Below the pieces are notes generated by a model, which saw only the letters and a program-made list of their open reading frames with translations, did no database searches and was not told the DNA's origin. 64,000 bases of DNA from Candidatus Borrarchaeum weybense (GTDB taxonomy: Archaea; Asgardarchaeota; Sifarchaeia; Borrarchaeales; Borrarchaeaceae): NCBI GenBank assembly GCA_019057385.1, contig JAHQJS010000007.1:288001-352000 (forward strand), read 5' to 3'. Of this stretch, positions 1 to 64,000 are shown piece after piece; position 1 is the first letter of the stretch; the number at the start of each line of letters is the position of its first letter. A program made the translations under genes and the position numbers.

Positions 1-1
1 G

Positions 2-1180
2 TCTGAAGAAGCACAAACCTTCACTATGGATGAAATAAAGGACTTACTAGAGTATCATAAATGCATAGAATGTTATAATTGCATTGCTGCATGCCCAAGC
101 GTGGCTGAAAGTTGGAATGAATTTATGGGACCAGCTTATATGCGAAAATATGCCCAAGTTCAGTTTGATCCAAGACGTAATAAAGATGTTTTTGAAAAGG
201 CCCTTGAAAATGGGCTATTTCGATGTACCACCTGCAAAGCCTGTGTTGAAGCATGCCCCAAAGATATCGATCTAGCTCACAAAGCGATTGAAAAACTGCG
301 ATCAGTTGTGGTTAAACACGGTCTTGGTCCCTTAGAAGGACAAAAAGAATTCATTGAACGCGTTAGATCGTACGGTAAGGCAGTTACTATTGAAAAGCAA
401 CCGTTGACAGGAGAGGATGGCCAATTTGGTGAATACGTTGGTGAGGGCGAACCTGTTATCTTTTTTACCGGTTGTATGATGGATTTACGCCTCCAAAAAA
501 TCGGTAAAGATTTAATAGATGTGTTGAACGAACTTGGCTATCAAGTGATTATTCCAACAGATCAAGTATGTTGTGGTAGCCCAGCCATACGTTCTGGTGA
601 TTTTGAATTAGGTATTCACCAATTTAAGAAAAATGTGGAAATTTTAGAACGATATGGGGTTAAAGATGTAATTGTAGGTTGTCCTGGTTGCGGAATTACC
701 TTAAAAGATGACTATTCAAGATGGGCAAAGGAAATTCTTAAACGATCGCTTAAATTTAAAACCTATGATATAAATGAATTTATTTACGAAAAAGTAATGA
801 AAATGCCCCCTCCAGAAAACCCCCTTGAACTAAAAGTAACTTATCACGACCCATGCCACTTAAATCGAGGTCAGGGGGTAAAACAGGAACCCCGTGATTT
901 GATTAAATTTACAGGCGCGGAAATAGTGGAAATGAAAGAAGCGGATCGTTGCTGTGGCGCGGGCGGAGGAGTACGTGCTGGCATAAGAGATTTTTCTAGG
1001 TTAATTGCTTCAAGAAAAGCTCAACACATAAAGGAAACGAAAGCTGAAGCTATTGTCACTCCATGCCCATTCTGTATTTTTCAATTGAAAGAATTAGTGA
1101 AAAATGAAGGAATAGACATGGAGGTAGTGCATACTGCTACTTTATTAAATCGTTTGCTTTGTAAATCCAGTAAAAATTAG
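2..1180 (+). CDS. tfrB: Fe-S/CCG-domain oxidoreductase subunit, thiol:fumarate reductase subunit B-like (5' partial; frame open to the window edge)
   Basis: Two ferredoxin motifs (CIECYNCIAACP, CTTCKACVEACP), SdhB-like FMGPA and two CCG domains (CCG..GCPGC; HDPCH..CCG..CPFC). The frame upstream of ATG 26 has no stop. Confidence 0.7.
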   Translation, partial: SEEAQTFTMDEIKDLLEYHKCIECYNCIAACPSVAESWNEFMGPAYMRKYAQVQFDPRRNKDVFEKALENGLFRCTTCKACVEACPKDIDLAHKAIEKLRSVVVKHGLGPLEGQKEFIERVRSYGKAVTIEKQPLTGEDGQFGEYVGEGEPVIFFTGCMMDLRLQKIGKDLIDVLNELGYQVIIPTDQVCCGSPAIRSGDFELGIHQFKKNVEILERYGVKDVIVGCPGCGITLKDDYSRWAKEILKRSLKFKTYDINEFIYEKVMKMPPPENPLELKVTYHDPCHLNRGQGVKQEPRDLIKFTGAEIVEMKEADRCCGAGGGVRAGIRDFSRLIASRKAQHIKETKAEAIVTPCPFCIFQLKELVKNEGIDMEVVHTATLLNRLLCKSSKN

Positions 1181-1222
1181 CCAAACATAAAAGATTATAC
1201 TTTTTTGCTAACCCTCTGAAGG

Positions 1223-2587
1223 TCACCATCCTAAGATGCTCGATATAAAAAGGATATACAAAAACACTAGCGTGAAATTGAGAGCACTCAGTATACCTCC
1301 GACTCTCATAAAATCAAGGAAAGAAAACTTGATCTTTTCTCTTTTAAACATGAGGAAAATGAGCACGGAATTTACGCCGCCAAGAGGGCTTAAAATATCT
1401 CCTAAATTCACGGCAAGGATTACAGACCATATAACAGATGCTGGGGTTGTTATTCCTGCTGATGCAACTACCGATGGGATAATGTACAACAACATTAATG
1501 CAATACTGACGCTATCAACAAAAGCCGCAATTACTCCACTAGTCACGATTAATGTAAGCCAAATGAGAATCTTATTCCCTCCCGAAAGCCTTCCTATGGC
1601 TTCCCCTATCAGATTTAACAAACCAACACTCGCAACTCCTCCTACAATTATGAAAACACCAAAGAAAAAGATTATTGTGCTCCAATCTATGCGTTTTATG
1701 ATCTTATCTATGTTAGAATATTCCCCGGTAATAAGGATTAGGGTAATTGAACCTATTAATGCAATCAAGAAGAATGGAATTCCTAAAAATCCTGCAAGAA
1801 TAAATCCTATAATTAGTGCTGCAAAGAAGAGAAAGAATCTTTTTACCAAAGCAGTATTCTTTACCACATCTGCAGCTTCTAGTGCGAGTATAATTTCAAT
1901 TTCACTTTCTGTAATGCATTCCCCGACGCAAACAAACCTATCACGGACTAGATGCTTACCTATAACTAAGTTAATCCCAAAAATTAGTAATGAAAAAGGA
2001 AAAGCAATCAATAGAAATCTATCATATGAAAGATAATATTCTGGTGCGAAAGAGAAGTTTGATGCTATGATAATATTCGTTAGACTGCTAGTTATTGAGG
2101 CACAACTAGCAGCATTCGAAGACACGACTTCAGTTAAAAGGAAAGGCATAGGATCAAGTTTCATATTTTTAACTAAAACCAATGTAATGCCGCCTACGAT
2201 CAAAAAAGCAGATTCATCTCCCAAAAACGCTGATAAAATAAAAACAAGTGCATTTGTATAGAACAAAATCTTCTCCGTGTCCCCTTTCGTAAGTTTTATG
2301 ATCGTTACAGTTAAATAATTAAGTATTCCAGAACTTTTTGAGACTTCTACGATGACTAAAAGAGATAGGATTATAATAATGGCACCCCAATCCACGAGTT
2401 CAGTAAGAACCTCTTTTTCAGTGAAAATTTCAGTTCCAGCAAAGAAATAGATATATGCAACAGTCATGGTGACTGCTGCTCCACCAATAGCAACTAGCGT
2501 TTTGTTTATTTTGTCAGAAGCAATAAGAATATATGCAATGATCATAATTACTGTAAAAGGAATCATAACAAGCAAATATGCCACCAA
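1223..2587 (-). CDS. ArsB/NhaD/SLC13 (IT superfamily) anion permease
   Basis: 454 aa with about 12 hydrophobic segments; IDWSTIIFFFGVFIIVGG and NLGDILSPLGG motifs. Confidence 0.85.
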   Translation of the reverse strand: MVAYLLVMIPFTVIMIIAYILIASDKINKTLVAIGGAAVTMTVAYIYFFAGTEIFTEKEVLTELVDWGAIIIILSLLVIVEVSKSSGILNYLTVTIIKLTKGDTEKILFYTNALVFILSAFLGDESAFLIVGGITLVLVKNMKLDPMPFLLTEVVSSNAASCASITSSLTNIIIASNFSFAPEYYLSYDRFLLIAFPFSLLIFGINLVIGKHLVRDRFVCVGECITESEIEIILALEAADVVKNTALVKRFFLFFAALIIGFILAGFLGIPFFLIALIGSITLILITGEYSNIDKIIKRIDWSTIIFFFGVFIIVGGVASVGLLNLIGEAIGRLSGGNKILIWLTLIVTSGVIAAFVDSVSIALMLLYIIPSVVASAGITTPASVIWSVILAVNLGDILSPLGGVNSVLIFLMFKREKIKFSFLDFMRVGGILSALNFTLVFLYILFISSILGW

Positions 2588-2829
2588 TGATTTCTAGTTA
2601 TTTTTATCCAATCAAAATGGATTAGAGAGATAATTTGAACATCTTTAATTCAAAGGGTTTTGTCCCTGACGGATTGGGCAGATAGATATTCATTTCAAAA
2701 TATATTGATTATTTTGCAGAGTTATTATTTCAGTTTATTTTATGAATTCTTATATTCTAAATTGTCTATATTATTTGTTTTAAATAGAATTCAGAATCTC
2801 TTCATTTAGGAAGAGTTGGAGAGAATCGG

Positions 2830-3651
2830 TTGGACGAATTAGTCGAATTAACTAATGCTCTTAAAGACCTTGGCCTCACAGAATACGAGGCAAAAGCTTA
2901 CATAACTCTAGTTAGATTAAACAGTGGTAATGCTAGTGAAATTGCACATGAATCTGATGTTCCACGTCCAAAAATATACGAGACTCTAAGTGAATTGGAA
3001 AAAAAAGATTTAGTTGAGATTCAATACGGAAAACCTCGACGTTATAGACCAACAACCCCAGAAGTAGCAATAGAAAAACTAGCTCAAAGATATCACGATG
3101 CGACAGATCTTGCGATTAAGGAACTTAAGAGTTTGAAAAAAATTGAAACTGGTCGTCCTGAAGAAATTATATGGACTCTTCGGGGAGGAGAACAAATTGT
3201 TAATCGAATACAAGCAATGCTTCCAAGTGCTAAATCTGAAATTATTATGGGTATTCCTATTGAGGATCTTCCTTTATTTATCGAAACAATTTCGGATTTA
3301 TGCTCTCAAGGTATTAGAATAAGACTTACTTTTGGAAAAGATGACCTCCCAAGACTGACTGCACTCCCGTTAGATCCAAATCTAGAAGTAGGAATTATCC
3401 CAATCACACTTCCAGATGAAAATGCTCTGCCGTTTACACATCCTGGTCGCCATATAATACCGCCAGGCTCACGCATTGTCGTAATAGATGAAAATGAGAT
3501 TTTATTTACATTTCCTAGTGTTCAAGAAAGTGAGTTTGGGATATGGGCAAAGAGCCCCGGGCTTGTGTTTATTTTTAAATTCTTTTATGAACAATTTTGG
3601 AATTTTGCTATTCCATTAGAAGAAAGACTTAAAAAAACGGATTTAAGTTAA
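2830..3651 (+). CDS. TrmB-family transcriptional regulator
   Basis: N-terminal LGLTEYEAKAY..VPRPKIYETL winged helix; C-terminal effector domain. Confidence 0.9.
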   Translation: MDELVELTNALKDLGLTEYEAKAYITLVRLNSGNASEIAHESDVPRPKIYETLSELEKKDLVEIQYGKPRRYRPTTPEVAIEKLAQRYHDATDLAIKELKSLKKIETGRPEEIIWTLRGGEQIVNRIQAMLPSAKSEIIMGIPIEDLPLFIETISDLCSQGIRIRLTFGKDDLPRLTALPLDPNLEVGIIPITLPDENALPFTHPGRHIIPPGSRIVVIDENEILFTFPSVQESEFGIWAKSPGLVFIFKFFYEQFWNFAIPLEERLKKTDLS

Positions 3652-3766
3652 GGTTTACATACGTAAATATAATAAATTTCTTGGAGAATCGTAAGCTAAT
3701 AATGAAAAAATATTTCTATTTCTCAGTTCTCATTAAATTTATTTCAAGTTAAGGAGATAATTCACG

Positions 3767-4912
3767 ATGAAATTGCATGAGTATGAAGCTAAAAAGATAT
3801 TTGCTGAGTATGGCGTCCCTGTTCCAAACGGCGAAATAGCATCTAATTCTGATGAGGTTAAAGCAATCGCTGATCGTCTAAATAGACCAGTGGTTGTCAA
3901 ATCGCAAATTTTAGTTTCTGGGAGAGGCAAAGCAGGCGGAATTAAAATTGCTGAAAAATCAGAAGACGCAAAAACTGTGAGCCAAAGTATTCTGGGTATG
4001 AATATTAAGGGACTCACAGTCGAAAAAGTTCTGGTGGAAGAGAGGCTCAATATTGCTAAAGAGTTTTATTTGAGCATCATTGTAGATCGCAGTGCACGGA
4101 GCTATGTAACCATTACCGCAAAAGAAGGTGGCGTAGATATTGAGCAATTAGCATTAGAAAAGCCTGATCAAATACTCAAAGTTTACATCCAGCCGTACTT
4201 TGGAATTCGAACTTTTGAAGTAAGAAAACTCGCGCAATTTCTTACATCCTCAAGAGAATTACAGAAAGAGATTATTTCTATAATAAACAAGTTTTTTGAA
4301 GTTGTTACTGCATATGACTGCGAACTTATTGAAAGTAATCCGTTGGTATTGACAAAAGAGGGTAAAATTATCGCCGCAGACGCACGAATGATTATTGACG
4401 ACAATTCTTTGTTTCGACATCCTCAATTACAGGATAAGGCTAAAGAAGAGTTACGTGATCTTACTGAGTTTGAATTAAGAGCTAAGGAATTTGGTTTTAG
4501 TTATGTTGATCTTGATGGCAATATTGGAATCATAGCTAATGGAGCTGGCTTGACAATGGCTTCAATGGACATAATTGATTTTTATGGTGGAAGGCCAGCA
4601 AATTTCCTAGATATTGGTGGTGGTGCTCGTGCTGAAAGAATGCTAGAGGCAACAAAATTACTTTTAGAGAACCCTAGAGTAAAAGGTATCCTTGTAAATA
4701 TACTTGGAGGAATTACACGCGGTGATGAAGTAGCACAGGGAATTGTGGACGCGCTTAAAATCACAGCTGTAAATAAGCCGATTGTAATTCGTCTCGTGGG
4801 AACAAGAGAAAAAGAAGGACAAAAAATTCTGGAAGAAGCAGGTATTGAATATCTTAAATCTATGGAAACGGCAGCTAAAAGAATAGTAGAACTTGTCGGT
4901 AGCGGAGGATAA
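3767..4912 (+). CDS. sucC: Succinyl-CoA synthetase beta subunit
   Basis: MKLHEYEAK, GRGKAGGI, NGAGLTMASMD and PANFLDIGGG motifs. Confidence 0.97.
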   Translation: MKLHEYEAKKIFAEYGVPVPNGEIASNSDEVKAIADRLNRPVVVKSQILVSGRGKAGGIKIAEKSEDAKTVSQSILGMNIKGLTVEKVLVEERLNIAKEFYLSIIVDRSARSYVTITAKEGGVDIEQLALEKPDQILKVYIQPYFGIRTFEVRKLAQFLTSSRELQKEIISIINKFFEVVTAYDCELIESNPLVLTKEGKIIAADARMIIDDNSLFRHPQLQDKAKEELRDLTEFELRAKEFGFSYVDLDGNIGIIANGAGLTMASMDIIDFYGGRPANFLDIGGGARAERMLEATKLLLENPRVKGILVNILGGITRGDEVAQGIVDALKITAVNKPIVIRLVGTREKEGQKILEEAGIEYLKSMETAAKRIVELVGSGG

Positions 4913-4915
4913 AAA

Positions 4916-5794
4916 ATGACTATTCTAGTTGATAAAAAAACTAAAATTCTTGTTCAAGGGATAACTGGCCGGGAAGGTCAATTTCATACGAAAGTCATGT
5001 TAGACTATGGTACACAAATTGTTGCCGGAGTGACACCTGGTAAGGGTGGACAAGAATTACATGGAATTCCTGTATATGACTATGTTTCAGAAGCTGTTGA
5101 GGAAACACAAGCGACAGCATCGATACTTTTCATACCTGCAAGGTTTGTTGCGGATGCTGTGTATGAAGCTATTGAATCAAATTTAAATCCGATTGTTATT
5201 ATAACTGAAGGCATTCCAATAAGAGATTCCATTGGATTCGTGAACTATGCGCGAGATAAAAATATCGTGATAATAGGTCCAAATTGCCCGGGAATCATTT
5301 CTCCTGAAGAGTGTAAAGTGGGCGTCATGCCTTCTCATGTATTTCGAAAAGGTCCCGTAGGCATTATTGCACGCTCAGGCACACTTTTTTATGAAATCGC
5401 AGCAACATTGACTGATGCTGATTCTAGGTTGGGACAAAGTACCTGTGTTGGTATAGGCGGCGATCCAATAATTGGGAGTGACTTCATTGAAATAGTTCAA
5501 CGATTTCAAGCAGATCCTGAAACAAAGGCTATGGTAATTATCGGTGAAATCGGAGGAGATGCAGAAGAAAGACTTGCAGATTACGTACAGGATCATAAAG
5601 TGAAACCAACTGTTGCCTTTATAGCAGGCAAGACTGCACCGCCAGGTAAGCGAATGGGACATGCAGGTGCTATTATTTCAATGGGTGTAGGTTCTGCTGA
5701 AGGTAAGATCTATCGCTTAAAAGAAACAGGAATTCAAGTAGCAGATGTTCCCTCTGATGTCGCAAAAATTTTAAAAGATGTATTAAGCTTCTGA
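4916..5794 (+). CDS. sucD: Succinyl-CoA synthetase alpha subunit
   Basis: QGITGREG, GPNCPG and phospho-His motif RMGHAGAI; directly follows sucC. Confidence 0.97.
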   Translation: MTILVDKKTKILVQGITGREGQFHTKVMLDYGTQIVAGVTPGKGGQELHGIPVYDYVSEAVEETQATASILFIPARFVADAVYEAIESNLNPIVIITEGIPIRDSIGFVNYARDKNIVIIGPNCPGIISPEECKVGVMPSHVFRKGPVGIIARSGTLFYEIAATLTDADSRLGQSTCVGIGGDPIIGSDFIEIVQRFQADPETKAMVIIGEIGGDAEERLADYVQDHKVKPTVAFIAGKTAPPGKRMGHAGAIISMGVGSAEGKIYRLKETGIQVADVPSDVAKILKDVLSF

Positions 5795-5840
5795 CGAAAT
5801 TGTTATCTAGTACATCTCTTATTATTTATGAATGGGTAAT

Positions 5841-6176
5841 TCAGGTACTAAAAATATCGCTTCCGAGCCGAATTGTTGCTAGTTTTTCTGATATATTGTC
5901 ACAAACACCCATATATTCGCCTATTAGGTTAAAAAGCAGTCTCCGGTCATTCACATTAAAAGGTAAAAGATTTTCGTTCTGACTATAAATGCCACCAAGT
6001 TCACCAAGTAAGAAATGAACAATTTCTATCAATTTCTCGATAATTTGTTCCTCTGCTTGTAGCCAAGTTTTTAGAAGAGCAAATTTTGTTTGTATTCCCA
6101 TCTTTTGTTCCATTTCTTTCTTCTTGATAGTCATCTTAATCATAATCGATTTTTTAGGCATTAATTTAAGCACCAC
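5841..6176 (-). CDS. Hypothetical helical protein (start uncertain)
   Basis: 111-aa ORF convergent with sucD; no recognisable motif. Confidence 0.5.
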   Translation of the reverse strand: MVLKLMPKKSIMIKMTIKKKEMEQKMGIQTKFALLKTWLQAEEQIIEKLIEIVHFLLGELGGIYSQNENLLPFNVNDRRLLFNLIGEYMGVCDNISEKLATIRLGSDIFST

Positions 6177-6440
6177 GAAGTCGCTAATACATCCTAAATT
6201 GTATCAATTGGTAATAAGAAGTAAAGAATTCACTGAACAAAAACTGTTTTTTCATTTAAGCGACAGTCTTTACGTTTAAACGTATGTTCAGGTCTAAAAT
6301 TCTGTGGTCTTTTAAATTATTGTTCTAAAAAGACATTATGTAAGTATTTTGTATTTTTAATTTCTTTTAAAAACAAAAAACGGAGTGTGGAAAAATGGAT
6401 CCAGGATGGCCTTGGCCATATTAAATTTCAAAAGACACAT

Positions 6441-6971
6441 CTAAGCTTTTTCTTCTTGATCTCTTTTAACAAGTTTTATCAATCTTTTTACTATTGTTTC
6501 GGTGTCAATTCTCTCTAAGAATCTGTTTGTAAGTTCGATTACAGACACTCCATCTTTTTCTTTAAGTTCAATTATGTCATTTTTCACAAGTAAATTTAAA
6601 TGGGACATTATATCTACCTTTTCTCCCCTTTCTTCGCGTAAAAGTTGAGTTGTAAGTTGTTCTTTTCTTATTACATGCAGTACAATGAGTGCTAATGTTG
6701 CACGTACTGATTTAGGTAAAAATGACTTTACTAGTTCTTTTTCCTGAAGCGTTTCAATTTTTGCGTCTGAAATCATCAACATGAATCGTTTCGTTACAGG
6801 GTTATAATGAAGTTTAAGTGGAAAATCTTTGATTCTTTCTTCAAGCTGTGAAAGGAGGAAAAGAGAATACTCGAAATCCTTTATTCTTGTAAGGGATCCA
6901 ATATCTTTAACAGAAACCCCTTCAAATCCTCTTAAAAATAATAAAGTCTCTAGCATTTCAAGATGGCTCAT
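6441..6971 (-). CDS. scpB: ScpB-like (kite) tandem winged-helix subunit
   Basis: LETLLF N-terminus, LPKSVRATLALI, RG...HLNLL and C-terminal LTNRFL resemble ScpB; last gene of the smc operon. Confidence 0.7.
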   Translation of the reverse strand: MSHLEMLETLLFLRGFEGVSVKDIGSLTRIKDFEYSLFLLSQLEERIKDFPLKLHYNPVTKRFMLMISDAKIETLQEKELVKSFLPKSVRATLALIVLHVIRKEQLTTQLLREERGEKVDIMSHLNLLVKNDIIELKEKDGVSVIELTNRFLERIDTETIVKRLIKLVKRDQEEKA

Positions 6972-6972
6972 T

Positions 6973-7710
6973 TTAAGTCCTCTTATCTCTCTTAGTTATT
7001 TTCTTTGTTTCTAGAAAAATCTCTCCATCTGGAAAATCCTTTTGCCACATTGCTATGGATCCTTCGTGAGCAAGATAAGTGAGTACAGTTAATTTATTTA
7101 GGACTTCGCGCCAGGAAGGATGCTTCGATAATATTTTGCTGAATGGAATCGTTTCTATGGTATACTTATCTAGTTTTTCAAATAGATTCTTTTTATCTTT
7201 TTCAATACTCCTAGGTTCAAAGTCGATTAGATCTAACTCTAGTGTTTTAGCTTTTAAACTTCCACTTCCATACTTTGTTGGATTTCTTTTCATCATTAGA
7301 TCTAGATACGCATCGATAATTTCTTGTTCTTGTATAGGAAGATATAAGCTGCCGATAGGATGTAAGACGCTCAGAATACTTGTGAGTTTGAATTCAATTT
7401 CATCCCTTCTCAATAAGGCCGCAATATCCAGCAAGAAGGAAAGCTCTTTGAGACTCACTTTCTTGCCTAAGAGTTCATTTAATAAGATATCTATTTTGGT
7501 TTCTAAAATTTTTGAGATAGTAGATAATGCACCTATTATCTCATCATCAAGCCTACCTGATCGAATACTCTCACGTAATTTTAAAATGAACTCTGCTAGG
7601 TCTATTTCTTTTGGTTTTTTTCTTCCGGAAGAAATGTCAAAATCTATTTGGGCAATAATACTTGCAATGTCATCGCCTATGCTTTTTTCTATAATATCAG
7701 AATCATCCAT
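6973..7710 (-). CDS. scpA: ScpA-like kleisin subunit (divergent)
   Basis: KPKEIDL near the N-terminus; C-terminal winged helix LTYLAHEGSIAMWQKDFPDGEIFL; lies between smc and scpB. Confidence 0.7.
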   Translation of the reverse strand: MDDSDIIEKSIGDDIASIIAQIDFDISSGRKKPKEIDLAEFILKLRESIRSGRLDDEIIGALSTISKILETKIDILLNELLGKKVSLKELSFLLDIAALLRRDEIEFKLTSILSVLHPIGSLYLPIQEQEIIDAYLDLMMKRNPTKYGSGSLKAKTLELDLIDFEPRSIEKDKKNLFEKLDKYTIETIPFSKILSKHPSWREVLNKLTVLTYLAHEGSIAMWQKDFPDGEIFLETKKITKRDKRT

Positions 7711-7721
7711 AAGTATCGCCG

Positions 7722-10700
7722 CTAAACAGACGCCTCTAAGAAACTATAATCGTCAATTTTTCGACAAACTACTTGTGTCACACCTTTTTCTTTCCATAGA
7801 CTGTATACTCTATCTGCATGTGTGCGTAAATACTCATTTCTCGGTGTAATTACGAGATATTGTGCATTCTCAGAATATCCTGCTAGAAGTTTTCCAAGAT
7901 TTTCACTGTGAACGTCGTCGAGATGCATATCTATCTCATCTAATAAATAAAGAGGAGCGGGTTCATAGGCTTGAATTGCTAAAATCAATGCAATGACTGT
8001 CGCTGATTTCTCACCACCGCTTAACTGAATAAGTTTACTTATTTTGCCTGCTCCTACGTCAACTTCGATATTCACACCGCCTGCTAATGGATCTTTTTTA
8101 TTTAGGAGTACAAGTTTTGCCGATCCTCCCCCATGAAGTACCTTGAAAATCTCACCAAAGTGGCGGTTTATTTTTTCAAATGTATTCAAGAATAAGATTT
8201 TCTTTTGATTTTGAATCTCTTCAAGCGATTTAACTATCTCTTTCTTTTCTATTTCTACTTGTTTCTTCTCTTGAAATAGATCTTTGCGTCTTTTGGCTTC
8301 CATATCATATTTCTTAATAGCATTTGGATCTACAGGTCCAAGTTTGCCTATTTCCTTTTCAAGTTGTTCTATATTCTTTAAAACATCCTCAAGAGTCTGA
8401 ATATCATCTTCTGGGACCTGGATATTTAGTTTTCTAATCTCCTCATCAATACGATTTATTTCCTGCTGAGATGAAGAAATATTTATTTGATGCTGATAGA
8501 GTTTTTTGTCTAGCTCATTTCTTTCGTTAACCAATTTTTCTTCAGTTTTTACTTCAGTTTTTATTAGTGTCACTAAATTATTTAACTTGGACTTTAATGC
8601 AAGCCTTTCATCTTCTAAAATGGATATTTCTTCTTCATGTTTCAGTATCTGTTCGTTTATTTCTTTAATTTTGTCTGATAGTTGAGTTTGATCATTTTTT
8701 GCTGCATTAATCTTTTCGCTGTTGTCTTTTATTTGCAACTCCTTCGTTTCTTTCATCATTTCTGTATTTTCTTGCTTATTTTCAAGTTTGGCAATTTCTT
8801 TTTCAGTTGTTAGAATACTACGTTCCGTATTCAGAAGTTCTTTTCTAATGTTCTCAAGAGATTCCTTAAGTTCTTGGAATTGTGTTTTTTTGATTTCCTC
8901 TTCTATAACTTGTGCTGCTTCTTGAATCATTTCAAAGTTATTCTCAGTGTTCTTGAGTTCAATATCCTTTCCATCTTTTTCTTTTTTAATGGTTTCAATT
9001 TCTTTGTCAATAGTTTCGAGTTCTTCATTAAGAAGAGCAACTTCATTTAATATTTGATTTTGAACTTCTGTTAGTGTTGACTTCTTTCCTCTTATTGAAC
9101 CTAGGTTACCCTGTAGTGTACTTTTCTTTTTTTCTAAATCATTAAAAGTCTTTTTCTTAATATTTAGCTTATTTTTAATCTCTTCAAGTTTTGTTTCTGT
9201 TTCTAAAAGTTCTTGCTTTAATTTCTCTAATTTTTCTTTATTATATTTTGTTGTAAGAAACCGCGAGTCCATGTTACCACTGATAATTGCACCATTTAGA
9301 ATTAAGTCTTTGTTTAATGTTATTGCACCAAAATCACTAAAACTTAATGCAGTAGGTAAGTCTTCGATTACTAAGATGTCTCCAAAGACATTTTCTTTTA
9401 AATGCTCGTATCCAGGTTTAAAAGTAACTAAATCTTTTATCTTTTGATAATCTTTTGTTTCTTCTGGAAACGATCGGCCACTTTCATTCCCATTTAAGTT
9501 TCGGAGTGGAAGTAATACCACTCTAGGAATTTTTTCCCTATGCAAAAATTCAATAATTTCAGTGAGATTTTCATCCTCTACTACCAGCGCCTGCAATTTA
9601 TCTGGGCCGATCGCACTCTCAATAATATCTACGAATTGAGTATCAACTTCTTCAATTAATTCTATGAGGGTACCGAGAACTCCCTGTATGTGACCTGAAT
9701 TTCGTGCTTGTAGAACTGCTTCTACCGCCTTATCATATTTGATTTTTCCTTCTTTAATTAATTCCTGTAGTGTATTACGTTCTTCTTTGAGTTCATTGTA
9801 CTTTGTTTGAATTGTTGCGATTTCTACCTGAATATTTTCAACTTCTTGGTTCAAAGGCTCTATTTTTTTACTGATTTGATCTAATTCTTTAGATTCATTA
9901 TCAAATCTCTCTTCAAGTGTAATAATTTCTTGTTTACTCTTTTCTAATTCTATTTTTTTATTATTTAGTGTCTTAAAGGCTTTTTCCTTTTGACGTGTCT
10001 TTTCATCAATTATTTTAGCAAGATTTCCTAGTTCATTGTTCAGGATTTTAATTGAATAATTCAGTGCATCTTTCTTTTTCTTTATCTCTAATTGGTTTTG
10101 AACAAGTGTTTCATTTTCTTTCTTCGCTGTTTCAAACATCTCTTCAAATTCTTTCGTTTTTTCGGTTAAAGAATTAAGTTCCGAGTCTAAATCACTCTTT
10201 TGTGCATTTTTCTTTTCGAAAAGCTTATGTAACTTTTCAATTTCTTGATTAATCGTTTCAATTTCTGAATTTAACTGTTCGTTTTGGGTCTTTATCTGTG
10301 AAATTCTAAGATCAAGAACTTTAGATTCATTTTTTAATCTATTCAGTTCAGATTTAAATCCTTCAATTATTCCTGATGCTTTTGCTTTATTTTTTTCAAT
10401 TCTCCTTTCTTCTGCTTCAAGCGCTTCTTTTTGTGTTTGTAGAATCTGCGTATTTTCTGCATATTTTTCAATTTTCTTAGTTAAGATCTCTTTCTTGTGT
10501 TCTTGTTCTTCTTTTATTTTGTTAAGTTTCTCATGTTCATTCTTATGGTGCTGTCGCATATGCCTAAATCGTAATACTTTGTGCTTTCTTAATCTTTTAT
10601 CTATCTCCTCAAATTCCAATGTTCTGTTCTTTTCTTTTTCTAAGCCTTCAAGAATTCTATAAGAATCTCCTAGATAAAGGTCCAATTGTTGTAATTTGTC

Positions 10701-11258
10701 ATCAATACTAAGAATTCGGGCTTCAATTTCATTTATCTCAGCATCGAATCTTGCCGTACCTGCAATACTTTCAAGCAACTGTCTTCGACTATCCGGATCT
10801 TCTGTAGCACGTTCAACAATTCTCCCCTGCTTGATGATATTATAACCTTCTGCTGTAATTCCTGCTTTTGCAAGGCACTCAAGAATTTCTGTAAGAGATA
10901 TAGCCTCATCATCTAGCTTATAGACACTATAGTGAGATCCCTTCGGCGTCAATCGAATTTGACGTAGTACTGTAATTTCATCTTTGTCTAAAGGGATCCT
11001 TCTGTCACTGTTGTCAAAAGTTATTTTTACTTCGGCAGAATTAGTCAAATATTTTCCAGCACGACGAGTGATTACTTCGAGGACCTTATCGGTTCTTTCG
11101 TCGCGACCACCAAGGACAAATGAAATGCCGTCTAAGATGTTTGATTTCCCAGACCCATTAGCTCCTTGTATCAGGGTAAAGCCTTTTGTGAATCTGATCT
11201 CTCGTGAACCATAAAAGGATTTATAATTCGTAAAGGTCATGCTTTTTAAATAGACCAT
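7722..11258 (-). CDS. smc: Chromosome segregation protein SMC
   Basis: Walker A GANGSGKS, Q-loop NIIKQG, coiled coils, hinge GVLGTLIELI, signature LSGGEK, Walker B/D-loop LLDEIDMHLD. ATG 11258 preferred over TTG 11270. Confidence 0.95.
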   Translation of the reverse strand: MVYLKSMTFTNYKSFYGSREIRFTKGFTLIQGANGSGKSNILDGISFVLGGRDERTDKVLEVITRRAGKYLTNSAEVKITFDNSDRRIPLDKDEITVLRQIRLTPKGSHYSVYKLDDEAISLTEILECLAKAGITAEGYNIIKQGRIVERATEDPDSRRQLLESIAGTARFDAEINEIEARILSIDDKLQQLDLYLGDSYRILEGLEKEKNRTLEFEEIDKRLRKHKVLRFRHMRQHHKNEHEKLNKIKEEQEHKKEILTKKIEKYAENTQILQTQKEALEAEERRIEKNKAKASGIIEGFKSELNRLKNESKVLDLRISQIKTQNEQLNSEIETINQEIEKLHKLFEKKNAQKSDLDSELNSLTEKTKEFEEMFETAKKENETLVQNQLEIKKKKDALNYSIKILNNELGNLAKIIDEKTRQKEKAFKTLNNKKIELEKSKQEIITLEERFDNESKELDQISKKIEPLNQEVENIQVEIATIQTKYNELKEERNTLQELIKEGKIKYDKAVEAVLQARNSGHIQGVLGTLIELIEEVDTQFVDIIESAIGPDKLQALVVEDENLTEIIEFLHREKIPRVVLLPLRNLNGNESGRSFPEETKDYQKIKDLVTFKPGYEHLKENVFGDILVIEDLPTALSFSDFGAITLNKDLILNGAIISGNMDSRFLTTKYNKEKLEKLKQELLETETKLEEIKNKLNIKKKTFNDLEKKKSTLQGNLGSIRGKKSTLTEVQNQILNEVALLNEELETIDKEIETIKKEKDGKDIELKNTENNFEMIQEAAQVIEEEIKKTQFQELKESLENIRKELLNTERSILTTEKEIAKLENKQENTEMMKETKELQIKDNSEKINAAKNDQTQLSDKIKEINEQILKHEEEISILEDERLALKSKLNNLVTLIKTEVKTEEKLVNERNELDKKLYQHQINISSSQQEINRIDEEIRKLNIQVPEDDIQTLEDVLKNIEQLEKEIGKLGPVDPNAIKKYDMEAKRRKDLFQEKKQVEIEKKEIVKSLEEIQNQKKILFLNTFEKINRHFGEIFKVLHGGGSAKLVLLNKKDPLAGGVNIEVDVGAGKISKLIQLSGGEKSATVIALILAIQAYEPAPLYLLDEIDMHLDDVHSENLGKLLAGYSENAQYLVITPRNEYLRTHADRVYSLWKEKGVTQVVCRKIDDYSFLEASV

Positions 11259-11271
11259 AATAGACCACAAT

Positions 11272-12504
11272 TCAAGATTTATTATTTACAAACGTGAATT
11301 CATCAGCAACTTTTTCTAATAATTCCCTGTCAAATGCAACAACTCTTCCTTTCTTAGAAAGCTTTGGGAAAAGCATTGTAAAATATTTCTTTGCTAACAC
11401 CTTTTTTACCACATCTTCGTCCATTCCAGTAATATGGGCAATTTCATGTAAAGCGTATGGACGACGATCCTTTTCAAAACGTTCAAAAAATCGTATAACA
11501 AACTCACGGTTATCAGAAAATGCAAGTCTCAAAGCATTATGTATCATTTGACTAGTTGCACTAATCATCCATTTTAAGCGCGTTACTTCAATTTCCAGAG
11601 CTTCCAGTTTCTGAGGAGGTTCAACATTTTCTTCGTTATCATTTTTTTTACATATCTTTGTAGTACTTGTCTGCAAACCGCCATGATTTATGTTTACGAG
11701 TTGTTGATATGACTCCTCAAGATCTTTTTCAATTATTTCCTTCCTATTTTCATAAATTGCCTGATATGCAGCCCCTTGAACAAGTTTTTTAAGATCTTCT
11801 CCAGAAAAGCCGCCTGTTACTTCATCTGACGAATAATTATGAAGAAGATTTTCTAAATCAATTGTGGAGTCAAGCTTCGTTTTTTCAAGATATTTCTTCA
11901 ATAAATTATATCGCACATTTTCGTCTAATTCATCAATAACAATCTGATAATCGAAGAAGTTGAGAAGCCCTTCTTCTTTAATCGGGTAACTAATAACTGC
12001 GACTAAAAGTCTAGGATCGTTTTTGTAAATAACATTAAATTCTTTTATAAATTGGTAAATGATTCTGCGAATACTTTCAATATCATCCATAGTAAATAAG
12101 TCAGTTGGTTCGAAATCCTCTAAAAGTATGATACATGGGCCAATATCTTTTACAACGGTATGAAGTCTATTTAAAATCAGTTTGATGTCGGTTGGGTTAG
12201 GAAATGTAATGAGTAGATCTGCAACATTCATTTCAACAAGAGGTAGTTTTTCCTTTTTTGCTAGTGCTTTTACAAGTGAAGTTTTGCCCATACCAGGTAA
12301 ACCGACAATAAGTGCAGTCCCTCCTGCTTTTATCTCCCATTCCTTTAGTTGTTCTACATTATCTTTGTGAATTGTCTTGATAATGCTTATAAGTTGCTTC
12401 TTTGCTTCTTCAAGACCAATAATTTCATCGATAGCCTCGGTATGTATTTCTTCTTCTGGGAGATATACTCGGAATCCCTCTTTTAATGCTTGGCTTTCTG
12501 TCAG
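11272..12504 (-). CDS. AAA+ ATPase-like protein (classical AAA clade, degenerate catalytic motifs) with C-terminal coiled coil/HTH-like region; CTG start
   Basis: Frame stays open 71 codons upstream of the ORF-track start and includes DEIIGLEEAKKQL and the full Walker A GLPGMGKT. CTG at 12504-12502 lies 6 nt after GGGGTG. Confidence 0.8.
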   Translation of the reverse strand: MTESQALKEGFRVYLPEEEIHTEAIDEIIGLEEAKKQLISIIKTIHKDNVEQLKEWEIKAGGTALIVGLPGMGKTSLVKALAKKEKLPLVEMNVADLLITFPNPTDIKLILNRLHTVVKDIGPCIILLEDFEPTDLFTMDDIESIRRIIYQFIKEFNVIYKNDPRLLVAVISYPIKEEGLLNFFDYQIVIDELDENVRYNLLKKYLEKTKLDSTIDLENLLHNYSSDEVTGGFSGEDLKKLVQGAAYQAIYENRKEIIEKDLEESYQQLVNINHGGLQTSTTKICKKNDNEENVEPPQKLEALEIEVTRLKWMISATSQMIHNALRLAFSDNREFVIRFFERFEKDRRPYALHEIAHITGMDEDVVKKVLAKKYFTMLFPKLSKKGRVVAFDRELLEKVADEFTFVNNKS

Positions 12505-12580
12505 TTCTTACACCCCATTGAAAGAATTCTTGCTGAACGAGCTCCAATCTATTATCTTCAGAATATATCTGATAGATCCC

Positions 12581-12599
12581 TACAAACTTTAAAAATCTT
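12581..12599 (-). promoter_or_regulatory. Probable BRE/TATA promoter of the AAA-smc-scpA-scpB operon (identical 19-mer at 14506-14524, + strand)
   Basis: AAGATTTTTAAAGTTTGTA on the minus strand, about 80 nt upstream of the CTG. Confidence 0.45.
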
Positions 12600-12933
12600 C
12601 TATAAAAAAACTATATATCATTTTGAGTCCTTTACATTCCAAAAAAATTCTGACATTAAGTTTAATTTATGTTTAACTGAAATGAACAGTATAGTACATA
12701 AAAAAATAGTCAATTTGTCGCCCTTTCGTTTGGAGAAATTTACATGAAATTGTCATATAAAAGGATTTCAGAACTTGCATACAGCAAAAACTGTACTATT
12801 TTTCTTTGGAAAGGAAGTGTTTTGATGATACGGAGCCTTTAGCGAAAAATATATCTTATTTTTCATCTCATATTGTCTTTGATTGTCTTTGAAAATTCGT
12901 GATGCCGTTTTTTAATGGCAGCAGACGTTTACT

Positions 12934-13377
12934 TCATGTAAGTAAGTCTTCAATGAGCTTTTCTCTAGCAGTTTTTAAAGTAATCCCACTCATACCAACA
13001 ATTTCATCGATTTCAGCATTTAGTTGCTCTAGAAGTGAAATTTCTACTAAATCGCCTTTAATTCCAGCAAATTTTGCAGAGAATTTTTCCCAAATTTGCT
13101 GAGCTAACAACAGTGTTTTGGTTTTCAAAAACTCATAAGGCACGTTTTGATCGTCAACAGTAATTACTACTAAATGATTATTCTCAAATGGAAAAATGAA
13201 TGTCCTATATCCTTGACATTTAAATTCCTCAAGAACCAATCCAAAAGAGCATCTAACAAATTCTGAAATTGCTGAAATAAAGCTACCAAGTAGTTCTGGA
13301 TTAGTTTCCAGTTGCCAATAAGATCGATTGAATACACATATGCCTCCTTCTTGAAGTATTGCAATTACTTGTGTCAT
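12934..13377 (-). CDS. Longin/roadblock-like domain protein (Asgard-type eukaryotic signature protein)
   Basis: IAILQEGGICVFNRSY...PELLGSFISAISEF pattern matches the longin beta-hairpin-helix start. Confidence 0.65.
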   Translation of the reverse strand: MTQVIAILQEGGICVFNRSYWQLETNPELLGSFISAISEFVRCSFGLVLEEFKCQGYRTFIFPFENNHLVVITVDDQNVPYEFLKTKTLLLAQQIWEKFSAKFAGIKGDLVEISLLEQLNAEIDEIVGMSGITLKTAREKLIEDLLT

Positions 13378-13716
13378 ATTCTCGCCTCTTATAATCATTA
13401 AGTAGTATACTATAATATCTCTAAGATCGTATTCCCCTGATCGAATGAAATCTTCTTATCAAATCTATAGCTTAGATCAATCTCACATTATTCTTGGAGC
13501 TATTATTTAAGAATTTTCTCAGAAAATCTTCCGCGAGAAGATTTAGACTTCACTTAAAGAAACAGGTTATATGTCGACAATTGAGCCTGCTCCTTCTATT
13601 TTAATATTTATACGAATTCATATTGTACTAGATTTTTCTAAAATATAATGTAAAGATTTGGATCACCAAAAGGACTAAATATTTGTTCTTAATAAAACCG
13701 TAAAATAAATTCAAAG

Positions 13717-14409
13717 ATGATGCATATGCAAATTTCAGATGTTAAAATAAAGAAAGATATAGAAATTCAACCAAACGATGCTCTAATTATAATCGATATG
13801 CAAAATGATTTTATGCCTTCTGGAGCCTTACCTGTTGCAGAAGGAGATATTATTATATCTGATGTTAATCAATTAGCTGAAAAATTTCACAATACTGGAA
13901 ATTGTATTGTCCTAACCCAAGATTGGCATCCTACAGGTCATCATTCTTTTGCAAGCGCGCATGAGGGAAAAGAACCTTATGAACCATATTCTACGGAAGG
14001 AATTGGTCCGATCCTTTGGCCTGATCATTGTGTTCAAGGTACTACTGGCGCAGATTTCCATCCTGACTTAGATACTACGTTTTCAAATGCCATTATCCAC
14101 AAAGGAACTAATCCAAAGATTGATAGTTATTCAGCCTTTTTAGAAAATGATAAAAAGACTGAAACAGGTCTTTCAGGATATTTACGTACTTTAGGTGTTA
14201 AGAGGATCTTTGTTTGTGGCTTAGCATTAGACTATTGTGTCTTCTCAAGTGCAATAGATGGAAAAAAACTAGAATTTGAAGTTGTGTTTGTTATTGATCT
14301 TACTAAGCCTGTTGGAGCACCCGAAGGTATTGTTTCAAATGTATTGGAAGAAATGACAAAAGAAGGTATTATATTTACAAACTCAGGAGAAATTCAAAAA
14401 CATCAATAG
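13717..14409 (+). CDS. pncA: Nicotinamidase/pyrazinamidase
   Basis: IIDMQNDF, QDWHP, WPDHCVQ, DSYSAF and GLALDYCV motifs. Confidence 0.93.
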   Translation: MMHMQISDVKIKKDIEIQPNDALIIIDMQNDFMPSGALPVAEGDIIISDVNQLAEKFHNTGNCIVLTQDWHPTGHHSFASAHEGKEPYEPYSTEGIGPILWPDHCVQGTTGADFHPDLDTTFSNAIIHKGTNPKIDSYSAFLENDKKTETGLSGYLRTLGVKRIFVCGLALDYCVFSSAIDGKKLEFEVVFVIDLTKPVGAPEGIVSNVLEEMTKEGIIFTNSGEIQKHQ

Positions 14410-14563
14410 ACCACCTTGTAGTTGTTCCATACAAGTTAACTTTCCAATTCTTTTATCTAATTGCTTCTAGTAGCTTAGAGTTGTTCAGAAGATTTTTTGT
14501 ATGAAAAGATTTTTAAAGTTTGTAAGATAGCGATGTTTAATAAAAATGTAGAGGCATCAAATA

Positions 14564-15073
14564 TTGTATCCCTTTGGTCATCTTGGATTTACTCTTGCCT
14601 TTTTCCATTCGTCATCTTCTCTACGCGAAAAAATCAATTCGTATGCCCTAGCTTTTGGGGCTCTTCTTCCTGATATTATTGACAAGAGTTTTGGTCAATT
14701 TGTTTTTCAGCATGGTAGATTCATTGGCCATAGTCTAGTTATTGGTACTACTATATGTTTCCTAGTTGGCATTTTACTGAAATCTTTTGGAAAAGACAAA
14801 CGATTAGCCTCATCACTATATTTTGGTTGGATTGCTCATTTAATTGAAGATACTGGTGGTTTTCTCCCTTGGCTCTATCCGATTATTCAATACGACTTCC
14901 CGTATTCAACATTGGACCCATTTAGGATTTTATCTTCACCTTACGCCCTTACTTGCGAAGTAATGGGTATTATTTTGCTTGGACTTCTTGCCTACAGGTA
15001 TGGTTATATAACTATCATTAAAGAGCATGGTCTTGGTGCTCTTATTCGCGTATTCTTAGACGATTTGAAGTGA
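14564..15073 (+). CDS. Membrane metal-dependent hydrolase (YdjM-like)
   Basis: PFGH, GALLPDIIDK, GRFIGHSL and HLIED motifs. Confidence 0.8.
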   Translation: MYPFGHLGFTLAFFHSSSSLREKINSYALAFGALLPDIIDKSFGQFVFQHGRFIGHSLVIGTTICFLVGILLKSFGKDKRLASSLYFGWIAHLIEDTGGFLPWLYPIIQYDFPYSTLDPFRILSSPYALTCEVMGIILLGLLAYRYGYITIIKEHGLGALIRVFLDDLK

Positions 15074-15384
15074 GCGACCTCGTGCTAAAGCCTCGAGGCT
15101 TCCTGCTTCAACGACAGACTCGATCCCCTGGCGGGTTACGGAGGTCTTATCTCCACAGGCTTAACATCCCTACGCCCCGTAGGTACGGCTAACGATGGTG
15201 AGGCAATCGGAGTATGCACCTTGTTTGCAAGTGTGCGCATTATCCCTCCAATTGTTATTGATACCTTCCTCATACCACCTATATAACGTTAAGGAGACCC
15301 ATCGATGCACGTGATGAAAGTGAATACTCACTCACGCAATTCATCACCACGCTGAAGCTGTGGTGCTTTCTTTCTCAGCTACTA
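15070..15384 (-). mobile_element. Non-autonomous IS200/IS605 derivative, copy 1 (315 bp): left end, promoter, TnpB-type omegaRNA/right end
   Basis: On the minus strand: target TTAC, then AAAG + hairpin CACCAC-N9-GTGGTG; right end GGAAGCCTCG..CGAGG..TCAC. Near-identical copy at 38766-39080. Confidence 0.85.
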
Positions 15385-15520
15385 GTAAACCATACTGCCC
15401 AAAAGGAAGGAATCTCCTTGAGTATCATTCTTAAACGGAGCTTATTTATAAACGCCTTTTACAATATGTGAGTATTGCTCTAACAAAAGCATAAAATAGG
15501 TATTTGGAGGTGTTCCTAAA

Positions 15521-16174
15521 GTGGTAGAAGTTATTTGGCATGGACATTCATGCTTTGAATTGCGAGGAAATGGTCTAACAATCGTTCATGATCCTTTTGG
15601 GAGTGTTCCGGGAATTGCTGATCCTAAAGCTGAAGCGGACATAATTCTGTGCTCACATTCACATTGGGATCATAATAACGCAGATGCGGTTAAGAAGGAA
15701 GATTCAGAAATTTTGGAAGAATTTGCTGGGACAAAGAATCTAAAAAGACTTGAAATTAGGGGAATTGGGACATTTCATGACGAGAAGAGAAAAGGTTCAC
15801 GAGGAAAAAATAGTGTTTATGTTTATCAATTGGAAAGTGTAACTTTTTGCCATCTAGGCGATTTAGGTCATGACCTGAATGATGAAGAGGTTAGTGCAAT
15901 AGGGCAAGTCGATGTATTATTTATACCAGTGGGTGGGTTTTTCACTATTGGACCTGATGTTGCTACTTCAGTAGTAGTTAAGCTAAATCCAAGAATAAAT
16001 ATTCCAATGCATTATCGAGCTCCCATGATGGGTGGAATGTTTAGCTCTTTAAAGCCTGTAGATGATTTTATTAAAGATAAGGAAAACATTCAACAATTAG
16101 ATGGGCCATCAATTCAAATTACAAAAGATACACTTCCAGAAGTGACTACGCATATTTTACTCAAATTCTGGTAA
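15521..16174 (+). CDS. MBL-fold metallo-hydrolase (UlaG-like)
   Basis: WHGHSCF, SHSHWDH, HLGDLGH and IPMHY motifs. Confidence 0.9.
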   Translation: MVEVIWHGHSCFELRGNGLTIVHDPFGSVPGIADPKAEADIILCSHSHWDHNNADAVKKEDSEILEEFAGTKNLKRLEIRGIGTFHDEKRKGSRGKNSVYVYQLESVTFCHLGDLGHDLNDEEVSAIGQVDVLFIPVGGFFTIGPDVATSVVVKLNPRINIPMHYRAPMMGGMFSSLKPVDDFIKDKENIQQLDGPSIQITKDTLPEVTTHILLKFW

Positions 16175-16241
16175 CTAATTCAGAGCTCAAACTTTTTCTT
16201 TTTTTAAACAAATCTTGAAGTCTGCGCGTATAGTGCTATTT

Positions 16242-16652
16242 TCATATCTCTTGGAAAACTTTCGCAAGGGATTCACCTCGAACGTGGATCGAAAATTCAT
16301 AAAAGTATCCAAAAGGTGTGACATGCACTTTTATGCCTCGTTTTTCCAGTTTTTCTTTAACAACCTTAAAAACTTCCATTGCGAATTCTGGAGATGATTT
16401 ATTTGATGATAGATGGGCAAATGAATGTAAAACCACTATATTTTTATCAATCTTATTTAGATACCACCTTAAATTTCTAACTGTACGGTTTATTACTTTA
16501 TTCTTTCTGTCCTCATCTTTAGATTCAACGTGAATGAAAAAAACAGCGGTATTTTCTATCTTCTCTTCTTTTTTTATATCATCTACATTTTCTAAAGTTT
16601 TCTTAAAAGTTTTGTACCAGAAATATTCAGTATCGAACATCAGTATCTTCAT
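16242..16652 (-). CDS. Free-standing archaeal-type threonyl-tRNA synthetase editing domain
   Basis: VLHSFAHLS, TPFGYF and VRGESLAKV motifs; 136 aa. Confidence 0.85.
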   Translation of the reverse strand: MKILMFDTEYFWYKTFKKTLENVDDIKKEEKIENTAVFFIHVESKDEDRKNKVINRTVRNLRWYLNKIDKNIVVLHSFAHLSSNKSSPEFAMEVFKVVKEKLEKRGIKVHVTPFGYFYEFSIHVRGESLAKVFQEI

Positions 16653-16789
16653 ATTAAAACCTCAAAATTGCCTAAACTCAATAATATTTCACGTTCCATT
16701 TCGCTTTTTGAATGAATTAGTTAATAGCCAAAAACATATCAACTTTGACACCAATTATCGGTATAATTTAAAAAAGGAAGGATCAATGT

Positions 16790-17983
16790 ATGGATTCAGC
16801 TAAACTTCAAAGATATTGTGGTATATCTCGAAACATAGAAGAATCTTTTATTAATATTCACCCGATTCAGAGAGGTGGCGTATTAACTGCTGAAGCCAAG
16901 AAAGTTCTATTGGATTTCGGTGATGGCTATTCAATGTGTGATTTCTGTTTCGAAGCACGAATTGTTACTGTTAAGAAACCACCTGTTGTAGATTTTATAC
17001 AGGATCTAGCAAAATTTCTAGATGTTGATGAAGTGCGACCAACTGCAGGAGCAAGACATGCAAAAAGAGCTGTGATGGAGGCTATAACCGAACCTGGAGA
17101 CACAATAGTCCTTGATAGTTTGGCACATTATACCACTTATATTACAGCAGAAGCGGCAAAACTGAATGTTAAAGAGGTTCCTCATAGTGGATATCCTGAT
17201 TTTCTGCTAAATGTAGAAGATTATGCAGCAAAAATTGAAGAAGTTGAGGATTCAACGGGTAAACTCCCTGCCCTTGTAGTTTTAACGCATGTAGATTATA
17301 ATTATGGCAACCTAAGTGATGTTAAAAGTGTTGCTGAGATCTCACACAAATATGGAGTCCCCTTCTTACTAAATGGAGCATATACTGTCGGCATTATGCC
17401 TGTCTCAGGTCGCAATTTAGGTGTAGACTTTCTTGTAGCTAGCGGTCACAAATCGATGAGCGCTTCAGCTCCAATTGGGTTGCTTGGAACGACATCAGAA
17501 TGGGCAGAAAAGATCTTCGAGAGATCGAAAATAAAAGGAGACTGGAGTGGAAGGACTTTTGGGGCAAAAGAAATTCATATTTTGGGTTGTCCGCCTGTCT
17601 TTGGACCACCTTTAGCAACTTTGATGGCAAGTTTTCCAAAAGTTGTTGAACGCGTTAAGCATTGGGACAAGGAAGTTGAAAAAGCCCGTTACTTTTCAGA
17701 AAGCATACAAAAAATTGATGGAATTAAACAACTTGGAATTAAACCAAAGGAGCATACTTTAGTCCATTTTGAGAGCCCAAGTTTTCATGATGTTGCTCAA
17801 CATCATAAAAGGAAAGGATTCTTCATTTATGACGCACTTAAAAAAAGAAAAATAATGGGAGTCCATCCAGGGCTTTCAAAAAGCTTCAAAGTCAATACTT
17901 TCAATCTTTCATGGGACCAAATTAAGTATGTGGTCGAAACCTTTCAGGAAATTGCGGAACAAAATGGTATCACAGTTCAATAA
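16790..17983 (+). CDS. pscS: O-phospho-L-seryl-tRNA:Cys-tRNA synthase (SepCysS)
   Basis: INIHPIQRGG, GDGYSMCDFC, AHYTT, PLP lysine in SGHKSM, ILGC. Confidence 0.95.
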   Translation: MDSAKLQRYCGISRNIEESFINIHPIQRGGVLTAEAKKVLLDFGDGYSMCDFCFEARIVTVKKPPVVDFIQDLAKFLDVDEVRPTAGARHAKRAVMEAITEPGDTIVLDSLAHYTTYITAEAAKLNVKEVPHSGYPDFLLNVEDYAAKIEEVEDSTGKLPALVVLTHVDYNYGNLSDVKSVAEISHKYGVPFLLNGAYTVGIMPVSGRNLGVDFLVASGHKSMSASAPIGLLGTTSEWAEKIFERSKIKGDWSGRTFGAKEIHILGCPPVFGPPLATLMASFPKVVERVKHWDKEVEKARYFSESIQKIDGIKQLGIKPKEHTLVHFESPSFHDVAQHHKRKGFFIYDALKKRKIMGVHPGLSKSFKVNTFNLSWDQIKYVVETFQEIAEQNGITVQ

Positions 17984-18079
17984 TAGGCTATTCTGAGAAT
18001 AAAACTTATGTGGGAGAAAATCTCCTTCCAGCATACAGATGAGTTCCCTTTGTTATTGCCGCAAGTAAAGGACTTTTAT

Positions 18080-19458
18080 AATATCTCCGCAAGAAGACCC
18101 ACCCAACGTGTTGGGGGGATGAAGTGCGTGTTGTGACTGGTTTCACTTTCACGGTAGTGTCCCCCAGTTTAAATAGCTGTTTGCGGATACTAACTATCGT
18201 TAGTGATATGAAGCTCAGGGGAACAGAGGAAGACCTGTGATGAAACGCACGTACAAATTTCGCCTGTATCCCACCGCACTGCAACAGGCGACCTTAAGGC
18301 AATGGCTGACTACCTGTCGCCTGTTGTATAATAACGCGCTTGCCGAACGAAAAGAGACCTGGCACAGGCAGCAACAGTCAGTCAGTTATTATGAGCAAGC
18401 CAGCCACTTGAAAGCGGCAAAACAGACCGATCAGTTGTTGCAGGAGATGCATTCGCAGGTACTACAAGACGTGCTTAGAAGACTGGATAAGACCTTTAAG
18501 AATTTTTTTCGGCGAATTAAAAAGGGGGAACACGCTGGCTACCCACGCTTTAAAGGGAAATACCGGTATGATTCCTTCACCTACCCACAAAGTGGGTTCG
18601 CCCTCGATTACCACAACAAGAAACTTCGGCTCTCGAAAATTGGAGATATCACGATTAAATTACACCGTCCTATCCCTTCTGAAGGCGTGATCAAGACCTG
18701 TACCATTACACGCGATATTGACCACTGGTATGCCTGTTTTGCAGTAGCACTTCCTGATCCTGCTCCTGGAACTCAGCAAAGAGCCATAAAGAGCGCGATA
18801 GGTGTGGATGTGGGGCTTAAGAGTTTACTGACGTTAAATAATGGAGAAACAATAGCTAACCCACGCTGGTTCAGAAAATCGGAGAAGAAATTAGCCAAAG
18901 AACAGCGAAGGAAAGATAGGAAGCAGAAAGGGTCACATAATCGTCATAAACAGAACAGGAAGGTGGCACAGGTGCACCGGAAGATCCGCAACCAACGGAA
19001 TGACTTTCATCACAAGCTCAGTCGGAAACTGGTCGATGCCTATGACCTCATCGTCTATGAGAATCTTACCATTACCAACATGGTGAAAAACCATCATCTC
19101 GCCAAGTCGATTAGTGACGCCGGCTGGGGGCAACTCATGTGTTTTACCGAGTACAAAGCGGAGGAAGCTGGTACTGTAGTAGAATATGTGAGTGCCTATA
19201 ATACCACACAACTGTGTAGCCAGTGCGGGAAGCTGGTGCCGAAAACCCTGGCAACACGAATCCACAGTTGCCCTTACTGTGGACTGGTGTTAGCGAGAGA
19301 TCATAATTCAGCCATCACGGTGTTACACCGATCAACCCACTATATAGAAGCACGCTCATCATCATCAGGGCAGGAACTGCCCGTAGAGCCTGGTTGACAT
19401 GTCCCGCTGGGGAATGGATGATTCAGGAAGCCACCCTACTTGTTGGGTGGTAGTTCAC
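18080..19458 (+). mobile_element. IS200/IS605 (IS1341-type, tnpB-only) element
   Basis: Target TTAT (18076-79), then AAGA + hairpin CCCACCCAACGTGTTGGGGGG; right end GAAGCCACCCTACTTGTTGGGTGGTAGTTCAC; higher GC than the flanks. Confidence 0.85.
18237..19397 (+). CDS. tnpB: RNA-guided endonuclease TnpB
   Basis: YKFRLYP HTH, GYPRFK, RuvC residues GVDVG / YENL / RDHNSA, zinc finger CSQC..CPYC. Confidence 0.95.
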   Translation: MMKRTYKFRLYPTALQQATLRQWLTTCRLLYNNALAERKETWHRQQQSVSYYEQASHLKAAKQTDQLLQEMHSQVLQDVLRRLDKTFKNFFRRIKKGEHAGYPRFKGKYRYDSFTYPQSGFALDYHNKKLRLSKIGDITIKLHRPIPSEGVIKTCTITRDIDHWYACFAVALPDPAPGTQQRAIKSAIGVDVGLKSLLTLNNGETIANPRWFRKSEKKLAKEQRRKDRKQKGSHNRHKQNRKVAQVHRKIRNQRNDFHHKLSRKLVDAYDLIVYENLTITNMVKNHHLAKSISDAGWGQLMCFTEYKAEEAGTVVEYVSAYNTTQLCSQCGKLVPKTLATRIHSCPYCGLVLARDHNSAITVLHRSTHYIEARSSSSGQELPVEPG

Positions 19459-19535
19459 ATCCGTCGTACTATGTGCTTTTCGAAAACTTATTATATTCAA
19501 ACTTTTTATCATGTTACAAATCGTAAGGAGGAAAA

Positions 19536-19795
19536 ATGAAAATGCGAGAAGAAGTTGAAAAAGCGATAAATGAATTACGAGGACCTTTGCGTAATGATGG
19601 AGGAGATGTTGAACTAGTTGATGTTCAGGGAAGTAAGGTGTTAGTCCGTCTAATGGGTGCATGTGCTGGCTGTCCTTTTAGTCAGGATGTTTATTAAACT
19701 TAAGCATCCCTAAAAAGATGACAGTCAAGAACTATATTGAAGCAGAGTTAAAAAAGAGAGTGCCCGGGGTCAGTGAAGTCGTCCCCGTTGCTTAA
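19536..19795 (+). CDS. nifU: NifU/Nfu Fe-S carrier domain protein, split by a 32-nt intron (exons 19536-19683 and 19716-19795; 75 aa)
   Basis: Not in the ORF track. The spliced product is MKMREEVEKAINELRGPLRNDGGDVELVDVQGSKVLVRLMGACAGCPFSQMTVKNYIEAELKKRVPGVSEVVPVA. AGGAGG SD at 19526-31. Confidence 0.9.
19684..19715 (+). other. Archaeal bulge-helix-bulge (EndA-type) intron in a protein-coding gene
   Basis: Central helix TTAG(19678-81)/CTAA(19710-13); 3-nt bulges TCA(19682-84) and AAA(19714-16); intron stem GGATGTTTA/TAAGCATCC; exon stem TGGCTGTC/GACAGTCA. Canonical cuts restore the frame. Confidence 0.85.
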
Positions 19796-19913
19796 AATAT
19801 TTCACATTAGGTTTCAGCAAATATTCTAATGTAGATCTTATTTGTTTTGCATTAAATCATTTGTTGAAATATCTTATCTCATTTAAAGAATGGGTTATTT
19901 TTTCTATTTCATT

Positions 19914-21800
19914 TTAGCATCTTTCCCATGCTGTAATATGGGCATCAATATAGGCTTTTATTAGATGTGACCAGTCACTTTTTTTGGCAAGTTCCCTTGC
20001 ATTTTGCTTCAATTTTTCGAGTTCCTCTTGAGATAACTGAGAAATATCATATAACATCTTCCATAAATCATCAACTATTTCTTGATTTGATCTATTGTGT
20101 CGCCTAAGAATCTTGATGCCTAGGTTTTTTTGTTCTCTATTAGATTGAATTCCAAGCAAGCTGTATCCATAGCCTGTTAAGTCGGTAGTAACAGCAATAA
20201 CGCACCTACTTGCTGCCTCTAGCGGCGTATAACCAAATGGTTCATATATCGAGGGATAAATACCCACATCTGTTGCTGAAATTGCATCAAAATAATCCAA
20301 ATTTAGAAAACCATCTTTTCTAGAAAGATATATTGGCATAAAAATAACTTTAACTCTATCCCTTTCCTCATTTCTAAGGTTCACGGCATTCGCTGCAGTG
20401 ATTATTGCGTCATTTGGAACTAGCATGTTATGTGTGCAAATTGGGAGTGAACCAATTCTTCCCGTTATTTGCTCTTTTGCATTTTCAAAATCATTAATTG
20501 TTTGTGTAAAATCATCTGCGAAAAAGTCTTTGAGATTCTTACTGAAGACCCCCTCTAATGTACCATTATAAAGTCCATGAATTACTTCATCTTCTATTTT
20601 AAATAAAAAAGGAGCTATTTTATCAGCTACCATCGAGTAATGACTCACAGCTTTTTCAATGTCTTCTCTTGGATTAAGAACAGCCGCTGGCACCCAAATA
20701 AAAGCAAATACATTTCTATCTGATTCCTTACTTTTTAAGAACTCATTTAAGTTAGACAATGATTGAATGAAAATGTCTATCCCTTTATTACTAAATTCAT
20801 ATCGACCAGAAAGATGGACAATAAGCGAATTTTCAGTTTTTACATTATACCAAGGCGCGAAAAATGCTTCTATAAACCGTATAATTTTAGGTCGCGTTCT
20901 CATTCGTCGTCTTCTGCAATCTTCACCTTTTAAAAAGGTCGAGAAATCTAAACCATTTGGAGTAATCATCATTTGATCTACTCCGTGAATGTATCGAATT
21001 TCTTTTGCTGTAATTTCACTTACTGTTGTAAGTACATCAGCTTCTCGGCAACAGACTTGTTCCATCAGATGCTTGCCTTCGAGTTTGAATTGAAATGCTT
21101 GCCCTTGATCCGCCATCATTGCTTTGTCTTGCCCAAGTCCTTCATCAATTTCCTTAATCAGATCATGACCGGCTTCTGCCTTTTTTCTTCCTAGCATAGT
21201 TGCATGAGTAGTGAAAATTTTACCGATCTTTGTACCTTGTAACTTAAGGTAAAGAAGTCCTGCGCCCGCTAACCATTCGTGAAAATGTGCGACAACCCTC
21301 TTAGAAGCAAACTGAGGTGCAGTAAGTACCCCCTCTATAAGCATTCCTGTGGCCCAAGACCATGCAATTGGCTCATCGTAATCGAATCCCATCATTAGTG
21401 AGTCTATTTTGTATTTCTCCCAGAATAACCCCTTTATATCGTCAACCTGCCTCACTGTCTGCCCATCTGGCTTTATAACCATTCGATTCATAAAATCTCT
21501 TGAATCTATTAAAAATACGAAACTTTCATCTCCAGCTACCCATCTGCCAAAATATACTTTTATCCCTGCATCTCCTAACTTGCGAAATAACCATTCAAAT
21601 TCTCTAGGAGGTGTCATGTCAATAAAATCTTCACTTACATGAGCAGGGTTATAAAAACCAATGCCATAATAGTTTTCTGAACCATATACTAATTTCATAT
21701 ACTTTGCTTTACTTGCAATAACTTGGTAAATTCCACCTACCTTATTTGCAATTTCGAATGACACTTCGAAACAAGAATCGGGGGCGTTATCTCTCTCCAT
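19914..21800 (-). CDS. Glycogen synthase, GT3 family
   Basis: FEVSFEIANKVGGIY, HFHEW, FTTHAT, SGRYEFSNKGID and PSIYEPFGYTP motifs. Confidence 0.9.
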   Translation of the reverse strand: MERDNAPDSCFEVSFEIANKVGGIYQVIASKAKYMKLVYGSENYYGIGFYNPAHVSEDFIDMTPPREFEWLFRKLGDAGIKVYFGRWVAGDESFVFLIDSRDFMNRMVIKPDGQTVRQVDDIKGLFWEKYKIDSLMMGFDYDEPIAWSWATGMLIEGVLTAPQFASKRVVAHFHEWLAGAGLLYLKLQGTKIGKIFTTHATMLGRKKAEAGHDLIKEIDEGLGQDKAMMADQGQAFQFKLEGKHLMEQVCCREADVLTTVSEITAKEIRYIHGVDQMMITPNGLDFSTFLKGEDCRRRRMRTRPKIIRFIEAFFAPWYNVKTENSLIVHLSGRYEFSNKGIDIFIQSLSNLNEFLKSKESDRNVFAFIWVPAAVLNPREDIEKAVSHYSMVADKIAPFLFKIEDEVIHGLYNGTLEGVFSKNLKDFFADDFTQTINDFENAKEQITGRIGSLPICTHNMLVPNDAIITAANAVNLRNEERDRVKVIFMPIYLSRKDGFLNLDYFDAISATDVGIYPSIYEPFGYTPLEAASRCVIAVTTDLTGYGYSLLGIQSNREQKNLGIKILRRHNRSNQEIVDDLWKMLYDISQLSQEELEKLKQNARELAKKSDWSHLIKAYIDAHITAWERC

Positions 21801-21956
21801 TTGTCTTTTCGCCTCTCTTTGTATTGCCTAGAAAAAATATTTAAAAAACATTGTATACAAATGGTGTCCAAGAGCCATTCTTTAAACTTATCGATTATGA
21901 AAAAAACTGGCACAATTTCGAAAAAAAATCTACAAAGAATAAAAGAAGGGAAACGA

Positions 21957-22706
21957 GTGAAGAAACCACTTTTTGTTATTGGTGTTGTTGTCTTAACTGT
22001 CGGGATATTATTAGCTGCTTTTGGCACACGACAAGTCCCTTATACAGATTATGAAACCTATTCGGCGCAAAATTCTACGGTAATAGTAAATGAAGCTAGT
22101 AAAATTTCAAATAATGACTATTATGCATACTATAGGGATTTTGATGCAGGAGAACAATTAAAAATAGAATTTAGTGCTGTGAGCGACCTTTCAATTTGGG
22201 TTGAAAACGAAGACGAATACTATAAATTTACAAGCTCTCAGTCGCATTCTGGTATTTGGGCTGCACTTGATGTTACTAGCGCTGAAGCAACTGTTACCAT
22301 CCCCAATGATGACTATTACTATGTCGTGATCTTAAATGAGAATACTCATTCTGTGGAATACGATCTAAAGGTTACTGAATATTGGACATCTCTTGAAACT
22401 AGAGAGATAATTCGTTATAGGCCTGATTACACATTAAATTTCGTTGGCGTTGCCATTGTCTTTGCTGGAGTAATTTTGACTGTAGTAGGAGCAGTTACTA
22501 AACCTTCAGATTTAGAAGACTATGAAGATGATGAGGAACTCTCAACTCTGCAACCTACGCCAATTATAACAACAGCTGATACTGATGGTGAAACTGAGTT
22601 ACTAGAAGTAATGGAAAAAGTGCCATCTGAAATAATTTGTCCAAACTGTGCCTCAGAAATCGACGCGGAGACTACTTTCTGTCCTTATTGCGGATCAAAA
22701 CTATAA
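21957..22706 (+). CDS. Two-TM membrane protein with extracellular beta domain and C-terminal zinc ribbon
   Basis: Likely GTG start (MKKPLFVIG); second TM near residue 165; CPNC..CPYC at the C-terminus. Confidence 0.75.
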   Translation: MKKPLFVIGVVVLTVGILLAAFGTRQVPYTDYETYSAQNSTVIVNEASKISNNDYYAYYRDFDAGEQLKIEFSAVSDLSIWVENEDEYYKFTSSQSHSGIWAALDVTSAEATVTIPNDDYYYVVILNENTHSVEYDLKVTEYWTSLETREIIRYRPDYTLNFVGVAIVFAGVILTVVGAVTKPSDLEDYEDDEELSTLQPTPIITTADTDGETELLEVMEKVPSEIICPNCASEIDAETTFCPYCGSKL

Positions 22707-22737
22707 TTTCTCTTTTTCGTTTTTTCAACAACTATAT

Positions 22738-23304
22738 TTAAGTTGAAATTCGACTCATAAATTCATTTTTGATCTTTTTTGGATGCCAAGGAATGTTTTC
22801 GAAAGGAGGATCACCTGGTTGTACTTTTACATGTAATATCTGTAAACCATTTCCTTTCAAAAGCCAATTCAATTTTTCCTGAATAACTGTTTTATTATCA
22901 TTACTCTGAATAGATACAGTAGTTTCTACACCTATACCACGTATCATAGTTTCATAATTGATAACAGAAGAAACGGTTGGTTGCCCGCCTGTTGTTGCAT
23001 ACAGTTCATTATCAATTATCAAGATTTTTAGGTTTGAAGGCTTTAAACTGGAGACAGTTGACATAGATCCGAGGCCCATCAAGAAATTGCCATCGCCTGT
23101 AATAACAATAACCTTTCTATCAGGCTGCGAAATTGCTAAACCCAAACCTACTGCCATCGGTAGCCCCATACTTCCTCTGAGATAAACCTGTGGCCTAGGT
23201 AAACAATGAAATACTTGTCTACTAATATTTCCATTTGAACCTACTATCAGTTCATTACCTTGAAGAAAAGTTCCTAATAATTCGATTATCTCGTGTCCCT
23301 TCAT
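22738..23304 (-). CDS. comE: Sulfopyruvate/phosphonopyruvate decarboxylase beta subunit (ThDP binding)
   Basis: GSMG, GDGNFLM..DN and TTGGQPT motifs; ATG at 23304 overlaps the alpha-subunit stop (ATGA). Confidence 0.75.
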   Translation of the reverse strand: MKGHEIIELLGTFLQGNELIVGSNGNISRQVFHCLPRPQVYLRGSMGLPMAVGLGLAISQPDRKVIVITGDGNFLMGLGSMSTVSSLKPSNLKILIIDNELYATTGGQPTVSSVINYETMIRGIGVETTVSIQSNDNKTVIQEKLNWLLKGNGLQILHVKVQPGDPPFENIPWHPKKIKNEFMSRIST

Positions 23305-23801
23305 TTTTTGCTTAGCACCCCCTTCGTTACGAGTAGGCAAACCGGTCTCATTGTAACATTCATTTTATTTATTGCATTTTCAAGTGTACTTTGCCAATTT
23401 TCTTCCTTTAATTCCCAATAAGGGACACGATATGCTCTTAAAGCATCTTCAGTAACTTCTCCCATAATTGAGTGCTCTGGAAAGTCCTTATCAGGTTCTA
23501 ATCCTCTCCAACTAACAAGTAAGAGAATAGGGATTTCATAAAGTTGTGCGAGAGAAGTTAATGCATCTCCAATAACCGCAAATCCTGAGTTCTGCATTAT
23601 TACCATGCCTTTTTTTCCACCAAAATGGGCACCGCAAATTACGCCAATTGCTTCGTCTTCACGTGTTGCAGGTACGTATCTGATCTCTTTGCCAACTTCA
23701 AAAGCTGTAAGCAAGTCTTTAAAATAAGAACATGGAACACCTGAAGCAATGCTAAACCCTTGCTGCTTAAGTGTATTCAAGAACTCATCTAGGGCAATCA
23801 T
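23301..23801 (-). CDS. comD: Sulfopyruvate/phosphonopyruvate decarboxylase alpha subunit
   Basis: GVPCS, TREDEA, MQNSG and SWRG..PEH motifs. Confidence 0.75.
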   Translation of the reverse strand: MIALDEFLNTLKQQGFSIASGVPCSYFKDLLTAFEVGKEIRYVPATREDEAIGVICGAHFGGKKGMVIMQNSGFAVIGDALTSLAQLYEIPILLLVSWRGLEPDKDFPEHSIMGEVTEDALRAYRVPYWELKEENWQSTLENAINKMNVTMRPVCLLVTKGVLSKK

Positions 23802-23939
23802 ATTCTCACAGAGATCTTTTTTATTTTTAAATGTAATGGTTCTTTGTCAAAACGTGTGGACTTTATATATTATTTTAAATTGTTGCTTCTACCCCCCAAG
23901 AAACTCGCACTTTAGTATAAGAGATGTGTTTGACTTTTT

Positions 23940-23975
23940 GCCCGCCCATCCCGGGCGGGTTCTCCTTCGGTGAGA
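23940..23975 (+). promoter_or_regulatory. Two adjacent GC-rich hairpins in a 5' leader; the second covers the SD
   Basis: GCCCGCCC-ATCCC-GGGCGGGT, then TCTC-C(TTCG)G-T-GAGA containing GGTGA, ending 4 nt before ATG 23980. Confidence 0.45.
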
Positions 23976-23979
23976 TATT

Positions 23980-24276
23980 ATGACTGAAATCATGCCATTG
24001 CCCAGTGCCGAAATGGTTCAAAAAGACTTGAAAAAACTATATATGAAATTGGCTCATCTAAAAATGGAAAAAATAAAATTTGAAAAAACAATCGAAGATA
24101 TCCTTCATGCATTCGACACAAGAGAAGCCTTGAGATGGGGAAAAGCCAAAAAAATTGAACAAATAGAGCGCTTAAACAGATATATTCTTCAATATAACCA
24201 AGTAAGAAAACATCTTATAGAAATAAATAGAAAGATGCGGGTGTTAGAAGAACAAGAATCAACTAATCCACTATAA
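23980..24276 (+). CDS. Hypothetical coiled-coil protein
   Basis: 98-aa helical ORF with GGTGA SD. Confidence 0.65.
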   Translation: MTEIMPLPSAEMVQKDLKKLYMKLAHLKMEKIKFEKTIEDILHAFDTREALRWGKAKKIEQIERLNRYILQYNQVRKHLIEINRKMRVLEEQESTNPL

Positions 24277-24611
24277 AGAGTAAAAATTATTTATATAAGT
24301 CTTTTATTCTCTTATAGGGTTTTATTTACGAGAAACAGCATTTTATTGGTTTACAATATACTAAAATGATACAATAGCCATTTATTGTGTCATCCGTTAA
24401 TTAAAAGTTCTGTCGGGTAGGGAAGAAAAGTATTTAATTCTTCTTATCTTTATCCTCGCCATTTCAATTAATAATGGAATTATAAGTAGATAGTTTGATA
24501 ACTGCTCACCAATTAGTGATTTATGCAAAGTCAAATAGCGAGAGGTATTTTACGAAAACTTTCGCAACTATTATATATCCAGAAGCACATATCAATGAGG
24601 CATAAATCCTA

Positions 24612-25475
24612 GTGGGGGTTCAAATGAAACGGATTTCTCAGCCTGAGGATCGAAATTTAGTGTTATACTATATAATTACAATCGCCTTTACTTGGTTTTT
24701 TTGGATATCTGAAATCTTGGCTATGCAGGGACGACTGGGCTCTTCCATTTTTACCGACTTTCTCTTGAGCCCGAACAATCCTGCTGCATGGGGACCGCTT
24801 ATTGCGGCGGTGGTGCTCACTTATTGGAACGCAAGAAAAGAAGGAGTAATCAAACTCTTGAAACGAGGGATCGATTTTCGCTTCCCTAAAGTATGGTGGA
24901 TCCCCACTATCTTGTTCTGGCCTGCTATCATGGGAGGAGGTCTTCTAGTGGCATTTCTTGCAGGAGAGCAGATACCTACGTTGTTCTGGGTAGCTAATCC
25001 TTTATTAATTGTTTCTTCCTTTGTTCTGATCCTCCTATTTCAGGGACCACTACAAGAAGAATTTGGCTGGAGAGGCTATGCACTCGATCGACTTCAAGCC
25101 CGGTTTAATGCCCTTATATCCAGTATCATTTTAGGATTGATGTGGGTGATTTGGCATATCCCTTATATGTTCTGGTTAAGTGATGAGATCATTTATGAAA
25201 TCTTTTGGGGTTTCCTGCTTTCAAATATCTTGATAACCATTGTATTCACTTGGTTGTTTAATAATACGGGTGGGAGCGTTCTAGTTACACTCATTAATCA
25301 TGCCATGTTCATTTTAGCCGTTATCATGTTTCCAGCCCTGGAAACCGCAGCAGGTAGTCTCTTTTACTTGGTTGTCCTTATCGCATCCATTATTGCAATA
25401 GTATTAATTTGGGGTCCTAAACAACTAATGCGTGAAGCCAAAGAGCAGGAACTTAGTACTAAAGTGGAAAATTGA
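24612..25475 (+). CDS. CPBP (CAAX/Abi) intramembrane metalloprotease
   Basis: EEFGWRG and WVIWHIP motifs, NH in the last motif; multi-TM. Confidence 0.92.
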   Translation: MGVQMKRISQPEDRNLVLYYIITIAFTWFFWISEILAMQGRLGSSIFTDFLLSPNNPAAWGPLIAAVVLTYWNARKEGVIKLLKRGIDFRFPKVWWIPTILFWPAIMGGGLLVAFLAGEQIPTLFWVANPLLIVSSFVLILLFQGPLQEEFGWRGYALDRLQARFNALISSIILGLMWVIWHIPYMFWLSDEIIYEIFWGFLLSNILITIVFTWLFNNTGGSVLVTLINHAMFILAVIMFPALETAAGSLFYLVVLIASIIAIVLIWGPKQLMREAKEQELSTKVEN

Positions 25476-25598
25476 GTCCAAATTAAACTCCCACCTTTCG
25501 GAAGGGATCTTCTCGTAGATAAAAGGTAGACTTAAATCGCCTTCGATAGTTATAACTAGAATGACTGAGTTCTTTTAAATTGATAAAGGCGAAGAATT

Positions 25599-28079
25599 TT
25601 GAAACAGATTTTTAAGGACAAGACAGAAGAAGAAATCCATCAATTCATTAGAGACTTTGTTAGGACCGTTTCAACGTATCCCGATTCTGATAATAGTGCA
25701 AAAAATCTTTCTGATGTTTTTTTAAAGATATATGGGTTCTCCATTGGAGATCCACACATAATTAAGGATGCCCTATTTGCTCAGGCTGGACTAGCACTCC
25801 TTTTAAGCAGTATCTACTACGAGAGCATTCGATATGAGTATAATATAGAAGGACTTCTCACTATTATGAGAGATGTTGGAGGAAGAGCAGCAATTGAACA
25901 AGCTATAGAATTGATTTTGAATAAAAAAGCTGAACCTATTTTTACTATAACCAAAGCAATACTTAGAGCAGTTCCTTCAATTGAAGAACTGTTCAATGAT
26001 TTAATAAAATTAGCCGTGAAACTTTCATCAAAAAGATATTTATTCAGAAGAGATTTTGCAGGAAAAATTTACCATGATATTGTAGGAGATTGGGCGATTA
26101 AAAAGGGATTGGCTGTATTTTTTACTCAGGTTCCATCCGCTTATCTTCTTCTAAGCCTTATAAATCCAAATCCAGTAGAGGAAGAAGGAAAATTAAAACT
26201 TCCTAGAATATGTGATTTTGCATGTGGAAGTGGTACACTTCTAACAGCAGCGTATAATGTTACTAGATCTAAATATGATTCATATTTATTGAAAACTCAT
26301 ACTAGTAAAACGCCAAAAGAGATTAATGAAGAGTTTCACAAAGCATTCATTAAAAATTGTTATGCTTTCGATGTTTTAAAGTATGCTACCCAGATAGCAC
26401 GTCTTACACTAGCATTACACTGTCCTGAAATTCCATTAGAAGATTTTAAATCCTATACGATACCTTTAGGTATTAGGAAAGAATCAGGTAGAGAAATAGT
26501 ATCTTTAGGATCACTAGAGTTTGCTAGATCATCTCCTAGGCTTGAGAAGAATATAATTAAAAAGTGTGAGATGCAAGAGGAAAAAGAACATGTCTACATC
26601 GAGCCTTTCGACCTAGTAGTTATGAATCCTCCTTTTACTGGTACAAGTGAGAGAAAAAGAAAAGGACGAAAAGTCGAAGGTCTATTCGGTTTTATGACTG
26701 ATAAAAAAATCCTAGAAAAAATCAAGAAAGATTATCAGTATTTAAGCCGGGAAGAAATAAAGAGAGTTCTGGAGACCAACGCACTAAAATTTTTGGAAGT
26801 ACATCCTCTGGAAAGACTGCTAGCCGATAGATCCTCACCTTATAGAAAGATTTGGCCTGCAGGAGAGCCTCTTCCATTCCTTTATCTCGCTCACAAATAC
26901 ACTAAAGTCAATGGCACAATCGGATTCGTACTTCCTAAGAGCTTTCTTTCGGGTATTACCTGGTTTCTGGCGAGAACTTTGTTAGCCTCAGACTATCATG
27001 TAGAAACAATCGTTGTAAGTTATGACCCAGAAATGGGATACAATTTTTCAGAGTCAACAGACCTTAGCGAGTGTCTTTTGATAGCTACCAAGAAAAATGA
27101 GCATATAGACGAGGAAAAAACTAAATTTGTCATGCTGCTGAGCAAACCAGAAACCGATATAGTAGCAACATCTCTTACCAAAAAAATCTTTCAAGGAAAA
27201 TCCTATGTGGAAATTGATGGTGCTTCTGCTTTTGTTATAAATATTGGAAGAGAAGAACTTATAGATAATTTAGATAATTGGGGAAGATTTGTATCCCTAC
27301 CAAACCTGAAAATCTTGAAGATATTAAACCAATTACTGAAAGGGGAGATTAGAGTCGGTGAAACAGTAAGAAAGTTCCCTATAACCAAGTTAGATGAACT
27401 AATTTCAACGATCGGAATAAATCGTTGTGAACTCGGGAACAATTTCAACAAAGTAGGCAATAAGGTTTCTGGTGCCTTAAGAATTTTACTCGGAGGAGGA
27501 GAAGAGAATAGAAAAAAGATGAGCCTATCACCAAACCAATATGCACTCCCAACTAAGAGAGGAGAAAGGATATTTCAACAAAAAGCAGGGCATTTATTAG
27601 TACCCGATAGAATCCGGTGGGATACAACTCACGTAATTTCACTACTTTCCAAGGAAAAAACTTTAGGAAATATGTTTTTTGCGATAAATCTCAAGAATGA
27701 GAACCCCAATAAACTAAAAGCTCTTTGTTTATGGCTTAATACAACTTGGGGTATTCTGACAGTTCTTTCAAATAGACAAGAGACAGAAGGAGCTTGGACA
27801 AGTTTGGTGATGGGACATTGGAGGACACTTTCAGTCTTGAACGTGGATGAAATATCCAAAGAATGCTTGGAAAAACTGGCACAGGTTTTCGATAGTTTTA
27901 AGAAAATCGAATTAGGCAGAATACCACATCAGTACAATGTTGAAAACGAGTCGTATAAAATAAGGCTGGATTTGGATACAACCGTCCTTGAGACATTAGG
28001 AATTGAAGTAAGAGAAGAAGATCTTACATCTCTCTATCAAGAAATTTATTCTTCTTTTGAGCAGTGGATAGGACTTTGA
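25599..28079 (+). CDS. N6-adenine DNA methyltransferase, gamma class, with fused target-recognition region (type IIG/IIL-like)
   Basis: FFT, CDFACGSGTLL (motif I), MNPPF (motif IV) and GFVLP motifs. Confidence 0.85.
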   Translation: MKQIFKDKTEEEIHQFIRDFVRTVSTYPDSDNSAKNLSDVFLKIYGFSIGDPHIIKDALFAQAGLALLLSSIYYESIRYEYNIEGLLTIMRDVGGRAAIEQAIELILNKKAEPIFTITKAILRAVPSIEELFNDLIKLAVKLSSKRYLFRRDFAGKIYHDIVGDWAIKKGLAVFFTQVPSAYLLLSLINPNPVEEEGKLKLPRICDFACGSGTLLTAAYNVTRSKYDSYLLKTHTSKTPKEINEEFHKAFIKNCYAFDVLKYATQIARLTLALHCPEIPLEDFKSYTIPLGIRKESGREIVSLGSLEFARSSPRLEKNIIKKCEMQEEKEHVYIEPFDLVVMNPPFTGTSERKRKGRKVEGLFGFMTDKKILEKIKKDYQYLSREEIKRVLETNALKFLEVHPLERLLADRSSPYRKIWPAGEPLPFLYLAHKYTKVNGTIGFVLPKSFLSGITWFLARTLLASDYHVETIVVSYDPEMGYNFSESTDLSECLLIATKKNEHIDEEKTKFVMLLSKPETDIVATSLTKKIFQGKSYVEIDGASAFVINIGREELIDNLDNWGRFVSLPNLKILKILNQLLKGEIRVGETVRKFPITKLDELISTIGINRCELGNNFNKVGNKVSGALRILLGGGEENRKKMSLSPNQYALPTKRGERIFQQKAGHLLVPDRIRWDTTHVISLLSKEKTLGNMFFAINLKNENPNKLKALCLWLNTTWGILTVLSNRQETEGAWTSLVMGHWRTLSVLNVDEISKECLEKLAQVFDSFKKIELGRIPHQYNVENESYKIRLDLDTTVLETLGIEVREEDLTSLYQEIYSSFEQWIGL

Positions 28080-28124
28080 CTGCCCGTCAAAGGTAAAAAT
28101 CCTCTCACAATATCATGAGGTTAG

Positions 28125-28328
28125 TTAGAACTGAGATGCGAATATTATAGCGATCACTATAAGTAAAATCCCCATGGCAATTAATAATAATGCTCCAATT
28201 AGTGTATCGGGTATTATCCAATAACGAATTCCAACTAATGATAAGACACCAAGCACAATCTCTATGATCCCGCCAATTATTACAATTAACCAGATCCAGT
28301 AAAAGATGTTAATTGACCGATTTTCCAT
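28125..28328 (-). CDS. Small two-TM membrane protein
   Basis: 67-aa hydrophobic ORF with AGGAGG SD. Confidence 0.65.
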   Translation of the reverse strand: MENRSINIFYWIWLIVIIGGIIEIVLGVLSLVGIRYWIIPDTLIGALLLIAMGILLIVIAIIFASQF

Positions 28329-28387
28329 TAGTAAATATCCCTCCTTTTTGTTACATCCGTCATTTTCATTTGTTCCTGAGTATTTAA

Positions 28388-28834
28388 CTTTGTCGGCGGG
28401 AAGTCTCCTTCCGAAAGGGAGAGGATGAAAGCCGATGGCTTTTTATAGTTTTTTGGAAACTTATAGATGGTACCGCGAGTGTACCCGTAATGCCCGACTG
28501 GGTGGAGGCATATCCTCCTGTAAGCGACCAGTCAGCAAGTGACAGGGCTAAACGTGAGGAAGCCCGTGCATGAGGTCTTATCCGGCGAGGCAAGATATTC
28601 CCCTTATTGTGTGCAGCTGGCTAACCTGTCGAACAGACAGACAGGTAACAGATCAATAGCCTTCTGCAGGCAGCTAATCAAGGGGCAGGATAAGGGTGAG
28701 CAGCGTGTGCAACCTGGCAAGTTTCCGTAAGCCCATACCTGTAGTGATAGTGGCGAAGCGTCGCCTCCCGTGAGGGAGCGAGAACTACAATGGAAAGCTG
28801 GAAGCCCCATCCTAAAGGGTGGGGAGGATGTCAC
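28388..28834 (+). mobile_element. Non-autonomous IS200/IS605 derivative (about 447 bp), no protein
   Basis: TTAA, then left-end hairpin with GGATGAAAGCCGA; right end GGAAGCCCCATCCTAAAGGGTGGGGAGGATGTCAC; GC-rich island. Left boundary is +/- 2 nt. Confidence 0.8.
28465..28834 (+). ncRNA. Large structured RNA (extended TnpB-type omegaRNA candidate)
   Basis: TTTTATA box at 28441 followed by at least 10 short helices, several of them nested, ending at the transposon right end. Confidence 0.55.
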
Positions 28835-28969
28835 TGGTTTTCTATTTCAGTATCTAATAACTTTTATAAGAATAAAAAAAGTGAGTTTTTATTAAATATC
28901 GGAAAACCAATCACCAAAATTAAGAGTTTTGGAGATGTCTTTTGAGCATCAGGATAGGAGTGTGTTAGA

Positions 28970-29746
28970 TTGGAATACACAGAAATTTTAATTGAATATG
29001 AAGAGCAAGTAGCAAAAATCGTATTAAATCGCCCTGAGAAATTTAATGCATTATCCTTGAAGCTTCTTGAAGAGTTGGTTGATGCATTACAACACATATC
29101 AACAAATAAAGAGATCCGGGTTGTTGTGATAAAAGGTGCTGGACCCTGTTTTAGCACAGGGCACGATCTTTCGGAGATGGTTGGTAAGGAAATTACCCAG
29201 TATAAGAGGATTTTTGAAACGTGCGGTAAAATGATGAAATGGTTACAAAAAATCCCGCAACCAACTATTGCTCAAGTCCATGGATATGCCATGGCAGCCG
29301 GATGTCAATTTGTCGCGGCCTGTGATCTCGCAGTTGCTGAAGATGGAGCTAAATTTAGCACCCCAGGTGTAAAAATTGGCTTGTTTTGCACTACCCCAGG
29401 GGTTCCATTGGGACGAAACATTGGTAGAAAACGTGCTTTGGAGATGCTGTTTACAGGACGTTTTATCACTGCCCAAGAAGCTTTTGAATTTGGTCTAATA
29501 AACCGAATAACCTCGAAAAACAAACTTGAAGCCATTACTCAAGAATTGATTGACCCCATACTCCAGTCAAGTCCTCTAACCGTTCATTTGGGAAAGCAAG
29601 CATTTTATAATCAGATGAATATGACAGAAGAACAAGCATATGCCTATGCGATCAATACGATCGCATTAAATCTCGCTACACACGATGCCCAAGAGGGGAT
29701 TTCAGCATTTCTTGAAAAAAGAACACCTAAATGGAAGGGATTTTAG
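28970..29746 (+). CDS. Enoyl-CoA hydratase/isomerase family protein
   Basis: LNRPEKFNAL, FSTGHDL, AAGCQF, TPGVKIGLFC and EGISAFLEKR motifs. Confidence 0.93.
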   Translation: MEYTEILIEYEEQVAKIVLNRPEKFNALSLKLLEELVDALQHISTNKEIRVVVIKGAGPCFSTGHDLSEMVGKEITQYKRIFETCGKMMKWLQKIPQPTIAQVHGYAMAAGCQFVAACDLAVAEDGAKFSTPGVKIGLFCTTPGVPLGRNIGRKRALEMLFTGRFITAQEAFEFGLINRITSKNKLEAITQELIDPILQSSPLTVHLGKQAFYNQMNMTEEQAYAYAINTIALNLATHDAQEGISAFLEKRTPKWKGF

Positions 29747-29885
29747 CAAATTCCGAGCGAAATCGGGTTTGTACACTCCACAGGATGAATGCAGACACCG
29801 TTCAGAGTGATTCCTTACTGCAAAATTGCTTAGATGCTGATCATTCGACCGAATGGAAGCAGTAATCAGGTCTGAGAGAGATGAG

Positions 29886-30121
29886 ATGAAAAAAAATCAA
29901 CTCCGTTCTTATATTTGGGATTAGTAATAATGCAAGCCGTTCATAGCATTGAAGAATACCTTTCTGGTTTTCCTGAGTTCTTTAGAGATATGACCCGTCT
30001 TATCCATAACGAGCTAGGGGTTTTTTCAATAATACACATGACTGAACAAACATTTGTCATAGTGAACATCATTCTGATTGTTTTCCTTCTGGTTATTTAC
30101 AAATCCAATAAAAAACATTAA
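29886..30121 (+). pseudogene. HXXEE-domain membrane protein remnant
   Basis: HSIEEY motif; ATG 29886 is out of frame by one base in an A8 run; the ORF ends early. Confidence 0.55.
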
Positions 30122-30270
30122 TCGATCGTCCTTCCATGATGTATACATTCCTAATGCTCTCTTTTAAAAGATTTTTACACCAAATATCCATTTTTGGATC
30201 AATCATGAAGTTGAATTTATGGAAAAATTAGTTATGAAAATGTTTGATATAGTTGTGCAAAACTGGTTCT

Positions 30271-30756
30271 CTAAAATATTTTTGGTATAAATCTCTGTGG
30301 TACTCGTCGCATATATTCTTCGTATTCTTTTCCAAATTTTTCCTTCAGAATTTCTTCCTCTTTAATTGCCGTCAATACAGTAAATATGCTAAAAATAACT
30401 ACTGGGACTAAGAGCCATACAATTCCCCAAGCAAATGCGAAACCGAAAAATATCAAGATCAAACCAAAGTAGCCAGGATGTCTTATCTTCGAATATATAC
30501 CCTTAGTTATAAGTTCTTCAATCTTTTCTGATTGTTGATGCATTTGTTTGTGAATTTTATGAGAGTATTCGTGGATTATCACTCCTATTATCAGCACAAT
30601 TGCTCCCAATATATTTGTAATGGGATAAAATGGTATAGTTAAGAGATGAAATATGGTGCCTATAATACCTATCACGATCAGTATTGGCCATTCGATTAAA
30701 ACTCGTATAGTTGGTTTTACTAAAAGATACTTATCTATAAGACTATTTTCTCTCAT
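30271..30756 (-). CDS. Isoprenylcysteine carboxyl methyltransferase/PEMT family protein
   Basis: LITKGIYSKIRHPGY and EEEILKEKFGKEYEEY..VPQRFIP motifs. Confidence 0.9.
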   Translation of the reverse strand: MRENSLIDKYLLVKPTIRVLIEWPILIVIGIIGTIFHLLTIPFYPITNILGAIVLIIGVIIHEYSHKIHKQMHQQSEKIEELITKGIYSKIRHPGYFGLILIFFGFAFAWGIVWLLVPVVIFSIFTVLTAIKEEEILKEKFGKEYEEYMRRVPQRFIPKIF

Positions 30757-31033
30757 ATCAATTCACTCTATTCTCTTATGGACACTGTGTAATCTCTGGC
30801 AATATAGTAAAAGGATATACTAATATAAAAATAGTTGCATTAATCCTAAAAAAGAAATTCATCTTGAATTTCATGAAAGTCCCTTTAGATTGCTATTTCT
30901 AGATGCAGTAGAAACTATTACAAAAATTTAAATTCTATCTTGGTATTACTTAATCATGTTTAGGTTTCTATCAAATGATCTACTAAATTTTCTGTTGATT
31001 TTAGAAACTTAGATTTTTTTTCATAGGTTTTTT

Positions 31034-31789
31034 CTAATAACTATAATCTAATGATATTACTTTTCTCTCTTTTTGAATATGGAAAAAAGTATGACAATTA
31101 AAACACATGCATTGAAGCATATCTGACTTGTAAAGATGTTGAAACCGTTCATTACTCATAACTAACAAACCTTTATCATGCGTACCTGTATTGTTTTTAT
31201 GATGTCCGCAAAGATAATTGTAATCACGTTCTCCACAAATAGCACATTTCCTTCCAAGCAAAAATAGCCTATGAATGTAGCGTTTAATTTTATATTTATG
31301 ATCTCTTGCCGATTTGGTATAAATTGGCTTATTTAATCTTTCCGAAATAGTACCCCACTCGTAAATTCGCCCATGGTTCATACAAAATACCATATAATTA
31401 TTGTTTTTAAGATTTTTTTGAAAAAGATGTTCTGCTACCAACTCTACATGGCTTAAATTTGTTTGATAACTACCTTTAGTGTAGTATTTACTTGTACTAT
31501 ATTCGCCATGTAAACGTCCATTTACGTGTCTTACAGATAAAATAAGAGGATTTGATATATTACAACCATCATACATGCATTTCAAAGGAAGTTCATATTT
31601 CGAACAAATTTCATACACACGATCTCGTTTTCGTTTTAGTTGATTCTTGAAATTCTGTTTTATTAGTCGCTCTTTATTTTTTTGGTAATATCGCTTATTT
31701 GGTATTTTGCTATAACATTTTCTGCAAAGACCTTTAGCAATATGTTTCTTAAATTCTCCACAATTAGGACAGATGATCATTCTTTGCAT
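31034..31789 (-). CDS. Cys/His-rich HNH-like endonuclease with two HNH-type modules
   Basis: CPNC..GLCRKCY zinc module; C..GC..HVNG...CMNH; CAICG...HHKN...CFNCHTFFH. Confidence 0.65.
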   Translation of the reverse strand: MQRMIICPNCGEFKKHIAKGLCRKCYSKIPNKRYYQKNKERLIKQNFKNQLKRKRDRVYEICSKYELPLKCMYDGCNISNPLILSVRHVNGRLHGEYSTSKYYTKGSYQTNLSHVELVAEHLFQKNLKNNNYMVFCMNHGRIYEWGTISERLNKPIYTKSARDHKYKIKRYIHRLFLLGRKCAICGERDYNYLCGHHKNNTGTHDKGLLVMSNERFQHLYKSDMLQCMCFNCHTFFHIQKERKVISLDYSY

Positions 31790-32176
31790 TTCTCATCATG
31801 CTCATAAATTCAAGTGAAACGCAAATAACGAAAAACAGGAAATTTTACTTTCGAAATCAGTCTCGTGACCTTTTTATCTATATTAACAACTATTACATAT
31901 ACTCAGACGGGGCATAGTACAAGAGAAAAAACTTTTTGTTGCATTAAAATCATCAAAAAACGCTCGACACGACAGAGATTTGTTTATCTATGCTCTTAGG
32001 TGATGAGATAATCATTCTCTCTTGGAGAGCTTAACGCAGAATATGCATGAAAAATCATTAATATCTTGAGAGTTCACGCAATATAGTTTTTTCAAACTAT
32101 TTATTCTAGTACACCTATACACCATTGTATCATTATTTGCCAAATTGGTACAAGGTTTAATAGAGAGTAGGGGACG

Positions 32177-32653
32177 ATGGCGAAGAAAATGGCAATACCA
32201 TGGAAATTCAAATATGAATTTGCTATGGGAAGATGGACATCCAATCTCAAAGCATACCTTTATGCGATCCGCGAGAAATATGGTCCAGAAGCAGCACTCG
32301 AAATCTATGAAAGAACTTGCAAAATGAATGATAGAATAAAGAGTTTTACCAATGCCGTTCTAAAGGCCTTCGAACTAGAGGGAAACGATGCTGAAACAAT
32401 AGGGAAGTGGTGGGACATCTGGCATGAACTCACTGGGACGAGAGGTACTATACTTGAGCGGTCTAAAACCGTCTGTAGATTTAAAGTCACAAAGTGTCCG
32501 ACTAAAACAGAGCCCAAAGATATCAGCGGTTGGTCCATAACCTTCGTAGATCTTATTGGTAAGGCTATAAATCCAAAAGCTACCCTGGAACGCCTTAAAG
32601 GAATGTGCGCCGGCGATCCATATTGTGAATATGTATACAAGATAGAAGAATGA
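32177..32653 (+). CDS. L-2-amino-thiazoline-4-carboxylate hydrolase / V4R-like protein, paralog 1
   Basis: VTKCP..INPK..MCAGDPYCEY; AGGGG SD. Confidence 0.8.
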   Translation: MAKKMAIPWKFKYEFAMGRWTSNLKAYLYAIREKYGPEAALEIYERTCKMNDRIKSFTNAVLKAFELEGNDAETIGKWWDIWHELTGTRGTILERSKTVCRFKVTKCPTKTEPKDISGWSITFVDLIGKAINPKATLERLKGMCAGDPYCEYVYKIEE

Positions 32654-32676
32654 CTTAGGGGCCTTAAAAACCAATT

Positions 32677-33171
32677 ATGAAGGAGAAGATTATGGCAAAG
32701 AAAATGCCGATAACTTACGAACTCAAATACAAATATATGAAGGGGATGTTGACAACTCTGTTCAAAGGATTCATATATGCGATCCGTGAGAAATATGGTG
32801 CCGAGGCAGCACTCGAAATCTATGAAAGGGTCAATGAAATGGATGATAGAATAAAGAATATGACAAATACGCTTAAAGAAGTCTTCAAACTAGAGGGAAA
32901 TAATGGCGAAACATTTGCACAATGGTGGGAAGTTTTTTGGGAGATCACTGAGATGGAATATATAATACCTGAGCGGTCTAAAACATTTACTAGATTTGAA
33001 GTTCTTAAGTGTCCGTGGACAACGGAACCCAAAGACATCAGCGTTTGGTGCTTTTTGAGTTTGGTTGGTAAAATTGCTAAGACAATAAATCCACAAGCTA
33101 CGCTTGAACGCCCGAAAGCGATGTGTGCCGGGGATCCACATTGTGAATATATCTTCAAACTAGAAGAGTGA
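32677..33171 (+). CDS. L-2-amino-thiazoline-4-carboxylate hydrolase / V4R-like protein, paralog 2
   Basis: LKCPW..WC..INPQ..MCAGDPHCEY; clear tandem duplicate (start may be ATG 32692). Confidence 0.8.
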   Translation: MKEKIMAKKMPITYELKYKYMKGMLTTLFKGFIYAIREKYGAEAALEIYERVNEMDDRIKNMTNTLKEVFKLEGNNGETFAQWWEVFWEITEMEYIIPERSKTFTRFEVLKCPWTTEPKDISVWCFLSLVGKIAKTINPQATLERPKAMCAGDPHCEYIFKLEE

Positions 33172-33684
33172 AGATCAATTAAATTAGCAAGGATGGACTG
33201 AATGGATAACGTCTAGAGAATATCCAAACTTAAAAGTAATAATCATTAACGCAATTCAATAACATTCAACAGAAAATTAAAAAAAAAGAGCAAACTAGCC
33301 AATTAAAAAAGCGTTGATGAGCGCAAAAAATCGCTTTACCTACTAGAGATCTTTAGAAATGCTTATTTTCGTACTTTAAGAATTAGAGAGATCACAAAAT
33401 TAGTTAAAAGGGCCAACATCCGCCTGGATCCATAAATGAACTTCCTTTGTCTTATGTTTTATAGACTCGGAGGTAAAATTCAAGGATTAAATATAAGGTC
33501 CACTACTTTTTAGTTTCACACTGATTCCAAAAGTGATTTCAATTTGAAATATGCACATATTTATATTCTTAAAAACAATAACAACCGATTGTGCTTTCTT
33601 TGATAATAATAATCGCTTTAAAACAAAAGTAATTCTTTATTTGACTATTATGTTGATCAAGTTTAGTTTTCAAAGCAACAATTA

Positions 33685-33924
33685 TTAGTATCGTGAGAGG
33701 TCTAAGTTGAAAAATCTGACAAGTGCACTTCTTAGTCGCTTTTCAAGTTCCCTTTCATCTTCATTCAAATATCCCGCGTCTAGATATCTTCTAATAGCAC
33801 GCGTTATGAACCTTACGTCCTGTTCAGATCTCCCAATTGCTTTTGCAATTCGCTCATCTGATTTTCCTTCAGTTAGGAATTCCAAGACTTTACTGAATTC
33901 TTCATAACTGAATTCCGTGCTCAT
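33685..33924 (-). CDS. Small helix-turn-helix protein
   Basis: GKSDERIAKAIGRSEQDVR HTH pattern; GAGGGG SD. Confidence 0.65.
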   Translation of the reverse strand: MSTEFSYEEFSKVLEFLTEGKSDERIAKAIGRSEQDVRFITRAIRRYLDAGYLNEDERELEKRLRSALVRFFNLDLSRY

Positions 33925-34402
33925 TAAGCCCCCTCATATCTAGTATCACATATTCTAAATAATAACTCTTTTCTTTCTGACAGTGTAATTACACAAAAAC
34001 AATGAAAAGTAATATCTGCCCATATAGGCTAATGAAAAAATCGTTTCATTTGTCACTTTTAATTTATCGTCCTATTTTCATTTGCTTAATCTGCATAGAG
34101 TTAGAGTTAAACTTATTTGACTATAAAATTTTCAATTCTATTTTTTTACTGAATATTAGAGGATGTTTGCAAACTATTATCTCTAGAGTGACATATTTTA
34201 TTTTTGTCGGCATCCAAACTACGATAAATCTTCTTCAAAGATCATTAGCTAGCGTAGATAAATTAAAACTCTGCTATTGAAAATATTTTCATTTATCTCT
34301 CACATTATAGTGGTTATCTGTACTATGAGAGAAAATTCTTGTTTTTTCTTCAGTACTGTAAAAGCGTTGCTCTTATATACGGTTCTATGACGTGAAATTG
34401 AG

Positions 34403-34630
34403 GTGATAGAACTGAACGTAGAGTGTGAAAAATGTCTCATTTATCCAGTTAAAATTAATGCGATTAACTATTCAAATGATGAGGATTTTGTAGTTATAGA
34501 TGTTGATTCACTAGAAGAGCTTAAGTTTATTGCTGATGGTTTTCAAAAACCACTTTTGTACGACAATGCACATTATTTCGTTATTTTTGACAAGAATGTG
34601 CATTATAGAACCAAAAAGCTTATATTCTAA
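34403..34630 (+). CDS. Hypothetical small protein (CxxC)
   Basis: 75-aa ORF with GAGGTG at its start. Confidence 0.5.
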   Translation: MIELNVECEKCLIYPVKINAINYSNDEDFVVIDVDSLEELKFIADGFQKPLLYDNAHYFVIFDKNVHYRTKKLIF

Positions 34631-34887
34631 TATGGAAAAAAGGCAGTACGATCGAAAAATTGAAGATATAATCAAATTAAAGGAAATCTTGGACGACAAA
34701 ATAAGACTTTAAAAGTTAAAAGGTATAGTTTCACGTATTATCTCCAAAGGAAATTATGTCCAATATACGTTCTGGAAAAAGCTGAATCTCGATGGATGAA
34801 ATCGATCAATTTTTGACATTATCATACAGAGGCTACTCTTAGATCTCCAAAAGATTATTGTCGTCTTATTATTCTCATTTTTGATTA

Positions 34888-36283
34888 TTATCGGGCAAAT
34901 TTTAAATCTTATTTGCGTACGCGCTTTCATTAGACCCCCATATTTCGATTGGAAGTCTACAGACTTCATAACCACCTCTATGATGTATTATAATTATCTA
35001 TACGACACCTATATTGAATAACACCAGAATTAAAAATTGAATAACAACTTTTTGAAACAATCTTATATTGATTTTAATTAACTCACAAGAATCTAAAGAC
35101 TGAACTGGCAAGCGAAATTTAGAGTTGAATTACGAAATTCTTTTATAATTTCTGTTATTTAATCGTCTAAGCGTGAAAATTCCTTATTGCTTTAAAAGGA
35201 TTCATTATTGAGATTCTATAAAAAAAACAAAACAAGAAGTTGTATTCGAATGGGAGAATTAAAAGCAGTAATATTCGATTGGGACGGGGTTTTAGTTCCA
35301 ATTAGAATAAACCTTGAGCAAGTATTTGATTATATTGTTAAAGAAATTTCCAAATATGGCGTTAATTTCAAAATAAATAGTGTTAAATTCAGCACCATTG
35401 AAGCACTCATTAAGACAGCAAAAAAGGACCTACAAGGTAAAGATATACCTATGAATTTCTTTGATAAATTACAGAATAAAGTGCTTGTAATGATTAATGA
35501 AATCTTTACAAAGGATGCACTCACAAATTCACTGAATAAAGAAGTATTACAAAGTCTCAAACAAGTTAGAGAACTTGGATTAAAAACAGGGATTTTTACA
35601 ATAAATAGGCTTCATATCGTGGAAAAAATATTAAATAATTCAAATGCAATTCATCTCTTTGACGCAATAGTTACACAAGACGATTTCGTTTTAAATTTAG
35701 AGAACATCGACAAAAAAGAACATCTAGATGCGTGTTTAGAACGATTGCAAATTTCAGGAGATGAATGCATGGTTGTAGGCGACCGTCCTATTGACATTCT
35801 TCCTGCACATGAAGTAAATGCGATTACGGTCGGTTTTATAGGATCTGATAATCGACATCAAATGGATACAATCGCTGATAAAATCGACTATACGATCGAT
35901 TCCATTACAAAACTCTATCAAATTATTATAACTCTTGAAGACCATAGTCCAACCTAGGTAATCCGGTAAGACGTTTGCACTTTGAATAGTACAACTAAGC
36001 CATCTGATTCTTTATTATAAATTATGTCGTAAAAATGAAATAGATTCAACTATTACTTCCGTAATATATTTTTATCGGCAAATCAATTAGAATTCTATTT
36101 ATTATCGGGCAAAATTCTTACACCCATTTATACGGATAATATCTAACGATAAAATCACATTTTTATGAAAATCTGTTTTTTTAAAGTGCTTTTTTATCAA
36201 ACTTGCCTATTTAAATTTCTTTTGTTTTTTTACTATTTTTGTCGTTAGTTCTTCTAATCCCTATTTATTTATCGGGCAAAATT
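34888..36283 (+). repeat. Four co-oriented copies of TTATCGG(G)CAAA
   Basis: Copies start at 34888, 36072, 36102 and 36269; the last two share CTATTTATT(T)ATCGGGCAAAATT. Confidence 0.6.
35250..35957 (+). CDS. HAD-superfamily hydrolase (phosphoglycolate phosphatase-like)
   Basis: IFDWDGVL, IFTIN and VGDRPID motifs; ATG 35250 preferred. Confidence 0.88.
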   Translation: MGELKAVIFDWDGVLVPIRINLEQVFDYIVKEISKYGVNFKINSVKFSTIEALIKTAKKDLQGKDIPMNFFDKLQNKVLVMINEIFTKDALTNSLNKEVLQSLKQVRELGLKTGIFTINRLHIVEKILNNSNAIHLFDAIVTQDDFVLNLENIDKKEHLDACLERLQISGDECMVVGDRPIDILPAHEVNAITVGFIGSDNRHQMDTIADKIDYTIDSITKLYQIIITLEDHSPT

Positions 36284-36674
36284 TTGATTTAAGGACTGTA
36301 TAAATCATTCGCAAGCCCCTAATTCTTCGTTAGGAAGTTCGCAAGTAGATGACTTTAAACCATATAAAACAAAAACCATACTTCTTAAATGAATCTTGTA
36401 ATATCCGCATGAAGAACTAAGAGCAAAAACTTTCGGGCGCGATCTTCGGAAATCTTTGCTGGGCATCTTTAGAATGTCAAGAATTCCTTATTAACTCCTG
36501 AGTATCTAAACTCAACTATACACTTTATCATTTTAAAATATCAGATTTTACTCTCTATTATAATTTATTGGATGTGGAAAATTGCAAATCTTCACAAAAA
36601 ATATCAATCAGCTTCTGGAAGAAGAAATTGCTTTCTTAAAAGTTTAAATAAATGAAAAAATAGAATAATCCTCC

Positions 36675-37049
36675 GTGATGTATATGTCAAAAGAAGATGA
36701 AATATTAAAGGAATTACAGGAAATTAGAAAATTACTAACACCTAAACCTCCACCGCCACCACCAAAAGATTTACGTGAAGAATTCTTACAGTTCCTTTCT
36801 AAATACAAAATTCTTGGATTAGCAGTTGCCTTCATTATGGCTATATACTTAGGCACTTTGATTCAAGCACTCGTTGACGATATGATTATGCCAATAATAC
36901 AATTGGTCATTCCTGATATACAATGGGAAGAAATTGTTGTTGGACCGTTCAGAGTTGGACATTTTATAGGATCGTTAATAACTTTCTTAATAATAGCTTT
37001 TGTAGTCTTCTTGATTGTTAAATTTGCTTCAAAGATGCACATAGAATAA
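36675..37049 (+). CDS. mscL: MscL-family large-conductance mechanosensitive channel
   Basis: EFLQFL..LAVAFIM..LVDDMIMPII..GHFIGSLITFLIIAFVVF. Confidence 0.88.
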   Translation: MMYMSKEDEILKELQEIRKLLTPKPPPPPPKDLREEFLQFLSKYKILGLAVAFIMAIYLGTLIQALVDDMIMPIIQLVIPDIQWEEIVVGPFRVGHFIGSLITFLIIAFVVFLIVKFASKMHIE

Positions 37050-37077
37050 ACTTTTTTTTTTCACATTGGTGAAATTC

Positions 37078-37545
37078 ATGCAACTTAGAAATGCCAATGA
37101 AACTGATTTTGATGCTTGTTTACCCCTATTACAACAACTATAGCCATTCTCCAAAATTAATGGTGCTGATGCTGATTTTCAAGTTTTACAGGAGATCAAG
37201 GATGTCTTTTATCGATTACTCAGAAATCCTGCTACTGGGATTATCTTAGTAGAATCTGATGGTCAAATCATTGGTTTTTTAGACTTTACTTTTCGCATAA
37301 CGCTTTTTTATCGAGGCAGGGCAATGATTATCGAAGATTTGATAATTGACGAAAAATATCGAAGAAGAGGAATTGGAACAAAGTTGGTAAGGTTTTCCGA
37401 GGAAATTGCTGAAAAAAATGGTTGCTATGCCATTGAATTGAACTCAGATCTCTATAGAAAAGAGACTCATCACTTCTGGGAAGCGATAGGATATGAAAGT
37501 AAAGCCTACCAATATCGGAAATCATTAAATAAAGCAAAAAGATAA
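37078..37545 (+). pseudogene. GNAT acetyltransferase with one in-frame TAG at codon 22 (pseudogene or amber readthrough)
   Basis: MQLRNANETDFDACLPLLQQL*PFSK...IEDLIIDEKYRRRGIGTKL; TAG at 37141-43; GGTGA SD before ATG 37078. Confidence 0.8.
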
Positions 37546-37590
37546 ATGTGAATGTGATTTAATTTAAAAAACTTCCATGAGTGATTTGAA

Positions 37591-38286
37591 TTGATAACTT
37601 CAAAAATGATAAAGGAAAAAGCTATCGAGTTTGGAGCTAATCTATGCGGAATAGCGCCTGTAGACAGATTTAAGAATGCCCCAAGGGGTTTTTCTCCTTT
37701 AGATCTTTACCCAAAATGTGAATCAGTTATTGTTTGCGCAAAAAGACTTCCAATTGGACTATTAAACTCAACGTCTTGTGTGCCATATAGCCACTACAAT
37801 GATTTTCTGCCCCTAGAACTCGATCGGATCTCACTTAAGTTAGCTTACTATTTGGAAGACATGGGTTATGGTGCCATCCCAATACCTTCAGATAACCCAT
37901 ATGAGCATTGGGAATCAAATCGAATGTATGGGCGAGCTATTCTTTCAATGCGACACGCAGCATATATGGCAGGTCTTGGGATATTAGGTAAGAATACTCT
38001 TGTGATTAACGAAGAATATGGAAACATGATTATCATCGGTGCAGTCTTAACTGATGTTAATCTTGAAGCAGATCCAATCATTGATAAAACAACACTTTGT
38101 CCTGAAAACTGTAGTTTATGCATTGATTCTTGCCCAGTAGATGCTTTAGATGGTATAACTATTGATCAGCAAAAGTGCCGACCTAGATCTATCGTTACAA
38201 ATGAAAAAGGATACACGCTTTACAAGTGCAACATTTGCCGAGAGATATGCCCTAATGGAAAGGGCACACTCTTCAAGAAAAAATGA
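37591..38286 (+). CDS. Epoxyqueuosine reductase/QueG-like Fe-S protein
   Basis: GANLCGIA, HAAYMAGLG..GKN, CPENCSLCIDSCP and CNICREICP motifs. Confidence 0.8.
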   Translation: MITSKMIKEKAIEFGANLCGIAPVDRFKNAPRGFSPLDLYPKCESVIVCAKRLPIGLLNSTSCVPYSHYNDFLPLELDRISLKLAYYLEDMGYGAIPIPSDNPYEHWESNRMYGRAILSMRHAAYMAGLGILGKNTLVINEEYGNMIIIGAVLTDVNLEADPIIDKTTLCPENCSLCIDSCPVDALDGITIDQQKCRPRSIVTNEKGYTLYKCNICREICPNGKGTLFKKK

Positions 38287-38366
38287 CCAAAGTTCCATTA
38301 TTTCTTTTATAGAAAAATTTGTACTTTAGAGCATTACTCCACTTTTATAAAGAATATAAGCGGTAT

Positions 38367-39112
38367 TCAACCTTTTTCAGTGCTTTTTAGCCTTATGTCT
38401 GCCACATCTGGTTCATCTGGCAATAACCTATTGCCTTTATCCCACCCTCCGCCCCAGAGACCATCAAGTACAACATCACCAATCAAGTCAGCGTCATATT
38501 CATTAAATTTTGGAGCTCCAATCTCGATTCTATAATACACATAAGAATGAAGCGTTGTAAAGATATCATAGATAACTTCTTTTGAGTGACCTCTTTTCGA
38601 AAGTTTATACACCATTTCAACTAAATCATCCACTTTATTATCAGATTTTAAAACATTGAGTAATTCTATTTTGTATGATCTAAAATCCTCAATTTCCTTT
38701 AGAATATGGGGTATCTGGGGCTTGACATCTTGTTTAAGGATACCTCCATATTCTCTATAGAATTGGTGACCTACCTCGTACTAAAGTCACGAGGCTTCCT
38801 GCTTCAACGACAGACTCGATCCCCTTGCGGGTTACGGAGGTCTTATCTCCACAGGCGTAACATCCCTACGCTCCGTAGGTACTGCTAACGATGGTGAGGC
38901 AATCGGAGTATGCACCTTATCTGCAAGTGTGCGTATTATCCCTCCAATTGTTATTGATACCTTCCTCATATCACCTATATAACTTTAGGGAGACCCCTTG
39001 ATGCACATGATGAAAGTGAACGACAACTACCGTAATTCATCAACACGCTGAAGCTGTGTTGCTTTCTTGCTTAGCTACTCGTAATAGATTTTTTAAAATC
39101 TTCATTTTTCAT
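38367..39112 (-). pseudogene. Hypothetical gene interrupted by IS605-derivative copy 2
   Basis: Frame open from the insertion junction (38765) to stop 38367; putative 5' part with ATG 39112 lies on the far side of the element. Confidence 0.45.
38766..39080 (-). mobile_element. Non-autonomous IS200/IS605 derivative, copy 2 (315 bp)
   Basis: Same length and ends (TTAC | ... TCAC) as 15070-15384, with compensatory changes in the end hairpins. Confidence 0.85.
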
Positions 39113-39185
39113 TATTTCTCACTTAATTGCGTTGAAAATGGAATTAAGCCCGAGAGAGACGTTTTATAAATTAATAGCTATGATT

Positions 39186-40466
39186 CTATTTTTTGAATGT
39201 CCGAATGCTGACTGTATCCGTTTTTGCATCAAAATCTAGAATTTTTTTTGTTGACAAATCAAAAATAATTTCTGAAAACGTCTGGGGAGGTAATTGAGAC
39301 TTTATGAACAGAGTATCATAATTCATTTCTTGTTCTTTGTTCTCAGCTAGGATTTCACAAATCGTAAAATAGGGGTCATTTGTTCCTCGAATCAGTCCTA
39401 CGTCATTTAATCTATGGATAAGTTCATCAAACGGGATAATTACTCTTACTTTTTTCATTTTTTTAATTGATTTAGATTTTACTTTGGCATCTTTTAGATC
39501 TACTAGATCCACGATATTTACACTTTCTTCACTTGAGTTTATTGCTTCCATTGTTTCCGTAGGCATAGTCTTAGAAATTTCTTCTTTTTTAAGTTCGTCA
39601 ATTTTGGTTTTTGCTATGTCAATATCACTTTTGACTTTCTTTATTAAAACCTCATTTAATCTTTCATCGATTTGATTCATTTCGATTTCAAGTGCGTGGA
39701 AAGCACTTCTCATTTCTGTGATAGCATCATGAAATTTTGCCATTTGATCATAGAAGAATTTAATATCATCTCTTGCAGACTTAACAAATTGATCTATTTC
39801 CGCTTTCCAATCTGATTCTGGTGCTTCTGTGGAGGCTTTATCTTTTAAAGTTCTCTCTACTATCTCTGTTAATCCTTCGTTGGTCAGTTTTGATATCGGG
39901 GCCTCTTCCAAATCTTCCTCTTGAGTAAGTAACTCCATTGCTTCTACTGAGATATCTTCCTGTGAATCTAGTGTTATTTCTTCTATCTTTACTGATTTTT
40001 CCTCTTTGATTTCTCGTTCAAGATGTTTTCGTGCATTTTTGATTGCTGTCCTTAACGATTTAGTTGCTATACCTAGCGTTTCAGGAATCATATCTACTTC
40101 AAGCTCGGCTATGTCTTCAATTGATGTGATGCCAAATTCAACTAACTTTTCAGCAGTTTTATTACCGATTCCGCGTAACTGCGTCAGTTTTTTGTATATC
40201 TCTACTCTTTCTGCCTCTGTTAGTTCTTCTTCTGTTTTTTCCTTGATGCTATCTACATCAACTTCTTTAGCCTCCTCCTCTTCAAGATCTGATCTTGTGT
40301 CTATTACTTCGTTGTCTACTTGTAAATCTGATATCTGTTCTTCTACATGATTTGATTCTTTGATTTTATCCAGTGCAGCAATAAAAGCGTCTTCTAACTC
40401 TCTTTTTGCGCGATTTTTTGGCGAAAGGGATTTTTCTTCTTCTTCTTCCATAGACAGCTTCCTCAA
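39186..40466 (-). CDS. Acidic protein with helix-hairpin-helix, coiled coil and probable C-terminal winged helix
   Basis: LTQLRGIGNKTAEKLVEFGI HhH motif; E/D-rich linkers. Confidence 0.75.
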   Translation of the reverse strand: MRKLSMEEEEEKSLSPKNRAKRELEDAFIAALDKIKESNHVEEQISDLQVDNEVIDTRSDLEEEEAKEVDVDSIKEKTEEELTEAERVEIYKKLTQLRGIGNKTAEKLVEFGITSIEDIAELEVDMIPETLGIATKSLRTAIKNARKHLEREIKEEKSVKIEEITLDSQEDISVEAMELLTQEEDLEEAPISKLTNEGLTEIVERTLKDKASTEAPESDWKAEIDQFVKSARDDIKFFYDQMAKFHDAITEMRSAFHALEIEMNQIDERLNEVLIKKVKSDIDIAKTKIDELKKEEISKTMPTETMEAINSSEESVNIVDLVDLKDAKVKSKSIKKMKKVRVIIPFDELIHRLNDVGLIRGTNDPYFTICEILAENKEQEMNYDTLFIKSQLPPQTFSEIIFDLSTKKILDFDAKTDTVSIRTFKK

Positions 40467-40664
40467 TTACTCAATATTGATACTCCTTTTAAAACCTTCT
40501 TAGGCAATAGATGATAAAACACTCTAATTAATCTTTTTCTAAAACCACGCGAGATAAACTAAAACACCAAAAAATGATTAGTTCAATACTAAAAGTCAAA
40601 TTTATAAAAAAGAAAAGCAAAGTTTTTAGCAAAAAAGTGAGAAACTAAGTTAAGAGTTGGATAA

Positions 40665-40850
40665 TCACTCATATGCCACGATAACAATGCCTAATTCTTT
40701 TTCAAGAATTTTTACTTTGTTAATTTGTTCTTCGGTCAGTTGAGCTGGTTTCATTTCTTTATATGCTAGAAGAATTTTTCCTCGCATCTCATTCTCTAGA
40801 GCCCGTAGTTTTGCAACATCCATTTCTGATAGGTCAGCATACTTTAGCAT
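40665..40850 (-). CDS. Small protein made of two ~30-aa repeats
   Basis: ADLSE..KLRALENE..ILLAY / AQLTEE..KVKILEKE..VIVAY; GGAGGG SD. Confidence 0.75.
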   Translation of the reverse strand: MLKYADLSEMDVAKLRALENEMRGKILLAYKEMKPAQLTEEQINKVKILEKELGIVIVAYE

Positions 40851-41084
40851 TTGTTTTATCCCTCCAGATATATAGATGACCTAAGCTATATTTGAATTTT
40901 ATTTCCTAGGATAAAGTATCCTATTCCATAATACACTAAAATCAGAGTAGGTTGAGTAAACTAGAAGATTGAGCGGAAGTTCTGAATTGGATTTCTTGAT
41001 TGATCACCCTACCAAGCCTAAAGAAATAGATTAGCAAGAAATCAAGAAAAAACTGGCATAAATAAACCAAAATAAAATATGTAG

Positions 41085-42308
41085 TTATATTTCTAATGAC
41101 TTAAATCTTTCATTTTTGCCTTTCTTTTTGGCTGGAGGCGCTTTTCTCTCAAATATCCCTCCCTCAACATCATAGTCACCAATAGAAGACACAATTTCTT
41201 TTTTCGTAAGAAATTCTTCCAGTGTATATTCTTCATTGAATTTTTTTGAATACCAATCTGGGGGAAAATATTGATAATCGTTATTTCTTGACCGTCTAAA
41301 ATCCCCGTATCTAGGTTCTTTACGAAAGAACTTATTTTGTTCTGTTTGCAAGTTTTCTAATAATTTTGATAAGGATAGCTTTTTACCCGTTTTAAGATTT
41401 AATAGTATAGAAAATAAATGTGACTCCTCAGTTGTTTCACACCCATATTCTTCTTTAATATGTTTGCATTTACGATAAATATCATATTCCTCTTTAGATT
41501 CAATAGCTAAAGTTCTAGCTTCTTCAAATTCATCAGAATTTTGAAATCCGCTGTTTAAAGCTATTTTATATTGTATTGCATGGTTGAAACCTTTAGAAAT
41601 CGCATTCCTATACTCCTTGGCGTTTTTAAATCCTTTAGTTATTCCATTTTTAAATTCCTTAAAATCATTGTATCCAAGCTCTATTGCATAATAGTATATA
41701 TCTGATTCTGATTTAAACCCTGATTTTAATATCTTAAATTCATAGCTGCCAATAAACTCCTCCTCGATTTCATTCCATAAATCATAACGAATCTCGTATT
41801 CTACATAATTGAAGGCCTCTAATGCTTTATAGCATCCTCTAAAACCTATTTTTTTCGATTCTTCGTAATCAGATTTTGTTTTATAACCTAAATTTGTAGA
41901 CTCCTCGTATTCTTTAAAATCCGAGAAGCCACTGTTAATAGCATTATAGTATGCTTCGCCATACTTAAATCCCTTTGAACGTCCATTAATCATATCAGGA
42001 ATGGTATTAAAGCCCCAGCCAATCAACAGGTACATAATCTTTTCGTGAAAGAATAAAAACTCTGTAAAAACTTTTCTCAGGAAATATGTAGTTGTATATC
42101 CACTTCTATCTTCAATCCTGTATATTGTACCATCTTCCTTTCTAATGGCATATTCATGTTTATTAATATAGACTAAGGATGGCTTAAACTTGTTAATAAG
42201 TGCTAAATATGTTTCAAGTTCGCTGATCTTGACTATTGGGACATTAAAATAATCACCTATTTCAATGTATTCAATATTATCAAAATTAGTGTCCAATTCA
42301 ATCCCCAT
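41085..42308 (-). CDS. Hypothetical protein with ~17-aa G[FY]xxxxE[YF] repeats
   Basis: Repeats such as SGFSDFKEYEES, LGYKTKSDYEES, KGFKNAKEYRNA and SGFQNSDEFEEA. Confidence 0.75.
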   Translation of the reverse strand: MGIELDTNFDNIEYIEIGDYFNVPIVKISELETYLALINKFKPSLVYINKHEYAIRKEDGTIYRIEDRSGYTTTYFLRKVFTEFLFFHEKIMYLLIGWGFNTIPDMINGRSKGFKYGEAYYNAINSGFSDFKEYEESTNLGYKTKSDYEESKKIGFRGCYKALEAFNYVEYEIRYDLWNEIEEEFIGSYEFKILKSGFKSESDIYYYAIELGYNDFKEFKNGITKGFKNAKEYRNAISKGFNHAIQYKIALNSGFQNSDEFEEARTLAIESKEEYDIYRKCKHIKEEYGCETTEESHLFSILLNLKTGKKLSLSKLLENLQTEQNKFFRKEPRYGDFRRSRNNDYQYFPPDWYSKKFNEEYTLEEFLTKKEIVSSIGDYDVEGGIFERKAPPAKKKGKNERFKSLEI

Positions 42309-42550
42309 TTAAACCTACAAATGTCATTATAAATTATTTTCGATGTTCTTGAAATAATCTTGTGGTTCCAAATTCACTAAGGGTTCAATTAATACTCAAA
42401 GAGAGCAAAAAATCATCTTTTTATGAACTTACTAAGATTTAAAGAAAATGGATTACACTATTTCTCATCTTCTTCTCGATCAAGAAATGAGTAAGACCTT
42501 AAATAACTTGGTGACAATATTTTATCTGAGTGTTTTAGACCAAGCATCCT

Positions 42551-43471
42551 TTGCGAGAAGAGGATGTGATGAACATGATGAATGAAAATGACAAGATGAA
42601 AAAAGCGTATTCTGCATCTTGGAAGCTAATGAAGGCAAAAATGCGTGTAGATAAACGTATTGAAGATGTTGAAGCATTAGAAAGCATAGAGAAATCAGAT
42701 GTAATCATAGTAAGAGGTCAATATGATTTTATTGAACAGGTCTTCGATAGTGTGGGTCTCCCATACACTTTGATTTCAATATCACAACTAGATCAGTTTA
42801 AACTTGATCCAAGGCAATCTCTACTAATAAACTGCCCTGGTATTATCGAAGGCAATCCCGAAAAGACTATTGATAATATCAAGAGCTTTGTGAGAAACGG
42901 AGGCTTTCTTTTAACCACAGATTGGAGTTTGCGAAATGTATTAGAACCTGTATTTCCAGGCTATGCCAGATATAATGACAGGCCAACAGGTGATGAGTGT
43001 GTGAGAGTCGAAATCTTAGATAAAGAAAACCCCTTTGTTCGAGGAGTAATGGATAATCCAGATTTAGATGATCCTGTATGGTGGCTAGAAGGCAGCTCAT
43101 ATCCGATTGAAATTATTAACAAGGAAAGAATCAAAGTACTAATTTATTCCGATGAATTAAAAGAGCGATATGGTGAAGGAAATGTCGCGATCTATTTCTC
43201 TTATGGCGAAGGAACTGTTTTTCATATGATCTCACATTATTATCTTCAAAGAGCAGAAACCAGAACAAAACGTCATGCTAAAGGCGCAGAAACGTTTGCA
43301 CAAGAAAAAGGAATTACTGATAAAGAAATTATTGATGAAATGAAGGATTTAAATGTAGCTGAAGCCGAAAGCGCATATTCTTCAGCTCAATTCTTTGCAA
43401 ATATCATGGCAGAACAAAAAAAACGATCTTTAGCTAAAGAAAAGAAGGAAAAAAAATCAAAAGACGACTAA
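42551..43471 (+). CDS. Conserved hypothetical protein (class I glutamine amidotransferase-like fold likely)
   Basis: LINCPG, FVRNGGFLLTTDW and GTVFHMISH motifs; start may be a downstream GTG/ATG. Confidence 0.7.
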   Translation: MREEDVMNMMNENDKMKKAYSASWKLMKAKMRVDKRIEDVEALESIEKSDVIIVRGQYDFIEQVFDSVGLPYTLISISQLDQFKLDPRQSLLINCPGIIEGNPEKTIDNIKSFVRNGGFLLTTDWSLRNVLEPVFPGYARYNDRPTGDECVRVEILDKENPFVRGVMDNPDLDDPVWWLEGSSYPIEIINKERIKVLIYSDELKERYGEGNVAIYFSYGEGTVFHMISHYYLQRAETRTKRHAKGAETFAQEKGITDKEIIDEMKDLNVAEAESAYSSAQFFANIMAEQKKRSLAKEKKEKKSKDD

Positions 43472-43677
43472 TAGTGCTATACGACATATAGCACCCAAAC
43501 TGTTTCATTTTAAGACATTTTTTTCTGCAGTTTTCATTTTAATTGAGATGTAGGCAAAATACGTCCTAAAAACCGATTCTTTATTAAAAACTTCCTTAAT
43601 CAAAAACTTATTTTCATAACCTTTGCAAAGTCTATATGTACTAGAGCTTCGAGTTATTAAACTGGAGGATTCTTGAA

Positions 43678-45345
43678 ATGAAGATAGCTATGGCGCAGAT
43701 TAATACCACCGTAGGCGATTTAGATGGTAATACTGAAAAAATAAGAGAATATATGAACTATGCAAAAAAGAATAATGCTGACCTGATCGTATTTCCCGAG
43801 CTTGCAATCACTGGTTACCCTCCTCAAGACTTGCTTTTCGAAAATGCATTTGTCAAGAGAAACAAAGAATTGCTAGAAGAAATAATAATCAGCGAAGGAG
43901 ATATTGCAGGTATAATTGGTTTTATTGATTACAAGGGAAGAAATCTCTATAACGCTGCAGCAATTTTTATGGAAAATGAATTGATTGGTGTGGCTTACAA
44001 GACACTTTTACCCACATATGATGTATTTGATGAAGCTAGGTATTTCATACCTACAAGAGAAGAAGACATCAAACCAATATTAATGAAAATTAATGAAACG
44101 GAGTTTAATTTAGGCATAGAAATCTGCGAAGACCTGTGGGATGAAGATTATGACATAAAAGTTACAGATTGCTTAGCAGAAAAAATGGCAGATATAATCG
44201 TTAACATTTCAGCGTCACCATTCTATGCAGAAAAAAGGTTTGAACGAGAACACTTGTTGAAAAAGAAGTCTAAAAGAAATAAAGTCCCAATTTTTTATGT
44301 GAATTTAGTTGGTGGTCAAGACGAGCTTGTTTTCGATGGGCAAAGCCTAGCTGTAGATAGTTCTGGAAATCTAATAGCTATGGGCAAACAATTTGAAGAA
44401 GATCTTATAATTACTGATATTGACCTAGAGGCGGGTTCTGCTGAGAAAATTGAATCCTTTACATACAATAAAGAACAGGAAATGTATGATGCCTTAGCAT
44501 TGGGCATAAGGGATTATTTTAGAAAGACGGGATTCAAGAAAGCCTTAATTGGAATGAGCGGTGGAATCGACTCTTCATTAACAACATGCATAGCGGTAGA
44601 TGCTTTAGGTAAAGAAAATGTTATCGGGGTGTCTATGCCCTCTAAATATTCAAGTGATCACAGCAAAACCGATGCACAAAAGTTAGCTGAAAACTTGGGA
44701 ATCTGCTTCGTTCAAATTCCTATTCAGGGAATTGTTAACACTTACCAAAAAACTCTAGAAACACCCTTAGAGGAAATAAGGAAACGATTTGGCACAGAAA
44801 AAGAAAGAGACGACCCTGTTGCTGATGAAAATATACAGCCTAGAACACGAGGAAACTGCTTGATGGACATATCCAACCGATTAAAAGATCTGAAAATATT
44901 GGTTTTAAATACCGGGAATAAAACTGAAATTGCCCTTGGCTATTGTACCTTATATGGAGATATGACTGGCGGAATTGGAGTGATTGGCGATGTAAGTAAA
45001 TTAGAAGTCTATAAACTTGCACACTATGTGAATGAAAAGGTAGGCAGGAAGATCATACCACATGACGTGCTTGTGAAAAAACCTTCTGCTGAATTAAAGG
45101 AAAATCAATTTGATCCTTTTGATTTCGATATAGTCAGCCCCTTGGTTGATGAAATCATAGAAAATAGAAGAAGTAAGCGTGAATTGATTGAAAAGGGCTA
45201 TCCAAAAGAAGTTGTAGAAGATACTTACAGAAGGGTGAGACATGCTGAGTATAAAAGATGGCAGGCACCTCCATGTATAAAAATCACGCCTAAAGCGTTT
45301 GGTATTGGATGGAAAATGCCCATCGTTAATAGATACAGCGGATAA
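43678..45345 (+). CDS. nadE: Glutamine-dependent NAD+ synthetase
   Basis: Nitrilase triad FPEL / YK / ICEDLW; SGGIDS, ENIQPR, GYCTLYGD and PSAEL motifs. Confidence 0.95.
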   Translation: MKIAMAQINTTVGDLDGNTEKIREYMNYAKKNNADLIVFPELAITGYPPQDLLFENAFVKRNKELLEEIIISEGDIAGIIGFIDYKGRNLYNAAAIFMENELIGVAYKTLLPTYDVFDEARYFIPTREEDIKPILMKINETEFNLGIEICEDLWDEDYDIKVTDCLAEKMADIIVNISASPFYAEKRFEREHLLKKKSKRNKVPIFYVNLVGGQDELVFDGQSLAVDSSGNLIAMGKQFEEDLIITDIDLEAGSAEKIESFTYNKEQEMYDALALGIRDYFRKTGFKKALIGMSGGIDSSLTTCIAVDALGKENVIGVSMPSKYSSDHSKTDAQKLAENLGICFVQIPIQGIVNTYQKTLETPLEEIRKRFGTEKERDDPVADENIQPRTRGNCLMDISNRLKDLKILVLNTGNKTEIALGYCTLYGDMTGGIGVIGDVSKLEVYKLAHYVNEKVGRKIIPHDVLVKKPSAELKENQFDPFDFDIVSPLVDEIIENRRSKRELIEKGYPKEVVEDTYRRVRHAEYKRWQAPPCIKITPKAFGIGWKMPIVNRYSG

Positions 45346-45420
45346 AAAGAAGAGGATGACTCCGAATCATTTATAGAATATTATGAAGCCCACATAAAAT
45401 GAAGAAAAGGGGATGATATA

Positions 45421-46260
45421 TTGTCACCTCCTGAAGAAGAAAATGATAAAGAAAATGGATTAGTAAAAAAATTGATAGAACTCGCAGAAGATGGAGAGTT
45501 ATCGCCAGAAAAAATAATTGAACTTGCAGAAAAAAGTAATGTTGCCGATCAATATTATGAAAGAGGTCGTACTTTCATAAGTATCGATCGTGATGAAGCA
45601 TTTGAGTACTTTCAAGCAGCTTATAAACTTTATAGCGAAATAGGAAATTCTTTGGGACAGGCAAACGCATTACATTGGATTGGAGTAACATATAGGGCTG
45701 AATCAGACTGGGACAAATCAATAGAGTATGAGCAAAGGGCTTTTGAAATTTATTCAAATTTAAATCATAAAGAGGGTATGGGCGAGACTATACATAATAT
45801 TGGTTATTGCTATTATTATCTCGAAAAGTATGATGAAGCGATAAAATCTTTTGAAAAATCAATTGAAATTCACAAAGAATTAGGCGTAATGGATAGACTT
45901 CGAGATAGTTTATTCAACTTAGCTTCGAATTACAAAAACCTAGGCACTTATTCTGCGTCAATAGAGCATTTTGAAAAGTGCCTTGAAATGGATTTTAAAG
46001 AGGGCAAACAAGATGATCAAGCTCGGGATTTGCTGGAACTTGCTGACAGTTATAAAGGCTTAAATGAATATACAAGTTCGCTAAAGTATTATCAACAATC
46101 TTATGAACTATATAAAGAGTTAGACTATGGTTTTCGTCAATCTGAGATAATTGATAAAATTAAGACAATACTATCAGAAATTGAAAAAGAAAAAGAACTG
46201 CCTAATGAATTACGTAAAGAAGTAACTAATGTTAAAACTTTGATTACAAAAAAAAAGTAA
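45421..46260 (+). CDS. Tetratricopeptide repeat protein
   Basis: About five 40-aa TPR-like repeats. Confidence 0.85.
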   Translation: MSPPEEENDKENGLVKKLIELAEDGELSPEKIIELAEKSNVADQYYERGRTFISIDRDEAFEYFQAAYKLYSEIGNSLGQANALHWIGVTYRAESDWDKSIEYEQRAFEIYSNLNHKEGMGETIHNIGYCYYYLEKYDEAIKSFEKSIEIHKELGVMDRLRDSLFNLASNYKNLGTYSASIEHFEKCLEMDFKEGKQDDQARDLLELADSYKGLNEYTSSLKYYQQSYELYKELDYGFRQSEIIDKIKTILSEIEKEKELPNELRKEVTNVKTLITKKK

Positions 46261-46266
46261 ATTTGA

Positions 46267-47859
46267 TCAGGAATTCAAAATTTTTTCGGCTTCAACTCGA
46301 TATGCATCCATAACGTAAGGAATTCCTGAGATTTTTGCGGCGTCTTCTGTCAGTGCCATAAGGTCATCACGCGAAATTGTTGATAGTTTGAAATTCCTAG
46401 ATCCTGCCATTAGTTGTTGAAGACCTACTTTAAACTTCTGACAGAATGTATAGATTCCAATTGCACCTAACGGTATTTTTTCGAAATCGCTTTCGTATTT
46501 TTCCTTCAATTCTTCGTATTTGACAAATATCTGTTCAACCGTATTGCCAAATTTAGAAACTGACTTAGGTAAGTTGCCTTCTTCTAACCATTTGCCAATG
46601 TTTTTACCTACCATACCGGGTATCATCAAGCCCCTTCCAATGCAAACAGCTTTTACATAAGGTGCACCCATTGCAAGGGCTTTAAAAACACCATCTTCAG
46701 TAGAAAATCCACCGGCAATGGCAATATCAGGAACTCTGATTCCATTTTCATTTAATTGTTCACAGAATTGATACGTAAGTGCTTGAATATAGAATGTAGG
46801 AATACCCCATTCATTCATCATTGGCCATGGGCTCATTCCAGTCCCACCAGAAGCACCATCTATTGTAAGGAGATCAAGTTTAGCTTCAGCGCCATAGCGA
46901 ATTGCCATTGCAAGTTCAACCATTGAATATGCTCCAGTCTTTAATGTAATTCTCTTAAACCCAATTTCACGAAGCCTATCTATTTCCTCAAGAAATGCTT
47001 CCTTGGTAACAAAACCTAACCGAGAGTGTCTCTCAAATTCCGTGATCGCCCCTTCTTTATAGGCCTTTTGGACAGAAGAAAGCATTGGATTAGGCGTCAC
47101 AATATAACCTCTCCTCTTCAGTTCAGTAGCCCTTTCAATTGAGTTAACCTTTATTTCTCCGCCAATGCATTTAGCGCCTTGTCCCCATTTAAGTTCAATA
47201 GTCTCTAAATTGTGTTTGCTGCCAACGTATTCCGCTACTCCGAGTCTCGTATCTTCAACATTCATCTGAACGAGGATTTCGCCGTAACCGTCATTATGAA
47301 ATAGTCTATATGTATCTATTCGGCGATCCATTTCGGGGCTTTTTTGTATTTTACCATTGCTGTCAAGTTCAAGGTTAGGATCAATTCCACAGACATTCTC
47401 CCCACACACAAGAGTAATATCTGATATAGCTGCCCCTATCGCAAAATGTTCCCAATTTACTTCTGCGATCTCAGTTGATCCTAAGGCACCTGTAAAAATT
47501 GGAACTGCCATTTTAACGTTCTCAGTCCAACCATATTCTGTCTCAGTATCTACAACTGGAAATAATGCAGTGTCAGGTCCAGCATCTATTCCTTCAGGCA
47601 TTCCTTTTGCCCCAATGGCATATCCCTGAATATTTAAATGTGAATAATCAACAGGATAGGTTTTATCAGCACCCGCTGTTACTTTTCCGAAATTTCCAGG
47701 ATAAAGGACTTCTCTTCCTCGAAATGAAGCTTGAAAGATTTCACAGTTGCCTCGACATCCATCAATACAGATGGAACATATTCCTGACACAGGAGCAACA
47801 CTTCTTGATCTGTTTATTGTTCCTGTTGCATCGTTGGCATTTGGTTGTCGCAAATTCAT
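46267..47859 (-). CDS. FMN-binding glutamate synthase family protein (GltB domain 2)
   Basis: ELKWGQGAK..GGE, DGASGGTG and AGGF motifs; N-terminal CSICIDGC..C. Confidence 0.92.
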   Translation of the reverse strand: MNLRQPNANDATGTINRSRSVAPVSGICSICIDGCRGNCEIFQASFRGREVLYPGNFGKVTAGADKTYPVDYSHLNIQGYAIGAKGMPEGIDAGPDTALFPVVDTETEYGWTENVKMAVPIFTGALGSTEIAEVNWEHFAIGAAISDITLVCGENVCGIDPNLELDSNGKIQKSPEMDRRIDTYRLFHNDGYGEILVQMNVEDTRLGVAEYVGSKHNLETIELKWGQGAKCIGGEIKVNSIERATELKRRGYIVTPNPMLSSVQKAYKEGAITEFERHSRLGFVTKEAFLEEIDRLREIGFKRITLKTGAYSMVELAMAIRYGAEAKLDLLTIDGASGGTGMSPWPMMNEWGIPTFYIQALTYQFCEQLNENGIRVPDIAIAGGFSTEDGVFKALAMGAPYVKAVCIGRGLMIPGMVGKNIGKWLEEGNLPKSVSKFGNTVEQIFVKYEELKEKYESDFEKIPLGAIGIYTFCQKFKVGLQQLMAGSRNFKLSTISRDDLMALTEDAAKISGIPYVMDAYRVEAEKILNS

Positions 47860-48360
47860 ATTGTATACCTCCGCATAGTATTCATTTTGTGGAGGGCTTA
47901 TAGCAACCTTGGTACCATATCAATGTCTCTAATTGTTTTGACGGCACAGAAGTTGCCTCTAGGTTTTCCAATGATCAATGCATTATAGTTGTTCATAGGG
48001 AAACCGTATTGCCCAATATTTACAATCATCCATTTTTTGTCTTTTTTTTAACGTGAATCCTTGCCACTTAGGTACAATCTCCATAAAAACTTTTTGTTGA
48101 TCGTCAATTTCAAAATGAAAGAATACTTTATCTTGCGAATTAATTACGAAATAATATTGTACATTTGAAAAAAAGATGTAGAACCAACTATACGAATGAT
48201 AAGAATCTCTTCTACAAAATAGAAGATTGAACAATCAATAATTTGCGTTTTTTACATATGCAAAATCTCTACAAACTTGCACATCAATAGAATTATACTT
48301 CAGTAATCAGCAAAACCGTAAAAGTGCTTTAAAAAAGAATTTATCGAATGAAAGTAAGTT

Positions 48361-49023
48361 TCATAGTTCAATTACTTTGCCTACGCCACCCTCAATGTAC
48401 TTTTCAGGGTATAAAGATTTTATTTTCGATTTGTGACTGGTACAGTGAAGTGGGCAGATGAATTCCAAATCTTCGATAAGATCAAAATCATTGAAGCCAT
48501 GCAAACCTCCAATAAGCGCATACGGTTTTCCGAATCGCGAGGCTCCCTCCAAAATATTCTTAACTCCCGAATGAGCGCAGCCTACGATTATAACAAGCCC
48601 TTTTTCTGTTTTAACTACGAGAGATTGTTCTATGCCTCTTAGCGTTCCAGTGGAGAAAATGTTTTCGTGAATTTGAAGAGGTTCTTTTATCTTAATTACT
48701 TCTTTTGCATTTCGCAGTTCTTGGTAAGATGAGGGAAGATAAATTTTGATCGGATTCACTCTTAGAAAATCTAAAAGCCCACCAGTGTGATCTCCATGAG
48801 CATGAGAAATGAAAACTTCATCAATAGACCTGATATCGATATTCAGTTTTTCCATATTGTTAAGAAGTATGGTGCCTCTTCCACCTGTATCAAAAAGTAT
48901 CCTCTTATTATAAGCTTTTACAAGGCAAGAGAAACCCCATGCATTTTTAAGTCCCTCTTTCCATATATTATTGTCATAGACAATGGTGATTTCCGTTTCA
49001 TCACCCTCAATATTTAGATTCAA
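48361..49023 (-). CDS. MBL-fold metallo-hydrolase, overlapping the purC stop
   Basis: WGFS, LFDTG, SHAHGDHTGG, GCAHSG, GGLH and LHCT motifs. Confidence 0.88.
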   Translation of the reverse strand: MNLNIEGDETEITIVYDNNIWKEGLKNAWGFSCLVKAYNKRILFDTGGRGTILLNNMEKLNIDIRSIDEVFISHAHGDHTGGLLDFLRVNPIKIYLPSSYQELRNAKEVIKIKEPLQIHENIFSTGTLRGIEQSLVVKTEKGLVIIVGCAHSGVKNILEGASRFGKPYALIGGLHGFNDFDLIEDLEFICPLHCTSHKSKIKSLYPEKYIEGGVGKVIEL

Positions 49024-50053
49024 GCCATTTTTTATAACTATTCACTACTTCTTCAAGTTTAGGTGAATCAAGAATATTTGTGTCTAGAAATGCATTAGCT
49101 GTAGACATATACATTTGTGAGATTATTCCTTTTAGCTCTGGGTCAAGATTTCGTGGTTTAGAACTACACAGCTTTTTCCAGTCTCTAATTCTTTGTACTT
49201 TCGCAATCTCTTTAGCATTTTCTACGTCTTTATACCAGTCCGTCGTTTTATAGAACTGCCTTGCAATCTCTTTACTTACGTGTATTTCATTAAAAGTGAA
49301 TCTACACTCATCTAAAGTTCCAATAACATCCACAAGCATTAATTCCCTGTTAGGTCCATATCCAAGTTCAATCTTGCCATCTTCATTTGTTAAATTTGCT
49401 TTTTTCGCAGTTTCTGTGATAAGGTTGTTCACGTCAGAAATAACTTTCTTGATTTCATTTAACTCTAGATCTTTTAATTTAGCAATATCCTGCGCTTCTT
49501 TCCAGGTGATGTATCTGTCTCTTTCTTCCAATTTCGTGCTTACATCAAAAAGGGGAATTTCAAGTCTTTCTCCAGGTTGTGGAGAGTGATCTAAACCCAG
49601 GACTTCGTAAGTGATATCTCCTCGTTCGAGTCTCTTAAAAACGCTCGAGCCTTCTGGCAGACCATTTCTATAGATCACTTCAAGTGGGATCAAGAAATTT
49701 GTAAGATCTGACTCAAATACTGAATAATCGTAATAACCAGACTCAAATTTTGGATAAATGACTCTAACTAAATTGACTTCCATTATATTCGTTGGTTCTT
49801 CTAAATCATTTATTCTTACTGTTGTCCCATCTTTGCTTACTAAACCTCGATAATGGGTTTTAATGCCCATTTCTTCTGCTCTTTCAAAACAATAAGCACC
49901 CATTAAACATAGTGCTGCGCCTTTATTAGATATATGATCTGGCATTTCTCCCCAATCAAAAACAGAATATCGATCTGAAAAAATAAATTGTCCAACGCCC
50001 AGCTCATTTTCTTGTGCCATTTTTAAGGTTTTTAAATCTTTAACGCTGCCCAT
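49007..50053 (-). CDS. purC: SAICAR synthetase
   Basis: GSVKD, FSDRYSVFDWG, IPLEVIYRN, DGKIE and DVIGTLDECRF motifs. Confidence 0.93.
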   Translation of the reverse strand: MGSVKDLKTLKMAQENELGVGQFIFSDRYSVFDWGEMPDHISNKGAALCLMGAYCFERAEEMGIKTHYRGLVSKDGTTVRINDLEEPTNIMEVNLVRVIYPKFESGYYDYSVFESDLTNFLIPLEVIYRNGLPEGSSVFKRLERGDITYEVLGLDHSPQPGERLEIPLFDVSTKLEERDRYITWKEAQDIAKLKDLELNEIKKVISDVNNLITETAKKANLTNEDGKIELGYGPNRELMLVDVIGTLDECRFTFNEIHVSKEIARQFYKTTDWYKDVENAKEIAKVQRIRDWKKLCSSKPRNLDPELKGIISQMYMSTANAFLDTNILDSPKLEEVVNSYKKWLESKY

Positions 50054-50531
50054 AAGTCTTCACTTTATCATCTGCTTTATCAATCATTTCTTTTTGTTTA
50101 TTTTGACGTGCTTCAATTTTTTGTGCAAGTTCTTCATCTTCAATAGCTAATATCTTTGTTGCAAGTATTGCTGCTGCTTCTGGTTCTAATACTGTAGCAA
50201 GACCCGAGCCTGAAGGCATTCTTAAGGATGAAAAAATATCTGCACCAGCAAATTTTTCGGAATATGGAGGACAGGCGATTACAGGTCTGTAGGTATTCGC
50301 GTCAACAAAACCGGATAAAGCGTTTGATCTGCCAGCAACGGTGATGTAAACTAAGTCTATTGCTTTCTTATCTTCATTCATTATTTCAATTACTTTTTTT
50401 GGAGTTTTATGGGCGGATGCAATCCTATATTCAAATTTTATTCCGTATAATTCAAGTACTGCTCCAATTTTTTTACAAAACTCGAAATCTTTTTCAGAGC
50501 CCATAATTATTTTAACCAGTTTTTCGTTCAT
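50040..50531 (-). CDS. purE: AIR carboxylase / N5-CAIR mutase
   Basis: IMGSEKD, SAHKTP, AGRSNALSG and SSLRMPSG motifs. Confidence 0.93.
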   Translation of the reverse strand: MNEKLVKIIMGSEKDFEFCKKIGAVLELYGIKFEYRIASAHKTPKKVIEIMNEDKKAIDLVYITVAGRSNALSGFVDANTYRPVIACPPYSEKFAGADIFSSLRMPSGSGLATVLEPEAAAILATKILAIEDEELAQKIEARQNKQKEMIDKADDKVKTYGQR

Positions 50532-50837
50532 CTTTCCACCGCGAAAATTTTGATTGCGTCTATAACTTTCACAATTGTTTCTATTTAAGTATTTACTAAT
50601 GCGTGTTTGACGTGATTCTGTTATGATATGAATAATTTCTTATCCAAAGATAAATGCTCCACGATTCTTCATCTCATTTTTGTCGCCGACATTTTTAATT
50701 TAAGACTTTATTACTTTGCCTCTGTTGTAAAAGATTTAAAGATTTCTTGTTTTAACATAAATATGTTAAATCATATTTATAAGACAGAAGCTATTAACTT
50801 AATCTTGTCAAAGGGGGAGATACGAGAATAGTTAACG

Positions 50838-52325
50838 GTGGATTCAGTGATGGAATCAAAAAAAGAGGCATGTGGAGTTTGTGGTATTTACCTAAACGAC
50901 CCACAAGGTCAAGTATCTTTTCATATATACTGGTGTCTGTTAGCTCTACAGCATAGAGGACATGAATCCGCCGGCATGACTGTCTTTGACAATGGGCTTA
51001 AAACGTATAAGGATATCGGATTTGTTAAAGATATCTTTGACTCCAACACATCTAGTTTTGTTAAAGAAAAGCTCCGAAGACATGAACCCCATGGAAAAAT
51101 CTTAATCGAAGATATACAGGGGCATATTGGCATTGGGCACGTTAGATATGCCACACAGGGTCCCGATGTCTATGAGAACGTGCAACCGCTAGAAATCAAG
51201 TCGAATGGTTTCAAACTAGCGGTTGGCTTTAACGGTACGATTTCAAACTATTCTCACTTAAGAGGACAGTGCAGCAGTCTCTATCACCTAAAAACTACCT
51301 GCGACACCGAAATAATTGGTGAGTTTCTTTCTGAGGGACTCAAAAGAAATAATTTTGAAAAAATAAGTGAACTGGATGGCGCATATTCTGTAGTTGCACT
51401 AACAGATGATCAGAAAATAATATCGTTTAGGGATCCTTTAGGTCTTAGACCACTTAGTTATGGATTCGATGAGGACATGTTTGTTGTTGCTTCTGAAAGC
51501 TGTATATTGAATAAACTTATGGATAAAACTTATGTTTATGATGTCCAGCCTGGCGAAATGATTATTTATGACGGCAATAGGCTCAACAAACAACAATTAC
51601 CTTGTGAACACAAAGCTCATAAACATTGTATGTTTGAATGGGTATATTTCGCTCGACCAGATTCAAAAATTGAAGGAGTAATTGTCTTACAGGCTAGGAA
51701 GAATCTGGGTAAGATGCTAGCGAAAAGTTATGAGATGGATGCAGATATTGTAACACCTTTACCTGACGGAGGACGATTTGCCGCTAAAGGATTTTCAGAA
51801 GAATCAGGCATACCTTACGAAGAAGTGATCGTCAGAGATAGATTTTTCCCACAAAGAAGTTTTATTAAAAAAGGTCAAAAAAATCGAGAGCATATTGCTA
51901 AAGAAAAGATTTCGTTTGTTGATGACTTAATCGCTGGCAAAAAAATAATACTAGTTGACGATTCTATTGTAAGAGGCACTACAACTCAAAACATTGTAAA
52001 GAGGTTGCGAGAGAAAGGTGCACGAGAAGTACATCTTAGGATCTCTTGCCCACCGATAATTGCACCTTGCTTCTTTGGTATTGATTTTCCAACGTTTAGA
52101 GAATTATTTGTTAATAAACTCGGTATTACTCCAGATAATTACGATTTAGAAACAATAAATGAACGAGCACGAGAACACACAGGTGCAGATTCCCTTTATT
52201 ATAATTCAATTGAAAATTTAAAGCGAGCACTTGGCCTAAATGATATTTGTACGTCTTGTTTAGATGGAGTATACCCTTATGATTATTTGCCGTATCAATC
52301 TCTTGAACCATTTCTAAGGATATAA
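50838..52325 (+). CDS. purF: Amidophosphoribosyltransferase
   Basis: EACG, QHRG, GHVRY, CMFEWVYFARPDS and VDDSIVRGTT motifs. Confidence 0.95.
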   Translation: MDSVMESKKEACGVCGIYLNDPQGQVSFHIYWCLLALQHRGHESAGMTVFDNGLKTYKDIGFVKDIFDSNTSSFVKEKLRRHEPHGKILIEDIQGHIGIGHVRYATQGPDVYENVQPLEIKSNGFKLAVGFNGTISNYSHLRGQCSSLYHLKTTCDTEIIGEFLSEGLKRNNFEKISELDGAYSVVALTDDQKIISFRDPLGLRPLSYGFDEDMFVVASESCILNKLMDKTYVYDVQPGEMIIYDGNRLNKQQLPCEHKAHKHCMFEWVYFARPDSKIEGVIVLQARKNLGKMLAKSYEMDADIVTPLPDGGRFAAKGFSEESGIPYEEVIVRDRFFPQRSFIKKGQKNREHIAKEKISFVDDLIAGKKIILVDDSIVRGTTTQNIVKRLREKGAREVHLRISCPPIIAPCFFGIDFPTFRELFVNKLGITPDNYDLETINERAREHTGADSLYYNSIENLKRALGLNDICTSCLDGVYPYDYLPYQSLEPFLRI

Positions 52326-52348
52326 GTGCAATCTGGTGACAAAGAGGT

Positions 52349-53734
52349 ATGGGTAAAGCAGTTTTGGTTATTGATAAAGGCGGAAGAGGTAACGCCATTG
52401 CTTATGCATTTGCAAAAAGTCCTCAAGTTTCCAGAGTTTATGTAACTCCTGGGAATGCAGGAAGTTCTATATTGGAAAAATGTCATCAATTACCTTTATT
52501 CGCCGAATCAGTAGATGAAGAAATTGAGGCAATGAAAAAATACGCATTGGAAAACAATATAGATCTGTCGTTTGTTGGTCCTGAAGGATATTTGTCTGCA
52601 GGAATTGTCGATGTATTTTTGGACGCGGATCTTGATATCGTAGGTCCTTCTCAAATGGCTACAGTACTGGAATCAAGTAAATGTGATACTAAGGACTTTT
52701 TGAAAAAAATTGGTGTTCCTATTCCGGAACATAAGAATTTTGACAATCCAGATGAAGCAAAAGAGTATGTAAAAGACTTCTACTCTGACAACCCTAACGA
52801 AAATCTTGTTGTAAAAGCAGATGGGCTTGCTGCAGGAAAAGGGTCAATTCCTTGCGATTCAAAAGCAGATACATTGAGTACAGTTGACGAACTTATGATC
52901 CTTAAAAAATTCGGTGATGCCGGAATCCGAGTTGATTTAGAGAGAAGATTGTACGGCGAAGAATTGATGTTTTTTGTATTTACAGACGGTAAAACTGTGA
53001 AGGCTTTAGAAGGTGCACAAGACTATAAACGCGCTTTTGATGATAATGATAAAGTAAATCCAAGATCTTTTGATGGGAAAAATCCTAATACAGGCGGTAT
53101 GGGAGGTTATTCACCTCATCCATGGTTAGATGAAGAACTAACCGAGAAGGTTATGAAACAGATAGCACTCCCTACTATAACAAGAATTCAAGATTATGAG
53201 AGTACACAATTTGGTAAATTGAATGGAGTTGAGTACAAAGGAATTATCTACTTTGGTCTAATGATTTGCAAAGAGGGAGACCAAAAAAATCCTTATGTAC
53301 TTGAGATTAATGTTAGAATGGGTGACCCAGAAGCACAAGTTATACTGCCACGGTTAAAAACAGATTTTTATGATATTTCTAGAGCAATTGTGGATGGTAA
53401 ATTGAACGAGATACATTTTGAGTGGGATCCTACATACCAGTTATGTGCATGTGCTGTAAGTGGAAGAATAGGTCGATATGAGGGTTATCCAGGAAAACAT
53501 CATACAAACCAAGAGATCCATGGTTTAGATGAAGTCGACAACAATTGTTTAGTTTTTCACAATGGTACTGCTTTTGATGAAGATGGGCAGATTTATACTA
53601 CTGGGGGTAGAGTTCTCACGGTCGTAGGCACAGGAAACAACTTAGAAGAAGCTAGGATACACACTTATGATAACCTAAAGAAAATTCGTTTTAGAGGAAT
53701 GCGCTATAGAAGAGACATTGGAAAAATCCTATAG
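52349..53734 (+). CDS. purD: Phosphoribosylamine-glycine ligase
   Basis: PGNAG, VKADGLAAGKG, PNTGGMG, EINVRMGDPE and GGRVL motifs. Confidence 0.95.
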   Translation: MGKAVLVIDKGGRGNAIAYAFAKSPQVSRVYVTPGNAGSSILEKCHQLPLFAESVDEEIEAMKKYALENNIDLSFVGPEGYLSAGIVDVFLDADLDIVGPSQMATVLESSKCDTKDFLKKIGVPIPEHKNFDNPDEAKEYVKDFYSDNPNENLVVKADGLAAGKGSIPCDSKADTLSTVDELMILKKFGDAGIRVDLERRLYGEELMFFVFTDGKTVKALEGAQDYKRAFDDNDKVNPRSFDGKNPNTGGMGGYSPHPWLDEELTEKVMKQIALPTITRIQDYESTQFGKLNGVEYKGIIYFGLMICKEGDQKNPYVLEINVRMGDPEAQVILPRLKTDFYDISRAIVDGKLNEIHFEWDPTYQLCACAVSGRIGRYEGYPGKHHTNQEIHGLDEVDNNCLVFHNGTAFDEDGQIYTTGGRVLTVVGTGNNLEEARIHTYDNLKKIRFRGMRYRRDIGKIL

Positions 53735-53781
53735 CAAGAAGCACTTAAATTAGTCTATCGAAGAATGGGACATGAAATAAG

Positions 53782-54888
53782 TTGATGAGAGAATTTATAG
53801 ACGAAAAAAAATATTTTTCTGATGTAGAAGGCCCATATTCGTTGAATGATAATGCCCTTGAAGTTGCAAGTTTGCTCATACGACCACATGGGCATGAACT
53901 CTTCAAGCAACTGAGTATATATGATGATTATCTTGTTGATTTAGAAAAAAAACCAAATTATAATTCAGGATGTACACTAGGACTTCTGTTACCTTTTTTT
54001 AAAGTATTTGGGGCAACAAACAACCTGTTGGAGTCAATTTCTTCAAAAAATGTTAATTTAATGACGGGGACAAGGAGTACTTTACAATTTCTAAGAGAAA
54101 AAATGGAATGCTACTTGATAAGTACCAGCTATGAACAGCATATCCATGCATTCTGTAAGGCTACGGATTTTCCTTTCGAAAATACAGTATGCACTAAATT
54201 AGACTTAGATAACGAAAAATTTAAACTTAATGGAAGGGAAAGTGACTGGCTTAAGAAACGGGCAGAAGAAATAGTATCGCTCCCTAAAATTAAGATTCCT
54301 ATAAATACTAAGAGTCGTGATGAGTTACCTGAGGATGTTTTAAGTTCCATTGAAAGATTAGACCAGATTTTCCTTGAAATGGAAAATGAATATTCGACTT
54401 CCTTTGAACTATTAAAAAGCGTAAATACTATTGGTGGATCGAAAAAGGAACAGGCATTACTCGAAAGAGCATCAGATGTTAGTAAAACTGTATACACAGG
54501 TGACAGTATTACAGACAGAGAAGCTCTTGGTCGAGTTAGAAAGGAAGGCGGATTGGCCGTTTCTGTAAATGGAGATATGTATGCAGTGAAAGAAGCTGAA
54601 ATAGGATGTATTATAGATAATACAATTTTAACATCTATTGTAGTAGATGCATTTTTTAACTCTGGGAAAGAAGGATTGCAAGATCTTGTTCATAATTGGA
54701 GTTATCATGGATTAAAAAAGGCAAAGGAAGATTTTCTAGTTACTCCAGAACTTATTAACCAGCTGATTAGTTTGTATCCGAAAAAACTTCCAGAAGTAGT
54801 CATTCTGACAGATGAGAACAAAGAAGAATTTGCAAAAAGAAGTTCTAATTTTGGAAAAAAATTGAGGGAAGGAAAGGCTCATGGATAA
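53782..54888 (+). CDS. HAD-like protein of the 'energy-converting hydrogenase A subunit R' (EhaR) family
   Basis: SDVEGPYSLNDNA, YDDYL, ISTSYEQ, GGSKK, GDSITD and SVNG motifs. Confidence 0.8.
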   Translation: MMREFIDEKKYFSDVEGPYSLNDNALEVASLLIRPHGHELFKQLSIYDDYLVDLEKKPNYNSGCTLGLLLPFFKVFGATNNLLESISSKNVNLMTGTRSTLQFLREKMECYLISTSYEQHIHAFCKATDFPFENTVCTKLDLDNEKFKLNGRESDWLKKRAEEIVSLPKIKIPINTKSRDELPEDVLSSIERLDQIFLEMENEYSTSFELLKSVNTIGGSKKEQALLERASDVSKTVYTGDSITDREALGRVRKEGGLAVSVNGDMYAVKEAEIGCIIDNTILTSIVVDAFFNSGKEGLQDLVHNWSYHGLKKAKEDFLVTPELINQLISLYPKKLPEVVILTDENKEEFAKRSSNFGKKLREGKAHG

Positions 54889-55840
54889 AAATAAAATAGA
54901 TTCTACTTATTGTGAGGCTTTTTATGGTTTGTATGTGAGAGTATTGGTTACTGCTGAGCGAGGGATTTATCCAGGAGATAGAATAGATCCGTATATAGAA
55001 AACGATGAACTGAGGTTTGCTGCTTACAGATCTACTTCAACACCAGCGACGGTAGTAGGTAGAACAGAAGCCGGAATTGAAGCTTGGGTACCGAAAACAC
55101 AGACTCCAGATGGCCGTGAGGGTGCCATTCTGCAATTTTGGATCATGTTAAATGAAAACAAACCATTAGAAAGTCAGATTGAAAAACTTTATCGCGAGTT
55201 TTCAATCCCAGTTCGCCAAGACATTCTTTCTTGCTATACAACGAGTTTATATGATTGGTTAAAACCTAGTGAAGGGATTGAAATTGTTGGAACAATAGAT
55301 ACAAGAAGATACATTGGTGATTGTGGGGGAGGCTATGAACGAGTTAATACTAAAACAATCGAAGTTCCTTTAATGGGAGGCCAAGATTTTTTTGTTGATA
55401 AGAAACTAAATGTAGGAAAGGGAGTATCGGGAGCAAACCTGTGGTTCTTCTGTGATTCAGTACTTTCTGGCAGAAAGGCTGGACGTGAAGCGGTAAAAGC
55501 CATCAGCGATGTTGAAGGTGTTATTACATCGTTCTATACTTGTCCATCTGGTTCAATGGTTGCAAACTACAAAGAGATTGGTCCGCCTACTAACTACAGA
55601 TTCTCTCCTACGTTGAAGAACGAAATTAAAGATTCTTTAGTTCCTGAAGGAATTGGAGCAATTCCAGAAATTGTAATCGATGGTATTTCAGTACAAGCTG
55701 TCCGGAATGCCATGAAAGTAGGTATTGAAAGCGTTGTTGACATGGAGGGTGTAAAAAGAATTTCTGCAGGGAATTATCAAGGGAAACTTGGACAAGTTAA
55801 ACTTGAACTAAGAGAAATAGTGCCAAATTTGTTTGAATAA
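54881..55840 (+). CDS. Formylmethanofuran:H4MPT formyltransferase-like protein (Ftr paralog, EhaS-like)
   Basis: DSTYCEAF, EAGIE..TPDGREGA, GVSGANL, EIVIDG and ISAGNYQGKLG motifs. Confidence 0.88.
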   Translation: MDKNKIDSTYCEAFYGLYVRVLVTAERGIYPGDRIDPYIENDELRFAAYRSTSTPATVVGRTEAGIEAWVPKTQTPDGREGAILQFWIMLNENKPLESQIEKLYREFSIPVRQDILSCYTTSLYDWLKPSEGIEIVGTIDTRRYIGDCGGGYERVNTKTIEVPLMGGQDFFVDKKLNVGKGVSGANLWFFCDSVLSGRKAGREAVKAISDVEGVITSFYTCPSGSMVANYKEIGPPTNYRFSPTLKNEIKDSLVPEGIGAIPEIVIDGISVQAVRNAMKVGIESVVDMEGVKRISAGNYQGKLGQVKLELREIVPNLFE

Positions 55841-56782
55841 GTGGTTTTGATGAGTTTTAGCGTTGTTGGATTCGCGGCAATCAATGAAGACAGGATAAGA
55901 TATGTTGATTATGAGGTAAAAGAGTCTGAAGTTTTATCTCGTGAATCTCCAGGAGAGTTGGAAAATGATGAAAAAGCTTTTCTTGGTGGTTCAGTAGTGA
56001 ATACACTTGTCGGTTTAGCAAAATTTGGATTTTCAGTAGCGGCTCTTGGAAAACTTGGAAACGATGAAACTGGAAATAGAGGCGAAAACAAATTAAAAAA
56101 CTACGGGATTGAATTCTTTGGCACCAGAGATTTACAATTCAATTCAAGTGTTGCTAGAATAGAAGTCGGTAGTAATAAACAAAGGAAAATAACAATTTAT
56201 CCGGGTTCTAATGATAGAATTGAGTGGGATGATGTAAATCTATACTTAGATTTAATAAGGAGTTCAAATCTCTTTCACTCATCTACGTTCGCTTGTGCGT
56301 ATAGCATGTCTTCATTAAAAACCCAGATCAAACTTGCTGAAGAATCAAATAAAATGAGTCTTAGTTTCGGTATGCTTTATTGTGATCTTTTCGAAAAGGA
56401 ACCATTATTAATAAAAAATCTATTGAAAGCTACTGATATTTTGATACTAAATGAAGAAGAAATTGAAAGGCTTGCAAACGAGAACTATGAAGAAGCAGCA
56501 AGGAGTTTGATTAGAAAATTCAAAATAGAAGTGATTGCGGTTACGTTAGGTGATAAAGGTTCGTATGTTGTTGGGAGAACAGAAGAACATTTCATTGAAT
56601 CTAGACCAGTAAACGTTATAGATACTACTGGTGCAGGTGATGCTTATTCTGCAGGATTTTTAGCTGCTTATTTGCGAGGAAAAAAATTAAGTATCTGCGG
56701 AATGTGGGGGAACAGAAACGCTGAAAGCTGTATAGGGACAAAAGGCGCAGTTGATTATCAAAAACCTGAAAAATTGAGTTAA
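55841..56782 (+). CDS. PfkB/ribokinase-family carbohydrate kinase (EhaT-like)
   Basis: GGSVVN, GKLGNDETG, LNEEE, VTLGDKG and DTTGAGDAYSAGF motifs. Confidence 0.92.
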   Translation: MVLMSFSVVGFAAINEDRIRYVDYEVKESEVLSRESPGELENDEKAFLGGSVVNTLVGLAKFGFSVAALGKLGNDETGNRGENKLKNYGIEFFGTRDLQFNSSVARIEVGSNKQRKITIYPGSNDRIEWDDVNLYLDLIRSSNLFHSSTFACAYSMSSLKTQIKLAEESNKMSLSFGMLYCDLFEKEPLLIKNLLKATDILILNEEEIERLANENYEEAARSLIRKFKIEVIAVTLGDKGSYVVGRTEEHFIESRPVNVIDTTGAGDAYSAGFLAAYLRGKKLSICGMWGNRNAESCIGTKGAVDYQKPEKLS

Positions 56783-56794
56783 TGTGGTTGTTTA

Positions 56795-59700
56795 ATGATT
56801 CACAGAATAAAAATTGGCTCCAAACTAGACGAAAAAGACGTTTTAGGAGAAAGTATAAAGAAAGAAATTGAAAGGTTCTTTCATTTAAAAATTGATTCTA
56901 TTTTAACCCGAAAGGTCTATTCAATAGATGCTAGCTTATCTGAGAAAGAATTGAATTTAATAAAACGAGATCTTCTTATAGATGCGATAACAGAATATTT
57001 ATGCGAAGAAGATATTTTTGATTGGTTAATTGAAGTAGGATATAAACCAGGAGTAACCGATAATGTTGCCAATACTTCAAAAAACATAGCAATCCCTGCG
57101 ATACTAAATAGACAACTCAAAGACGATGAACATGTTTGGACATCTACCCAATATCTAATTAATAGTAAAGAACTATCAGAGAACGATGTTAAAATTATCG
57201 GAACGAAACTCCTCGCGAACCCGATTATAGAAGACATAAAAATAGCAAGTTATGACGAAATAAAAAAGAAGAGCATTGAGTTTACAATTCCTAAAATTGA
57301 AGGAAAACAAGATATTAACATAAATGCATATAATTTAAATGTTAGTGACGAAAAACTCATTCAAATCAGTAATAAAGGCGTTCTTGCTTTAAGTTTAGAA
57401 GAAATGAAGACCATAAAAGATTACTTTAATAATGAAAATGTAATCACGGAAAGAAAAAAGATAGGAATGGATGAAGTATTTTATGGCAAACCTACGGATG
57501 CTGAATTGGAATGCTTGGCTCAAACATGGTCCGAACACTGCAAGCATAAAATATTCAACGCAATTATTCGATATAGTGACCTAGAAACTGGGACAACTGA
57601 AACCATCAATAGTCTCTTTGACACCTATATAAAGAACCCAAGTAATACAATTGGCGATAAATGGGGATGGGTAGCGTCTTCCTTTCATGATAATGCAGGT
57701 GCGGTTAAGTTTAATAACAGATTGTTGGTCGTAGATAAAATTGAAACACATAATTCCCCTTCAGCATTAGAACCTTATGGTGGCGCTATTACAGGAATAG
57801 TTGGAGTAAATAGAGACCCGCTAGGAACTGGAAAAGGCGCTAAATTAATGTTTAATGTATTCGGCTACTGTTTTGGAAGTCCATACACTGAAAAAGTGCC
57901 AGCAGGCGTCTTACATCCAAAAAGAATCAGAGATGGTGTCCATAAAGGGGTAATCGACGGTGGAAATCAAAGTGGCATTCCTTTAGTAAGTGGCTGGGAG
58001 TTTTTTGATAAGAGATACATGTTTAGACCAATCGTCTATTGTGGTACAATTGGTATCATGCCAGTTGAGATCAATGGTGAAGCGTCCCATCTGAAGAAAG
58101 CCGATCATGGTGATTTGATAATTATGGTTGGAGGGCGAGTAGGAAAGGATGGAATACATGGTGCGACATTTTCTTCAGCAGAACTTGATAAAGAATCTCC
58201 TGTTCAAGCTGTTCAAATCGGTGACCCAATTACACAGAAAAAAATGAGTGATTTCATATTAGAAGCCCGAGATTTAGGATTATACAAATGCATAACAGAT
58301 AACGGTGCGGGTGGTTTATCTTCTTCTATTGGGGAGATGGCTAGATATTGTAACGGATGTAAATTTGACTTAGAGAAGGTTCCATTGAAATATCAAGGGT
58401 TAGACCCTTGGGAAATACTAGTATCAGAATCACAAGAAAGAATGACATTAGCAGTTGAACCTGATAAAATCGAGCAATTTCTGGAACTAACTAAAAAAAG
58501 AAGTGTAGAATCTACAGTTCTTGGATTTTTTGAAAATTCTGGAAAATTTCATGTAACTTTTGGGAATAAGACAGTTGCTTATCTTGATATGAAATTTTTA
58601 CATGACGGTTTACCAAAAATGGAACTAGAAGCACTATGGAAAAGACCAATATTTGAAGAGCCTGAGTTTGAACAACCTCCTAATTTGAACGAGACGTTAG
58701 AAGAGATGTTGAAACGTTTGAACATATGTTCTAAGGAAGAAAAAATTAGACAATATGATCATGAAGTTAAGGGACTTAGCGTTATCAAGTTATTAGTGGG
58801 GGAGCAATGTGATGTACCCAGTGACGCAACAGTCTCCTTTCTTGAATATGGTAGTATGGAGGGCCTAGCAGTAGCTGAAGGGAAGAACCCCCATTATTCT
58901 GAGCTTGATACGTATCATATGACTGCATCAATTATAGATGAGGCAGTTAGAAGAATTATCGCGGTTGGGGGAAAATTACCTAGCAAAGATACTGTGTTTT
59001 ATGGTTTAGATAATTTCTGTTGGAATATCTCCACTCTAAATTCTGAGGACGGTATATATAAACTCGCTCAATTAGTTCGGGCAAATCAATCCTTAGCTGA
59101 TTTTTGTAAAGCGTTTAAAATTCCTTGTATTTCTGGAAAAGATAGCATGAAAAACGTTTGGAAACTAAGGGAGATAGATAATGGAACAGAAGTAGAAAGA
59201 ATAATTTCGATTCCACCTACACTAATGTTCTCTGCAAGAGCCAAAATAAATGACATTAGCAAAACTGTAACAATGGATGTAAAGAAACCAGATGATTTAG
59301 TGTATGTTGTGGGTTTAACTCTTGATGAGTTAGGTGGCTCTGAATATTATTCTTACATGGGCGAAAAACTTCGAGGTAAAAGATACTTAGGAAATAATGT
59401 TCCTAAAGTTGACGCTATACGTGCAAAAAAGATCTATCAAAGTATTAGTGATGCAACTGAACTAGAGCTTCTAAATTCTGTACATACTCCAACGATAGGA
59501 GGTTTGGGTATAGCACTAGCAAAAACCGCTTTTGCAGGTGGCTATGGAATGGACATCGAATTAACGAAAGTTCCTTATGAAGGGAAGATAAGAGATGATT
59601 TCATATTATATTCACAATCGAATAGTAGATTCATCATAACTGTTTCAACTGAAAAAAAGGAACAATTTGAAAGAATAATGGGAGATAATATTTATTCACA

Positions 59701-59818
59701 GATAGGAATTGTTACTCAAGATAAAAGATTGAAGGTTAAAGGATTAAATGGAAAGTATGTAATCGATTCAGATTTAGACAATTTAAAGAAAGCATGGAAA
59801 AGCACTTTAGGTCGTTAA
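56795..59818 (+). CDS. purL: FGAM synthase PurL with N-terminal PurS-like extension
   Basis: QTWSEHCKHK, ETHNSPS, DNGAGGLSS, SESQERM and SGKDSM motifs; 1007 aa. Confidence 0.95.
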   Translation: MIHRIKIGSKLDEKDVLGESIKKEIERFFHLKIDSILTRKVYSIDASLSEKELNLIKRDLLIDAITEYLCEEDIFDWLIEVGYKPGVTDNVANTSKNIAIPAILNRQLKDDEHVWTSTQYLINSKELSENDVKIIGTKLLANPIIEDIKIASYDEIKKKSIEFTIPKIEGKQDININAYNLNVSDEKLIQISNKGVLALSLEEMKTIKDYFNNENVITERKKIGMDEVFYGKPTDAELECLAQTWSEHCKHKIFNAIIRYSDLETGTTETINSLFDTYIKNPSNTIGDKWGWVASSFHDNAGAVKFNNRLLVVDKIETHNSPSALEPYGGAITGIVGVNRDPLGTGKGAKLMFNVFGYCFGSPYTEKVPAGVLHPKRIRDGVHKGVIDGGNQSGIPLVSGWEFFDKRYMFRPIVYCGTIGIMPVEINGEASHLKKADHGDLIIMVGGRVGKDGIHGATFSSAELDKESPVQAVQIGDPITQKKMSDFILEARDLGLYKCITDNGAGGLSSSIGEMARYCNGCKFDLEKVPLKYQGLDPWEILVSESQERMTLAVEPDKIEQFLELTKKRSVESTVLGFFENSGKFHVTFGNKTVAYLDMKFLHDGLPKMELEALWKRPIFEEPEFEQPPNLNETLEEMLKRLNICSKEEKIRQYDHEVKGLSVIKLLVGEQCDVPSDATVSFLEYGSMEGLAVAEGKNPHYSELDTYHMTASIIDEAVRRIIAVGGKLPSKDTVFYGLDNFCWNISTLNSEDGIYKLAQLVRANQSLADFCKAFKIPCISGKDSMKNVWKLREIDNGTEVERIISIPPTLMFSARAKINDISKTVTMDVKKPDDLVYVVGLTLDELGGSEYYSYMGEKLRGKRYLGNNVPKVDAIRAKKIYQSISDATELELLNSVHTPTIGGLGIALAKTAFAGGYGMDIELTKVPYEGKIRDDFILYSQSNSRFIITVSTEKKEQFERIMGDNIYSQIGIVTQDKRLKVKGLNGKYVIDSDLDNLKKAWKSTLGR

Positions 59819-59819
59819 A

Positions 59820-60623
59820 ATGAAACCAAGAGTTTTAGTTCCAGTTGGATATGGATTAAACTGTGAAGAAGAAACAGTTTACATATACAGATTACTGGGT
59901 GCAGAAGTAGATAAAGTTCACATCAACGACTTAATAAATAAACCGAAAATGCTAAGAGAATATCATGTAATTGATCTTATCGGTGGTTTTGTAGATGGAG
60001 ATCATATTACTGCTGGAATAATACACGCAAATAGATTAAGATATAATCTAGAAGAGGAACTTCAAGAGTTCATTCAATCAGGTAAACTTTTAATTGGGGT
60101 ATGTAACGGCTTTCAGACGTTGGTAAAAGCCGGACTCTTACCCGGATTTGATGATGATTATAAAACTCAAAGAGTTACGCTAATTTACAATGATTCCGGA
60201 AAATTTGAAGACAGATGGGTTCATCTTAGTGTAAATAAAGATTCAAATTGCATTTGGACAGAAGGTATAGAAAACCTCTACCTTCCAGTTCGACATGGTG
60301 AAGGAAAGATCAGAACCGATCCATCTGTTTTAGATGAATTAAATAGGGGTGACCAAATAGTCTTATTTTATACGGATCCAATTGATGGAAAACCAACTAT
60401 GGAATATCCCTATAATCCAAATGGCTCTAATATGGCTATTGCTGGGATTTGTGATCCAACAGGAAGAATTTTTGGGTTAATGCCACATAGAGAAGCATTT
60501 TGGTCACCTTATAATCATCCTAAATGGCATAGATTGAAACTTGACGGGAAATTACCTAGCGAAGGACCAGGTATACAAATATCAAGAAATGGAATTGAAT
60601 ACGTAAGAGAGCATTTAATTTAG
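59820..60623 (+). CDS. purQ: FGAM synthase glutaminase subunit
   Basis: GVCNGFQ, HGEG, YNPNGS and GLMPHRE motifs. Confidence 0.95.
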   Translation: MKPRVLVPVGYGLNCEEETVYIYRLLGAEVDKVHINDLINKPKMLREYHVIDLIGGFVDGDHITAGIIHANRLRYNLEEELQEFIQSGKLLIGVCNGFQTLVKAGLLPGFDDDYKTQRVTLIYNDSGKFEDRWVHLSVNKDSNCIWTEGIENLYLPVRHGEGKIRTDPSVLDELNRGDQIVLFYTDPIDGKPTMEYPYNPNGSNMAIAGICDPTGRIFGLMPHREAFWSPYNHPKWHRLKLDGKLPSEGPGIQISRNGIEYVREHLI

Positions 60624-60632
60624 TTAGATGGG

Positions 60633-60915
60633 GTCAATCACCCCCTACCAAGTAAGGGGGCTTGTTTCGTGAGGAACAAGAGTAATTGGTTGATTAGCCT
60701 AAGAGAGGTCATATAGTTTATGACGATATCTACGTTATCAGGAGAGTTAAAGAACGCACCAAGGGATGCTTCTCTAGTCCCTTGCTCTGTAAACGGTGGT
60801 TTAAACAGAGAGGAAACTCTCAGTGATCATCGTATAGTACTGACTGATAACCTTGGCGAAGAGAATCTACTCCCTTGGTGTTGGGAGCGGCGGGACTTGC
60901 GAGTACCCGTCATTA
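60633..60915 (+). ncRNA. HEARO / IscB omegaRNA
   Basis: GTCAATCACCC..GTTGATTAGCCTAAG..CTACGTT..GCACC..GGATGCTTCTCTAGTCC..GCTCTG..TTAAACAG..CAGTG..AACCTTGGCGAAGAGAA, in the order typical of HEARO; 3' end approximate. Confidence 0.8.
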
Positions 60916-61012
60916 AAACACACCTATGGATACCTACCCCTGTGCTCGCAGAAAGGGTAGAGTGTACAATCCATTCCCCCAACAAGCTGGGGGGTCTTCT
61001 TGGACGGAAGTA
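60633..61012 (+). mobile_element. Non-autonomous IscB-type IS200/IS605 element (380 bp) with the iscB ORF deleted
   Basis: Starts GTCAA + hairpin; ends with hairpin CCCCCAACAAGCTGGGGGG, then TCTT, then ATAA target; inserted between purQ and purM. Confidence 0.85.
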
Positions 61013-61018
61013 ATAAAA

Positions 61019-62134
61019 ATGCGATATTCAGACGTAGTGGATTACGATATTTTAGATCCAGTTAAAAGGAAAGCTTTAGAATTATTTCAATCAACATTTG
61101 GAACAATTGAAGATAGATTACGAATAAGAGTCGCCCCCGTTGGTGAAACCGCAGCTGTATTGGATTTTCTTGATTATGATTTTATGTTAGCGTTTAATGT
61201 TGAGGGACTTGGAACAAAAAATGTGATTGCAGATAGAATATATCAAGAATTAACTGATAAAAAAGAAATTGCTAAAAAAATGAAGGCTAAAGAAGCCTAC
61301 CGGTTTATTGGTCAAGATACTGTAGCTATGTCCCTTATAGATTTATTAGCAGTAGGTGCAGACCCAATTGCTTATGGAGATTTGATAACAGCAGGAGATT
61401 CTGATTGGTTCCAAGATCTTGAAAGGGTAGATGAGTTACTATATGGTTTTAAAGTTGCTGCAGAATTAGCAGGTTGTGCTATACCCTGCGGTGAAACCCC
61501 TACTTTACAAAATGTAGTGTATCCAGAAACCTTAGATTTAGCTGGTGCCTCTGTTGGTATCATTAAACCAAAAAGTCGTTTTATGTATGGCCAAAAGATA
61601 AAAAGTGGAGATTGTATCTATGGCCTTCCCAGCGATGGAATATGCTCAAACGGGGTTTCAAAAGCAAGAAAAATTGCTGAGAAATTACCTGAAGGATATT
61701 TCACAAAATTACCTAATGGTAGAGAATTGGGTCAGGAATTACTAACGCCTACACCTATTTATGTAAGACCAGTAATTGAAATGCTTGATCAAGGAGTAGA
61801 CTTACATTATATTGCGCCAATAACTGGACATGGATGGAAAAAAATTGCAAGAGCGCGATTTCCATTCACATATGTCATTGAAAGTGTACCCGAACCACCT
61901 TTATTATTTCAAGCTCTAGTTGAATTTGGGAAAGAATACGGCTTCAATGTTTCTGACGAAGAAAACTATCAAGTATGGAATATGGGAGTTTTTTTGGTAT
62001 TGATAGCACCCACAGAAGCAGAAGAAACAATAAAACAAATTGCAGAAAAATATAAAAGTGAAATATACAAACTAGGTTTTGTAGATGAAGGAGAAAAGCG
62101 GATTTTGATTAAACCTAAAAATATAGTATATTAA
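61019..62134 (+). CDS. purM: AIR synthetase (FGAM cyclo-ligase)
   Basis: EGLGTK, GETP, DLAG, SNGVS, PITGHG and WNMG motifs; native ATG 61019 (the ORF-track start at 60926 lies in the inserted element). Confidence 0.93.
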   Translation: MRYSDVVDYDILDPVKRKALELFQSTFGTIEDRLRIRVAPVGETAAVLDFLDYDFMLAFNVEGLGTKNVIADRIYQELTDKKEIAKKMKAKEAYRFIGQDTVAMSLIDLLAVGADPIAYGDLITAGDSDWFQDLERVDELLYGFKVAAELAGCAIPCGETPTLQNVVYPETLDLAGASVGIIKPKSRFMYGQKIKSGDCIYGLPSDGICSNGVSKARKIAEKLPEGYFTKLPNGRELGQELLTPTPIYVRPVIEMLDQGVDLHYIAPITGHGWKKIARARFPFTYVIESVPEPPLLFQALVEFGKEYGFNVSDEENYQVWNMGVFLVLIAPTEAEETIKQIAEKYKSEIYKLGFVDEGEKRILIKPKNIVY

Positions 62135-62253
62135 GAGCAAGATTGATGAATACTTCAATTTAGGAATTGATAAACTATTGTATATCAAGACAATAGAGAT
62201 TTTGCTAATATATTTTCTTTGAAAACAAATAGAGAAAACAGGAGCTATGTTTT

Positions 62254-63441
62254 ATGCGAAATAGAAAGATCCTAATGATTCCAGGCCCTTCTGAGGCTCA
62301 TCCTGATGTTTTAAATGTATTATCACAACCAGTTATGCCCCATTATGGAAATGAATGGGGGGACATATATGAAGATACTTGCCAACAACTCAAAAAAATC
62401 TTCAACACAAAACAATCAGTTATTATTCTTGCTGGACCTGGAGGCTTAGGTTTAGAACTGTCTGTTGCAAACTTAATTGAACCAGGCGATAAAGCAATTG
62501 TTGTCCATAATGGGTTTTTTGGAGAACTATATGGACGAGTAGTTGAATTATACGAAAGTATGCCTGTTGTCACAACAAGAAATTATGGAGAGGCCGCTGA
62601 TGTTAATTCAATAAAGGAAAAGTGTGAGCAAGAAGATATTAAAGCAATTTTCCTGGTTCATAATGAAACATCAACAGCTGTAGCAAATCCAGTGAAAGAA
62701 ATAGGTGAGATAGCAAAAAAGAATGGTATATTGTATGCTGTTGATGCAATTTCATCTTTTGGAGGAATGGAGCTTCGATGTGACGATTGGAACATTGATG
62801 TATGCGTAGGCTATGCAAGTAAAGCGCTAGGCAGCATTATGGGCGTTACTCCAGTGATGCTCAGTGAAAAAACATGGGAAGTAGCTAAAAACAGAAAACA
62901 GCCCATTAGAGGTAGATATTTGAATCTCAATGTATGGGAGGAATACATAGAAGAATTGACAGAAATAGGGCATCCATTTCCTGCATCAGTGCCAACTTCA
63001 GTAGTACTGGCACTAAGAAAAGCAATTGAATTAGCGCTAGAAGAAGGACTTGAGAATAGATATAAGAGGCACGCAATTTCAGCTAAAGCCGTTCGCGCAG
63101 GAATTCGAGCACTTGGTTTACAATGTCTGCCAAAAGAAGAAATCGCTTCTGACACGGTTACAGCCTTCAGATTACCAGATGAATTAAATGAAGACGAGGT
63201 TAGAAGAATCATTAACGGGAAGTATAATATCATGGTTTCTCTCATGAAAAATCTAATTGGTCTTAATGGCATTAGAATTGGACATATGGGTGTGACTGCC
63301 TCACAGTTTTATGTGATACCTACTCTAGCCGCTTTAGAACAAACTCTCTCTTCACTTGGTTTTAAAACAAAACCTGGGTCTGCAGTTATAGCAGCAATGG
63401 AAGTATATGGACAACACAACGCAATACAACAAGCAAAATGA
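62254..63441 (+). CDS. Class V PLP aminotransferase (alanine/serine-glyoxylate type)
   Basis: LMIPGP, VHNETST, VDAISS, ASKAL and RIGHMG motifs. Confidence 0.92.
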   Translation: MRNRKILMIPGPSEAHPDVLNVLSQPVMPHYGNEWGDIYEDTCQQLKKIFNTKQSVIILAGPGGLGLELSVANLIEPGDKAIVVHNGFFGELYGRVVELYESMPVVTTRNYGEAADVNSIKEKCEQEDIKAIFLVHNETSTAVANPVKEIGEIAKKNGILYAVDAISSFGGMELRCDDWNIDVCVGYASKALGSIMGVTPVMLSEKTWEVAKNRKQPIRGRYLNLNVWEEYIEELTEIGHPFPASVPTSVVLALRKAIELALEEGLENRYKRHAISAKAVRAGIRALGLQCLPKEEIASDTVTAFRLPDELNEDEVRRIINGKYNIMVSLMKNLIGLNGIRIGHMGVTASQFYVIPTLAALEQTLSSLGFKTKPGSAVIAAMEVYGQHNAIQQAK

Positions 63442-63558
63442 AAAAAATAAGGACATAGAAGTCTAGGTTACCGTGAAGTCGTGATAGTAAGTTATTTGTC
63501 TATTATCTGTTGGATTCATTCCTGTTATTTATAAACTCTGAAGATCTGTTTAATGTAC

Positions 63559-64000
63559 TCAACTGAGTTCAAAATCTATTTGACAAATTTCTGCTGGGCG
63601 TAAAGCGATGCGCTTAACTTGAGGGCTCTTACCAGTCACTAAATTGATTGCACCTCGTAGTATTCCTCCTACTGGACAGGCAGTATGCCCCTCAAGGTCA
63701 TAACCACCAACTCGTCGTGGACAAATAAGACATTGCTGAACTGCAATATGAGCGGAGTTATTGTCAAAGGAAATTTCGAGATCCTCTGCAATTCGTACCT
63801 CGTCAAGGACACTTTCAATGACTTCACTCTTAGAAGAATTGGTATTAATTTTCTTTTGATTTAACAATTCTTTGGCAACTTCTTGCCCCATCCAAGTTGC
63901 TAACACATCCATGGAACCCTGTGGGCCAAAATCAGGACTTAAAATATGAGTTCTTGACTTGACGAGTCCGACTCCTAAGCCTATAACCATCCGATTTAAG
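63559..64000 (-). CDS. V4R/methanogen-output-domain-like protein (probably 5' partial)
   Basis: CLIC..CPVGG..C metal-binding pattern; frame runs to the window edge. Confidence 0.55.
   Translation of the reverse strand, partial: LNRMVIGLGVGLVKSRTHILSPDFGPQGSMDVLATWMGQEVAKELLNQKKINTNSSKSEVIESVLDEVRIAEDLEISFDNNSAHIAVQQCLICPRRVGGYDLEGHTACPVGGILRGAINLVTGKSPQVKRIALRPAEICQIDFELS

Follow-up and report, generated by a model that had tools for sequence, protein, structure and literature searches.

The purine operon of Candidatus Borrarchaeum and its missing step

Which protein carries out step 3 of purine synthesis, the formylation of GAR, in Candidatus Borrarchaeum weybense? The window analysed here, a 64,000-nucleotide stretch of contig JAHQJS010000007.1, contains a purine operon in which three genes for a HAD-fold protein, a relative of formylmethanofuran:H4MPT formyltransferase (Ftr) and a PfkB kinase lie between the genes for step 2 and step 4. 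The list of open reading frames and the matches to Pfam and NCBIfam profiles agreed with the order given in the original prediction, purF-purD-[EhaR-like HAD]-[Ftr2]-[PfkB kinase]-purL-purQ-purM, with all genes on the + strand:

50838..52325, + strand: purF, amidophosphoribosyltransferase, step 1 (TIGR01134, 372.9 bits, above the cut-off of 350)
52349..53734, + strand: purD, GAR synthetase, step 2 (TIGR00877, 443 bits, above the cut-off; GARS_N/A/C domains)
53782..54888, + strand: EhaR-like HAD-fold protein, 368 aa (1Y8A/AF1437 family, HAD motifs kept)
54881..55840, + strand: Ftr2, divergent formylmethanofuran:H4MPT formyltransferase paralogue and candidate GAR formyltransferase (PF01913 and PF02741)
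55841..56782, + strand: EhaT-like PfkB kinase (PF00294, 157.7 bits)
56795..59818, + strand: purL, step 4, extended at its N terminus by a PurS-like stretch (TIGR01736, 469.6 bits, below the cut-off of 525.75)
59820..60623, + strand: purQ, glutaminase subunit, step 4 (PF13507, 262.8 bits)
60926..62134, + strand: purM, step 5 (AIRS and AIRS_C; TIGR00878, 168 bits, below the cut-off of 236.35)

The tight coupling of the middle genes was likewise recovered: the HAD and Ftr2 genes overlap by 8 nt, Ftr2 and the kinase gene abut with a 0-nt gap, and 12 nt separate the kinase gene from purL. The HAD reading frame opens with a TTG at 53782, and the ATG one codon on, at 53785, is probably the true start. 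The purL product contains AIRS, AIRS_C and FGAR-AT linker domains and a weak PurS match at residues 124-150. A scan for promoters and terminators of the bacterial type gave matches at chance level; such signals are bacterial and not relevant to an archaeal host.

The cluster had been described as having no purN or purT, and this was found to extend to the whole genome (4.18 Mb in 8 contigs; completeness rated at 100%, contamination at 7%), in which profile searches gave zero PF00551 matches for PurN and found no PurT. The best "PurT-like" matches were MfnD-like, CPS-like and PylC ATP-grasps, and a hidden PurT was rejected. Outside the window operon the genome carries two PurP genes and the N-terminal (IMP cyclohydrolase) domain of PurH, so that step 3 is the sole formylation step for which it has no gene. 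Since the genome has PurP, the alternative that had been offered, action of the three proteins at the AICAR step, is unlikely in this organism.

That some archaea have no known GAR transformylase, as the original prediction stated, is borne out by the literature. The enzyme was reported missing from Archaeoglobi, from a group including Methanothermobacter, Methanosphaera and Methanobrevibacter, and from M. kandleri (PMC3261824, 2011), and an uncharacterised Ftr2 clade was described in Archaeoglobales, M. kandleri, Methanothermobacter and ANME-1, the last of which has neither PurN nor PurT (PMC9012536, 2022). The organisms reported to be without the enzyme make their own purines. Our literature searches found no paper tying EhaRST or Ftr2 to GAR formylation. 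We propose the Ftr2 gene and its HAD partner as the best candidate for the step-3 enzyme missing in several archaea.

Ftr2 is a divergent paralogue of Ftr

Ftr2 shares the two-lobe FTR and FTR_C architecture (PF01913, 79.8 bits; PF02741, 155.7 bits; both above the cut-offs) with Ftr1 (PDB 1FTR/2FHJ, 1M5S, 1M5H) and FhcD (6S6Y), and solved Ftr proteins were matched at 108-127 bits. Unlike Ftr1, it falls below the curated NCBIfam cut-offs for Ftr (NF002554, 240.6 against 297 bits; TIGR03119, 167.7 against 292.6), belongs to a score class of its own in Asgard genomes (at least 179 bits, compared to at most 146 bits for Ftr1, with a clean gap) and has a distribution that tracks PurD rather than the H4MPT pathway. 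It is not this genome's orthologue of the C1-pathway enzyme; a separate canonical Ftr1 lies at G000:C6:7959-8717. In Ftr chemistry a primary amine gains or gives up a formyl group. The folate-dependent PurN and the formate/ATP-dependent PurT have no homology with Ftr2 but would share its reaction and pathway position as proposed here. Residue E263 of Ftr2 lies in an I-x-E-I-V stretch that is invariant in the family and does not itself vary among 30 members; in the alignment to the solved Ftr 1M5S it falls on the Glu of YEIVI. This position probably corresponds to Glu252 in FhcD. Glu252 is a conserved residue proposed to serve in oxyanion stabilisation (PMC6926001).

The HAD protein and the kinase retain their catalytic motifs

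Although the Pfam match of the HAD protein by itself is weak (PF12710, E = 0.007), its assignment is solid at the family level. The family profile matches PDB 1Y8A (A. fulgidus AF1437) at 245 bits, and an AlphaFold model of the protein (pLDDT 95.9) superposed on that structure over 304 residues with Z 37.7 and rmsd 2.0. The protein consists of a Rossmann-like, phosphoserine-phosphatase-like core and a C-terminal domain; the closest folds after 1Y8A are SerB, MtnX and ThrH (Z 15-19, about 200 residues aligned), with Z 18-19 for phosphoserine phosphatases and 18.7 for SerB itself. The HAD motifs read D14-x-E16-G-P, S114-T-S-Y, K222 and G240-D-S-I-T-D245, and within them D14-x-E16, S114-T-S, K222 and G-D241-S-I-T-D245 show little or no variation across 45 sequences. 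Of the features of SerB, MtnX and ThrH, the protein has the nucleophilic Asp, the Ser/Thr motif, the Lys and the DxxxD motif, whereas the second Asp of motif I is replaced by Glu and there is an extra C-terminal domain with a conserved Arg-rich tail that ends in Gly. Prediction of a complex of Ftr2 with the EhaR-like protein returned a score of 0.00, which says nothing either way.

The PfkB protein is closest to nucleoside/adenosine kinases, with adenosine kinase 3UBO and the MJ0406 nucleoside kinase 2C49 as its best solved relatives, and is not a ribokinase equivalog (TIGR02152, 106.6 bits against a cut-off of 299.65). In the alignment to 3UBO the catalytic motif DTxGAGD is present as DTTGAGD.

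The same three families occur as EhaR, EhaS and EhaT at the end of the ehaA-T operon of Methanothermobacter, as judged from descriptions and the names of homologues. The identities given for ehaS (Ftr-like) and ehaT (ribokinase-like) are confirmed by a paper that also describes their co-transcription with ehaA-R (PMC3087415), and homologues of the HAD protein carry the source names "energy-converting hydrogenase A subunit R" or "HAD hydrolase". In Methanothermobacter the genes come after those for a membrane hydrogenase and lack an assigned function, whereas the trio in the window lies outside any eha hydrogenase operon and has purD and purL as neighbours. The database names, together with the co-transcription in Methanothermobacter, would place the three proteins in the energy-converting hydrogenase Eha, either as subunits or as accessory factors. 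We find this hardly credible, since the window trio and about 100 other loci are in or beside pur operons and not hydrogenase operons, all three proteins come from soluble enzyme families and have intact active-site motifs, and in Thermoplasmatota and bacterial contigs the HAD protein is found together with PurN-like partners.

Ftr2 and the HAD protein are complementary to PurN and PurT

About 480 genomes of Asgard archaea, Thermoplasmatota and the phylum of Ca. Methanoliparum were compared; these are related genomes, the counts ignore kinship, and lineage labels accompanied one of the three samples. In the Asgard sample (131 genomes, kinship ignored), all 24 carriers of Ftr2 had PurD, and Ftr2 was present in none of the 45 PurD-negative genomes, many of which carry Ftr1. 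Ftr2 tracks purine synthesis, not C1 metabolism. Among PurD-positive Asgard genomes, Ftr2 was found in 15 of the 22 without PurN/PurT compared to 9 of the 64 with them, and the HAD protein was present in 21 of the 24 Ftr2 genomes. The gap at step 3 is not fully closed by these genes, because 7 of the same 22 genomes are also without Ftr2. Within one Asgard family there was no anti-correlation, canonical PurN being present in 9/12 Ftr2 carriers and 10/12 non-carriers.

In the two other phyla the HAD protein was followed. Canonical PurN occurred in none of the 23 EhaR-carrying Thermoplasmatota compared to 116 of the 128 others (kinship ignored), and PurD was present in all 23. In the phylum of Ca. 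Methanoliparum, with PurD status left out of account, PurN/PurT occurred in 8/86 EhaR genomes compared to 109/115 others, and EhaR was present in 78 of the 84 genomes with neither PurN nor PurT; the closed EhaR genomes of this phylum all carried both Ftr2 and Ftr1 (5/5). Genomes with canonical PurN or PurT thus almost never carry the HAD protein in these two groups, a strong anti-correlation of the kind that the original prediction proposed to look for. The core of that prediction, that the Ftr paralogue supplies the missing GAR formylation, stood up to comparison in most lineages; the pattern that would count against it, carriers that routinely have purN, was seen inside the one Asgard family (9/12).

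The HAD protein is the usual partner of exchangeable formyltransferases

A search with a 12-row alignment yielded 80 loci, mostly from Bathyarchaeia. In the large majority, purF-purD-R-S-T (R, S and T being the EhaR-, EhaS- and EhaT-like genes) lies beside purQ-purL-purM, and Ca. Borrarchaeum has the order seen in the window. Other Asgard families have purQ-purL-purF-purD-R-T-purE-purB-purM-purP, purQ-purL-purF-R-T, purD-HEAT-R or purS-purQ-purL-purF-purD-S. Genes of the trio are thus linked to pur genes in many independent arrangements, as anticipated.

The HAD protein is the usual partner in these loci, and the formyltransferase beside it is swapped among Ftr2, a divergent PurN-like protein (Thermoplasmatota) and a PurT-like ATP-grasp. 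Canonical PurN and PurT act alone; it is divergent PurN-like and PurT-like proteins that replace Ftr2 beside the same HAD protein in other lineages. Of 14 Thermoplasmatota loci, 13 have a divergent PurN-like gene immediately upstream of EhaR, and one bacterial protein is a fusion of a PurN-like domain to EhaR in which the N/H/D catalytic residues are kept. One Methanomassiliicoccales MAG has its PfkB, PurN-like and EhaR genes tightly coupled. The PurT-like ATP-grasp adjoins or is fused to EhaR in metagenome contigs, and the contexts of the fusions contained restriction-modification genes and small winged-helix-like proteins and no pur genes.

The kinase is an optional, dispensable third member. 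For 17 of the 23 EhaR-carrying Thermoplasmatota the search found no close PfkB, and in Asgard family f13 purD-Ftr2 has no adjacent HAD or kinase gene, with only a very distant HAD protein elsewhere in the genome; the three-part unit is therefore not universal. In f13 the gene after Ftr2 is M20 peptidase-like and has no obvious link to the module. At locus L124, the 354-aa gene that follows EhaR-Ftr2 was considered as a PfkB and rejected, as it is not a PfkB and has zero Pfam matches. Pairs of EhaR and PfkB were also seen with no neighbouring formyltransferase.

These exceptions bear on the division of labour within the module. Ftr2 alone might be the GAR formyltransferase, with the HAD protein and the kinase as a non-catalytic salvage or overflow pair, the former dephosphorylating accumulated GAR or FGAR and the latter recovering the ribosides. 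The f13 arrangement, the Thermoplasmatota without a close PfkB and the EhaR-PfkB pairs that stand apart from a formyltransferase all fit such a scheme. We nevertheless regard it as unlikely, given that the HAD protein accompanies Ftr2 in nearly all of the Asgard genomes that carry it and that the PurN-like gene is directly beside EhaR in 13/14 loci, or even fused to it in a bacterium; moreover, a general salvage pair would not predict that genomes with canonical PurN almost never have the HAD protein.

A different doubt concerns the pathway itself. We infer GAR as the acceptor, the HAD-formyltransferase pair lies away from pur genes in many genomes, and some genomes have PurN and the module together; the module might then formylate another ribosyl amine or belong to a different pathway (cofactor biosynthesis or AICAR formylation, for example), with an indirect link to purines. 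This is improbable in our judgement. The AICAR step is covered by PurP in the Borrarchaeum genome and in the Asgard g3 operon, the occurrence of the module in Thermoplasmatota, where a PurN-like protein replaces the Ftr-type partner, and in bacterial contigs speaks against its serving the synthesis of methanopterin or methanofuran, bona fide GAR transformylases are the closest relatives of two of the three partner classes, and the complementarity is specifically with PurN/PurT.

A model for step 3

What the comparison shows is which genes are present, how they are arranged and with what they co-occur, their complementarity with PurN/PurT, and catalytic motifs that are intact in all three proteins. 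The reading that we favour is that Ftr2 with the HAD protein formylates GAR and that the three genes form a purine step-3 module. This is probably correct, although what is formylated, which donor is used and what the HAD protein and the kinase do are inferred. Ftr2 would most likely be a formyltransferase that takes the formyl group of N5-formyl-H4MPT or formyl-methanofuran and transfers it to GAR, or to a close derivative of it, at the primary amine, and the resulting FGAR would feed PurL. It is membership of the Ftr family that suggests H4MPT or methanofuran as the donor. The EhaR-like HAD protein may act at the ribose-phosphate side of the acceptor or product and not at the formyl donor, because its partners use three unrelated donors, and the PfkB kinase probably re-phosphorylates the riboside form of an intermediate. 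An obligatory loop of dephosphorylation, formylation and re-phosphorylation, as first suggested, is doubtful in view of the EhaR-carrying Thermoplasmatota in which a close PfkB was not found and the f13 loci, where purD-Ftr2 has no neighbouring HAD or kinase gene.

A more speculative version, to which we give only a small chance, is a third way of carrying out purine step 3 that is centred on the HAD protein, works with a partner of the Ftr, PurN or PurT type, and parks the phosphate on the HAD aspartate for later return. The aspartate would take the 5'-phosphate of GAR, the partner would formylate the bound riboside, and the phosphate would be given back as in a phosphomutase or the phosphotransferase ThrH; the PfkB kinase would solely rescue riboside that escapes. 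If this were true, EhaR/S/T, the "hydrogenase subunits" of methanogens, would in fact belong to purine synthesis and would be supplied by formyl-methanofuran whose synthesis Eha drives.

Implications

The favoured reading, in which Ftr2 and the HAD protein formylate GAR, names specific candidate genes for step 3 and adds Asgard archaea to the lineages that have the gap and this candidate solution. Because the folate-type version, a PurN-like protein with the HAD protein, needs no exotic cofactors, the question can be addressed in E. coli. If the reading is true, the annotations "Eha subunit R/S/T" and "Ftr", which have been widely copied, would need re-labelling. Arguments of the Maden type held a link between H4MPT or methanofuran and purines to be unlikely (as cited in PMC3261824); if the formyl group used by Ftr2 does come from H4MPT or methanofuran, C8 of the purine ring would be directly linked to the archaeal C1 pool.

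A purine operon in a genome without PurN and PurT

Eight co-oriented genes were found at 50838-62134 in the order purF, purD, a 368-aa open reading frame, an Ftr-like gene, a PfkB kinase gene, purL (with a PurS-like N-terminus), purQ and purM. The order claimed in the original prediction is thus real, and the ORF map recovered the tight spacing described for the trio (an 8-nt overlap, a 0-nt junction and 12 nt to purL).

53782-54888, + strand, EhaR-like HAD protein (368 aa)
54881-55840, + strand, Ftr2, a divergent Ftr paralogue and candidate GAR formyltransferase
55841-56782, + strand, EhaT-like PfkB kinase
56795-59818, + strand, purL (1007-aa product)
60624-60925, purQ-purM gap (300 nt), with G/C-rich hairpins at 60641-60660 and 60975-60994
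62254-63441, class-V aminotransferase gene after purM

Close homologues were found in Promethearchaeota/Lokiarchaeota MAGs, and the nearest named locus, that of Ca. Borrarchaeum yapensis, has the same gene order with 81-95% identity over the operon genes. The purL product begins with an additional stretch of ~230 residues, which gave a weak PurS match (residues 124-150) in a Pfam/NCBIfam domain search, and the product looks like a PurS-PurL fusion. The aminotransferase is of pyridoxamine-pyruvate or aspartate-glyoxylate type (below cut-offs), and a homologue flanks the trio in a Bathyarchaeia locus (L090).

The source genome (4.18 Mb) is rated 100% complete. The absence of purN and purT, noted previously for the cluster, holds genome-wide: no PF00551 protein and no PurT were found. 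Its best PurT-like matches were actually an MfnD-like ligase, a CPS-like protein and PylC. Canonical Ftr1, the formylmethanofuran:H4MPT formyltransferase, is encoded elsewhere, as are two PurP genes and a stand-alone PurH N-terminal (IMP cyclohydrolase) domain. With neither PurN nor PurT present, step 3 (GAR to FGAR) is therefore the sole formylation step without a known gene. Action of the trio at the AICAR step had been suggested as an alternative, but AICAR formylation is already covered by PurP in this genome.

Two further genes lie outside the window. The PylC (3-methylornithine-lysine ligase) gene (L007:676-1875, contig G000:C7) scored 325 bits against a curated cut-off of 248, a hint that this Asgard archaeon may make pyrrolysine. 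A gene for a full-length IscB RNA-guided nuclease (L012:2423-3564, contig G000:C6; 361 bits) directly follows one of the two purP genes.

Linkage of the trio to purine genes in other archaea

Among 80 loci retrieved with the HAD query, mostly from Bathyarchaeia, the order purF-purD-HAD-Ftr2-PfkB was recurrent, usually facing purQ-purL-purM. Linkage to pur genes was also seen in several Asgard families, as tabulated below. These varied arrangements show that HAD, Ftr2 and PfkB are each independently tied to purine genes.

Table. Arrangements in Asgard families
f3 (small genomes): purQ-purL-purF-purD-HAD-PfkB-purE-purB-purM-purP; Ftr2 elsewhere
f19: purQ-purL-purF-HAD-PfkB
f10: purD-(HEAT protein)-HAD
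f13: purS-purQ-purL-purF-purD-Ftr2; no adjoining HAD or kinase, only a distant 404-aa HAD elsewhere

Two f13 loci (L126 and L127) are from closed 2.8-Mb genomes and carry an M20/DapE-like peptidase gene after Ftr2, in place of the HAD and kinase genes.

Co-occurrence with PurN and PurT

We searched 131 Asgard genomes (at least 80% complete) for HAD, Ftr2, PurN, PurT and PurD. Ftr matches fell into two classes, Ftr2-type (at least 179 bits; 24 genomes, 41-100% identity) and Ftr1-type (at most 146 bits). PurD was present in all 24 Ftr2 genomes, while Ftr2 was found in none of the 45 PurD-negative genomes, though many of these have Ftr1; Ftr2 therefore tracks purine synthesis and not the H4MPT pathway. 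HAD accompanied Ftr2 in 21 of 24 genomes, one of these HAD genes being split across contig ends. Among PurD-positive genomes, Ftr2 was present in 15 and absent from 7 of the 22 without PurN or PurT, compared to 9 and 55, respectively, of the 64 with either enzyme (odds ratio ~13, uncorrected for relatedness). All nine genomes with both Ftr2 and PurN or PurT belong to family f10, in which PurN occurs in 9/12 members with Ftr2 and 10/12 without it, so the module cannot be regarded as a strict substitute. Both sampled f21 members (G085 and G089) are among the seven PurD-positive genomes in which these searches found no PurN, PurT or Ftr2-type gene (with G012, G093, G110, G007 and G123), and Asgard genomes such as f21 may have another solution to step 3.

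A third set of 201 genomes was centred on a Ca. Methanoliparum genome; long PurN-containing open frames, as in haloarchaeal PurN-PurH fusions, suggest that it represents Halobacteriota. PurN or PurT was found in 8 of 86 HAD-positive genomes (neither in 78) and in 109 of 115 HAD-negative genomes (neither in 6). HAD was thus present in 78/84 genomes lacking both enzymes, whatever their PurD status and uncorrected for phylogeny. All five closed HAD-positive genomes of this set have Ftr2-type and Ftr1-type genes, not adjoining HAD; HAD and PfkB adjoin in 5/13 loci. The anti-correlation with purN/purT expected of the trio was seen for Ftr2 in Asgard archaea overall and for HAD in this phylum and in Thermoplasmatota (below), but not inside f10.

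An apparently exchangeable formyltransferase

Among the 1.8 billion representative proteins searched, some had the HAD domain fused to other enzymes. One bacterial fusion joins HAD to a PurN-like domain with intact N/H/D catalytic residues, and two join it to a PurT/PurK-like ATP-grasp domain, in which NEISYRPDDAG aligns with NEVSPRPHDTG of PurT. Another HAD family member is preceded, at a distance of 9 nt, by a separate PurT-like gene (NF006766, 68 bits). PfkB, PurN-like and HAD genes are consecutive in a Methanomassiliicoccales MAG (4-nt overlap, 3-nt gap), the PurN-like gene being its only PurN-type match. HAD was found in 23/151 Thermoplasmatota genomes, all 23 with PurD, and this PurN-like gene was directly upstream of HAD in 13/14 loci. 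Canonical PurN was present in none of these 23 compared to 116/128 other Thermoplasmatota. Elsewhere in this phylum, a 274-aa PurN-like gene scoring only 57-60 bits with the PurN model comes directly after PurD at G207:C70:83453-85403 and G258:C2:228273-230226; neither genome yielded an EhaR-like HAD at E ≤ 1e-20.

The most informative result of the analysis is that the formyltransferase appears exchangeable, with HAD as the usual constant. Because the partners use three unrelated formyl donors, HAD probably acts on the acceptor or product side, not with the donor, and because true GAR transformylases are what two of the three partner classes most resemble, GAR is suggested as the substrate.

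Features of the three proteins

The 368-aa protein alone gave near-zero Pfam signal (PF12710, E = 0.007), and its homologues are labelled 'energy-converting hydrogenase A subunit R' or 'HAD hydrolase' by their sources. A 45-sequence family profile matched A. fulgidus AF1437 (1Y8A; solved, uncharacterised) at 245 bits, and the structural model (pLDDT 95.9) matched 1Y8A at Z 37.7, followed by phosphoserine phosphatases, MtnX and the phosphotransferase ThrH (Z 15-19). In the alignment, the family retains the catalytic set D14-x-E16-G-P, S114-T-S-Y, K222 and G-D-S-I-T-D245. Alignment A1 also shows a conserved Arg-rich C-terminal tail, S..RK.VRG..IG.LG (residues 354-368 of the 368-aa protein), which closes on a nearly invariant Gly and is shared by the PurN-like and PurT-like fusions.

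Ftr2 has both Ftr lobes and scored 240.6 bits, below the curated Ftr cut-off of 297. Its E263, within an invariant stretch, corresponds in the alignment to the YEIVI Glu of solved Ftr. The kinase, which carries the DTTGAGD motif, is nearest to adenosine kinase and M. jannaschii nucleoside kinase. It is an accessory member, since a close relative was found in only 6/23 HAD-positive Thermoplasmatota and neither the f10 nor the f13 arrangement contains it. This patchiness argues against an obligatory ATP-dependent cycle of dephosphorylation, formylation and rephosphorylation, unless a different kinase steps in.

Proposed role in GAR formylation

Consistent with the original prediction that some archaea lack any known GAR transformylase, Brown et al. 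(2011) could not find one in Archaeoglobi, M. kandleri and four species including Methanothermobacter, Methanosphaera and Methanobrevibacter (PMC3261824). Chadwick et al. (2022) described an uncharacterised Ftr2 clade in ANME-1, ANME-2a/b, Archaeoglobales, M. kandleri and Methanothermobacter and, in a separate section, the lack of PurN and PurT in ANME-1, without connecting the two (PMC9012536). Kaster et al. (2011; PMC3087415) confirm what that prediction stated of the last eha genes, namely that EhaS is Ftr-like and EhaT ribokinase-like. Our literature search found no published link between Ftr2/EhaRST and the missing GAR formylation.

We propose that Ftr2 would be the catalytic formyltransferase of step 3. 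Ftr1 and an MfnD-like gene both occur in the source genome, making it plausible that H4MPT and methanofuran are present, and we infer an H4MPT- or methanofuran-based formyl donor. Formyl exchange between formyl-H4MPT and the amine of methanofuran lies close to equilibrium (4.4 kJ/mol; PMC6926001), so transfer to the GAR amine should be feasible, and PurL would pull the reaction. An H4MPT-linked route would be compatible with labelling quoted by Brown et al., in which purine C8 derives from acetate C2 in M. stadtmanae and not in M. smithii (PMC3261824); this reconciliation is ours, not theirs. More speculatively, given its full catalytic set and its place in the phosphoserine-phosphatase/ThrH branch, we favour a real phosphoryl-transfer role for HAD. 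It might act at the ribose-5-phosphate of GAR or FGAR, hydrolytically or as a phospho-enzyme returning the phosphate, and the nucleoside-kinase-like PfkB might recover the riboside.

A role of the module in GAR formylation, as originally predicted for the trio, is still a prediction, but one well supported by comparative genomics in four phyla; the module is sometimes incomplete and sometimes found alongside PurN. The assignment of this module to GAR formylation does not seem to have been published and can be tested directly.
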